Below the pieces are notes generated by a model. It did no database searches, was not told where the DNA came from, and saw nothing but the letters and a program-made list of their open reading frames with translations. From assembly GCA_001938485.1 (NCBI GenBank), contig MQRK01212633.1, forward strand, positions 1 through 61,787: a stretch of 61,787 bases of DNA. The letters are read 5' to 3'. The stretch comes from Girardia tigrina. Lineage: Eukaryota. Shown here piece after piece: positions 1-61,787 of this stretch; position 1 is the first letter of the stretch, and each line of letters opens with the position of its first letter. The position numbers and the translations under genes were made by a program.

Positions 1-18
1 ATCGTTAATTGTAAAATC

Positions 19-277
19 TCACTCACCATCAATGTTTTGAGGTTCGATTGAAATGTTCTGATTATTTAGATTCACATGTCGCATTCTCTCCATCTCATTG
101 AGAGCTCGTTGATTGCACGACTTTTTGCCTGTGAGCATTTCACAGCATAGCTCTTCAATTCGTAGTCCTTCCAAGGATCGGAGTCGGCTCAGCGCGACGT
201 AAGCTTGTCCATCTGCGAAGAGACGTGAGCCGAGATAAACGACTGCTTGGTCCACTGTGCTGCCCTGCATTTTGTGC
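19..277 (-). CDS. PIF1-family (SF1B) helicase C-terminus, probably Helitron Rep-Hel or another TE-borne PIF1; upstream part lost in N gap
   Basis: [38 protein letters not shown] matches PIF1 motifs V/VI (HKxQGxT...GQxYVALSR). Confidence 0.85.
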
Positions 278-1059
278 NNNNNNNNNNNNNNNNNNNNNNN
301 NNNNNNNNNNNNNNNNNNNNNNNNNNNNNNNNNNNNNNNNNNNNNNGGAAATTGAACTGATTTCGGTTCGATGAGATGAATTCCGTCGCGGCCGAAGTCA
401 ATCTTGGTTATTAAATGTTTCACTCTGTATCTATTTTGGTGGTCTGTATTGAAAGCCGTTAGCATTACTGACAATCTAAACTCTTCATCGAGCTCATTTT
501 GTCGGTATATTCTAAATTTTCAACACAGACCAACAAAATCTCGCGTCTTAAATTGCGTGCAGAATTATTTTTGACTGAATTTCCAAAGCCTACTATTACT
601 ACATGCGAAATCTCATTCGATTTGGAAATTAAATTTAGTAAATTTCAAAGCCTACTACTAAGAAAAGCATGAGAACGGCACTTTATTGACTTTTTACGGA
701 CAAACTACTGACTGCAGGAAAACAGTGATAATGAAATAGTGTATTGTCATCTAGAATACATCACTCCTGAAAATTTCAAGTCACCAGCACAACGGGAAGT
801 GGGTGAAATTTCGATCGCAAGATTTGATCCATACAGACAAACAAACAAATGAAACGTAATAAACGCTTGTAAAAAACAAAATTAACCGTATAAACATTTA
901 ACTCAGAGTAAGCACATTTGTTTAGAATAGAATACGATAACCATTTGCGGCTGTGGGTCGAAAGGAGCAAGATATTAGCATCAAAAAATTTAGTTGATAC
1001 ATTTTTTAAGATTTAAGCGTTTGGGCCGTGGGTGCACTCAATTAGGCACAAGCCTTTTG

Positions 1060-1300
1060 TGGCTTGGTTTTTGCATATTTCTTAGTCTTTCAGTAGGTAA
1101 GTAAACTCATGGCGCCTATCCAATCTCCAGTTATTGATGGCCATTGGCTCCAAGGAACTCATCCGGCATTTTCCAGGTTTTGTTTTCATCTTGTTGGGTA
1201 TCCACACAAACTCTTCACCTAGATTGCTCTGGATGAGGGAGCCGCTTTAGTCTCCAACCATCCGACCATGGAACATGTACTGTAGCAAGCATGCTTGTAT
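1060..1300 (-). mobile_element. Possible decayed 3' end of an RTE/CR1-like LINE ORF
   Basis: GC-richer island. Broken translation LQYMFHGRM...RLP...GE...KTKPGKCR resembles the LINE RT C-terminal pattern L.W.GHV.RM...R.P...GE...GR.R. Confidence 0.3.
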
Positions 1301-2524
1301 GACCCTTTATATAGATGTTTTAATGATGATTAAACAATTTCAATGATTTAAGAATTTAAACATACAGGTATTTTTAACATGCAATTTATTCAACAGACTA
1401 AAAAGAAGCATTATATTATGACAACAAATAAAAATGTATTTTGTTTAAGAATGCCTTCACTTTATAATTAATGGCTTCCTTGATGTTAGTTTTGTTATAA
1501 TTCTTCTGCATTCCTCATATTAATTTTTATTTTAAGACGTACTTATGCTTCTATATTTTACGAGGTTAAACGGTTTCCATTTCTAATTATAATTAATTGA
1601 ATCTATGAAAGTCCCTGATCTCACTAGAGGATGCTTTCAAAGGCTCAGAGAATGGCAGAGGTAATTTTCGGGATGGATGAAAACATTTTTGGAAGTGAAT
1701 CATAACATGTTGATATCATGAAAATTTTAAATTTCAAACGAACTTTAAAGACGATAATATTTTTCATGTATAGTATTTTATAAAGACGAAGATGACTCAG
1801 GAGCGGTTGACACCTTATAGTCTAATAATGCGTAATACAAATCTGAATTTCAGTATTTCATTCTGAATTTCTTTTTTGAATTTTATAAATCATTCTGAAG
1901 ACAATAGGAAAACGGAAAGATGGAATTACTTTTTTCTTCTCTTAATTCTTCTGTATATCTCCTTTCTTTATTCAAAAATGTCGTATCTTTTTTCAGTCGC
2001 TAATAGTAAATCGAAATATCTAATTTTAAACGTATTAACTATTATTTTTTAAAATCCATCCAATTTTGAATTTTTCACATCCCGAAGGCATTATCGATCT
2101 TTAAAACTATTTTAATCCTTTTATCAAAGAATTATTTTGATGATCCACCATGGGAGAGGTTGAAAATTGAATTGCACGTCGGTGAAGAATGGAGGAAAGA
2201 TTTTCGGAGGGGTGATTTTTTTTTATTCCAATCACTATATTTCATTATAAAGAGTTCATGAGGATGTTTTTAAATTGCGGTTTTAGATCAGAAAACCCAT
2301 AGCCTAAACTTTAAAATTTAACATGAATATAAGATAGAGATAAACATAGGAAAAATCATAAATGACAATACGCATAATTGTTAAAAAATAATTGTTGTGT
2401 TTCTTGTCTTCCCCACAACAACATCGATCCAACCGAACAAATTAAATCAAAAATTAAAATCCAAATCGAAAATCGGAAAATCCAGTCAAATCCAAAATTA
2501 ATTGGTGTTGTTTAAATGCATCTC

Positions 2525-2689
2525 AAATTTGTTTAAATAATAAGACGTTCAGAAATAGAAATAATTTATCAATCAAGAACGATGAATAGCAACGAAAGTT
2601 TTGTGGAGAATTTTCCTAGTGCAATTCAAGTTGTGATGTCATTAAATGAATTGAAAATTCTATAAGTGTTCTTAATATGGCGACCAACG
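2525..2689 (+). mobile_element. 3' half of a TG...TA-family LTR followed by a primer-binding site
   Basis: Aligns with the 3' half of 22624-23031 (aataataagacgtt...atcaatcaagaacgatga...gttcttaata). The LTR end at 2677 is followed directly by TGGCGACCAACG (2678-2689). Confidence 0.75.
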
Positions 2690-3120
2690 ACCATGTGACT
2701 CCGAACATCATAGGTAGAGCCTTTTTTAAAAAATCAACGTTTGACATGTTTTGATCACAATCTTTTATCATATTCAGTAACTTTATTTGTATAGTGATTT
2801 ATTTATTTTATTTTAGTAATTTATTTAATTATTATATTATACATAAAAATATAAGAAATATCTTTATAACTCTCTTCCCAGTAGCTGTTCGGAATTTAAA
2901 TTTAAATTATTATTATATTATTGTTATCATTATTTATATTCAAAATTCCTCCCCTGCAATCAAATTCAAATCGAGAAAGACAATATATGAATGATAAACT
3001 CTGATAATTTTCTTGTCCTTTTTATTGATTCTTGATATAATTGATATGTATAAATGAAAACATATTTAAGTAATAAGTAAGTAAAGAGCCTAGATGCTCA
3101 ATACTATTCGAAAGAGATAG

Positions 3121-3380
3121 GAGGCCTACATTGGAGAGATAAATACTGATCTCAAAACACAGATTTATGAGCATTAACAAATTAGTATATCGAGTTAAGT
3201 TTTTGATCACTGTAAATGTTGCAAAGATAGAACTTCATCGATTTCTGGAACTGAATTTTCTATTCTTAAAAAGAATTTGCATTCACATTATGAGAGGTTG
3301 TATTGTGAATCACTGCTAATAAGGCACTATAACCCATTGATTAACATCCGAAATGTGACAAGTAAAGCAGCTTCAATATA
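3121..3380 (+). mobile_element. Penelope-like element GIY-YIG endonuclease remnant
   Basis: EAYIGEINTDLKTQIYEH* ... FSILKKNLHSHYERLYCESLLIRHYNPLINI. No hammerhead seen downstream of this copy. Confidence 0.75.
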
Positions 3381-4338
3381 AAATATCTTTAAATAAAATA
3401 AATAAAATGTTTAAAAATAAAAATATTAACCAATAAAATTTAACCTTAAAATTATTTTTACCATTTAATTACCACAAATATTATCAAAGGAAACATCTGG
3501 CTCAGAATAATTATACAAAATTTAAATTTCAATTCCTTAAATCTTATTGATATATTAAAATATTAAATTTTTATTATAAGGAATAAAAAATTAATTTTAT
3601 TAAAATTAATTTAATTTCCATTATTTTATTCCAATAATAAGATTTTATTTTGTTTTAATTATTTTTTATTATATTATATGATTTTATTGATAAAACAAGA
3701 AATAAAATTTGTTTATATGACAAATTTGAGAAATTAATCTTTATTTTTATAACAAATCAGCCACAAAAATTAATATCAAAGTTCGTTAAATCCCACAATC
3801 AATGCTCGTTAGGGAAACCTCTGGGTAAGATTTGAAATGTAATTAGTTTGGATATTGAAAAAAAAGTAAAGATTTTTGATTAAATTTCGAAAGTAGCATA
3901 TAGATTAAAACAAACAATTCTTGTAGAACAACTATTAGCCATTAAATCACGTTAAAAATTTTTTAAAAGACAATTGTAGAGGTAGCGCAATCGCACGAGA
4001 CAAGATTGAGAATTACCAAGTCGAGGGCAAAGAACAGCCAATTTGTTTTAATTAAATCCTCTTATTTTTAACACTCTTTAACAGGTGTAAATTTTATATT
4101 ATATATAATTCTAACAATCTTCAATCGATTATTAGTTTTGTAGAATTATGTTTTCTTAATTTTAATAAAGTTCAAGAATTGAATAATTATAACAAATATA
4201 ACTATTCCTGTAAGAAAGAAAACAAATTGATAAATTATTAATGAATTTTTTTTCGCAATTTATTTTCGATATTTTATTTTATAATCATAGCAAAATAAAT
4301 AAATAAATATTTGGTTTTAAAAGGAAATATTTTGTAAT

Positions 4339-4460
4339 TGTGAGGAATATTTTAAATTGTTTGAATGTGTGAATGTATTGATGCTGTATGTTGATTTAAG
4401 TATATTGAACTTAGAATGGTGATTCTCCACCCAGATGGAAATTGGTATTTTTTATTAAAT
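4339..4460 (+). repeat. 5' part of an LTR (TGTGAGGAATA family)
   Basis: Starts TGTGAGGAATATTTT and carries the family motif ctccacccagatgg; closely similar to 35480-35590. Confidence 0.65.
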
Positions 4461-4750
4461 TTAAAGGATTGACTATTCGAACATAATTAAAATAATCATT
4501 TGATAACATTTTTATTATTTTGTGTTTTATGAAGAAATGGTTGTGTTTAAATTAAGTGTTCAAATCTAAAAATAATTAATGGGACAGGTTTAATATTATT
4601 AGTTTTTAATATTAGTGTTGGATATTAGATATTTTAATTATTTGAAAAATTTAATATTTGCTTTTTTTGATAAATATTTTGTTAGAATATTATCAATTAA
4701 ACATTGTTTTGAAAATAAACTTTTCGCGTGTTACAAGCTATCCGGGCATA

Positions 4751-5490
4751 ATGAATGATATGAAAATCGTTTTGGAATTTTTAGAGAAATTTGATGGAAG
4801 CATCAATTTCGAGATTTGGCAGAAGAAATTTGAAATGATCATGAAAATCCAGAAGATTACTGATCCAGCCCCGTATCTCCTTTCTTTACTATCGGGGGTT
4901 GCACTGAACATCTATATGGAATCGAACGAGAAGACGCAAAGCAGCTGCGATAGGTTCTTCAAGATATTAAACAATTCGTTCGGCCTGACTAGACGTTCTG
5001 CGTACGGTCAATTAATAAACTTACAATATCACGATGTCGAGAATATCGATGAATATGCGTCTCAGGTGAAAATGTTAGCAACAAAGGTCAACGATCTAAC
5101 AAAGGCTGCATTCATGGCTGGACTGCCTTTCGAGTTGCAGGTGGATTTCGAACGGGCCGGCGACCAACCCCTGACCGAAATGATCGAATATAGCCGCAGG
5201 TATTTGGGGATTAAAAAGGGTTTATTACAGGGTTCAATGGCAGCAATACAACACGGAAACAACAACAAAGAAACACGGAGTTCCGGAGGTCAGAGCGAAC
5301 TCGCTAAACCAAGAGCAAATCTTCAGAAAGGACCCTATGTTCATCGTGAGAGAGACACTAAATTGAAGGAAGTAATCATCATGAGGGTTCTCAGTGGCAA
5401 TCAAACAGACAAAAAATATGCTAAAAATGTCTGAAACCGGGTCATATCGCAAAATATTGTCGGTCGGGAAACGAACAGGGGAGTTTGTAG
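4751..5490 (+). pseudogene. Gag with frameshifted CCHC zinc knuckle
   Basis: EKFDGSINFEIWQKKFE...LLSGVALNIY...ENIDEYA...AFMAGLP. Knuckle C*KCLKPGHIAKYC at about 5419-5460 lies in a shifted frame. Confidence 0.8.
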
Positions 5491-5507
5491 GCGCCGGCTC
5501 TCTCCCT
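5466..5507 (+). promoter_or_regulatory. Putative -1 programmed ribosomal frameshift signal (gag-pol)
   Basis: Slippery heptamer G GGA AAC (5466-5472) in the knuckle frame just before the gag stop TAG. The -1 frame reads GKRTGEFVGAGSLP into the protease. A G/C-rich stem (ggggag...ctctccct) starts about 5 nt downstream. Confidence 0.65.
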
Positions 5508-5775
5508 TCACAGTTGCAGGCATTGCCGACGATATTCGTCACCGTAAATGACAGGTCAGCCACAGCATTGATTGATTCTGGTTGTTCGAAAACGGTTGTT
5601 TTAAAAGGGTTAGTTAGTGATTGTATGTTGTTTTCAGGCGGAGAAAGTATGGTTTTGGCGAATGGAAAGGGTGTTAGAGTGGGTTCGGGTGAAGTGCAGT
5701 TGAATATAAATGGTAGGATCATTAGGGTGGAATGTTCGGTCATGGAACATTTGCCGTATTATCTAGGGATCTTAA
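5466..5775 (+). pseudogene. Retroviral-type aspartic protease
   Basis: VTVNDRSATALIDSGCSKTVV (catalytic DSG). Confidence 0.9.
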
Positions 5776-5784
5776 CAGGTAAGG

Positions 5785-7320
5785 GATGAGCTGGATGTAG
5801 AATCAATTTCACGTCGTGAGTTATATTCGTTATGTGGACAATTAGTAGGAATACATCCGGTAGCTAATTGGCTGCGTCCGTCATGTTCATATCTTAAACG
5901 ACTTAGTGAGGGAAGGTGGGATGAAAAGATAGACGAGGAATTATTCGAGAAGATTAAATGGGTTTTAAAGACAGTGAGAGAGAGTGATCCTTGCAGAGGT
6001 TTATGGGCTATTGATGACTGCAGGGAATGTATTATATGGTGCGACGCAAGTTCAATAGCCATTGGTGCGGCGTTAGAAGTCAAAGGGAACATAATTGAGG
6101 ACGCATCATGGTTGAGAAAAACTGATGATTCTAGACATATTAATGTAGCAGAACTAGAAGCAGTTGTAAAGGGTTTAAACTTATGTGTGAAATGGGGTTT
6201 AAGGAGCGTGATAGTAAAATCGGATTATAAGTCAATAGTTTTGTGGGTAACCACAACAATCTCAGATCGCGAAAAATTAAATACCAAGGCTTCATCTGAG
6301 CTTTTAATAAAACGAAGACTGTCGATGATCAAGGAGCTGTGTCAGGAGTATGAGATCGAGTTGAAGATCGAGTTTGTTAATAGCAAATCTAACAAGGCAG
6401 ATGAGTTGACAAAAATGCCAAAACAATTAAAAAGAAGCAATTGTTTTTTATCGGTTACGGACGATCTACTCAAGCTTCAGCAACTTCACGATAAGTGTCA
6501 TTTAGGAGCAAACAGAATGCGATATCTATGTGCGATGCAAGGAATAGGTGTGTCAAACGCGGATATCAAGGATCTGATTTAAAGATGTCAATCCATTGAT
6601 CCGACACCCGTAAAATGGAAAACCGGTAGGCTGAGTGTCAACGAAAACTGGACAAGACTTGCTGCGGATGTTACAATGTAAAATCAACAAAATATTTTTA
6701 GTGTAATCGATTGTGGTCCTTCTCGCTTTGCGATATGGAAATTAATAAAGGCTGAAGACGTCAAGTCAATTGTCTCAGAATTCTCAAGTTTGTTCTGTGA
6801 ACGCGGGTCTCCCAAGGAANNNNNNNNNNNNNNNNNNNNNNNNNNNNNNNNNNCAGAATTCAACAAACTGATGGAAAAGTGGAACGTTCGAGTCATGTAT
6901 CGTGCCATCAATCGACCTAACTGCAACGGAATAATAGAAAGAAATCATAGAACAATCAAAAGAATTGCGTCCAGATCAAATATCAGCATTTTAGAAGCCT
7001 TATGGTGGTATAATAACACGCCATCTGAAGGAAAAGAAACACCAAGCTCGGCGCTATATAGTTATTTGCTCATAGGGTTAGATATAATCGAAAGAAGTGA
7101 AAAGGAACCGTTCTGTGGAAATCCAGATTATTTTGAGAATCAATTAGTGTAAGTAAAACCGGAAAACAGTACACCATGTACACAGCAATGGGCCAAGGGT
7201 GTTGTCGTGAAAAGAATAGATCAAAGGAAATATCTAGTAAATTCCAACGGATTTTGTGGTCCAAGACGTATCGCAGACATTCGACCTAGACAGCCTGACT
7301 TGGTTGAAAATTCCAAGTCA
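5785..7320 (+). pseudogene. RT connection, RNase H and integrase
   Basis: SRRELYSLCGQLVG; WCDASSIAIGAALE...HINVAELEAV...KSD...NKADEL; LHDKCHLG; RLAADVT; VIDCGPSRFAIW; NGIIERNHRTIK...YNNTP. Confidence 0.9.
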
Positions 7321-7499
7321 TACTATATGAATATGTAGGAAAAAATAGTTCCGGCATTTATTAGTTACAAATATTACTCTCAATTTTAAGCCAACAGGTG
7401 TTCGATGTTCTAAAAATCGTTTTGAATTCTTTTGCTCTCTCTGAGAACGGTAATTTTAGATTTATAGTCCTTTATCTCAAATTATAATCAAATGACTAT

Positions 7500-7893
7500 C
7501 AATCTCAAATTACCATACTCAGAGATAGCAAAAAAATTCAAACGATTTTTAGAACATGCAGGAACTATTTTTCAAACAAATTAAAAACTCCTTTGTGTAT
7601 TAAGGCAAATCTAGTTTTTCAATTCAAATGTCACAAGTGCGAAGCCTTGTACATTGGAGAGACAAGTCGTCATCTCCGCACTAGAATTGCTGAACATACT
7701 CAATCGAGTAGAAATAGTTCGATATTGAGCCATATTAAAAAATGTAATGGTAATCTTATGGATTACAATAAAGATTTTAAATAATTTTGACACAAATTAT
7801 GAAAGGATTATTGCCGAAGCATTGTTAATAAAGCATCATAAACCATGCTTAAACGTGCAAGGTGATTCATCTAATCATATTAAAGTTTTTTAA
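7500..7893 (+). mobile_element. PLE GIY-YIG endonuclease remnant
   Basis: FSNKLKTPLCIKANLVFQFKCHKCEALYIGETSRHLRTRIAEH...ERIIAEALLIKHHKPCLNVQ...IKVF* (CCHH-type GIY-YIG). Confidence 0.9.
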
Positions 7894-8010
7894 AATATCA
7901 TTAAAAATACTTTTNNTTTTTTTTAAAGAAAAGGAAAAAAAAGCATGTTTTTGAGACGTATGATGTAATAGTTTTTCAACTATATAAATAGCAATTAATC
8001 ACTTTATTTC

Positions 8011-8050
8011 ATTGCACTGAAGATGCCGAAATGGTGAAACGTGTATGAAT
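8011..8050 (+). ncRNA. Minimal hammerhead ribozyme motif in PLE pseudo-LTR
   Basis: CTGAAGA T GCC-GAAAT-GGT GAAA CGTG TA; putative GUA cleavage triplet; about 125 bp after the GIY-YIG stop. Confidence 0.7.
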
Positions 8051-11000
8051 TGTGAATAAATTTAATATTCAAAAATGGCATTTGTTTTCATTATATATAG
8101 TAAGCTAATAAAAAGAATGGAAAAATAAATTTCAATTCATTAAGTCTGCTATTTAACACCATACTCACTTGGTCACACATGGTTAAATTATACATTAATA
8201 ATTTCTTTTGATGTAAATCAAGTTTCTATTAAATAAATGTTATATGTTAGTAAACTGAGTCCATTTCTAGTGTTTTTTGATGAATTGTTTTGACACATGC
8301 AGTTTATCGTGTCAGATTTGAGGAAAATGCTTTATAGGAAAATATATTGACATAAACTTGGCTTCGACAGTGACAGATTGTGACAAATAAATTTTAAAAC
8401 ATAAATTTCCTCAGGCTAAATAAAAAAGTTGAAAATAATCTGCTTAAGCTCATTGAAATACTCAATGTTATCATTTTTAAAGGATTTTGTTTATAGTTCA
8501 GAAAAAGAGTACTTAAGAGCAATTAGGTGAAATTCATTAAAATTACATAAACCTTTAATTTATTTCTAAAAAAGATGCTACGCTTTTTTATTAAATTATA
8601 AAATCTAAATAAATAAAATTAATTCGGTAAATATCCTAAAAATATCAAAAATCTAAATAGAATTTTCCTTAAAATACTTTGATAAATTGAAAAATATTTT
8701 TGATTAAAATAAGCTCTCATTTAAAAAAATATAAATCATAAAAGAGCATTAGCGAACAATAGAGTTATTTTATAAGTTTAAGAGTTTGCACTTTTCATTC
8801 TTTCCTCTGTTCATATTTTAAAACCATTCTTTAACATTTCCGGCAATTGTTCATAATTTACTCATTTTATTCGGCTTGAATTGGGAAACGTGATTTATGT
8901 CTCTTGTTAAAATATAGTTATATTGGTATCAGGAAAACTATTTAAGTTTATTTTGTTATATTATCCATTCTTTGGTCACTATGCAATATGCATTAAGGTT
9001 TGAAAGAATAAATTAAACTCAGTTGATAAAAACATACATAGATCTCTTTTGCGTGTGTTTTGCTTCAATGTCGTTAAGTTCTGTAGATAATTCTGAGTAA
9101 TATATATAAAAATTATATATTGAATATATTTTATATTAATTAATTATATTAGCTATAATTAATTATTGGCTGACCAATCAGAGCGAGCTACGAATCATTT
9201 AGTGAAATCAAATTTTACTTACTAATTTTATTATTTTGTTTTATTGTATAATGATTTGGCTGATCGATAATATGGTGATTTATAACTGTTACTAGTTTTA
9301 CTAATCTATTTTTGTACTGAGCCCCTGATTACATATTGAAATCGATTTATTATTTTGTTATTAAATTATGTTTTTGCTCGAAATACATTTGAATTAAGTG
9401 ATACGAATTTTTTTCAATTTGAATATTTTGTTTAATATTGAGAATTTTTTTCGAAAGTTTTAAAAAAAGATTTCTCTTCGTGCAAAATAATTGAAATAAG
9501 ACAATAATCTGGAAGAATTTTATGATAAATAAATATTAAGCCCAATTTCAAAATGATTTTGCTAACACTGAAGTCTTTGAAGCAACCTGGAGACTGTTGG
9601 AACATTGCCCGTTTATTGAGGAAAACGTAGTTCATTAAAAAAGTCTAAGGCAAAATGGGAAAGACAAATACTAACTCATTGAGTTTTTATAATTTATGGC
9701 TCCACTAAATTGTGGTTTTTCCACACGAATTATTTTTCATAAAACTGAAGTGTTTGTTTTTTTCTTTTTAATTCCAAAAAAATAGAATAGAATACAAACG
9801 TGTAATAAATTAACAATGGAGAAACATTTTGTGAACTCTTATTGTTCGGAATTAAATATTTTAATACAAATGTTTTATATTTTTGAGAAACCATATATCA
9901 TATTAAATAATGTAACATAAAATGTAGTATAAAATAGTATTCTTATATTGATAGATCAAAGACTATATTCAAGAAAATATTTTTTCAATATTATGATACA
10001 TTTTGTACAAATGCGAAAAATATTTAATAAAACATGGTTTTTCCAATCATTAAAGAATTATTTTAATCAAAATAAAAAGATAATCTTCAACAAAGAACCT
10101 TTCCGGTCAAAGTAATGAGATTATGCTTCTTTCTCTGCTTACACAATTATCATTTAGAACTAAAAACATAAATGTTTTAATTTGAATGCATAATTTTTAA
10201 CCAATAAATGCATGATTTTTTGTTTTGAATTATAAAGGTTAACTGAACTATATGACTCACCACAATAAAAATATAAGTTACAACCAAAAGTGATGTCACA
10301 TGTTTTAATAGACACGTGATATATTGTAAGTGCTTATTAATGTCGGTTCTGTAACGCCTACATATAGGCGTTTGAATTAAATTAAGGGAAACAAAAAGTG
10401 TAAACAATGGGCAACTATATGCACTTAAGGGTTAATCTTTAAAGTGGATTTGAACTTCAAAGTGTTTTGTAAAATTATAAAACTTCATAAATTTTATTGA
10501 TTTCAGTTTAGGGCAGACTTCCTTAAATTTTTTTCGAGAGGGTCATATGCCTTTTCAGAGAAATATGTGAATATCATTTGATGAAAAATGGATAAAGAAT
10601 GTGTTTTCACTATTGTATATTGACAACAAATCAAATACATTATTCTGAAATTATCGTTTGCTGTACATTCCCCGGCCGTGTTCTCATACAAATTTCTAAA
10701 AAAGATAATCCATTATTTATGATATATTTACTGATAATGCAGCTTGACAAACAAAACTCTTTGACTGATTAGGTTAAAAGTAAAAGAATATGGATTCGTC
10801 AATTTAAGTAAGCTGATTAACATGTTAAGCACCTAACCTAAATAATTATCCGGACTTTAATATCGGTAAATATTTTACTTGAATATCTAAGAAAAACTCT
10901 CTCTAAAGGAAATAAAACGATATACCTAAGCAAAATTAAAGCTAAAATTGATGAAGACTTAAAGTGTGATGTTCACCCGTATCATAAATATTTATCTTAG

Positions 11001-11719
11001 AAATTCAAAAACTGAACAGTTCAAAGACGTTTGGACGTTAAAAAATTTTGTGAGGAAAAAACGAGTCAAATAAATGAGTAAATTGCAAAAAATGAATAAT
11101 TTGAAAAACAAAAATTTTATTTATATTCTTTATTATATTACTCAAGATTTGTTTGAATGAATTTTTCTGTAAAAAATGTAAAAATCAAGATGCCCCAATG
11201 AACCCAACTAAGGGAAGCTTTTGAAATGTATGAGAAAAAAATGAAGTAATAAAAAAGAACACCTTTAAAATAAATTATAGAACAAAAGAAAAAAAAATAA
11301 AAATATTAAAAATTAAGAATGATGAAAATAATTTTGTTTTTGCGATCAGTTGATAATTTTTTTTACTCGTTGAAAACTTATACATAATGAGGTATGTTTG
11401 GATTTTGGGGAACTCACATAAAGGTTAGAATTTTGGTATATAAAATCTCTCAAAGGAATTTTGAAATACTTAAAAAATATGATTTTGTAAATTAAAACTT
11501 TAGGGTTGAAAATATGTTAAATTGAAGTCTAAAATGATAATTATAATTACTTACATTCAAACAGTTCTTTCTATGTGGAGCAATATTATTAACATTTTCC
11601 CTTCGATTATGCTCCTGAATCTGTTTACAAAGATGATGACCAGTATCTATGATTTATATTTAAATTTATATTAATAAACTAAATTGGAACATAAATCAGT
11701 TGGAGTGATGACTGAAATT

Positions 11720-11853
11720 TTAAGATTTTGTGTTCACCATCTGGTAATAACTGGGAGAGGGGCATGTATGAAGCATTTGTGATCAAATCATTTAACCCTA
11801 AAATCAATGTGCAAACACCATCCTCTTCAACTTTATTGAAAGTATTTTCATTG
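11720..11853 (+). mobile_element. PLE GIY-YIG C-terminal remnant
   Basis: FKILCSPSGNNWERGMYEAFVIKSFNPKINVQTPSSSTLLKVF. Confidence 0.75.
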
Positions 11854-11930
11854 TTTATAAATTACATACTGATTGTAATTTATATACATAAACGATTATA
11901 TATACGCGAGTGTATAATTATTAGTTTGGT

Positions 11931-11960
11931 CTGATGACGTTTGATCCGTCAAAATTGATT
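11931..11960 (+). ncRNA. Decayed hammerhead motif
   Basis: CTGATGA CG-TTTGAT-CCGTC AAAA TTGA TT (GAAA>AAAA, 3-nt deletion). Upstream acgcgagt.tata block is shared with the 45188-45260(-) copy. Confidence 0.55.
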
Positions 11961-13992
11961 AAAATGCATTATGACGGACGTTTTTTTGACTTTTATAGTG
12001 AACCACCTTTTAATCTTGATTCATTTTCCCTTGATTTTTGTGTTTAAATGAAAATAATAATAATAAAATTCAGAAAATCTTTACCAGATCTAACTAGATT
12101 TTTTGATTTAATTGATAATTATCTTTATAAAATATACTTACTTAAATAAAAATTATAATCGTTTTATATGAAATATAAACCAGCCTCACTTTGTACCAAC
12201 CTAAAATAATTTAATCGAATTTAATTCATTTAGAGAAAAAAATAAACATCGAAGTTCCTGAAACAATCCAAACTAGATCGTATGAGAAAGAGGCAACGAT
12301 GCATTTAGTTAGGAAAACTCATTCATTATCCTTATGAAGACAACCGAAACATTTAGAATATCATTATTATTAATAAGTTATAAATTTTATGACATTAACA
12401 TTATATATTTGACTTATTGAAAAACTACTATGTGAGTCTATTGGCGTCTCTAGGGGGGTCTTTCCAACCGTAAATATTTTGGTGAGAAAAGTGATTGGAA
12501 AGTTATCCAAAAATATGTATCAAAACAATGAGAAACATATTATTAAAAGTTGTAACATTTTTCTGATAAAAATTAAAAATGAAATTAGTTAATTTTTATT
12601 ATAAAAATAACTATGAATATTTAAATAAAAATTATTAACATTATTATTTCATTACTTACAAAGAATTTCGAATAAAATATAAATCGAAATGAAAATATAA
12701 ATACAAATAATAATTACTGGTACTAAGACCATAAACCACATTTGTTTTTTGTCTGTCCGTCTGTCTGTACGAAAACAGAAATCTGATAACTTTTTCATTT
12801 AAAACGGTAAATATATAAATTAAATATGAATAAAAAATTGTATAGTGGGTATCAAGTATTAACTTGTGACTGTGGTATATTCGATCTGGTAAATAAATTT
12901 GAGAGCTATCTAAAAAGAAAGACATTAAATTAAATGAAGATCAAATTAACACAGCAAAAAAGAAAATATAATTTGATCACAAAAACGTGATTTAGGTTTT
13001 ATCTTTTTTTCAGTGGTAGTTCGAGCCGCTATTTACACCTTTTAGCATTTTTAATATTGCATTTACCCATTTAAATAGAGTATATGTTGTCATATGCTCG
13101 AATAAAATAAAACGTAGTACATTTTTTTGGGTTTTATTCACTTGGATATTATTCTTAATAACAATATTTTTACGGTTAATAAAAACTTATAAAATAGCAG
13201 AAAATATATTATTTTTTAAATTAAAAAAACCAATTTTCAATTAATAAGGGGAATCGAATGTTTAAAAAAATACTTTAATGTAAATAATATTATAATTCTG
13301 TTTTGTTTTTTAAGAGTTTCGGTGTATTTTTCTTTAAATAAATAGAAGAATAAAATTTGTCTTTACTTCCCCTAAAAAGATTTTGGAAAATATTTTGTTT
13401 CTCATGAAAAAAATTTGAAAAACAATTTTAAAATAATATAATAAAATTCATTTTTAAGAATAAAATTTTGAAAAAAATTTATTTTTTTCATAAATTATTT
13501 TTAAAATAATTTCAAAGAAAACAATTTACAGAAAGTATTTTTCAAGTTGAGGAGTGTATGAAAGAGTGTCTGAAGTGACCAAAAATTATATTAAAATTGA
13601 TAAATATAAGAATATATTAAAATCGTATATATTTAAATTATAACAAAAAGTTAAGGTGCTAAATCTAACTCAACACTCAGTCTAGAAGAAAAAATTCAAT
13701 TTAGCAATCAATGGTGGTATTCTAAAACCATTGATGTATATAGTTGTTAGGGGTTGTTGGTGAACCTTAAATTTTTGAATATTTAAAATGTTAACTCATA
13801 TTTAATGTTAAAATTAATTCAAATAATTTTTACATAAGTTTTTAGAAAATCAATTTGAAAAGTGAAATTCTAATTAAAATGAATTTTTTATAATTGAATT
13901 TCAAAATAGGAAAAAACGGAAATTAATATTTTTATGAAATTAATTTTACACGGAAATTTATATTAAAAATATTTTTTAATTAATGTTATAAA

Positions 13993-14261
13993 TAGGGAAC
14001 GAATTTTATGATCTTAAAAATCAAAAAATGACTCTATTTTATTTCCTCTCTTTCCGTGTGAGATATTATTTTGTTCTTCCGTTCTGCCAATAGAGTCGCC
14101 ACCGTCACCAATCTGCCGCAGTCACACCACTGCGCCACCCACTCTGGTATCAATGATGATGATTATTAATAATAATAATAATAATAATATCTCACCCTGA
14201 AAGAGAGGAAATAAAATAAAGTCATTTTTTTACTTTTAAGGTCATTAAATTCCGTGCTCTA
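13993..14261. mobile_element. hAT-like MITE with about 75-bp imperfect TIRs
   Basis: 13993-14070 is the inverse of 14183-14261; ends TAG...CTA; flanks GTTATAAA / GGTATAAA (8-bp TSD, 7/8 match). Confidence 0.75.
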
Positions 14262-14655
14262 GGTATAAAAATCAAAATGGAAATAAATATTTTTATGAAA
14301 TTAATTTTACATTAGAATCCCATTAAAAATATTTTATAATAAAGGTTTATAAATCATATTTAGTTTTAATAAAAATTAAAAAAAAATAAAATGTAATTTA
14401 TACAAAACTAACCAAAATAAAAATTACTTATATCGATAATTATATTTATATTTGGAATTTTAAAATCTGGTTTTTGCCAACTGAAAAGATTATTCCTCAT
14501 AAATTTGATTGTAAAATGGAAGTTGTAGTAGAAATAAAATTTAGTCGTGAATCTTGATTTTAATCTCAAAGCCACTAATAATAATAAAATAATAATCATG
14601 ACATTTATGGAGAATAGGACAATTTGTTTTACTGTGTTTTTCTAGTTGTTTTAAC

Positions 14656-14992
14656 TGTGAGGGATATTGGAATGATGTTTGAATGATGTTGAGTGATTGT
14701 TGAATGAGTTTTATAATATGTTTAAAACTGTTTGGTGTTTGAAGCATGACATCTCTCCCTAGACAATTGAAGTCAATTATTGTCGAATTTAAAAATTTAA
14801 ATTACTAATTGTATAATAAATTAATTGTTATTTAACAATTAATTAAAAATACAATCGTTTTAATCATTGCAGATTTTGGCAAATTTTTGAAAAATCAATT
14901 GAAGAAACAAGTCATGCCCCAGACGCTGATTACAGACCATTTTAGTCGTAATAAATCTTGTAATAAGATTTCGGCTGTTAATATCCTTAATA
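14656..14992 (+). mobile_element. Solo LTR (337 bp, TG...TA)
   Basis: TGTGAGGGATAT...ATATCCTTAATA with perfect TSD TTAAC (14651-55 / 14993-97). Confidence 0.8.
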
Positions 14993-15070
14993 TTAACGAA
15001 ATGTGATTGTAAAATTTAAATAAATTTGTAAAAACACGATTTTAAAAACATTCTCGGAGTATCATAAAAT

Positions 15071-15075
<5 letters not shown>

Positions 15076-15124
<49 letters not shown>

Positions 15125-15223
15125 TATAAATATGTAATTTGCCAATNNNNNNNNNNNNNNNNNNNNNNNNNNNNNNNNNNNNNNNNNNNNNNNNNNATAT
15201 ATATATATATATATATATATATT
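15076..15223. repeat. (AT)n microsatellites flanking an assembly gap
   Basis: Directly visible. Confidence 0.95.
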
Positions 15224-18200
15224 ATTTTCAGACATTATTATTGTCTGTTAATTATTTAATCTCTTTTAAATCCACAGAGGATTAAAGTACCCCAATGGGT
15301 AAAGTAAAATTTTAATTTCAAAGACGAATAATCGATAGTATATAGTAGTTATAGGTATTGTTATCACTTACCGAATTATTCACTGCTTTAAAAAAATTAT
15401 TAAATTATCTCATATTCTGGAAATCATACAATTTTGATTCTAACTAAATCATAGTCAAAAGAGATCAACAGAACACTTTATAATCCTCCAAAATTCTATA
15501 AGAAAAGACTTTATTGTTCCATATGTACTGAATTCTTGATATACATTGTTGAATTTCCACTGACCAAAGATATAATTGGTGATCATACTTCAATTACATT
15601 ACTGAATATATTAATCAAAACAATTCGATCCTAAATAAACATTCATTTCATTTCTACAATTAATAAAGTAATACTTTATCTATTTTTCCCTGTCCGAATC
15701 TTTTAGAAATAAACTGAAATAGCTTTTACATTTTACGTAGTGAAGCTTTAGATATACATATTTAATTGCCATTTAGTTCCTATTATTTTTATAATACGTG
15801 AGATCTGGGGTTACTTTATACATGAAATATAAAATCCTTTAGCTCATTGTTATACATTGCATAAAATAAAAATATCAAAACAACATTTATTTCATTTTTC
15901 GTAATGTTAAAATAAGAATATTTAAAGTTTTTTGGACTATCTCGACTAATGGAACCTCCTACGTTGGTCAACAACCCTTGGTAATATTAAGAAGATTGTT
16001 AATTTTTATTTTCATGAGTAGTAATTTTTTATATTAAAGAATATTTGTTTGAACAAAACACATCATAATTATAAATGAAAAATTCTGATCACACTTTGAC
16101 TCAAACTAGTTTATGGCTTATAAAATAATTCTAAACAAAATAGGTTTAATTAATTCAAGAAGAGAACGAAGAGAATGGTGCAACGAAACTCATTTCCTGT
16201 GGATTACATGATAATTTATGTACCGAATTTTAAGTTTTATTAAAACTTGGAAAATTTTATTTTATTGGATTTTTCTTTTTGCCAAAAAAGCGAAATGTTT
16301 CTTCAACTTTGCTAAAAAAATTTTTTTACATTTATTAAATTATAAAAAATGAGAAAAAATAAACTTATTATTAGATTTTTAAAGTTTTTTTAAATTTATA
16401 ATGTTTTCTAAAATTGTCACAAAATGTAAACTTAAAAAATATGAATATTCAACTTATCAAACAAAATACCGTTTATTATCCTTATTATTCATCATTCCCT
16501 TTTTTATTTTCCAAAACTTAATTTATTAATTTATTCTTTGTAAAAATATTAGAATGTCCAAAAGTCATTTATTTTTTAAATAACAATTTTCTAAACAAAA
16601 TTTTATGAAAAGAACTAAAATTTCCATCAAAAGATCAAGCAATACATTATTTACGTTTCTCTAAACGATCAGATAGGTATTTTATTTTATAACGATTCCA
16701 AGTGGAAAATTAAGAGGCAAAACAACCCATGACGAATAGACTGGATGTCTTCCTCCTCTTTTGATTTTCCAAATAAATATCATTGTTAATTGTCGAAAAT
16801 TGAAATTTACTTTCTTTCGCGATTTTATTAACAAATCCAAAATCAAAAATGTTTTCATTAATAATATTTATTTTTTAATCCACCATTTACAAATTTAAAA
16901 TTCTGCTTTTTCTCTTCAATTTAATCTGGAAGATTTAAACAACAAACATTTATTATAAAATATACATAATACAAAAATACAATTAATAAATACACTGATA
17001 GAGTCGTAAACATATTCGAACATAATACCAAAGTTACACGAATTAAATCAACAACAATCATAATTTACAAATCATCCTTACAGTCATCAATCTCAAAAAG
17101 ATTAATTCATCGATCATATTTTGATTTTCGATTTAAAATTAAGTTTCAACTCAAAAAATTAAATTTTAACCTCAATTTTAACATTAACAAAATCTTCATT
17201 TAATTTCCAAATCCGGCACTGATTATGCCAAACTGGAACCTAATTGCTACATATTCTCTTAAAGTAATGGCCATGATTCTCTGCTACATAGCGTCCATAA
17301 TAAAGGTTGAGAATTATGGTTAGGGTTAATTTTAGGGTCACGGTTTGAAATGCAATGTTTTCAAATGATAAATGTAGTGACCTACCTAATTATATAAAGA
17401 TTATATTATATTAATAAATATATATTATATTAATTTGAAAAGTAAAAATTTAATAAAAAAGGATCTTAAATTTGATTCTGTTTTCTTGGATTTTATTCGG
17501 ATAGTTTTTATCAAATTTCCCGACATCATCCATAAATTAACGAAACTATCTCCTCAATTCATCGGAGTCATCCATCATCGCTTTCCTCCATCAACAGCTC
17601 ATCGAAATTCAACTTATAAAATATTATTTTTTTGTTCAACTAGAATGACTCAAATTGAATTTATCTCAAATCCAATTTTAAGTTCCAGCATCAAGGAAAT
17701 AGCTTCGCCAAAAGAAAATTTATCTCATTAGTCCCTTTACAAAACGTTAATCATCCAATCTATTACTGTAAAACCAGCCAATAACAAGACTAACTAATAT
17801 CCATTTTATCATTTCCTCAACACGTGATCTTGTCTATTTTTAATTCTTTCGTTTCGTTTATTCTTATTAAATATAAATAAATTATTTATTTCTATTTTTT
17901 ATTTATAAGAAGATTTAATGAATTTGATCATCAGTCAGATCCATCAACTTGATTACTTACACTAAAAGATAGAAATATAAAATTTGATGTCGAAACGCAT
18001 GAAAATAGGTACATTATTAAAATATTTTATAATATTTTTTCTGTGCAATACGGAAGCCTGGTCAGTGTCAAATGCTATTTTCTTATATCAATATACAAAA
18101 ATTATTGAAAACTTTTTTTTATATATTTTATATATTTTTATATATTTTATATAATAAACAGATAAGGATTATCTCAGTTAAAAAACGTAATATTTTTCTC

Positions 18201-19489
18201 TTTGCGAACAGTTTTTGTACCGAAACGTAGTTTATTCTTTGACATTGGTAATTAAAACAGGAATAATTGCGTCAGGAGAATCATAAACGATTTGTCTTAA
18301 GAAAACAAAAACTTTTATTTAAAATTATTTTTCATTTATATTTTGTTTTCGTTAAAATTATTTTCTTTCGTTCATAAATTATTTACTCAATTTCTATTTC
18401 AAGAAAACCAATTTTTCGTCATAAAATATTTTGCAATTGAATAATTGGTCAAAGAAAATGAATTTTTATTTCGATAATTAGGAATACGTATTCTCTTTTA
18501 GAAGAACGAGTTTGAGAGAACGAAATATAAATAAGATCTGAATGTAAATTTACCAAAATTAGAAATTTTTCTTTTACAATTCGTAAAATTCAATTCATTT
18601 ACGTTTGCGCTTCAACGATCTTTGATGCGTTACATTAGTTGTTTCGTGCAAACTGTTTGATACGTTTTTGCTAATTATAACTCATACTTTTAGGGGAAAA
18701 TATTTTTGAGATGAATTAAATTATAAATTACTTTAAACACTTACAACAATGTCATTACAAATGACAAAAATATCTTTTTTGGATCAATTGTATAAACAAA
18801 AATGTTAAATATAAATCGGTAAGATGTTAATTCTTTTTGTAAAAGAAAATATAATTTAATTATTAATAAATATTTAAAGTCAATTATTAATAGAAAGAAA
18901 TTAAAAAGAAACGATTGCAAAAGTTTCGAATTAAAATAAAACTTTTTTTAACCCTTTTTTTAATGCGTAGTGGATCCTATATGATCCAAAATAATTTTTC
19001 ATAATTTTTTTACCCTAACTGTTTACCATATATATACTAAAATGTTTTTTGGATATTCTACATGAAAAAATCATTTTTTTGAAAAAATAAAAAATACGTA
19101 TTTCTTTATTTCTCTTTTCCTGATTTATCTATTTTTTAATTAAAATAAAACAAATCATGTAGTAAAGGGCCACATTTATTAATGCAGGATATTTGAGCTA
19201 AATGTCACCATCTTCAGATAAAAAAATAATTAAACTTATAACATTAACTTATATTTTAAAATTGTGATTTCGTAATCAACTTTTGTAATACTCAATAAAA
19301 TTCGTTTAACAAAGAGGATGTTTCGGAATTTCAAGCTAAATCTATATTTATATTTTTGTTAGGTTTATTAATATTTATATCGTATATTATATCGTATAGG
19401 TTTATTATATGGTATTTTATTTATTGATTTTTTATACAAAAACAACATAAGAAAAATTATCAGAAAAGTAAAATAAATAGTTAGTTATG

Positions 19490-20330
19490 TTATTCTACAA
19501 AACAATTTCGTTTACTTGTGAAGCTCAAGTGGACATTGTATAGGACACATTTATTATGTATCCTATTTTCTATATGTCGTTTTGCGCAATTTACGCATCG
19601 CTTCAGTTTTTCTGATTTTTCCATGTTGTGCGCTGGCAAATTGTGTTTATTTCCAATGCAGAGCTTTTCAGAGGAGACTAAAGTGGGTCTTGATTGCTGT
19701 CTACATGTAATATTATTTATTAGACCTTCTGCCTTCATGTTGGAGATACTCGAGGCTGCTCAAAAGCGGACTTTCTACTCAATGTTTTTCGTGCAACTTT
19801 ACGTACAATAAATATGAGTTATTCATAGTGATATTTAAGATGTCAAAAAAGAGGCGTAGGTAATATTTGATTTTGTCTTTGCGATCAACCTTATAACATG
19901 CTTTGCGCTGGTCCATAAGGTCCACACCGTCCATATATATTTATTATGGCGCATTACTACTTCCGGACATGCAACATTCAATTTTTGAGCAGTTCCTATC
20001 AACCTCCTCTTTACTGTACAAGTTGACACCCAAATGTTTATTTGCAACATATCATGCCGATCAGATAATGTATTTATGCGCCCAAAATCCTACTCACTTT
20101 CATTGAATGTGTGAGAAGCGTATGAATTATTTTTCCAGTTGAGAATAGGAATAGTCTCTGAAGTATTTGAACAGGTGGGTAATGAGGTTTGACTTGTTGG
20201 TTCTTGAACAGAATCTTCAATTTCAACAACATCGGTTCCATTTTCTACATCTTGAGCTATGAACTGTAGGTCTTCTTCGTCTAACTGTAATATCTGCCAT
20301 AAATAACTGCAATATTTATTCATCTTATAT
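19490..20330 (-). pseudogene. piggyBac transposase relic, internally deleted and frameshifted
   Basis: Acidic N-terminus; CPEVVMRHNKY/MDGVDLMDQRKACYKVDRK..KYYLRLFFDI (third catalytic D region); Cys-rich domain RCVNCAKR...KCVLYNVHLSF...RNCF. Confidence 0.85.
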
Positions 20331-20920
20331 ATGAAATTCTCTGCACTCTCTTTTAAGTATTTCTGTAATAAATGTAGGTAAATTCTATAAAAATATAAGA
20401 AAACCATACATTATCACTAAGCACTTGTTGGGTGTGATATTATTAGTGCTGGATTTTATATGATTATTTTAATTTTATTAATTTAAATTTATTCGTTTCA
20501 TGGTATGCTTTAGCATCTGAGTTTATTTTGACCCAACATATTATTTAGATATGTCTCTCCGCTAAGTGTCTCTAACTCACACTTATTAGAGATCCATATC
20601 GTACCCCATCAACCTCACCTAGACCTTTTATCTCGCCAGTGAAGTTGATGAAGTACCTATTGGGCTCTACATGATATTTAAATATATTAGGTCTATGAAA
20701 GTTGACTTATGCTACTTCTGTTTAATTAATTGATTATCTTATTTTTACCTCAACATGTTTCTTTTGATTTGATTATTATATTTCTTATCATGATTTTATC
20801 ATTTTCATACGAGAGATTAAAGTTAAAAGAACATGAACAATTATATGTAGACATTGTTTAATTAAAATATAACAAGAAAACAAAAGAAAATGCTAATCAA
20901 AAGCAATCCACCCATCGTCC

Positions 20921-21700
20921 TTAGTCATCCAAATCTGATAGATTTACAAACTCTTCACCTTTACCAGTTGTAATAGAGCGGAACTGTAGGCGGTCACGAT
21001 TCTCCTTCTGAATTTTAAGTTTTGACTCGAGGTCCACACATTCCTGTTGTTCTATAGTCTCTTGGAAATTATTTATTGGGAAAAACAACAAAATTTGATT
21101 AGAGGTATCAAAATCAGAAGACTCTCTTTGACTGGAGTCATTTCTGATTACAGTCTTTCCATCTAGGACGTCAACCTCAATACGACTGGTTTTAAAAACA
21201 GCTTGCAGATCACTCTTGGCATGTTGAAACATTTGAGCTTTTCGATTCCTCTGCTCACGCCGCTTCTCGGATCTACTGAGCACTCCAGAGGAAGATGATG
21301 CCATATCCTCTTTCATAATTGACCCATAAATGTTTAGATTAGTCACCAGAGGTTTCTTTTCCATATTTGATCCAATCTTGCTTGCTGTTTCTAGAATTAT
21401 TTCCGGTTGTTCTTCTGAGACTTTTTCGATAACCTTCTTGTAATAGCTGGACATATTTTGCTGAATTCTCATCTCGGTGACCTCGTTTTGCAAGGACTTA
21501 ATTTTTTGTTGTCCTAACAAATGTTTGTCCACAACCGGTTTATGAATTGATAAAGGAACTGAATGTTTTCTGTAGTTCTCAAATTCGGTTGTCCTCTTCA
21601 TCAATTCATCATTTAGCTTGGCACAATCGTCTTTCGATTTCTGCAACTCCAGCAGCAGTTCTCTTTCTTGCTCTTGGCTTTCATTATTTTTTCTATTCAT
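20921..21700 (-). CDS. Intact 259-aa orphan protein, N-terminal coiled coil and basic patch
   Basis: ATG-to-TAA ORF without disablements in very AT-rich DNA; heptad-like E/K/L/Q-rich N-half; SRSEKRREQRNRK. No family recognised. Confidence 0.65.
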   Translation of the reverse strand: MNRKNNESQEQERELLLELQKSKDDCAKLNDELMKRTTEFENYRKHSVPLSIHKPVVDKHLLGQQKIKSLQNEVTEMRIQQNMSSYYKKVIEKVSEEQPEIILETASKIGSNMEKKPLVTNLNIYGSIMKEDMASSSSGVLSRSEKRREQRNRKAQMFQHAKSDLQAVFKTSRIEVDVLDGKTVIRNDSSQRESSDFDTSNQILLFFPINNFQETIEQQECVDLESKLKIQKENRDRLQFRSITTGKGEEFVNLSDLDD

Positions 21701-21826
21701 GATGAATAATGGCGATGAGTGGATTACAATAAAAAAAGAAACAACACAAAAAATAATTGAGGGAGGCTGAGAGAAACGAATTCTCTCCTAGAAATGAAAC
21801 TTGGTAAGGACTTACTCAAACTTCCA

Positions 21827-21990
21827 GATTGTCAATAGTCTCGGCAGGCACTATAAGCACCTGCCGTTAATCTATTAACAGATCGGCAGTCATCAAATTA
21901 CCTCAAAACCTGTTCATATTCCCTACCTGATTGTCAATAGTCTCGGCAGGAACTATAAGCCCCTACCCTTATCTATCGACAGATCGGCAG
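21827..21990. repeat. Two-copy tandem repeat (about 62-bp unit, period 102) with hairpin potential
   Basis: gattgtcaatagtctcggcagg.actataagc.cct.cc...atctat..acagatcggcag at 21827-21889 and 21929-21990. Confidence 0.9.
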
Positions 21991-22623
21991 CGTTGAGGAT
22001 GTTCCCCAACCTGTATCAACTTCAAAAAAATGAAATAAAATCCAAAAATTACCTAAGTACAAAACAAAGTTTTTTAAATAAAATTTATTCAAAGAAAAAG
22101 GTCTGATCAAGTGCACAAATTCGGATGAATTTATACCAATCTTTCGTCACAAAAACTCACAGAACCAGCAAACAGACAATTCTCACAGTCAACCTTCAAT
22201 CATCCTTTCCTCAGATAGAAACAACCCGGAGATGGCCAAAATTCCGATCAAACCAACGTCAAAAAATCAGGCCATCAAATTCTCACAAGAAAATATTCAA
22301 ATCGACAGGATCCAAGGGTCAAAACCAATTAAAAGTTTCTCTCTTTAATTAATTAATTATAAATTATCATTATAATATTTTATTTTTCGTTTTTTAGATT
22401 TAGGGAGTTTTTCCTTCGCCTGCCTCGGTGTCGGTGCAATGAATAGGCCCGAGGCTGACGTGAAGGAAACACTCACTGGTCCCAACACACTACTATAATA
22501 ATACTTCAAAGAATACACCAGGTATGGACCAGAGGGAAAAATATTTCCTTTAGATGATTTGAAATTTTTAGGTACTTGTTCTAATATTCTGCCGTTTACT
22601 GTATTATTATATAAAATTATACT

Positions 22624-23031
22624 TGTGAAGAATGTTTTTGAATGGTGTTTATTGTGTGTTGTTTGGTATGTTGTTTTAGGATTGTGTTACTCCCACCCAG
22701 ATGGAAGATTTATATTTTAAATATTTTAAAACGTCGGGTTGTTTAATCAATTATTAAAATTTAAATAATCACTTTAAAATTAAACTAATATTTCATAAAT
22801 AATATTTTAATAATATTTTCTTAAAATAAATAAAAATTATTTCAAATTTAAAGTATAAATTATATTTTAATAATTAAATTTGTTTGAATAATAAGACGTT
22901 AAAGAATATTATTAAAGATTATCAATCAAGAACGATGACGAGCTACGCAAGTTTTACGGAGAATTGTTCTAGTGGCAATTCGAATTGTGATATAAATAGA
23001 TGTAAAGAAAACTCAATTAATGTTCTTAATA
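22624..23031 (+). mobile_element. Solo LTR (408 bp, TG...TA)
   Basis: TGTGAAGAA...TTCTTAATA with perfect TSD ATACT (22619-23 / 23032-36). Confidence 0.9.
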
Positions 23032-24694
23032 ATACTTACCAAATAATATAAAACATGTGAACATTTTATTTTCTCAAGTCCAAAATACCGTCAAGATTTT
23101 ATAAATTCAGCCAGCGAATGTTTTGGTTTTGGCACAATAAAATTTAACAGTTATTTTTTATTCGTTTAGAAACACATTTGTCGCCTTGGACATATGGTTT
23201 ATTTTGACATTCACTAAAAAAAATATCGATTCGATAATAATTGAACAATCGATAATGATTTTTATAGAAGGGAAAATTATTTCCCTTGAGCATTTAAAGG
23301 GTTAATAAAGATTTCAGTTTATGATCGAAATTTAATTTAATCGAAATGCAAAAATCGACAATCACAAAGAAGGAATCATAACTTCAGATTATAACTACTA
23401 TTGTTTAGTACTTGTAATGGAACATCATCTTCTTGAAACAATACTATTTTAATGAAGGATGGATCTGAAATAACCTTTGTGAATTAATGATTTTCTTTGA
23501 TGGAACAAGTTTATAAAAAATGCGCTGTCCAAATATTAAGGGGTCTCTTAGAAATTTTTATAAATTATACAAAACAATGATATACTTCAATTAAAAAAAA
23601 TTAAAATATTAAAAAGCGCAATAAAAAAGACAAGATTTAAAATCATATAATGTTTGAAATTAATAACAATAGGAAGAAAAGCAAATTGTAAGAAAAGGAA
23701 AGAGAAAATTCAAAGGAAAATATTTCTTTTTTTTTCTTTTATATTTTTATTTCACAAATTTCTTTTTTCGAAGAATCGAAGAATTTATTGGAAGATATTT
23801 TTTTCAAAAACAGTATGATGATTTAATGGCGGCAATTATTATAAATTCTTCATCGAATTTCTTTATTATAAAGACAAAAGAATACATTACATTCATATTG
23901 ATTTGTATTTTCTCTTATATTATTTTAACCTTTTCCTTTGAGCTGTAAATACTTTTAATATTTAAGAAATATTTAAAATATAAAATAATTAATAAAATAA
24001 AATTTCTCAAAGAAATAAATTTATTACAAAACATTTTGCAGTTTTACAAACGATTTTTTACACTAAGATTTTTTAATTTAAATTATTATTATTTACATAT
24101 TTTCAATTTAATTTATTGATATTTTTATTGATTATTTTTTTTTAATATTTTTTTATTCTTTTAATTGTACTTAACATAAATAAATAATTTGAAATTCATG
24201 ATTTTTTCGGAAAAAAAGTTTTTACCTAACTTGTATTTTTTAAGTTACTGGAACACTGTGTAAAAAAAAGCAACGTAGTTTCCTCTAAAATAATGTGGAA
24301 ATTTATACATCTTTGTATGAAGCAAGAGAACGATGTCTAAATTTTGAAACTTTTTTTATACCAACGGTGCGTTCTGATGTTTTGGTGGCGGCTCTTTCTA
24401 AAACTGTGTAGCAGAATTGGCAAAGCTTTGGACTGTTTATCCCATGATATGAGACATGATCTTGGTTTAGATTGATGTGAGAAAACATGAGTTTCGTTTT
24501 AATATACTTTTTAAATAGTCAGATTAATAATCATTCAATTTTGTATGAGAGGAACCCCAGATGTGTATCAATCCTAAATAAGGTTGATCAAAAGGTTTAT
24601 GACACAAATCTTCCATCCAAGAGATTTACACTAAATACCTAAGTCTGAATCTTGCTTAAAGTAAGTGATGACTTGTTCCATCAAAACTTCGTAT

Positions 24695-25110
24695 TTAACC
24701 CTTACTCATAATTTTTAAGATCTTTTTCGTATAGTATTGAGCAGTTAATATACCAGTGATGAAAGACCAGCCAAAGAATTTGGTGTCATGGCCATACATG
24801 TCTTTGGCTGTTACGGTGATCGCGTAACAACCGCGAGATGGACATAGAAAGCTTCCTTTTGCCTTCTGTACTCTGTGTGTTTCTTCAGCGGCCTCTTTAT
24901 TCTGGTTCCTCTGCATACCCACAGTTGCATCTGGCAACTGAGAATCAAATCGATTGTTTTGAGGATTGTCTTCTGTCAGTTCTTCAACATTGTTTCTTCT
25001 TTGGTGTATTGGCTCTTCTGGTTGCTCTTTGTGGTTCTTTTGAATATGTATCTTTAGCCACCCCACTCAGATGTATTCCTTTCTTCTCTCTTTTCGACTT
25101 TTGCGTTGAC
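24695..25110 (-). pseudogene. C2H2-like zinc-finger region, probably the N-terminus of an R2/NeSL-type non-LTR element
   Basis: KEYI*VGWLKIHIQKNH ... FLCPSRGCYAI...MYGH, separated by a low-complexity linker. Confidence 0.4.
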
Positions 25111-26492
25111 TTTCACTTAATAATTATTTAACACCTTAACGGTATCAAAAAAAGAATGTCTCTGTCTCAATCAACCAGAATTAAGTTTCAGAAGATTCTT
25201 TGGGTAACAAAATGAAACTTATTATTAAAATGTTTTGTAAAATAGAAATATCAGTTGAATCTTTAATCATATGAAAAAAATGTCTCTTTTCTCTTTAACA
25301 TATCGAACTAACGTTAAAGGTAATTATACTTCCCAATTAACGTTTACAAATATAGTTTTATTTTTTTATTTCTACGTAATAGTTCTTCATCTTCTTTTAT
25401 AAGAGGAAACTATATTAATTATTTGTCTAATTATTTATTTGTTCATTTTGATCATCATTTCATTTCGTTATTAATTAAGTTTCTTTCGTTCTTTATTCTT
25501 AGATAATGGGAAACGTTAACTTTTTGTCGCCTAATTAAAATATATTATTCAAATATTAAATATATCTTATTTGATACTTTTTAATTAAAGAAATATTTCA
25601 ATACAAATAAATAATATATTTATTTTTCTTCAAATAATGATATTATATTTTTTAAAGTTTTGGTTCCTTTTTTTAATTTTATTTTTTTAAAAGAAAATTA
25701 TTTGTTACAACGAATTTATTTTTATTAAAATTATATATATTAAACGAATTTAACAAAATTAAAAAATAATAAACTAATTTCTCTTTATTATATTAAATTA
25801 TATTTTCGCATTTTTTTGTAAAATATAATTTGAGCAAATAAGAAAATTTTATTCCTCCATCCAATTAAACAGAGAATTTTAATTACAATCAAAGAAATAT
25901 TTTAAAACTTTAATTAAAAAAGAGATTTTTTTCAGTTATGCTTAAATTATATTTGTTTTGAGAAAAAAATAATCTTTAACCAATATAATATTTCTTTTTT
26001 TAGACGAATATAATTAAACATTTACAAGTTAGTTAAATAATAATATTATAAAAGGGATTGATAATAATTATAAAATTAATAATAATTTTTTAAATTTAAA
26101 TATAATTATTTGTTTATATTTTCAACAATATTTTGATTTGAAATTCCAAATTTAATTTATTTCTGTTAATGTCAATTTTATTAAACCTCATCAGAAACTA
26201 AAGGAGTGACCCAGCTTTATTTGGTGTGTAATCTGTACATGGATAAAGATTGTTACAGATAAATAGTAATGATTTCCTTACAACAATTAATATTTTTTTA
26301 CTTAACCCGTTCTTTTAAAATACTTTCTAAATTGTATTATAAATAGTCATTGTGTACGATGTGAAAGGGTTGGTGGAATTTATGGACATAAAATTTATGT
26401 ATATATAAATATATCTTATTTATTCATGAATTTTGAATTCTTCAAATAAAAACCATATTAAAAACAAAATTCATCCAATAGAAAAATATATT

Positions 26493-26525
26493 TATGTATT
26501 TCGACGAATTAACCGCAACCTTCAG
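26493..26525 (-). ncRNA. Decayed hammerhead motif
   Basis: CTGAAGG T TGCGG-TTAAT-TCGTC GAAA TACA TA on the minus strand, downstream of the 26580-26800 GIY-YIG stub. Confidence 0.55.
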
Positions 26526-26579
26526 GTCACTGATTAATTATTTAATCAGCCAAAAATGATTATGTAATCGATTGCATGA

Positions 26580-26800
26580 AATCATGCTAATCAAAAATTC
26601 TCAATAAGCTGGTTGAGACTGCCGATTGAACATTGATTTTATGGCAACGTGACCTAATTAACAATGCTTCACACGACACTCCCAATAACTATCAAAATGC
26701 TTACAAAGAATCTAATCAATATTAATATAACAGTTACCTTTTTTCATATGTTCTGCATATGCTACTCATAATTTCTTTTCGACTATGTTTTTGGATTCAC
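26580..26800 (-). mobile_element. PLE GIY-YIG C-terminal remnant
   Basis: IQKHSRKEIMSS...EHMKK...ILCKHFDSYWE..CEALLIRSRCHKINVQSAVSTSLLR, with frameshifts. Confidence 0.75.
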
Positions 26801-26851
26801 ATGTTAATTATATTATGAATCAAATTATGAAGCTTATCAAAGATTATATCA

Positions 26852-26855
<4 letters not shown>

Positions 26856-26883
<28 letters not shown>

Positions 26884-26933
26884 NNNNNNNNNNNNNNNNN
26901 NNNNNNNNNNNNNNNNNNNNNNNNNNNNNNNNN

Positions 26934-26984
<51 letters not shown>
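26856..26984. repeat. (AT)n microsatellite spanning a gap
   Basis: Directly visible. Confidence 0.95.
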
Positions 26985-26987
<3 letters not shown>

Positions 26988-27069
26988 ATTCAATACACTT
27001 TTTAGAGAGTTATTAAAATTCTTCGTCAGCTAAGTTCTGGTAGTGCCTCTACTGTGAGTGTCGGTACAT

Positions 27070-27175
27070 TTTGGTTGATCAATGTCATTAAAACATGTCC
27101 TTTAAACTTCATTTTCATTTTTGGGAACAGTGCAAAGTTACGAAGTGCTAAATCTAGTGAATACGGCAAATTAAT
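27070..27175 (-). pseudogene. Mariner transposase C-terminal relic
   Basis: LPYSLDLALRNFALFPKMKMKFKGH resembles PPYSPDLAPxDFxLFPKLKxxLKG. Confidence 0.75.
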
Positions 27176-27601
27176 AAAGACTTAATGAAAAATTTTTAAT
27201 GCATTACCAAAAACAACTGATTTTAGCGAGATTAGGAAGTTTTTCGCTGCACGAACGATTTATTTGTGATTTTTAACTCTCATCTATATTTGCTGTTCTA
27301 ATAGTATAAAGGCATTCTCGTTCTTTCCTTTTGTTACAGCATCCAAGGTGCCATGAGCCTGTTTGGATGGTCTGAATTTAAACACATTTTAAAGGTTCGA
27401 ATTTCAATATATGTATGCATTCAATATATTTTCAAAAAATTTGTTCATCTGGATGTTTACTAAAATAAAATTCAACATTATAAAATAAAATTATAATGTA
27501 CAAAGGAACAAATGGTTTCCGACGCATATAAAAAGCACTGTATATTGTACTCAATGTTAATCGCACCATCATAAGAATTTTTAACAAAAGTTAAAGTCAA
27601 A

Positions 27602-28303
27602 GGAAAACTGATATGAATCTACATTTAACAATAAAAGTAACCTAATTACAGAAAGTATTAATAAATTGTGAACAATTTCTCTGTTAAAAGTAAGTAAAAG
27701 AAGTTGAAGAAATAGAACAAATTTTCCGAATGACACTTTCTGATATTAATTTAAAGTAATTACTTCATTAATTATATTTGGCTTTCCTTCCTAAATCTTA
27801 GAAAAGACTTGATATATAAAACAAATCTTTACCTTTCTTTGTAACCGCTTTTGTCTTTATTAATTTGAATGCCTTTTTATAATCTTTCCTCTCATTTTTG
27901 GTGATCTTCCGCTCACAGGATCTGATTTTTATTTTTTGGGTGACAAATATATCTTGATTTATTGTCATAAAAAAGTTAAGAGCTCCAAGAACCGTAAATC
28001 TTGGAAATTAGTTAGCTTCATGAGACAAAAATGCATTTAAATTTACAAAGTCAAAAGCAGTTACAAAAAACCAAAAATACGTTATACGTATCAAGTCTTT
28101 TCTTAGATTTCAAAAGGAAAGCCAAATTTAAGTAATGAATTAATTATTTTAAATTAATATCAGAAAGTGTCATTCAGAAAATTTGTTCTATTTCCTCAAC
28201 TTTTTTTGCTTATTTTTAACAGGGAAATTGTTCATAATTTTGCATAATACTTTCCGTAATTAGGTTACTTTTATTGTTTAATGTAGATTCGTATTAGTTT
28301 TCC
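27602..28303. repeat. Inverted repeat, arms about 215 bp
   Basis: 27602-27814 is the diverged reverse complement of 28089-28303. Confidence 0.9.
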
Positions 28304-29289
28304 ATGGACAGGAGAACTATGAGAACCACAGATCTTGAAATTAATTAGTGTCATGATTTATTGAAATCAAATGAACTCTTTCGTATATCTATAATGCTTA
28401 ATTTATGTCTTCCTCTTTTTTTAAAAAAATATGGTTAATAACCTCAAGGCAAAGATAACTAAACCCTTTCGCAGAAGAAAAAGGTTCAAATTGCAATTAA
28501 TAACAAGGCAGTCCACCTTACACTGCCACTTCACGAAGGTTGTTCATCACACTGTGAGCCAGAATTTTGTTTTTTAACAAACGTAATGAAATTTAACTTG
28601 GCTTCCTCTGTGATAAAACTCTTAAACTTTATCTAATTTTCGTATGATAAAGTTACTGAAATTAATAGTCTATAAGGGTTTTAGTTAAATGACTTTCAGA
28701 TGAATACATTTATAAAATAGTTTTCAGAATATTCTATAGAGAGATCATATAAATCTACCATCCACGAACACTTCTGGTTTAACTGTTACAAAAGCTTGGA
28801 ACTTAAAGTTGTTGCCACAAAAACGTTTTGTGAGTAACAAAAGTGTTAGGCTTACACAATGGAAGACGGTTTGTGTTGAACCTTGTCTCCTTATATAACT
28901 TAAGAGAATACCAAAGTAATAGTATAATTATAAGTTTTGATATTTCATTTCCCTTCTTGACTATTCTTTTCGCGGATTGATATCTGAGTAGTTATACTTC
29001 TCTCATATACAATAATTAGATATAAATAAAAACCAAACCTTTAAAACCTTTCATTAATGAGACCAAAAATATATAAGAAGTCGTTGCCGGTTTTAAAACT
29101 TTTTAATGTCATATTTTGTAACAATGTTAATAAAGATCTTCGTTTTGTCACACGCCAGTAAAATATTTTCATCAACTTTTCTTGTTTTATTTTGTTTTGT
29201 TTTCTAAGTTCGTAAATCCCGTGTATTCTTCTGAAACCTCTTGAATATATTTACATTAACTTTACATCAATAAAATATTTATATAATAT

Positions 29290-29489
29290 TGTGAGGAACA
29301 TTTTCAGGTGTTAAAAATTATTTTAGGATGGAGCGTCCTCTACTCTGGTGATTTATTCACATTTTAAATGTTAATTAACTAGTTTTAATTAAGTAATATT
29401 TAATAGAAAAATTATTTATTTAAGAAATATGTCTCCTTCTGTACGTATTCCTTTGAATCTTGTAATGATATTTCCTTGAATCATTAATA
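29290..29489 (+). repeat. Shortened, diverged TG...TA LTR copy
   Basis: TGTGAGGAACATTTT...ttttaggat...ctctactc...cattaata; flanks AATAT / AATGT. Confidence 0.45.
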
Positions 29490-30555
29490 AATGTGGTACA
29501 TTCAATCGGTGTCCGACCTGAAAAGGAAAACATCTGTTTTCATACATCTTTCTTAATTTTGGTTTTTCATATTTCTTTTGATTTACTTTATCAATCTATC
29601 GAAATATTTCAGCAAAATGTTTCCTCTTAGTCAAAGTTTCAGAGGTCGAATATTGTAGTATCAGCAAATGTTTATTGTGCTGAATAAAAATTTTCAGCAG
29701 GATTTTTGATCTTCTGCAGTCAAATTAAATGGAGGATGACCGATTGCAAACAATCGTTACCTATTGGGAAAGAGAGTTTGAAGGTAAATACTCAACTTTT
29801 TTTTAGAATCAAACTTCATGTTGTAAACATTAGGAGATGCACAAATCATTACGGAATTGATGGAAATTTAACTTAGACTCGATACCAAATCTATTTCTTT
29901 AGCATTAAACTACTTTGGAATGAGAAAAGGAATATTAAGATTTATGCCCCTCAAATGGAAAGTAAGCCTAATACCTCGGAATTTTGAACCTCAAGCTTAG
30001 ACTTTACTGTCAAATGTATTTATGAATAATAGAATCATACTCAGTATGTGCTTGTCTGAAACTAAATGTAAGTATGCAGATTAGAAACTATTTGGAGAGA
30101 AGCGGGCTTGGAAGATGCGAAATGGAAAATTCACAAACTGGAAAGATTGTTTTCAATTTTATTGAACTAAAAGGGTTTTCACAAGAATTTAGTGGATAAA
30201 GTTGACAAATTAGCTTTGTATATTAGAGAGAGTTTATTGCGATAAACAGACAAAATATATAAGACAGCTAGTAAATCTTCAAGACGGATGATTATGAATT
30301 ACCTTTCAAACCGTCCAGGCAAACATCTCAAAATCATTTTAAAAGAATTCCATGCAAAGATGACCTTCGGATCTCTGTGAAAGCTTTCTTCGTTGTTGGT
30401 CCTCCAGACGTCTTTAAACGAGCGTTTTCTGAGTTGGTTGCACGTTAGCAGAATTATGAGAGGAAGAATAATCGACTTTGAGAAATGATAGTTACATATG
30501 TTTGTGTTAGAAAATTACTTTTTGACTTGTATAGCATCCAAAATGAACTCTAAAG

Positions 30556-31979
30556 TAGCGATTCCCAACCTTTTTTGATCGCGGACCGGTAAAATTATAT
30601 TAATTTCTTTGCGGATCGGTCAGCATACATATTTAATATAATACTTGATGCATACTATATAGATATCATATATACATAAATTTAATAAATTTAACATAAA
30701 TTTTATTTAAAAATTGCAGTAGGACACAAAATAAAACACAATACAATCAGATCGATTCAATGTGAAATCTGCTGCTGCTTTTTATTTAAAATCTTCTCAA
30801 TGCACGACTGTAACGATGTTTCAGATGTCAAAAAAGTTCTCTCTAAGTTAAACAAAAATGATTTATGTTGAATTGATGTTAACAAGTCGTAGTTATATTA
30901 TCTATGAAAAATATAAACTGGCATTTAAAAAAAAAACAATTTGTTGGCGATGGTTTGATTGATATTGTTGAGTTCTTTCTTTTTGGTTTTGTATTGCCTT
31001 TTTTTGGATTCATATTCTTCCGTGGCTCGGAGTTGCTTCCAATGATCGGGGTCATCGTATTTTAGTTTGATTGGATAATTTTCAATGAGATCGCCGTTTT
31101 CACTTTTGATGTTAGTGGCTCTGAATGAAGGGGTAGTTGAGTCGGCTTTGGCAACAGCAATGGCACCGTGCTTAATCTTCATATCTTTGTAGAGATAAGG
31201 GATGTGGGATGATGTGGCTTGGATTTGTTTCCAGTCGAGTTTGTAAGTTTTGCCGGATGCATCGATGGAGCGGCCGAAGCCTTTTAATCTGTTGAAGAAA
31301 ATGACGGTGGATGTGATTTCACATTGTACGACTGTAATTGAGATATTGTCTTTTTGAGATGGAGCAGAGCAGCATTTACTTGAAGTCGGTTTCGATATTT
31401 GGTTTTAATAGCCGACATGGAAGAAAACGTTTTTTCGCAAAGTTATATTGTCGCAAAAGTAATCAAAAGCTTCATATCCTTTTCATTGAGCATTGGATAC
31501 TCTTCCCTTACAGAAATCCAGAACTGTGTCAAAGACATTGATTTAAAATTTGTTTCTAGGGTGCAGTCAGCCGACAATTCAATGAGATTTTCCTTCTCCT
31601 TTGGTGTAAGTTTCATGGAGTTAATGTGTGCTAAAGGATCTTTATCTTCAGGGTAATACTGGTCAAAGTATTTAACCAATGCCTGCAGATGCTGACTTAC
31701 TACACTGCAAATAACTGTTCGGTTCAAGTCAGTAGACATCAAATAGTCATCCAGAAGGGTAAACATCGGCAATTCCTTTTTTCGTTAAAAACTGCTTCCA
31801 CAATAACAGTTTATTTTTTAAAGCTTCCACCTTATTCCAAAGTGTGAAAATATTCGTCATCCTTCCTTGGAGAGACAAGTTGAAATTATTGAGAATTGAG
31901 AATTTTGCCAAATTAATATTTTGATGTAAAGTTCAAATTGTCAAAAATTTTTACACGGACCGGCGGTTGGGAATCGCTA
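30556..31979 (-). mobile_element. hAT (Buster/Charlie) non-autonomous deletion derivative
   Basis: Perfect 15-bp TIR TAGCGATTCCCAACC and perfect 8-bp TSD CTCTAAAG (central TA). Transposase C-terminus LNNFNLSLQG...LIELSAD...FWISVREEYP...FATI*LCEKTFSSMSAIKTKYRNRL (31360-31900) resumes as ETSLQ...QQQISH* (30757-30823). Confidence 0.95.
30925..31357 (-). pseudogene. Divergent cold-shock-domain-like ORF within a 531-bp insert (30828-31358) in the hAT element
   Basis: The frame is open well upstream of the track's ATG: EITSTVIFFNRLKGFGRSIDASGKTYKLDWKQIQATSSHIPYLYKDMKI...FRATNIKSENG, followed by a charged tail. Confidence 0.55.
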
Positions 31980-32024
31980 CTCTAAAGCATGATATTGTTA
32001 ATATCTGTAATGTATTATATTAAC

Positions 32025-32230
32025 CATTACCTCCCGATGATCTCAAACGGGATCACATAAAAATTAACAAATTTCATAAGTATATTTCCGTATAATTGAA
32101 GATCTTTAAAACTTATGAGGAAATCAGACAATTATAACTAATAGATGAAGGTTAAATATTTATATATACAGACAGATAATTACGGAATCTTCTAAATTTT
32201 ATGTGATCTCATATGAGATCACAGGAAATT
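32025..32230. mobile_element. Small MITE, possibly piggyBac-derived
   Basis: TTAA|CC start; tgatctcaaacgggatcacataaaa is inverse to ttttatgtgatctcatatgagatca. Confidence 0.55.
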
Positions 32231-35200
32231 ATTTTTAAGGCTTATACTCAAATATTTTAGATATGAGTTAATTAAAGGATTTTTTTCTTACCACTAAATC
32301 GTTTCGACGTCAGATACGATTATTTATTTATTTATTTTAATTCTCAAGATTTATGAAATTATATCCTTTCAGACTTGTTTGGATCCGATCTGATTTTGGA
32401 GTAGATTATAAAAAGACTTTGATCCTTTTTGTAATACGTTTTAATGCAAATAATAGTCAGATAATTAATAGTCGTGAGTCTTATACAGGTTTGATTATAT
32501 AAATTATTTTTTATATCATTGCTCTTTTTAATAGGTATATTTTTTGGAAATATGATAGCAATTTTTATGCATCAGATCATACAATGACCTTTTCATGCAA
32601 ATATAACACTCCAACCTCCTTGCTTACTAACTTTTAAACCTTTAAATTAAGTTCATTTAAAACTTTAAATGCTGGGGAGATTTAATAAGTTTTACCTATG
32701 GGATCAACTGGTTTTAATTTGGAAAATGTTTGAGACACTTTTTTTATGATTATTCCTTTATAAGATGCAAAATAAAGTACAAAACGTTTGCTGGGAAGAG
32801 CGTGCAACTCCCAACAAGTAAATAAAAATGACTACCCGGCAAAATGCAGCAGTTATAAAGCACTTCGCGCTTTTGCTAATAATTTTATTTCCGATTTTCA
32901 TAAGTTGAATGGATAAGTAAATTAAATAGAAAAACAATAATTTTCAATAAAAACATATTTCTATCAATTTTTTTTCGGTTTTCCTTTCATCTTAAAGACA
33001 AATACCAAATAGAAATAAAGATATTTATACGAAAAAAATGGGAAAAAAAGATAACTCATTTTGTCAATATTCACTGTCTATAAAAGGAATAGTATAATTT
33101 GTAGTTCAAATTGCCTGCGACTCAAGCAACACTTCATCAGCTGACATCTCTCCCTCCAGGGATGCCCAAAGCTGCTGTGATCTAAAAAAAGAGAAGCGAA
33201 TTTCGTGGAAACTGTAATAACCAACTCTCGGGGAAATGGACTGACAATACAGCCAATTCCAGCGTACTAAGCGGCCACAGTTAATTGATATATAATATTC
33301 AAACCTCCCCCCAATCCATCGCTCTCAATTCAATTTGCATTTTGTTAATTTTTTATATTGAATTTATCATTAAAAAGAATGGTGATTAAAACCAATTTTA
33401 TTAAATAAAGTTTTTCACTACAATGATTTTTATTCAAGAAAATAAAAACGAAAAAAAAATCGGGTTTTTATTAATAAAATAAATATTTTGTTTTTAAATG
33501 CTATTATTTTTTTTTTAATATTTTTTTTAAAAATATTTTCTGTAAATAATAAAAAATTTGAAAAAAATATGAAATAAATATATCAAATATAATAATAAAA
33601 AATATTAATCCGTTTATTATTATTATTTTTATTTTTATTATTATTATTATTGGGAGAAATAATTCCTGCAACTCCAATTTCCCTAGTTACAGAAAAAAAA
33701 TAAATGATAATTTAAATTAAAATTTTAACCAATTAAAATTCAATTAAATTCCAACCAATAGAAATCGTCGATAAATGAAATTCTAATGAGACCGGCTAAT
33801 GTTAACTTATTCTTGTTTTAATTGTTAGCCTAATTTTAAAGTAGGCTTTTAAAAAAAATATTCATTCATTTTAATATAGTTTTGAGCCAACCATCTTTCA
33901 AGGTCAATTCTTAACAAAAAAACAAGAAAAAAATTAAAAAATAAGTATTCATTTATGGAAGATCTATTTTTGGAATATAAACGTTAAAACAAATTTAATT
34001 TACATCGACTTAAACATGGATTTATGCATATAAATAGCATTTTAACATTGTTTTTTTATGTAGAATGCTTCATTTAAACTATTTTTCATAACACTGTTCA
34101 TTCAAACAAACTTTCAATGCATCATCATCTAACACTTACATTTCTGTTGGGTTTCGGTAAGTCGATTTTCTTTTATTTTTATTAATAATAAATATAAATA
34201 AAATGATAGAAAAATAAATATAATAATAATTTTATTTATATTTTGATTAAAATATAAAAAAGATAACTTTATCATTGAAATAAACGAATATTATATACAT
34301 ATATAATAAAAAATATTATAAAAATAAAATTATTTTCTCTTTTTAATGATTTTCAAAAAGCTAATTTCTTTAATTTTATTGCCAATAAAAGCCAACATCC
34401 GGCCGTATAGCTTTCGTCAACAATAATAAAAATAAATCGGTAAAAAACCATATTTAACAAAGTCACAGGTAAATATTAAATTTTTAATGAAATTTTGTAA
34501 ATTAATTTCTTTATTTTTGTATATATTTATATATAATTTTTTTCTAAATTCAAGGACCGATTTCGGACTAAATGATTTCTTTCAAATTAAAATTTAAAGT
34601 AATAATTTTATTTATTATTATTTTTATTTTTTTAAAATATAATTAATTTAATGCGATTTATGTTTAATCTTGAAAAAAATAAAAATGTTGAAAAAATAGA
34701 AAATAGAAAAATATTTTTTTAAATTACTTTTATTAATATATATATACTAAGCATGTAATAATATTTATTTTACTTTTAAAATATAATATTTTTACTAGTA
34801 GTATTATATTATTAAAATTAAAAAAAATTAAGCATACCAATAAATAATAAAAGAAAATCAAACAATTAAAATAAAATTTAATATTAATTTGTCTATTACA
34901 TAATTTATAGAAAAAAAGGAAAATCCTTTTCCTGTTTCCCATCTGAAGCATCTTTATAAAACCAAGAGTCATTGAAAATATCCATTACTTCACAATATTA
35001 TTTCCAGTTCTCAAATAGGAAGGAAAATTGAATTAAAGAAAAATCATTTGCGAAAATATTTTTTTTCCAATTTTTATAAAATAATATTAATTAAACTAGA
35101 TATAAATTAGATATATTGTTGGAATTTTAGGATTTTGAAACCGTTTTATTGAAGCTTTTTACTTATATAATATAAAATATTTACTAATTTATATATATGT

Positions 35201-35479
35201 ATATATTATTAATATCTGACATCTGAAATCATTAATAACCAAAAACATCCATGATAAAAACGTAAACTAGAAATAAAAAATTAAAGCATGTTGTTTAATT
35301 TATAAAATGAGTGATTTTTTAAAGAGCCTTCAAGAAACAAATGTAGAATTATTGCACTGTTAGCAAAATGTTTAACTAGGGTGGATCTAGGACAAAAAAC
35401 TCCTGGACATGTACGCCTCGACAAAAAGCCTACTTTTTTCTAGATTTTTTATGTACGATGTAACATTATTAGTGAAAGT

Positions 35480-35590
35480 ATATTTTAAACTGTTTGAATA
35501 TGTGAATGTATTGATGCTGTATGTTGATTTGAATATGTTGATCTTAGAATGGTGATTCTCCCACCAAGAGGGAAATTGGTATTTTTTGAT
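35480..35590 (+). repeat. LTR fragment (same subfamily as 4339)
   Basis: tgtttgaat.tgtgaatgtattgatgctgtatgttgattt...cttagaatggtgattctcc...ggaaattggtatttttt. Confidence 0.75.
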
Positions 35591-35733
35591 AAGTTTATAT
35601 TTGTAAAATTGACAATTAAAATTAAGTTAAATATTTAAAAAAAATAAAAGCATTTAATTTTATTTAAATTAAATTCATTTAAAAATTTTATAAATTTTTC
35701 ATTATTTTTATTTTAAATTTTTATTCATACTAT

Positions 35734-36159
35734 TATTAAGAACATCAATTTGACTTTTCATATTTTTATTTACACAACAATTCGGATTGTCCTTAAGACA
35801 ATCTTTGTCAAAGCTTTCGTACGAGTGCATTCTAAACTAAATTGATTAATTAATTAATTCTTATTATTTTTAGCAAAAAGGAGACATAAATAATTTATTA
35901 AAATATTTACTCAAAACTTATTCGATAGAAATTAAAATGATTATTAATTATTTTGATTTATTTATTAAAAATTGTAAAAATTAATTAACTTATTTAAAAT
36001 TGTACCATTATTTGAATTTAAAAATAAATTTAAATATTACATATTTTTAGATAATAAGAATTAAAATATTAATCATCCATCTGGGTAGGAGAGACACATT
36101 TCCAAATCAACATACAACATTCGGACACAAAACATCAAACATTCAAAATATTCCTCACA
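35734..36159 (-). mobile_element. Solo LTR (426 bp, TG...TA)
   Basis: Minus strand TGTGAGGAA...TTCTTAATA with perfect TSD ACTAT (35729-33 / 36160-64). Confidence 0.9.
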
Positions 36160-36224
36160 ACTATTATTTTTAAATAATGTTTTTAGAAATTTTAAAAAGA
36201 TTTAGAAAAATTGCTCGAATAATC

Positions 36225-36355
36225 ATAATTAAAGATAGAAATAAGAAAACCAATTAGAACGATGACAAACGGTGAAAGATCTTCCGAGAGTTACAATGAC
36301 TCTAAATGTGTTAATAATAAAAATTTTAATGAAAATTGTCTCCATGTTCTTAAAA
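36225..36355 (+). repeat. LTR 3' fragment (same family)
   Basis: agaacgatgac...tgttcttaa. Confidence 0.5.
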
Positions 36356-36755
36356 ATTAGAAAAATCTTTAAAAATACGTTTTACTTCAAATGTCGTCTA
36401 AATATCGTAAAATTGGCGCGATAAAGACATATTTTTAATACACAAAACAAGGCAGTTTAAAAATATATTTTCAAAAATCTTGTAAATTTAAAAAGAATTA
36501 AAATTTATGTCTTCTAAATAACATGATTAAAATAATAATTATCACAATTAATTATTCATAAATTTAAAAATAAATATAACACATGATACTTATAACAAAT
36601 ATTAAAATTAAACTTCGTTGATAAAACTTGAGGGAAGGTTCAACGATCATTTCCATGGTTCAGATGCAAAGAAATTAAATAGAAATGGTGTACGTGATCA
36701 TACCTTTGAGATTTTAATTAATTAATTAAATTAATTGTTTCGTGTGAATAAATAT

Positions 36756-36842
36756 TTTGATAACAATTTGGACCTTATTATTAAAATCATTCTGATCCGA
36801 TATGTCGGAGTCGGCAAAATGAGCGTTGTTAGACGTTGTTGG
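36756..36842 (+). pseudogene. Rab-family small GTPase N-terminal (P-loop) relic
   Basis: NLDLIIKIILIRYVGVGKMSVVRRC resembles DYLFKIILIGDxGVGKTSVVxRF; P-loop G, D and T are mutated. Confidence 0.6.
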
Positions 36843-39800
36843 CATATTTCTGAATTAATAGAAACTGCCATTTTTTTAAATTTATTTTAAAACACGTTTT
36901 GTAAACTGTTTAAATACAGATATTTAAACAAAATAATTTCTTTTTATTTCGTGGAACTTTCAATTTTTTATACATTTTAAAGCGAAATAAATTTAAAATA
37001 TTTATCATATAAACATTGATATTTATTTTAATATTTTCATTTCTTTTAAACTTTTCTTTTTTTCAAATATATCCACCTTTAAATTTCCCACTAAGTTTTT
37101 AAAGTCCTAAACTACTTTAAATTTCTACTATTTCTTACAACTTTTTTTTTGTTAAAGTTACACGTTTTATGATTTTAAATTTAGACTTTATAAAATTTCT
37201 ATTTTTATTTTATCTTTTTATACTTTCCACATTTTTCAAAAAGTTTTTACCTCGTTAGTGATTTTTTAACAAGTGTCTTTTACAGGTCTGAATTAAGAAA
37301 AGTTCTTGGAAGAAATGAGAGTGTGATTGTTGTTGATTTTACGATGAAATTAATTTTGATTCACTTAAAAAAGTGTTCGTTTTTGAAGAAATTAAAAGTG
37401 TTTTTGATCAAAGTTTCAAGATCAATAACGCAATCTTCTAAAATTAGTAATAAAAGTTACGTTAAGAATTTAAAAGATTATAAAGCATGTTTTAATGCTT
37501 TGGTGAGTGGTCGAAGTTCAAAAAATCAAATAAAACGTGATTCAGTAAAATGATTTGAATTACGATCCACAGTTTAGAAAGGCGTTGATGTGGTATTTTA
37601 AATATTCTAACAAATTAGTAAATATAACTTCTTCTTGTTAAAATTCATCTATCTGATGGAAATTTTCAAAGAAAACCATTGAAACAAAGGAATTTATAAA
37701 TTCTACCAATTGTAAATTTCTTCAAGGGTTCCAGACCCTCGATCCTTCTTTAAATATCGAAGATGCTCAGGAAGAAAGAGTTGAAAAACCGGTTGAAGGA
37801 TTCCCACCTGTGCCTAAGCCCATGATTAGTTATTTATCATAGTTTCCCCACGGGTCCGCAACCTACGTTGCGGTGCAGCTGCCTTGAAACTGCTGCTGCT
37901 CTTCTATGAACGATCATTCTCACAGTATACACAAATATAAATTGACCATAATAACTTACTATAAAAAATGGACTCAGTAACATTTGAAAGAGATATCAAA
38001 CAACGTTAGGGTTCCAAGGAATCATTCCTTTGGAGTAGGTTATCTAAATTTTCATTGTGTACGACTAAAATATACCTTATTAGTATTATAAAACACATAA
38101 TCTACCCTGTAAATTGTTTAAATAAAAAGATATTACACATACATTTTAAGTCTGAAAAACAATTCCAAATTACACAAAAATTATAAAAAAATAATATTAA
38201 ATTAGTAATCACAATATTATATAAATACTTCAATTTAATTAATATTATTAATAAATAAAATGCTTTACTAACATGTGATGACTTCATTTATTGGTGCCTG
38301 TAAGATATTTTTCAAGGGGTTGCAAAATAAACATTTTTTATATTGAAAAATGAAATAAAAACTTTTATTATTTTTTATTCATATATTTCTTTATTATTTC
38401 ATTTTAATGTCACCAAAACTTTTAAAAAGAGTAAATATAATCAGCTGATTTATTGAAAAAGGTTTTTTATATTTAAGTATTCAATATCCTTCAACTATTT
38501 CATTATAATTTTTAGATTTCTCCGTGAAATAAATATTTTTTTCATTTTATAAATAAGACTTTTTCCACGGGGGCCCCTACATATACATCACTTTGAGAAC
38601 CAATGAATACATTTCTGTTTCTTTACCTCCTGAAATAATTTGTTCTAAATAACTAGAATTTATAATTTTTGTAAAAAATACAATAAAATAATTTATAACT
38701 AATATAAATTTGTCTCTATCAAAAGTAAAGTGTCGTGCTGTTTTCTACAATTGTCTTTCTTCAATAGAAAAAGTTCTTCATTAAAAAGAAAACAAATAAA
38801 ATTATTCACATTTTTTAAAACCAAAATATATTCGATTCTAAAATATATGGTTCAATTTATAAATATATTAATTTATATATTTAAAAGATAATTTTTTTTA
38901 TTTTTGATTTTTGTAAGAAATCGATTGTTAAACATATTCCGGAACTTCATTTTCAATCATCAGCAATTATTATTAAAAAAATGTTATATTTTACAAAGGT
39001 TGTTTTATGGGAATAATTTTTTATTTATTTCAATTATTGCAGATACTATTGGATAATAAGGACAAAATGCTTTAAAATTTATTTAAAGATTTTAAGATTT
39101 GAAACAGCATTATTTTGTCTATTTTGAACATTTATTAATGGATTTTAATGTAGTATTAACAATGATTCACAGAACAGCCGCTCATAGTGTGAGTCAAAGC
39201 CCTTTTGTAAAACAGAAAACTCATTCTTTGAAACAAAAGACATTATATTTTTACAACATAACCAATGATCAAGAACCTTACTCGATCGACTCATTTGCGA
39301 GTGCTCGCTAATCTGGGTTTTGAGATGACGATTTGTCTCTCCGATGATCGAGTTTTATACTCGTGACAATCAAATTTATAAACCAGATTAGCCCGCGGTC
39401 TGCAAATCATTTTCAATTTGCTTATTTATATTCTTGCTAATACTCTTCTTAACGCTTTAAATCCTTTTTATTATGGTATTTTGATTATTTGTTTGTGCTA
39501 TTCAATGTTTTCATCTTTTAGTTATTTTTTAACCAGTGTTTTTAACTAAAATATTCAAACCTTGATCTGCGATTAAAAACTTGGAAGATAAATTCCAAAT
39601 ACTGTGAACTAAGACTTTTGTCATGCCATCTCTATATTTCTCCTCACAAAAGCTCTGTGGTGTTGTGTAGAGACCTGTATCTGTTCTGTTTCTGTTTAAT
39701 TCAGTTTGATATTTTCCATTCATCTTAGTGATAAAGAACAAAAAGACATGGAAGTTTGTTAATTACGTTAGAATATATAATAAAGTTAATATTAGAATGA

Positions 39801-40408
39801 AGACCAAACGAGAAGGTTAAGAATGGTTCTACCAAGGATTGGTTATTAAAAACAAGAAAAATGTCATCTACATATCTCTTATACAATACAAGTTTTTCCC
39901 AATGGTATGTATCAATTTCCTACTGAAGAGAATTTGAAAAATTTCTACAAACGTTGGTGCTAACCACTTAGAACTTCATCGTTAAAAAGAAATGATACAT
40001 TTTTGGCAGAAATTTTAAGAAGTTTCTTCATTGCGACTTTGCATGTTTAAAGAACTTCATTCACAGATTCAGAATTATCATCTCATAATTTTTCCTATAA
40101 TTCAATAGTTTTTGTCAGTTCTTTGAATCCTTATTAATACACTACAATCCAATAATAAACATTTTAAATGGACAAAATAAGATCGTTTCAAATTCTAAAA
40201 TTTTGAATAAAATTTTAAAAACATTGTGTCGTGATTATTCAATGATATCTTAATAATTAAAATAAATTATAAAGTTATTACCTTACAATTAAATTTTGAT
40301 ATAAATAACATTAAAACCAAAAAAATACTAAATTAAAAATGATGATAATGAATAAGAAAATTCCGAAAAAGTATTATTCAAAAATATAAAATTAGAGTTT
40401 ATAAGACT

Positions 40409-40413
<5 letters not shown>

Positions 40414-40450
<37 letters not shown>
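40414..40450. repeat. (AT)n microsatellite
   Basis: Directly visible. Confidence 0.95.
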
Positions 40451-40453
<3 letters not shown>

Positions 40454-41049
40454 TGTATAAATTTAAGAATAAAAAAAATATAATATGTGTAGATCAGTAA
40501 ATATTTCCATTAAAAAGTTAAATCCTTTCAGCTTTAAATAAAAGGAAATTTACCAAGACAAATTTATTATAAAATAATTATATTATTTTTTTAATATTTT
40601 AACAGATTTTTTTTCATATTAATGTATTTTACGTTGAAATATTTTACAATAAAAGAGATTTTTTGAATAATAATTTTATAAATAAAATGATAAAATAATT
40701 TGATTTTTCAGTTTTATTTGAGAATACTTTCTTTGAGAAAATTTTTCATAATGTTATTATAAACGAAAATCAATCAGACATTTAATTTTCAATTATTTTA
40801 TTTTTATAAAACGAAAATATTTTTAAAATATTTTTTCAATAACTTTTAACAGAAAATGTCATTTTTTAAGAGTTTTTGTAAAGGACTCAAGATTATTTTT
40901 TACATTTTTATTAAAAATATTTAAGTGTAATAATAAAAACCTTTGATATATGTAAAATATTACTATATTGTTATTGTTAAATGACGTCAAAATAAAAGAA
41001 AACATTTAAGAAATTTTTTATGCAAAATATGTTGTAACATTAATCAGCT

Positions 41050-41750
41050 TGGACGTTGATGCAACCATGGTCTTAAGTTCATGCTGAGTGGCTTATAATG
41101 GTCCAGGGACTTCAATCTGTTGAGGTTGGTTGAATGCTTTGAAGAAATTTTTACTTCACATTCTTTTCTTACTATTCTCACAGAGACTTACTTGTAATCC
41201 ACTATTTATCGATTGATGCTGCTATCAACTTGTACTGCGTAAGCAACACAATCCTGTAGCTTACGAGTGAGCTCCTTCAGAACTTCTCCAGCAACGATGA
41301 GTAGCATTTCTCGATAGCAGTTTGGGCCTCTGTAATTTATTGTCGATGGGGAGGGTTGAAATTCTTTCAATGGAGAAGTCATTTCATTCTCGTGAAAGAT
41401 GCTATTAATTGGATCGATGTACTCGAGCTAGATACATGGAGGGACAGCTGTTTACAGAAAGACTACTTATCAGACTGTCACTTTAAACGTCCACGGCGAG
41501 TTAGATAAGAAACTCCACAACTTCCGCGTGGTACTTTTGCTAACATTTCAGACAATGGTGATGGAAGACTGAATTTTCCACTGCACTTTTAAATCTAAAT
41601 GTCGCACTGCTACCATTATTGCACCATTCTAAAGTATTGTGAGAAGTGCTGATAATAAATTCTTCTGTTGCAAAGGAGCAAAGATATGTGTTTGTAGTTG
41701 CGTCGTCTGCTATAACAGCAACGGTTAAGGCTTCTGTTGTTGCAAAAGCA
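41050..41750 (-). mobile_element. Heavily decayed non-LTR reverse transcriptase (R2/NeSL-like)
   Basis: GC-richer island. Ordered remnants LDLK.A ... KQ.CP.SMYL...YIDP ... DYK(YL) with many frameshifts. Confidence 0.45.
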
Positions 41751-42020
41751 TCAGGTTATCATCACAAAAATAGAAAGGTAGTTTAAAAAATTGGTTGTAA
41801 AAAATTTGCCCCTCGAGTCTATCATTTTTATCTTAGGCAGGGAGGGCATTTTTGGTCTCTGGGGGGTCAATTTGTGTAAAAGGTCCTGTTTCAATCAGGT
41901 GGACTAACAATCACCGAGACTAACAATATTCATAAATATATCAATTAGACATATAATCTATAATTCGAATTCATCTAGTTTATTTATTTATATCTTATGT
42001 TTATTGAAAGTTGTAACAAT

Positions 42021-42842
42021 ATGAAAATTCATGAGAACGGTCTCTGTATTTAAGCTAAAGTCAAAACGATAATGATTGAACCAATACTTAATAAGAAATT
42101 AAAAAAATAATGGCAAATTTTTATGATAATCAACAACGCCATTCATAAATTCAAAATTCATTTATTCAAAATGTTTTATTATGCTTCTTTTGTCTACGTT
42201 TATTGAAAAATACTGCGAAATATGCATATGTTGACTTCAATATATACGTAAAAATTTTAGTAAAAACTGGAAATTTATATTATTTGTTTCTAAATTTATT
42301 GATTAAATAACAAGTGTTGATTTTACAAAAAGCCATCCTTATGTTCTAGGTTTCAAATTCTGGGATGGTGTAAAATATATTGTTCAAAATGTTTTGTTTT
42401 CGGCAAATGCATATTGAGAGCAGTTTCATCCTTCTTTATAAAATTTGCCAGGAACGTTGTTCTGACTGAACCCAAGCGGTTTCAAATCATTTTATCAGTC
42501 TAGATGATTTGAACGAATCCGGAGCACAGTTTTCTAATACCTATGAATTTCAATTTAGTTTATGCTGTACCAGCACGGATGTTGAGCTTCATTGACAGGA
42601 TTTTTCTGGTAATTTGACGCTCTTCTTGGACCATCATCTCCAAAACTTTCTTGTGGTCAACCTAATTTTTCTAGATCAAAAACGGAAGTGCAACAATATA
42701 TTGCGATAATAAAATTTAGTTTTATGAATGACGTTGTTGATTATCATAAAAATTTGCCATTATTTTTTAAATTTCTTATTAAGTATTAGTTCAATCATTT
42801 GATTTTAGTTTAAATACAGAGACCATTCTCATGAATTATCAT
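42021..42842. repeat. Inverted repeat, arms about 135 bp
   Basis: 42021-42158 is the reverse complement of 42711-42842. The arms contain aaaaatttgccattattttttaaattt, also found in the PLE tail at about 48262. Confidence 0.9.
42400..42655 (-). pseudogene. Mariner transposase HTH relic
   Basis: KVLEMMVQEERQITRKILSMKLNIRAGT...GIRKLCSGFVQII*TD resembles DRRIT...GMRKLCARWVPxLLT. Confidence 0.65.
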
Positions 42843-44988
42843 TTGCAGAATCATTGAAACATTTCCAAGTCTCAATTTTTATCTTCATGGTTAAAAATTT
42901 TATCTCAAATTGCAAGGTCTCCTTCTATGTTGCACTTGACTGACGAACCAAACATCGACGTAGTAAAAATCTAATGTGAAAATGAATAAATCAACTGGAA
43001 CAACGTTCTGTAAATTATGTGATAAATGATAATGGAATTCGAAAGACATTTCAGTTTAAATGTTTAATGACGACTTTTTGTTCATACTCTTAGTACTAAT
43101 TAGGTCAAACATAGAACATGAAGTCGAAATGTTCGCCCTTACTCAAACTATATTTTCATCATTATCAATGTATTTAAAGGCATTATTATTTTAAAAACAC
43201 TTAAAACATTAATGACTAAATATATGATATAAGTACTAAAATAAACGTAATTTAAAATGCTTTGCATATAAAAAATAATCTTTTTCAGATATCATGTCTC
43301 GCGAGTGAAATATAAGTTGAACTACTTTCAGTTATTAGAAGATTGTTATGATCTCATTGCCTGAATGGAGGTTGTGACTTTTATCAAAGAAAAAGAATGT
43401 AATTCAATAACAATAGATTGCCATTAGTTTAATAGGGGGTACACAGATAAAATTTTATTTATAATAAGACCATTGATAAGGTACGTTAGTTGAATATTAT
43501 CTTACAAGTATTTTTCTAATTTATATGCTACGCATTTTTAAATATAACAAATTTGTTAGAAACAGAAATTATTATATTTTAAAAATAATTCTGTAATTAA
43601 AAACTCAACCAAGATTGAAATCCATTCAAAAGTAGAACACCAATTTATATGTAAACTTAAATCATAATAGATACAAGCTAAAATTTTGATAGGTAATTAT
43701 TGTATGGTTTAATTTAAATTAAATTAATTTATTTATGGGAATTTAGTTAAATAACACCTTTCTGGCGACATAATCTTTAAATGACTTAATAAACCCCCCT
43801 ATGTTTTCACCAAAGTAAACGGATTTCTAGGAAGCCGATAATATCGAAGAGTTTTAAAGTATCAAAATTTAAGTTATTATATGAGTCTAATATATGTTAT
43901 GGATCAAGCAGGATCAGAAGGTTGTTGATCAAATTCAATTACATTCTCCCGGCCTAGTGAATCAAAAATTTTGGTAAACTCTAAATCATTCAATTGTGAG
44001 GATCTGGCGTACTCTTAAAACTTTTGACTATTTAAAATAAGCAAATATCTAAAATCAAAAGTTCTTGAAACGAGTTTTAATTAAAAATATCTCTAATTAA
44101 TTTTAAAAAGTAATTCTCAAAAATAAATTTTATTTAATAAAAATGTAATTTTTCAATAGATAATTTTTCAAGTATTAAAGCCATTTGAAAATGAGGTAAA
44201 TTTAAAATTATTTGTAAATAATTAATTTTTTAATACAGTTGATTTTTTTTTTAAAAATAAAACAACTATTAAAAATTTTATAATTAATATATAAATATTT
44301 GTAATTATAAATTAAAATTTATATATGGATATTTATAATAAAATTTTGATATCTGGTTTTGTGCAAAATAAGAAAATATTGTTTCTCGTAAATTTATTTG
44401 GAAATAGTTAAATTTCATAGAAATAAATATTTGGTGTTATGAATCCTATTCTTGACCACGGACCCAACATCAATAAAATGACTTTCAAGTTTCAAACCGC
44501 GATAGATGGTTCGAAAAATTATTTAGACCGAAAACAATCTCGCTAGAGTGAAATATTGCGACATCACCTTTAAAGTTGTCCTGATTTCCCAAATAAGTGA
44601 GCGATTCTATAATACAAATGCACTTCATAAGCAAATGGATAAATCTGACGTGTTTTGCTTAATCACTTTTCGCCCGAGATTCTCGACTTGTTGATCTTGT
44701 CTTCAAGAAACCAATATTTATCAGCAACAACATTGTTTTCCCCTCAAACAAACATAATTCGATTAAAACCAGCGGTAATGACTGTTAGAAAGAATAGTCC
44801 AATAGGTCCGTAATGATAGTTTTAAGTGTAATATTTTCGTGTTAATGGATGCTTTATTTGTCGGTAAAAATCAATATCAACATATTTTCTAGTGTCATAT
44901 CCACATACTCCATTAAATGTCATTTTTAATTACATTTTTGTAAATCGGCAATTAGAGAACGGATGAATATTTCGAATTTCCACAGATT

Positions 44989-45560
44989 GTATGTTATTTT
45001 AGGATTGTGTTTCTCCTGCCAAGATGGAAGATTGATATTTTGAATGATTTCAACCCTCGGATTAATCCGGAAATTTCGAAATGTAAATGACAACTTTAAA
45101 TTAAATTAATTTACTTTCATATAAATATTAAAAAAATGACGATAATGAATTTTTAAAAGTCAAAAAATTTTCGTCAGAATATATTGTGATTAATTTCGAC
45201 GAATCAACCGTCATCATCAGACTGAATTAAAAATGATATACTCGCGTTTATATATTTTTTTTAATTTACTTTAATCAATAAATATATAATAATATTTTAA
45301 TAGTCGATTGTAACACAAAAATTTATTTAATCATGGATAATGTATTTCAAATGATTTAAAATATTTTTGAAAATAATTTTTAAATATTTTAGTAAGAAAT
45401 TGTAATTTAGATTTGTTCGAATAATTAGAGGTTTAGAAATAGAATTAAAATATATCAATCATTTTAAATGTTTAACTACAAAAGTTATATAGAGAATTGT
45501 CCTGGAGGCAAGGCGAGTTGTGATGTCAATGAAAGTATTGGAAATCAGTTCAATGACTAT
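44989..45560 (+). repeat. LTR-family copy, 5'-truncated, interrupted by an antisense PLE pseudo-LTR
   Basis: gtatgttattttaggattgtgtttctcc...agatggaagattg (44989-45060) and the 3' block 45410-45560, with the hammerhead at 45188-45220 between them. Confidence 0.65.
45188..45222 (-). ncRNA. Minimal hammerhead ribozyme motif, intact catalytic core
   Basis: CTGATGA T GACGG-TTGAT-TCGTC GAAA TTAA TC; AUC triplet; palindromic ATTAAT at stem III. Stem I is weak. Confidence 0.75.
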
Positions 45561-46824
45561 TCAACACATACTTATTAATTCGACACATATTAGTTAATAG
45601 ACTTATAAATGAAATGAGATATTTTCCTTGTAACTAGACATTTTTTAAAACTCATTTTAATTTATATATATTGGTAAAGCTCCTCAAAGCTCATTATTTT
45701 GGTCAAACATTTTGATTCGCAGCAACGATACCCTACACAGTTGATGGAGCAGATAGTGATTGAATAGATTTACATTCCATGTTAAAACATGAGCCATTTT
45801 AGTGATTTTTTTCTATTTCCTTTATGATAATCATTATATTTAATGGAATATTTATTGCCGGTAATGAATAGACCTAGTTATTAACATACGAAAATAATAT
45901 TATATATTATATTTAATTTCCACAGATTTATAAATTATTAAAATATATACATTTAATTTAAAATTTAAAGAAAAGCAAATTAATATTTTTTTGTAAAATT
46001 AATAAAACAAATTAATTTTATAGTAATTTACACTAATGATATAAATCGAGTTAATTATAAAGTAAAAATAATTCGTGTTAATTAATAAATAAAATTAATT
46101 AATTTTATTTAAAAATGCAACTTACAAAAATTCAATTATTTTAAGTCGGAAAATCTGTTTTCGAAATACAATTATTTAATTACAAAATATAATGAAAAAT
46201 TTTTTTTTAAATTTATTTATTAAATTAAAACATAATTAAATTTTAAATATTTAAGATAATTATATATTAAAACATTTGTATGAATTAGAAAAAATAATAA
46301 TAAATCAATAAATTAACATCAAATTTATTGTCATCAAACCAAAATTTATATTCATTTTAATCAATTTATTGTTTTGAGACAAACAAAAAGTATAAATTTA
46401 TCCAATTTTATTTTATATTTTGATATAGATGTTTTTTTCAAAGGAAAGTTTTAAATGATCAAAATATTTTTCAAAGTTCCGTATTTTATTTTCCAATTAT
46501 TATTTTTTTGTAATCTAAGAGATAAGAAGTAAATGTTTTAATAAATTAAAAACATTAAAAACTCACGAATCTCCAAATCTGTTTAGTACTTACAAGTTTA
46601 TATTTCAGTTCAATAAATTCAGTATTAAAACTAAGTTTCAGTCCAAAGTAGCATCCAAGATATAATAAATATTCTTAATCTATTGGTTTTTGGAGCCCTG
46701 GTTATTATTGATGGGTATGGCATTTTGTTCTTCATATCTCAGGAGATCAGTTATTGAGATATTACTATCAATATAGGACTCAATTTTTTTGCATTTTGTT
46801 CGCTGGTGCCAAGCCCTAATAAAA

Positions 46825-47000
46825 TACCTGATAATATGGTCATGGTAGATCTTCATAAAGAAAAGACCAATACTAATTTAGAGACAAAATGAATGTTTCA
46901 AACCAAGGGCAAAGGGTTGATATTGAAGGAAAATACAGCAAAGGAAGAAGATCGATTGAACCCGAAGACATGAAAAAAGTTAAAAAAAAAGACATGTAAA
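46825..47000 (+). mobile_element. Possible RTE-like LINE 3' relic
   Basis: YGH...VDIEGKYSKGRRSIEPED resembles VEGKRxRGRPxxxWxD. Confidence 0.3.
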
Positions 47001-47542
47001 AAGTTATTGGAGGTATACGATAAAGAATACGGAATGGTAAAATCCATTTACATTTTCTATCCAAATAGATGATTAATTTTTATTATCTCAAACAATTAAA
47101 AAACTACCCCAATTAGCCCTTAAGACCGGACAGTGGTAGCAGTGGCTCATTTGGATCGTTTAAACAATATCTTGGATTCATGGTTCTAGGCTCTTTGTGA
47201 AATTAATTTGTTCATCGAAGGAATCATAATTAATCGTGAAAATTACAATCGAGCAATTAAAGTTTCGTTTTTCAAAATCCATTTTTGAAAATTCCAGATT
47301 AAAAAGTCATACATTGAAAATTTCGTCAAAAATTAAATAATAAAAAAATTGTAAGTCCATACTAATTCAAAAAAAACTAAGAAAGAGTGACAAACAAGAA
47401 TTCAAATTAATTTTTTTAACTACGATTTGGTATTTTTTGTAAATTTTATTAATCAATTTGGAAAGCAATACTTTTTGTAATTTATTAAATTCATTTTTTT
47501 TATTAAAATCAAGAACGCCATTAAAAAATCAAATTTTATTGC

Positions 47543-47575
47543 AATATATTTCGGTATATTTTCCACCATCTTCAG
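47543..47575 (-). ncRNA. Hammerhead motif in inverted pLTR
   Basis: CTGAAGA T GGTGG-AAAAT-ATACC GAAA TATA TT. Confidence 0.75.
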
Positions 47576-48183
47576 GTTGAATTAACAAAATAATCTTATA
47601 TATAGCAAATTGATGATTATGCAAAATTTATTATGAAAATTCTAATATTAGATATACTCTAATCGTTCCTTATTCGGAAGGTTACTAAAAATTTAAATCT
47701 TCTATTTTAAAATCAATCGATAGAAAAAATTTGAATTTAAAAATTATTTCTAAATCTTACAATATTCAAAGTATGTTCAGCAATAAATCTCGTACTCCTT
47801 TGAGTTTATGTTCCAATCTGGTTTATCAATTTTCGTGTAATGGGTGCAACGCTACATACATTGGAGAGACGTCTCGTCATCTCTGCAAACGGATGCAGGA
47901 GCATGGACGATTGAGTAATGGGAGTAATAGTGAAGTAACATATGAAGGGTTGTAGATCGGAGGTGAAAACAACTAATTTTAACATATTGTGCAGTAATTT
48001 TAAAAATTATTGGGAAAGAGTTACTTGTGAAGCATTATTGATTAAATCACTTAATCCGTCCATTAATGTACAAACAAGTCTCTCTTTCTCTTTGTCGAAA
48101 ATATTTTATTAGTTATTACACAAGATGTTTGCATAATCATCAATTTGCTATATATAAGACAGCGAAATTGTTGTTTATTCAGC

Positions 48184-48216
48184 CTGAAGATGGTGGAAAA
48201 TCCACCGAAATATATT
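48184..48216 (+). ncRNA. Minimal hammerhead ribozyme motif, intact core
   Basis: CTGAAGA T GGTGG-AAAAT-CCACC GAAA TATA TT; perfect 5-bp stem II; palindromic ATATAT; AUU triplet. Confidence 0.8.
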
Positions 48217-51200
48217 GTAATAAAATTTATTTTTTTTAATGGCATTCTCAATTTTAATAAAAAAATTTGCCATTATTTTTTAAATTTTTTTTAATTCTTT
48301 TATTTAATTATTTTAGCTTTATTATTTATTTACATATATAACGATAATGGTAATGTATAGTAAAAATAATAATTTAAATTCCAAATAATAATCAATATTT
48401 ATTTTAATTTTAACCAATTAAATTTGTAATTAATATTTTTGAAGATTCTTAATTTTTCGAAGTAATTTAAGTTATCTGATAAAATATAATGATCTTGCAA
48501 GAATGTCTACGAATAAAAGCTCAACTATCGATTGCCCCAAGGATGATCCGAATTCTTATAAAAATTATAATCGATGTGTGAGTTATCATAACAAGAAAAT
48601 TGCATCTTTCATCATTTAGAATGTTCTTTTGGTTTTATTAATTCAAAAAAGTTGGTTTTTTTGTCTTAGATGGCACTATTTATAAAAATAAAAAGTAAGA
48701 AAAAAATGTTCAAAGTATTTTGCTTATTTATTTAAAAAAAAGAATAAATCATTTGGAAGCCCATAGAAAGACATAAGTTGTATATAGTAAACATATGCTA
48801 ATATGGAGCACTTGCAAATATTATTTTACTGAAATTTCGTTCTGGAAATGTTCACCTTCAAAACGTATTATGATAGCACCATATTCAACACTCCTTTATA
48901 TTAATTCTTCTTGTGTACTTCTTCCTCAATATTTTATTGATTATAATGTTTGTCTTTGAAACGGTTACCTTTTATATATTTTATTTGAAGATAAAAATCA
49001 AAAAAATCATTTCGGACATTTCAAAATTATTTTTTAAAATTTTATCATAAGAGATCATTTTATACATTTGCTGAAAAAATGTCCTAATATTTGGTAACAC
49101 GTCAAAAATAGATGTTAATTTCTTGACCCTTTTACGTATTCTTCTATTTGTATTCCAAATAATCATTATCGTTTTCCAAAACTCAAAGAACAATTAAAAA
49201 GATGGAATTTTAAGACAAAAAAATGACTTTGAAAGTTATGAAGACGTAGTTTGAAGAAGAGGATAATTTCCCTTCTAAAAAAATTGGAGATATATTTTAA
49301 AGATGAATTTTAATGTAAATGAGGTAAGGGTGATGAAATTAAAAAAGAGAGTTAATACTTCGAAAATAAGTAGTTATAAATGTTGTAATTAAACAAGGAT
49401 TCAAAACTTCGTAATATTGAAAAAATTATTTTATATAGTTACTGTGTTCTATATAATTACATTTAAATAAATAAATAATTCACACAATAGATTTCAGTTT
49501 GCTTTTTTTACTGCTGACATCTCTTGGGTAAAGTTTATGTATAAATATATTTAGTGGTGGTTTTGTTTGTCGGTGAACCCCTTGAGGATTCTAATGATAA
49601 ATTGACAAGCTTCTGATATTTAGTGATAAATTTCAATTTCCTGAATAGCAGCCGGTCATACATTTACTGGGTCGGGTATTTCTTCAAATGGGCATCATTT
49701 AAATAATACATAATAACAAGAGTGTTGTCTCACAAAAATTTGAACCAACGCAATATTAATATTAAATTAATTTTCTTTTTTTATTTAATTTTATTTATTA
49801 ATTAAACGAAGAGGGCTTTTTTATAACAAAGATCAGTTCAATGATCAACTTTTCAGCCAATACTTTATTTTATAGACAAAATATTCAACTTGCGTTAAAG
49901 TTGTTTTAAATATTTTATTATTTTTTTATTTAACAATCTTTTGTTTTATTTGGTATTAAATTATTTATATTCTTTTTTTTTCATTTTATTAGATATAATT
50001 TTTTTAAGATATCTACATATACATAAATCGTAAAATATTTTTTTAAATAAAACGCAGACGATGAAAATCCTTTTTGAATAAATCTTAAATTTAAGAACAA
50101 GCCTTTTTAATTATTTAAAAAAGGTAAAAAAACTGTAAAAATATATAGATTTAGTAGCATAATTTGATGGAATTTAAAGACTTTTTATCTAAAATCACAA
50201 AAAGAAGATCTCAAGAAAAATTAGAATAAAAAAGTAAAATAATCTTTGCTCAATTTATAAAAAAATCAATAACATATAATTCGATAAATTGATAAAAAAA
50301 ATTAATAAATTAATAATATTGCAATTACAGTACCATCCTCCGTTAAAATTTTCTACTTGATCATAAATCAGGATGTTTTTAACATAATGACTGGAGATGC
50401 ATTGGCCTCCTTCGATGGGCAAACATGTCACCTCCCGTATAAATAAGAGTCTGGGGGCTTGACTTAAAATCTTTACTATATTAATTTCAAAAATAAAAAA
50501 ACAATTGAAAAAACTTACACTTATACTTTTCTAATGTAAATTGTTTTTCTATCGTTTTTTCTTTTTGATACCTCTATATGACTCTAACATAACATCAAGT
50601 GTTTTCCCCATCAATAAATAAAAAACCGTTCTCAATAAGTCATTTATATTGATGAACCTATGATGATACAACCTGTAGTTAATACTTGCTTCAATATTTT
50701 GAAAGAGTATTGAAAATTCCTTATACCTTATACAAACCGTATTATCTAATTTTACAAAGATAATTATTAAGACTTATATGATCTGTCTAAGCGAGTGTAT
50801 TATGGATGACCCAAACACTTAGTGATATCTAGAAGATTAAATGTAATTTTGGATACCCCTCAGTAGACAATGTAATACATAATTATTGGAAACGTTGTCC
50901 ATGTTTATACGGTAGACGGACTCTTCGAAACCGCAAGATATCCATACTGATCGGGATGAGAGTTGGTTTGTTGAATACCTAAGCAAATGGTTGCTTTTAG
51001 GTTGATCGACCTGTAGAGTCCCGGACTCGACTTCAGATACGGAAGGAGATTTAAATGTTGGTTCCCGGGTTGAACCGCTATTCTGGATTATTAGAAATTT
51101 ATCGGGCTTGAATGAAGAAAATAAAGTCATTGAACGTATTATATTTATTTGTTGCATTTCTCAAAACAGTTCATAACAATTTCTTTGTAATTTATAAGTA

Positions 51201-51726
51201 AACTTAAATCATAATAGATACAAGCTAAAATTTTGCTTGTCTTCCTCAGTGAATCATTCTTAAGAAAAGCACTATCCTACATCCAAAATTCTTTGATATT
51301 TACTACTTTGAAGTAATCTTGACAAACTGGATTTCGCTCTTGCACCTAGAAAAAAGAGTTGAGATTAATCAATTTTATTACCCATCCATAATCAATCTTA
51401 CGTTACGATGTTCCTCAGGTATATATCAATTGTATATATTTTTTTCTTGATTAAAGTTTCATAATTTATTTTTGAATTTTAACAAATTTTTTTTGGTTAT
51501 TTATATTAAGTCTAATTCAACCACAAAATATATTCCCACGATTCACACTATTGAATGTTTACATTCATCTACCTATACGTCACAGGCAATTAATAAATTA
51601 TAAAATGCTTTTGTTTAATACACAGAGTTTAAAAGATTCAAGTTGTGTAAAATTTTACATAATAATTACTGAAGAATATATAGTTCACTCTTTTTGATAT
51701 AAAAATCGATAGGGTAGTAGATTTAA

Positions 51727-51861
51727 ATAATTTTAAAATTTCGTTTTGACAATTTGATAATTACTGAGAGAGGGTGATATGTGAGTCATTGATTATTAAG
51801 AGTCTTGATCCAAAATCAACGTGCAAACACCGTCCTCTTCTACTTTATTGAAAATATTCTG
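51727..51861 (+). mobile_element. PLE GIY-YIG C-terminal remnant
   Basis: NY*ERVICESLIIKSLDP/KINVQTPSSSTLLKIF*. Confidence 0.75.
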
Positions 51862-51942
51862 AGGTTTAAGGGATTACGAATGATTACGTAAACAATCCTT
51901 CGATATTTCAAGGTCACTTTATCAGTATTGATTTACTTTCCT

Positions 51943-51975
51943 CTGATAATAACGGTTAAACCGTCGAAATTAATT
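51943..51975 (+). ncRNA. Hammerhead motif with G8>A
   Basis: CTGATAA T AACGG-TTAAA-CCGTC GAAA TTAA TT. Confidence 0.65.
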
Positions 51976-53081
51976 GCAATAAAATAAAAAATAATAATGA
52001 CTCGAAACACTTCAAATGATACAAATTTGGGCTTACACATCGTTTGCCATGAAACAGGTCTAACAAGGATAAACTATCATCAAGAAAAACCTCTTTTAAT
52101 CAAAGAACCTTAATATATTTATACAAATGATTTCCATGATCAAAAACAATACCGGAACAAAATAAAAGTGCTTTTTCTCACTAGAGTAATAACGAAACAA
52201 ATTGTATTGATGAAAGAAACTAAATAACAAGATGCAATCAAGAAAGAAATGTACCCGGATCATTTTTTGATTTGGATTTATTAACCCACATCAACATATT
52301 AATTGTTATATACATTTTTGCTCAAATTCATCAGTCAGTACGTTTTTTCATATTATTTAACTTTGTACAAAATACATCAAACAAAAATATCTTTCAATTA
52401 TACAGGTAACTGACCTAAACAATTCGTAAATTTAGCAATTAAATTTATAATAAAAAGTAAAAATTGAAGTTTTTATGTAAGATTTTCAAAACAATTGATC
52501 TATCAAATTAATCCGTCATTATGTCACACCAATAAATTTAGTCTTAATGACAGAATCATTGCTTCATGTATCTTGTATTGAGTTTTTGAGCTATTCATTA
52601 GTATCAATGTACACTATGTATATTTTCCTTTTTATAATATCCCATAAATTCTCAATTTGATTTGCACTTTATCGTTGTTACTTTCAGACAGTAATGTTCG
52701 GGTTCTCTAAAAATGAGATACCTTGCTTTGACTTAAAACAAGTTTCATTATTCTGCTAAAAATATATATCAATGACATTCTTTCTGCATGCATGGTTCTT
52801 TCAACTACTTTTAAGACTCCTGTTCCCGCATGAAAAGAAGCCCCAGACCATTATCTTATTTGTTCATTTTAAAATATCTGGCCTGTTAGTTTTCTTATTT
52901 ATTGTGCTAGTGAAGGACATATTATAATTAAATATAAATTATTTAATCTACCCTCTTCCAAAGAGACACATTTCAGTTTTCGTAAAATTTACACCATATT
53001 AATCGTACTTATTTTTCACAATTAGACAGTTCAGCTGATATTATTGGTCGGCATGATGATTAATCACTCCTTAATGATCCT

Positions 53082-53160
53082 TTAATGGTATTTAGACTCA
53101 CATTCATAGCATCTAAACCAACAGCAGTTTGTAATGTCAACTTTACAAAATAGGCTTGGT
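53082..53160 (-). pseudogene. Possible PHD-finger relic
   Basis: SLFCK...WFRCYECESKYH* fits Cx2C...WxxCx2Cx4H spacing with the first C lost. Confidence 0.3.
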
Positions 53161-56100
53161 GAATGCTTTATCAATTTAATTAGACAATTTGCTATTTCTG
53201 CACATTTTAGTTTTGGTTGGGATTTATTTGAATACATTTTTGTATCTTTTGATGATACCCGATATTTTTGAGCGAGATCTGACAAAATTTGGATCTGTGT
53301 CTTCTTCTCGTGATATTTGTAAAAAATAATTTCCAGATAGCAAAAAGGTTATTATTATTTCAGAATCTCATAAAATTTTATAATTGATCAAAATAAATTA
53401 TAATAAAAAATTAAGTCTTATTTGTTTACGTCAGTTACATGTTTCATTTTTTCTTTGGTAAATTTTGAAAAAAAATGTTTAATAATATGAAAAAAGCGTA
53501 CTGACAGATTCATATGAGCGACATTGTATATTATAATAGTTGATTTATGATCGAAAATAGAAACTCATGGGAAATTCAATCAGTTAAAAATTTTATTACT
53601 TAAATCAGGAAGTGAGAAGGAAGTGTTTAAAAGACGAACAATTGTTATAAATTAATGTATTTAATCCCAGGAAGAGACGGTTTGGGTTTTAGAGGAAAAT
53701 AAAATTCTTTGTTTAGAGTATAAGTAATTTTTTTCAATAAGTTTTACTATAGGACAAGTAAAATTAATAAAATTTAAATTTCATTCAGTACAAAATCCAT
53801 GCTTATTTCCTTATATCTTAAGAAGACCTTTGAGAATTTTTTTTATTTTTTAAAAAAATTAAAAAAATAATTATGAGAATTTTTTGGCAATCTCAGAAAT
53901 CCTTAGAAGTTTTAAAAATTTAAACTGAAAAATATTTAAAACATAATGTATCAAAATTTTATAGTTATTTTATACATTTCAGGATGTTACCAATATTTAA
54001 AATTCAGATTTAATAACATAAATAAATAAATGTATACAAAACTATTTAAAATTAAAGCTATTTTATAATTTAATATAAAAAGTAAAATTAACCAAATATA
54101 AAAAATACTAAAAGATTTAAATGATTTTAGGAATTAATGAGAAATAACATAAAAAATTCCTAAGTTTTAAGACTAAAATTAAAATGGTGTAAAAATAAGA
54201 TAAAAGTATTATAAAGTATTATTATATTATTAAAAAAAATTTAAAAATTTCGAAGTTTTAAGTTTAATAAATTCAGAGGTAATTAATTCAAGTTTAGGAA
54301 TGAGATGCAAATGAAAAAATACGGAAAGTATAAATTAATATAAAAATCATTAAAACATTCTACAAAAATTGATTGGTAAAATTAGCACGATAATGATATT
54401 TTAAATTGTGAATAAATTTAAACATTGTAAAGTAATTATTTGTAATTAAATTATATAAATGTTAAAATTTGTATTACAACTAAATCAAATAAAATAATGA
54501 AATGAAATTCTGTAAAATTATTGTAATTTAAAGTAATAATAATAATAAATTTAATTCGTAAAAATAACAATTTTAATAAATAACTTATCAGTATTTATAA
54601 TTCAATATTTTAACGTATAATCAATCTGGTCGAAAAGAAAACAAAAGAAAAGTTCCTCAACAAAAATTGTTAGAATAATTGTTATGGAAATAAAGTGTTG
54701 CGTTTTCAAGACTTCAATTATTGATCACGAACCTAAAAATAATTAAATTATGTTTTTAGTATATTATGTATTAATAAGTTTCCAGTTGCAGAAAAAGAAC
54801 ACGTGTATTTATGTATTTTATTTATGTATCGTTTCTTATTTACACTCTTTAGTACTTCAGAGTGTTAAAACTGAAGGGTTAGGAGACATCAATAAAGTTT
54901 TTTAATGCTCATTTTCTTATTTGTTTATTGTATAATGCTAAATAATAATAATCCAAAATAATAAAAACTTTTATCAAAATATGTGTATGTGATCAAAGAA
55001 TGGTTTAATTAGACCTCAACAAAAGATACTTAAACAACAAAGAATTGCCACATTAATTCGTTATAAAAAGTAAAAGACCATTCTCCTGATAGAGTCAAGT
55101 ACATTTTAAATACTCCAAAGTAAATTTTATATTTTTTTATTATATTTAGAGATTTATATTAATACAGAAACATTATATTTATTGAGTTAATTTTCATTTC
55201 ATGTCATCAAAAGAATAAATTAAAATGTAAAAAGTGATTATATATTTTAAGAGTATAATAATAAACGTATTATTTACATATAATCAAATTATTAAATTTT
55301 ATATCAAATTCATATTTCTTTTAAAAAGGCAAAGTAGAAAACTACCAAATAAAGACCGAATACGAATAATAAATGTTTAGAAAAAACATCCATAAAAGTA
55401 AATTAGATTCTTTTATCCCAGTACAAAATCTTTAGTGTAAACTAAGTTCTTCTGTACCTTACTGTACAAAGGATAATCAATGATTTTTAGTTTTCCTTAA
55501 AACGAACAAGCATAATCCTCAAAAAAAACTTTGAAACAACCATTGATACCAGATGCTTATATGTAATATTAATTTTGCATTTGGGAATTTATATAAGAAA
55601 TTATGCGCAAATATGTTTTTATCAATGAGACTTCGCACGTAATGTGAAAAGAATCAGTGGTAGATTGTTCATTGAAGCAAAGGTACATGGCAAAGTTTTC
55701 GTCATAAGATTACGATATTGATGATAGTGGCATTTTGTAAAATTGGAATAACAAAAATAACAATTGGAACTTGGTGTTTTATTAATGAAACTTTTATTGA
55801 ATTGACAAATAACTTTTGTAACGACTTGAGAATCGGAAGATTATGGATTCAACGTTTTTAAATCACTAAACTAAGGCTAATCATTTGTCATTCTTAAGAG
55901 ATAAGTCGAAGTGTTCCCATATATAAATATTCGGCACTCCGACATCTAAAAGCATTCGAGAGGATCAAAATACTGTTGCATATTTTATGTTTTCAATCTG
56001 AAAGAGTCTCATCCAGTATGTTAGTGAGGCTTACGCTGTGATCCGTACAGTCTGGGAGGCTGACTAAACGAATGTAAAGATAAATATCCAAAAATATAAT

Positions 56101-56766
56101 TAAATGTTTTTTTACGTTTATTATCCCAATAAGAAATAGGTTTTTAAATGGAAAAAATGTTTAAAAAAGGAAACCAGGTCATGAAGAAGAATTAATGAGA
56201 AACAATAATGGTACCCGTTATAAAATAAGAGAAGATTATTGTGATAGTTTTTAAGAATTTGTTGGAATATCTCCAATTATACATTGATTCTGTTCCTATA
56301 ATGAATGGACAGATAAATTATTAAAATATTTATTTTTTGTTAATGAAATAATATAAAAAATGCTCTATCATTATAATCTTTGTAAAATTTTTAAAAGAAT
56401 TGTAATTTATCTTTTTGTGTTTTTTTAAGTTAAAAATGTTAGTAGAAAATATAAATAAATATTTATTTTAAGATCATCGTATTTCGTTCACTCTTTCTCC
56501 ATTTTTTTTGTAGATAGAACGAAACTTACTGAAATAATTCAATCTGGACTTTTTTGTTTATTTATAAATATTAACAAATATATGACGTTTGGGAGACTGT
56601 CTCTGTAGCATTTGCAACTTATTGGTACTATATAACAAATATTTCTTGGAAGAAAACTTTTTAATAAAATATTAAAATAATTTTTCTTTCAAAATGTTAT
56701 ACTTCTTTTGTTAAATAATTTAAAATATTGAAATAACATAAATAAAATAAAATATGTTATCAAAGT

Positions 56767-57125
56767 TGTGAGGGAAAATTCTGAAGGTTGTAAGTTTGTT
56801 GTTTGTATGCTGTTTTTATTTGTGACTCTCCTACTCAGATGGGATTGATATGTTTATTGATTGATTATTTGAATCTAATGAGATTAATGTCTAAATACTA
56901 ATTAATTAAAAATTTTATATTTTCAAATTTTAGTATTACTTTTTAGTAAATAATTTAATTTATTAAATATAATTTCATAAAAAATTAATGTTTATTTTAA
57001 AATTTACTTAATGAATTTTTAACCAATAAAATTTTGAGAAATCAAAAATTATTATTTTTTATATTTCATTCGTTAATACAAATATTGCATGATTTACAAA
57101 AATAACTGCACATGGTGTTCATGAA
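56767..57125 (+). repeat. Diverged LTR-family copy
   Basis: TGTGAGGGAAA...ctcctactcagatggg; 3' end uncertain. Confidence 0.55.
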
Positions 57126-57159
57126 AATTGTTGTAAAGATGAGTCTGGTTGTATTGTTA

Positions 57160-57440
57160 ATACGCCGCTCAGGAGCCAAAGGAGCCGAGTCGGTGTTTCA
57201 TCGGGTTTCACCCCTCAACTGATAGTGGGTGTTGTCCGAAGACATTTCCACATCCCGCTCGGATAGCAATGCCTTTTAAAGGTGTGGATTGCAGGCCAAG
57301 ACCCCCGTACTATGTTGGTCAGCACCCCAACAAGGCAAGCTTCGGACACTTTAGCCTAGAGCACGCCCTAGTTTCTCAGTGACACCACGTGGAGGTATGT
57401 CCGACTGGCTTAACACAGGTTACCAAAGTAACATGTCCCC
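57160..57440 (-). mobile_element. GC-rich 5' end of a LINE/SINE-like element headed by the HDV-like ribozyme
   Basis: Sharp GC-rich island whose boundary coincides with the predicted cleavage site. Confidence 0.5.
57342..57440 (-). ncRNA. HDV-like self-cleaving ribozyme (degraded)
   Basis: Minus strand: P1 GGGGAC/GTCACT; J1/2 hairpin gttac-tttg-gtaac; P2 TCGGACA/TGTCCGA; P3-L3 ACC-TCCACGT-GGT; J1/4 GAG; P4 CTAGGG-CGTG-CTCTAG; J4/2 GCTAA. Confidence 0.7.
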
Positions 57441-58622
57441 TGTGTTGTTAATAAATGTTTTCACACAAATTTTGATGCTGCTAATAAACTGGTCTTGGTT
57501 TCTAATGGTTTCTATAACATATTTTTTTAATTATTATTATTAAAATAATCTTTTTATAGTACTACGTTTTAAACCTCGGAAGGAGTGAAACTCCTATGTT
57601 CCATTTCCTTAATTTGATTTTCTGAAACAATAGATGTCTAGAACTAGGACAGTTCCATTCGAGACCGGGTCCAACATATTTCATTTCTAGAGCATGTTCG
57701 TTGCGAAAAGTTGATTGAAGTTGAACAGTTTAATTATATAGTAGTATTTACATTAATTAAATTGAGCAGAAAAGCTCCTATGTATAATTAAAGAGGTTGG
57801 ATGTTTATTGTTGACCGATAAATAATGGTTTTTTTACATTTATTAAATACTTTTGCCTTATTGTTTCACTACACATATACTGTCAGCCCTCTTATCTGCC
57901 ATTCTCTATTAACTGCCTAAAAAATCTGATTTTTCTCAATTTCACTTAGAAAGTTTCTATCAGCCGCCAATTTCTGTTAACTGCTATTTAAAAAAAACAA
58001 TATAATGCCCAGCATAGGATTGATTTGTCACTCGAAGCTTGTTAAATCATGATTGCATGTATGAGATTGATGAAAACACTGATCCCGGATCGAGAAACCT
58101 CTTAAGCGTCCAGATTTTTAAGGTTTTGTTAATTTTTAAATTACAGTAATTTAAATTACAGATTTTTAAAAAAAATGACGGTTAACAATGTTAAAGGTAT
58201 AATGAATGTATTACTAGATTATTTTGGGATTTCATTTACAAATATACATGCTATAGGTGTAAACTCGCAGACTCATAGGGGAGACCTCACGTCACACTTA
58301 TGATATAAACCATTAACAAAGTAATAATAAACGCAAGAAATAATATAACCGGATAATAAAGAAGACATACATTATCACTATCTTAAAAATCGGTGTTCTC
58401 ACTTTAAGAATTGTTATGGAAGAGTGATATTCGTATAACGCGTTGCATATCACAGATCTTTGGATTCTGAAATTCATCCAAACTACACTTTAAAACTTAA
58501 TTATAAAATTTAGGCAATGTATTGATGGCGTATTGATTACAGAATCACTAACTTACTGATGGAAGTACTTTCTATATAATTATTTAGCAACTTCAAGCCG
58601 AATGACAATTTTTTATTAACTA

Positions 58623-59020
58623 TATGGAACACAATAATTGGATTTTCAATACATTTACTGATTCCACAACATGAATTGCCACTAGGACAATTCTCAACAA
58701 AAGTTTTGTAACTCGTCATCGTTCTTGATTGATAAATTTTTAATTCTCTTTCTAAACATGTTATAAATTTAACATGATATAAATTTAAATTACAATTCAA
58801 TTTAAAATTCAATTACAAAATAATTTTAATTATTAAGAAAAAAATTTTAAACATATTATTTATGATATATTAATTTAATTTTAAAGTTAGTTATTTAAAT
58901 TTTAAAATTGAATAAATAATCCGATGTTTATAATATTTAAAATATCAATCTTCCATCTGGGTGGGAGCAACACAATCCTAAAACAACATTCAATAAACAC
59001 CATTCAAAATATTCATCTCA
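58623..59020 (-). mobile_element. Solo LTR (about 400 bp), same family as 22624-23031
   Basis: Collinear with 22624-23031 (ctcccacccagatggaagatt; atcaatcaagaacgatgacgag...ctagtggcaattc); flanks AACTA / AACAA. Confidence 0.8.
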
Positions 59021-59115
59021 AACAACAAAAGTAAAACCATTCAAAATATATTTTTGAGTTTTGAAAGGCAATTAATATTGCATTAAATATGTAATTATCT
59101 CCTAAAATTTAAAAT

Positions 59116-59450
59116 ATGTTCAGTAATAAATCTATTACACCTTTAACACTGTGTTCTCATATTGTCTTTAATATAAATGTAATAGTTTCAATGTCACCTA
59201 CATTAGAAAGAATGTCGGTCATTTCGGTTAACGAATTCAAGAACATGGTCGAAAGGAGAGTCAGAGCAATATTGCAGAACATAGAGAAAAATTTAAATGC
59301 GATATTAATATTGATAATTTTAAGATTCTGTGTGAGAATTTTGATAGTTATTTCGTGAGTGTTTTGTGAATCGTCCTTAATTCGATTGCAATGTCCTAAA
59401 ATCGATGTTCAAGCGGTAGTCTTAACAATCTTATTGAGAATTTTTCAAAC
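59116..59450 (+). mobile_element. PLE GIY-YIG remnant
   Basis: MFSNKSITPLTLCSHIV...RIQEHGRKESQSNIAEH...NFKILCENFDSY...CESSLIRLQCPKIDVQA...LLRIF. Confidence 0.8.
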
Positions 59451-59508
59451 AATTGACTCAATAATCATTTGATTTGTTTACAGATGAAACAAATACTTAA
59501 TCAGTGAT

Positions 59509-59628
59509 CTGTCGATGATGGTTCGTCCGTTGAAATATATTGACAAGAAAATATTTGGAATTGGATGATTTTTTCTATTCATAAAAATCATTTATACTGA
59601 TAATGACGGTTAAAAGTCAAAATTAATT
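59509..59628 (+). ncRNA. Two tandem decayed hammerhead motifs
   Basis: CTGTCGA T GATGG-TTCGT-CCGTT GAAA TATA TT (59509-41) and CTGATAA T GACGG-TTAAAA-GTC AAAA TTAA TT (59597-628). Confidence 0.6.
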
Positions 59629-60512
59629 AACAAAAAAATATTCATTTTAGCTTTAATTGACCTAACTCGTTTATTTTTAATGAAAAACCAGTTCTTGTCA
59701 TTTTATTTATATTTTATTTGTAAAGTTTTCTTGGAAAACTATTGTTTAATTCTTTTTATATCCGATAACTTCTCTTCTGAGGATGAGAATATGATTTTTT
59801 CGAAACACGTCACATATATTTTTAATTTCCTGTAAATAGTTTGTATTTTATATATTTAGATATTGAAAAAAGTGATTAATTAATCCCTATTGATAGAGAA
59901 CAGTTTTGACAGTTTTATTTTCTTTTAAATAGACTGTAACATATGCCTGATGGTTGTGACCTATTCAAATATCGCAATGATCTAAATAAAGAAATTTATA
60001 TACAAGAAAATTAATTAAACAATGTAAAGATTATTTTAAAAATATTGTAAAAAATATATTTTAAACAATATTTATCCTGAAAAATAAATTTAAGAACTTA
60101 TAACAATATCGAGGAACTATGATAAAGTGTGTCGTTGTGGCAAATACTTATTCATATTAAATAAAAACTAATGTTATATGCTATCGAAAATGGCATATAA
60201 CATTTCCACACCTTATGTGAAGCAAGATTGAAAGCATGAGCCGTTGATTCACGCTCCAAACATAAGAGAACCCAGACCTAAACGATTCAGGCATATAAAT
60301 TTTATTTCACAATTTCAAAGTAAAGTAGCATTACGTATGTTTCCGAAAAGAATAGCAGCATTTTTCAATAAAAAAATAATTTTGAGCCTTAAAAGTATTG
60401 AAGTATAGGACCACTTTTCAGGAATAAGTTTTTTTGAAGATAACTTTAATTATTTTTTTATTTAAAAATAAAAAAAACGTCATTTATTGAATAAACATTT
60501 ATTTTTTACGAC

Positions 60513-60545
60513 AATTAATTTTTACGGTATTACCGTCATCGTCAG
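60513..60545 (-). ncRNA. Decayed hammerhead motif (solo pLTR)
   Basis: CTGACGA T GACGG-TAATA-CCGTA AAAA TTAA TT. Confidence 0.55.
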
Positions 60546-60826
60546 ATCTCAATAAAAAAATGAGTTTTAAATTTAAGTATATAGGAAAGCAGTGTTACGT
60601 CATCTAAACACGCTCAATAGGGTTTTTGAAAGACCCATTTGCACATTAATCTTAGGATCTAAAGATCTGATATAAAGTGCTTCACATGTGTAAATAGTGT
60701 GTATCGGTAGTGTTATAGAAAAGTTACCAACAATACTCACTATTAACATATTTATAAATATAAAGTTTGTATATATAAGTTATAAAAAATGACAAATATT
60801 TGTTTAGTCCGATGATAAATAATCTT

Positions 60827-61215
60827 TCAAATGTTCATTGAGATATTTTTATTTTTGAACGATTTGACACAATGATTACTTTTGTAGAGTAAATTCTTCG
60901 AATTACATTTCTCAGAATAATTTTCAATTGGAACAGGTTGATTGAGAAATTCATTCCAGATAAGAGGTTTAATCAGTTTATCTGATTTCGGTTTTGTGGC
61001 TTCCATTTGGGTATCATTGATCGCAGAGCGACAGCATTTATTGGAATGATACACGAAAATGGAAGGACGTTTTGTTTGTTACAAAGGGACAAGAGCATTT
61101 CATTTTATTCGACGAATGAAGCTGTTCACAAGAATATTCCATCAACTTCAAATGTGACTTAAAATGATTTTTAAGGATCGATTTTCATCGAAAAGACTTG
61201 TGACACGTGTAATAT
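60827..61215 (-). pseudogene. C2H2 zinc-finger gene relic
   Basis: TCHKSFR*KSILKNHFKSH (about 61150-61208) and YKSNHCVKSFKNK/YLNEHLK (about 60827-60885). Confidence 0.6.
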
Positions 61216-61285
61216 TGAAATTGTTTCTGCTGAGTATGGAATTAATAAATGGGTAGATAAATTATTGATTCCAAAATATTCTATA

Positions 61286-61500
61286 TCCACTAGAAGAAGC
61301 TATTACTTCTGGGAGAATAATCTAGTTTCTCCTTTATATGAAGTGTTTTTATTTTCTGATTGGACTGAAGGATCGCCGAATGCGATAAACGATGGGATGG
61401 TTCGGCTTCCTCGATCGTTTTTAATAATTTCAACTTTCCCATGTTTGGAAAAATCGACATAGAATAATGTGGTTTGTAAATAAAGACCGACAGCTGCCGA
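61286..61500 (-). pseudogene. HSP70: HSP70 N-terminal relic with internal deletions
   Basis: AAVGLYLQTTLFYVDFSKHGKVEIIKNDRGSRTIPSFIAFGD|PSVQSENKN|SYKGETRLFS aligns with [41 protein letters not shown]...PxVQSDMK...YKGETKxF. Confidence 0.8.
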
Positions 61501-61787
61501 CTTTTTTTTATTTAAATGGATAATAAAAAAATAGAATTTCAGAAATTAATGATTTATTTCATGATAGTTGCTTGAATATTTACAATTTCAAAAAAGATGA
61601 AAGATGACATGATAAAAATCGTCAGTTAAAACAACTGATTTATTTTTGTAAATAATTAATATAGTAACTTTTTAATATTAGGTTGTTCGATATGAAACGG
61701 GTCAAAATTAAAGTAAAATGTAAATCGATTTTTTTTAAATAATAACATTTTATTTTTAATCAAAATATCCCCCCATGTTGTCAACAC

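Follow-up and report, generated by a model that had tools for sequence, protein, structure and literature searches.

A repeated 2-kb unit of Girardia tigrina with LTR-like ends and an intact gene for a predicted coiled-coil protein

What kind of mobile element carries a single intact gene as its cargo, and what might the product of that gene do for it? The question is raised by 2062 bp of Girardia tigrina DNA (20426..22487; orientation inferred as minus from the internal layout), delimited by a depth step at both ends and lying within a stretch of 61,787 nucleotides referred to here as the window. A preliminary description saw in these 2 kb either a solo LTR or an integrase-mobilised gene cassette, encoding an ‘orphan’ coiled-coil protein.

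A repeat with sharp boundaries

Moving inward from the edges, we find a target-site duplication (TSD), CACT, at 20422..20425 on the left and 22488..22491 on the right, and directly inside it 7-bp short inverted repeats: TGTTGGG at 20426..20432 (plus strand), the putative U5 end, and CCCAACA at 22481..22487 (as written on the plus strand), the putative start of U3 on the minus strand. On sequence comparison the repeat stops at 7 bp, with no further extension inward. All these features, together with the 259-aa ORF and an internal ACCCAACA at 20531..20538 (plus strand), had been listed in the preliminary description and are confirmed in the sequence; the reported lack of a transposase, reverse transcriptase or integrase also stands, with no Pfam match in the unit's open frames of at least 62 codons. 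The combination of a TG-starting 7-bp TIR and a 4-bp TSD, 0.1–10 kb apart, is not significant by itself, since 49 such pairs occur in the window. The repeats do fit, in sequence and in their 7-bp length, the LTR integrase consensus TGTTRNR…YNYAACA given in the available part of PMC3601003, and the TSD, in the one insertion examined, falls within the 4–6 bp range of LTR elements.

Read depth gives the boundaries independent weight. In the DNA run X1, possibly the source of the window itself, summed contig depth (which, as the tool warns, is not a copy number) reaches 156,720–953,433 in 22/22 bins inside the unit and 57–436 in 6/6 flank bins; this rise of approximately 1000-fold at both ends indicates a real repeat family. 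Depth is similarly confined to the interior in runs X7 and X18, so that the step is seen at both ends in three of the four runs compared; run X21 holds just 14 partial reads, less than 90% alike. These 2 kb are one of many copies of a mobile DNA, and the near-empty flanks suggest that the copies are dispersed. The mobile unit with integrase-type ends is thus real and multi-copy, and the opposing case of a single-copy sequence between chance termini is contradicted by depth boundaries that coincide with those termini.

At the level of individual contigs, one from the RNA library X18 (mean depth 7) stops matching exactly at 20426 and continues for 39 unlike letters, which is what a shared internal continuation would give, albeit in one contig only; no dominant loose end was seen at either terminus among the 19 of 584 contig entries listed. 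Contigs from X1, X7 and X18 have in common a hairpin module at 21820–22030 and diverge on its ORF side (loose ends at 21819–21820). In the RNA runs coding and non-coding parts of the unit are covered alike, coverage that by the tool's own statement does not demonstrate transcription. The ACCCAACA had also been taken to delimit a 113-bp TIR-bounded subunit, which is present as sequence; its independent amplification is not upheld, since there is no excess depth, and, with no matching repeat at the unit's other end either, we rejected the idea that it is a MITE or a short LTR in its own right. Insertion of the unit inside a piggyBac gene was also rejected, there being just a C-terminal piggyBac fragment some 490 bp off (E=2.8e-4, below the curated cut-off).

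An intact gene and its family

The ORF (P0001; 20921..21700, minus strand) exceeds chance expectation, since the longest ATG ORF across 300 shuffles is 126 aa as compared with the 259 aa observed. It is not alone in being open: the preliminary description held every recognisable ORF in the window to be broken, but a 227-aa gag-like ORF (4751–5434) and an RNase H frame of 268 codons (5776–6582) are open too. ‘Orphan’ holds with respect to named families and fails otherwise, as 40 homologous database records exist, in at least three subfamilies that are 41–48% identical, with 82/252 columns identical across the three and arranged in blocks. The homologues begin and finish at matching positions, all on contigs of no more than 3,072 bp, and no fused or longer form was found in a search of proteins of 591–2000 aa (a negative to which the tool itself gives little weight). 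A further candidate member, P0030 (E=7.6e-5), was discarded as a repeat artefact and, with the frameshifted fragment P0029, left out of motif counts; the JGI label ‘sucrose-6-phosphate hydrolase SacC’ on P0002 was set aside, there being no GH32 match in Pfam.

Comparison with known proteins returned little. Pfam gave no match for the ORF protein, nor any to gag or env in 10/10 aligned members; PDB sequences gave no usable match (best, an occludin coiled coil at E=0.12), Foldseek no match at E<=0.001 against PDB and BFVD, and ESM Atlas clusters nothing usable (best 0.87 and 0.85, low recognition), whilst the single Rfam match, to SNORD2, fell below threshold and lay within the ORF. There is no transmembrane stretch in the family (top 19-residue hydropathy 0.25–0.46 in subfamilies A and C, 0.7–1.08 in B) and no conserved Cys/His in its alignment; the ORF protein was also searched for a capsid fold, CCHC knuckle, TM anchor, fusion peptide, GDSL, DEDDy and TRP28, none of which was found.

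Three parts of the protein are kept across subfamilies. The first, residues 8–84 (21449..21679, minus strand), is predicted to form a parallel dimeric coiled coil: the homodimer model scores 0.54, the best of three controls 0.00, with at least 52% of contacts agreeing between runs and a pLDDT of at least 50. The mark for a dimer was reached by 21/30 solved pairs and 0/23 single chains in a microbial benchmark, and by 17/29 pairs (animals 7/16; 1/7 for those without an older relative) and 0/30 single chains in a eukaryotic one. The monomer model is of low confidence (pLDDT 59.9, pTM 0.27); in it, a helix spans residues 143–171, taking in most of the second part, a basic helix at residues 142–156 (21233..21277, minus strand). 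Residues 141–160 are the most conserved block, with 15/20 columns identical in three subfamilies, and the helix is a candidate NLS or arginine-rich nucleic-acid-binding motif. The third part is an acidic C-terminal motif, EEFVNLSDLDD (residues 249–259; 20924..20956, minus strand), found in 31 of the 39 other records listed. It resembles a SUMO-interacting motif (SIM), most visibly in subfamily C, where the end of P0031, FIVLSDSEN, is close to the Daxx SIM IIVLSDSD as it appears in the available part of PMC8616421. The pattern, defined after the motif had been seen, turns up in 0–3 per 20,000 shuffles for each protein. Measured against the Daxx-type phospho-SIM, an hhXh/hXhh core of I/V/L with acidic or serine residues beside it, the motif is not strictly canonical, having F at the first core position and, in subfamily B, S or P at the fourth: P0031-type ends fit, subfamily A does if F counts as h, and subfamily B does not strictly do so. 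The tail is likely SIM-like, and SUMO binding is predicted from its sequence.

Substitution patterns support constraint on the family. Differences between P0002 and P0008 are rarer at columns conserved in other subfamilies (7 in 108 columns) than at the rest (23 in 144; p=0.03), and their private changes strike all-conserved columns in only 2/23 cases (p=0.008). The copy in the window behaves otherwise: 6 of its 17 listed changes are synonymous, as against 27% expected (p=0.31), and 5/19 private changes fall at all-conserved columns (p=0.63), a pattern that supports roughly neutral drift since insertion and lends no support to a special preservation of this ORF.

Solo LTR or another element

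Strand-biased folding lies outside the ORF. Four of 44 windows fold with z < -3.5, each more strongly on the minus strand. Two adjacent long predicted RNA hairpins, R-like or export-element-like, occupy 20548..20656 (minus strand; MFE -57.7 kcal/mol; z -9.5 minus, -5.2 plus), immediately upstream of three minus-strand AATAAA (20474..20527; 5' bases 20527, 20493 and 20479), a candidate poly(A) signal 49–102 nt from the unit end. On the other side of the ORF, a tandem duplication of about 102 bp places one long predicted hairpin in its proximal copy (21820..21892, minus strand; z -7.3 minus, -4.9 plus; repeat D1/D15) and a minus-only one in its distal copy (21923..21992, minus strand; z -4.6 minus, 0.0 plus; 5 of 27 pairs G-U), whilst a subterminal hairpin at 22397..22481 has no strand preference (z -3.6 plus, -3.5 minus). 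The AATAAA cluster is weak evidence alone because the region is AT-rich; the plus strand too has three (21728, 22034 and 22077), and downstream of the minus-strand set the unit's sequence lacks a GT-rich stretch. By eye, TATAA-like words occur on the plus strand at 21850 and 21952; together with the AATAAA of that strand, they count against a firm minus-strand orientation. The 5' leader (21701..21815, minus strand), also read by eye, contains GTAAGT at 21815-10 and a pyrimidine tract with AG ending at 21788 and 21767, candidate splice sites; its reading frame is open up to 21787, and the P0004 alignment reaches 21769. A sigma-70 promoter scan, inapplicable to a eukaryote, was at chance level.

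Because, on the ORF strand, hairpins precede both the ORF and the AATAAA cluster, the layout is like U3(ORF)-R-U5. With the TGTTRNR…YNYAACA termini, this favours the solo LTR among the two possibilities first proposed, and we regard an LTR architecture as probable; more specifically, our preferred reading, held at rather better than even confidence, is a Gypsy-type solo LTR whose U3 houses an accessory gene, as that of MMTV houses sag. On its ends and TSD length, the element probably belongs to the Gypsy clade rather than to Copia or BEL. A full-length LTR-gag-pol-LTR element would have been inserted by its integrase, duplicating CACT, and recombination between its LTRs would then have removed the interior. 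The strand-biased hairpins and AATAAA suggest that the RNA strand is minus, which would place the ORF in U3 in sense orientation; its mRNA, either spliced or started within U3, would have its 3' end near 20470.

MMTV is a vertebrate betaretrovirus, and its Sag is a membrane superantigen. The likeness, on the available text of PMC9412291, lies in a whole accessory ORF within U3, which in MMTV the U3 promoter can drive; the unit's protein differs in being predicted soluble and coiled-coil, with no similarity to Sag detected. Animal Metaviridae solo LTRs (Gypsy/Ty3; Mag A and CsRN1-type ends), according to the accessible part of PMC3601003, share the terminal consensus, a short TSD, AATAAA near one end and tandem repeats in U3, where such repeats are common and where the putative U3 of the unit has its own; the unit differs in its 2.06 kb, its complete conserved 259-aa gene, and no linked interior turned up for it in the contigs searched. 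Family-specific accessory genes whose function is unknown are also described for Retand/Grande (plant antisense ORFs), bdelloid ORF3 and planarian Burro, some of them nuclear and with their own promoter, in the portions available of PMC11963269, PMC5408684 and PMC6431247. Those ORFs are described from internal regions and would be lost from solo LTRs, whereas the unit's gene lies between the termini and would stay in each solo copy; its protein has neither TRP28 nor another Pfam domain.

The 2-kb unit might alternatively be the whole element, a free-standing non-autonomous gene cassette never paired as an LTR and moved by a Gypsy-type integrase in trans, which would make it a mobile unit with a regulator as its sole product. 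Uniform high depth over exactly these 2 kb agrees with this, as do the short contigs of 40/40 protein records, with no longer or fused form found, and the lack of a PBS/PPT junction in the contigs searched. However, short-read assemblies are expected to leave LTRs on short contigs, and the contigs searched were not those of the host. The outcome of those searches counts against the LTR reading: the 20 metagenome matches to an 18-nt terminus were 20/20 chance; neither of two other motif scans found anything in viral contigs; a locus search with the family alignment confirmed 0/41 viral, 0/314 metagenome and 0/116 prokaryote genome pattern stretches; and the viral, metagenome and prokaryote contigs yielded neither paired copies nor a PBS, a PPT or gag-pol linked to the unit. 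The cassette, for its part, would have 7-bp ends where integrase-type DNA transposons have long TIRs, and the R-like hairpin/AATAAA layout is present. We know of no route by which a single-LTR-like unit without PBS and PPT is reverse transcribed, and consider the cassette unlikely.

The remaining alternatives are far weaker. The ends had been described as Gypsy- or Ginger-type; the Gypsy part agrees with the LTR consensus, whilst Ginger fails on TIR length and TSD. Ginger1 and Ginger2 do have TGTNR-like…ACA ends and a 4-bp TSD, but their TIRs run to about 40–270 bp and 50–180 bp respectively, their targets are specific (CCGG/CCGT(ACGG) for Ginger1, RTATAY for Ginger2/Tdd, neither of which is CACT) and they encode an integrase-like transposase, none of which is found in the unit (PMC2836005). 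The shortness of the TIR largely refutes membership, and the excess depth that short derivatives would give at both ends is absent; a non-autonomous Ginger, stripped of its transposase and with the ORF as a passenger, is very improbable. Slighter still is the chance that the ORF is a gag/env fragment or an internal retroelement ORF3 between chance termini. Coiled-coil ORF3s are known in bdelloid retroelements (PMC5408684, in the part available) and the 49 terminal pairs show how frequent such patterns are; against this, the depth boundaries coincide with the termini, the homologues start and end together, and the family lacks gag or env matches (10/10 aligned members), a TM stretch and conserved Cys/His. 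The ordinary gag fragment named at the outset as a refuting case is thereby made unlikely.

What the protein may do

The protein is predicted to dimerise and to be nuclear, and it may assist its element in escaping host silencing. It would dimerise via residues 8–84, enter the nucleus or bind nucleic acid via residues 142–156, and present two SIM-like tails to SUMO-modified silencing factors; such an accessory protein would favour the element's own expression. SUMO is required for piRNA-guided silencing in Drosophila, as stated in the available part of 10.1101/533091. Whatever the architecture of the element, SUMO-linked chromatin regulation as main function is a serious prospect, somewhat short of an even chance. 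The earlier proposal of an element-encoded regulator or anti-silencing factor may hold, with the basic helix and SIM-like tail as specific leads. By analogy, the protein might be compared with VANC, an anti-silencing protein of VANDAL transposons, and with the viral antagonists K-bZIP and ICP0, which bear SIMs, as an accessory factor against host silencing (from the excerpts available of PMC6719617 and PMC8616421); VANC differs in acting on DNA methylation, in plants, and neither these proteins nor Daxx have a sequence or fold relationship to the unit's protein, the C-terminal motif alone resembling the Daxx SIM.

The dimer could instead be a regulator of the Rev/Rec/Tat kind, its arginine-rich helix binding the element's own hairpins and so favouring either transcription or the export of RNA that is still unspliced. 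The high conservation of the basic helix (15/20 columns), the four long strand-biased hairpins flanking the ORF, and the module at 21820–22030, common to X1, X7 and X18 as if kept across subfamilies, would all suit such a role; but the helix is equally an NLS, the protein resembles none of Rev, Tat, Rex and Rec in sequence or fold, and the conserved acidic tail is left unexplained. We judge this role unlikely.

Solo LTRs are normally regarded as non-coding relics. If the unit is an LTR, each recombination product retains a complete accessory gene, and therefore a high-copy family can keep supplying the protein after loss of gag-pol. A free cassette ending in 7-bp repeats would instead represent a mobile-element architecture for which we found no description. 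Searches of Pfam, PDB sequences, Foldseek and ESM Atlas clusters matched the protein family to nothing usable, yet it is conserved over subfamilies less than 50% identical. In the available part of a 2019 review (PMC6719617), examples of element-encoded anti-silencing are from plants only, none directed against the piRNA pathway; TART-nxf2, in the accessible parts of later papers, is an RNA-level strategy. The full picture, in which the terminal repeat of an animal retroelement lineage has taken in an anti-silencing gene for a SUMO decoy, or the lineage has shrunk to a self-standing, integrase-mobilised cassette of that gene, with its solo copies, in their hundreds to thousands, serving as distributed expression units for a protein against SUMO/piRNA-directed transcriptional silencing, is distinctly doubtful as a whole; if true, it would define a suppressor class of animal retrotransposons acting against SUMO-dependent or piRNA-directed transcriptional silencing.

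Boundaries and repeat status of the unit

The unit at 20426–22487 (2062 bp) is a real, high-copy, gene-carrying mobile repeat with a conserved protein family, and its coordinates in the preliminary description are all correct: TGTTGGG starts at 20426 and CCCAACA ends at 22487, the target site duplication (TSD) CACT lies on both sides, the intact 259-aa ORF occupies 20921–21700 on the minus strand, and the internal motif ACCCAACA is found at 20531–38. The terminal signature is weak on its own, because the same rule (terminal inverted repeat, TIR, plus TSD) is satisfied by 49 pairs within the window, an AT-rich sequence (19–35% GC) containing retroelement and DNA-transposon debris and, to judge from these traits, of eukaryotic and probably invertebrate origin. 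The ends agree with the LTR integrase consensus TGTTRNR...YNYAACA, for which the relevant section of the source gives conservation over about 7 bp (PMC3601003); a longer TIR was looked for at the ends of the unit, and none extends beyond 7 bp.

Parts of the unit were found in 20 of the 24 public sequencing runs listed, and depth along the unit and its flanks was computed for four runs (X1, X7, X18 and X21). In X1, a DNA run with 10,996 mapped contigs, summed depth (which does not equal copy number) is 156,720–953,433 in the 22 internal bins vs 57–436 in the six flank bins, the step of ~1000-fold falling in the two bins that contain the termini; a single-copy sequence with chance termini, the outcome that the preliminary description had set against its own proposal, is therefore excluded. 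X1 also matches 279 nt of flank with zero differences, so may be the source of the window and is not independent of it. For X7 (by guess, RNA) and X18 (a metatranscriptome) depth is confined to the unit interior, contigs from RNA libraries being no proof of transcription; the X21 mapping was uninformative. The 113-bp subunit, running from the left end to the internal motif, shows no excess depth and therefore has not amplified as a separate element. Non-coding modules of the unit are shared by X1, X7 and X18 contigs with unlike ORF-side sequence (at 21819–21820, 20840 and 21680), which suggests further diverged subfamilies or mosaics.

The ORF and its protein family

At 259 aa the ORF is beyond chance, the longest in 300 shuffles being 126 aa. 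It is not the sole survivor among broken frames that it had been taken for, since two further frames, one gag-like and one for RNase H (4751–6582), are open too and equally long. Homology searches returned 40 records (23 and 17), none credibly named and all on contigs of 3,072 bp or less; one record, P0030, was dropped as a repeat artefact. The label ‘orphan’ thus survives in that no library searched names the family, and fails in that these homologues exist. Searches of Pfam, PDB, Foldseek and Atlas gave no match to the protein, and neither a transmembrane segment nor conserved Cys/His is present in the family.

Full-length members form three subfamilies: A (the window protein, P0002 and P0008), B (P0004 and P0005) and C (P0031), with 83–88% identity inside A and 41–48% between the three; P0026 may represent a fourth. 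Of 252 columns in the A/B/C alignment 82 are identical, clustering at residues 41–80, 141–160 (15/20) and 241–259 (11/19), with an unconserved linker between conserved blocks (0/20 at residues 181–200). P0002 and P0008 differ less often at columns that B and C conserve (7/108) than elsewhere (23/144; p = 0.03), which indicates that purifying selection acts on the family; these database proteins stem from short-read assemblies, are probably majority sequences, and say nothing of the intact fraction of genomic copies. As for the window copy, all-conserved columns take 5 of its 19 private changes (p = 0.63), and within the ORF, among the best 40 of 351 rows, synonymous changes make up 6 of the 17 nucleotide differences with the best support (27% expected, p = 0.31); to judge from these substitutions, it looks to be drifting neutrally.

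The AlphaFold2 monomer has long helices at residues 3–46, 54–97, 143–171 and 212–239, at low global confidence (pLDDT 59.9, pTM 0.27). The homodimer model lies above the mark (score 0.54, best of three controls 0.00), with at least 52% of contacts agreeing between runs and pLDDT of at least 50; in calibration this mark was reached by 21/30 pairs and 0/23 single chains from microbes, and by 17/29 pairs and 0/30 single chains from eukaryotes. The modelling supports a predicted parallel coiled-coil dimer, formed via residues 8–84.

Identity and surroundings of the unit

RNA folding was predicted for 44 windows, each in both orientations, and z fell below −3.5 in four, all outside the ORF and all stronger on the minus strand. 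The four comprise a ~102-bp tandem repeat upstream of the ORF, both copies of which are predicted to form hairpins (z −7.3 and −4.6 on the minus strand, −4.9 and 0.0 on the plus), and two adjacent predicted hairpins at 20656–20548 (z −9.5 minus vs −5.2 plus) that stand right before three AATAAA hexamers. Working along the minus strand, we see a short inverted repeat (SIR), hairpin, tandem hairpins, splice-like signals, ORF, AU-rich 3′ UTR, hairpins, AATAAA and SIR; a layout that would fit a U3(ORF)-R-U5 LTR. Saying this, AATAAA and TATAA-like words occur on the plus strand too, and the minus-strand AATAAA signals lack a downstream GT-rich stretch.

We consider it reasonably likely that the unit is an LTR: it looks like one whose U3 carries an accessory gene, and it probably functions as such; its Gypsy assignment is putative. 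A single X18 contig (mean depth 7) matches up to exactly 20426 and then runs on for 39 further letters, as would a shared PBS-side junction, the letters themselves being unseen. Scans of viral, metagenome and prokaryote genome contigs recovered no flanked copy of the unit, so that the main structural rival, a free-standing gene cassette, keeps some probability, though we think it rather unlikely. The unit's ends and target depart from the TIRs and targets described, in the part of the source concerned, for Ginger1 (about 40–270 bp, CCGG/CCGT) and Ginger2 (about 50–180 bp, RTATAY; PMC2836005), and membership of both was rejected. MMTV carries a full ORF within U3 (PMC9412291, in part). Retand and Grande have accessory ORFs, but in the internal region (PMC11963269), which is also where the cited portions place the ORF3 types, coiled-coil included, of bdelloid retroelements (PMC5408684) and the accessory ORFs of Burro and Ogre (PMC6431247). 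For an LTR-encoded ORF in invertebrate Gypsy elements, full-text searches gave no example among the hits listed; Repbase, subscription journals and supplements lay outside this scope, and a Repbase entry could exist.

The window also holds other elements. A Gypsy-like remnant at 4751–7338(+) comprises a 227-aa gag-like ORF, aspartyl protease, DUF7047, RNase H and integrase-like frames broken by stops, the RT frame missing between protease and RNase H; BLASTN found no similarity of note between this remnant and the unit. GIY-YIG endonuclease fragments at 7488–7781(+) and 47689–47952(+) (Pfam E = 4e-4 and 1.5e-3) are likely Penelope-like element remnants. About 490 bp from the unit lie piggyBac-like transposase C-terminal fragments (19490–19940(−); DDE_Tnp_1_7, E = 2.8e-4, below cut-off) with, by eye, a Cys-rich tail, and the insertion site is adjoined by an open frame of 105 aa that includes an acidic stretch (20090–20410(−); nothing in Pfam under E = 0.01). 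About 115 bp to the right begins one copy (22606–23034) of a degenerate AT-rich repeat family, seen also at 58631–59021, 35731–36178, 2511–2677 and 44986–45546, in both orientations and at 66–79% identity. An HSP70 N-terminal fragment at 61306–61545(−) (Pfam E = 8.6e-6) is the only host-like gene piece detected; frames at 19–465(−) and 30928–31784(−) we take by eye, without Pfam support, to be helicase C-terminal-like and from a hAT-like dimerisation region.

Possible function of the protein

An EEF-hydrophobic-SD-acidic motif ends 31 of the 39 other records listed, the remaining eight being fragments or having other endings. In subfamily C it reads FIVLSDSEN, near IIVLSDSD, the SUMO-interacting motif (SIM) of Daxx; the review cited names the serines of the Daxx motif as targets of CK2 and also calls the SIM consensus degenerate (PMC8616421, in part). 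Because of that degeneracy, and because subfamily B deviates from the strict SIM core, we treat the motif as a candidate SIM and a lead.

The unit would have originated as a solo LTR left by LTR–LTR recombination, oriented U3-R-U5 on the minus strand, with the ORF expressed via an mRNA either spliced or initiated in U3. On function, the chief rival reading is of a Rev/Tat-like factor, which would bind the element's own predicted hairpins via the basic helix; a role compatible with one involving SUMO. Drosophila piRNA-guided silencing requires SUMO-dependent recruitment of SetDB1/Wde (10.1101/533091, in part) and herpesviruses deploy SIM proteins against SUMO-based defence (PMC8616421, in part), so that by analogy a dimeric, SIM-tailed ‘decoy’ or ‘adaptor’ is a sensible proposal. 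Such a protein would be nuclear and SUMO-binding and would relieve silencing of the element; that the ORF does encode a SUMO-directed anti-silencing factor we regard as unlikely.
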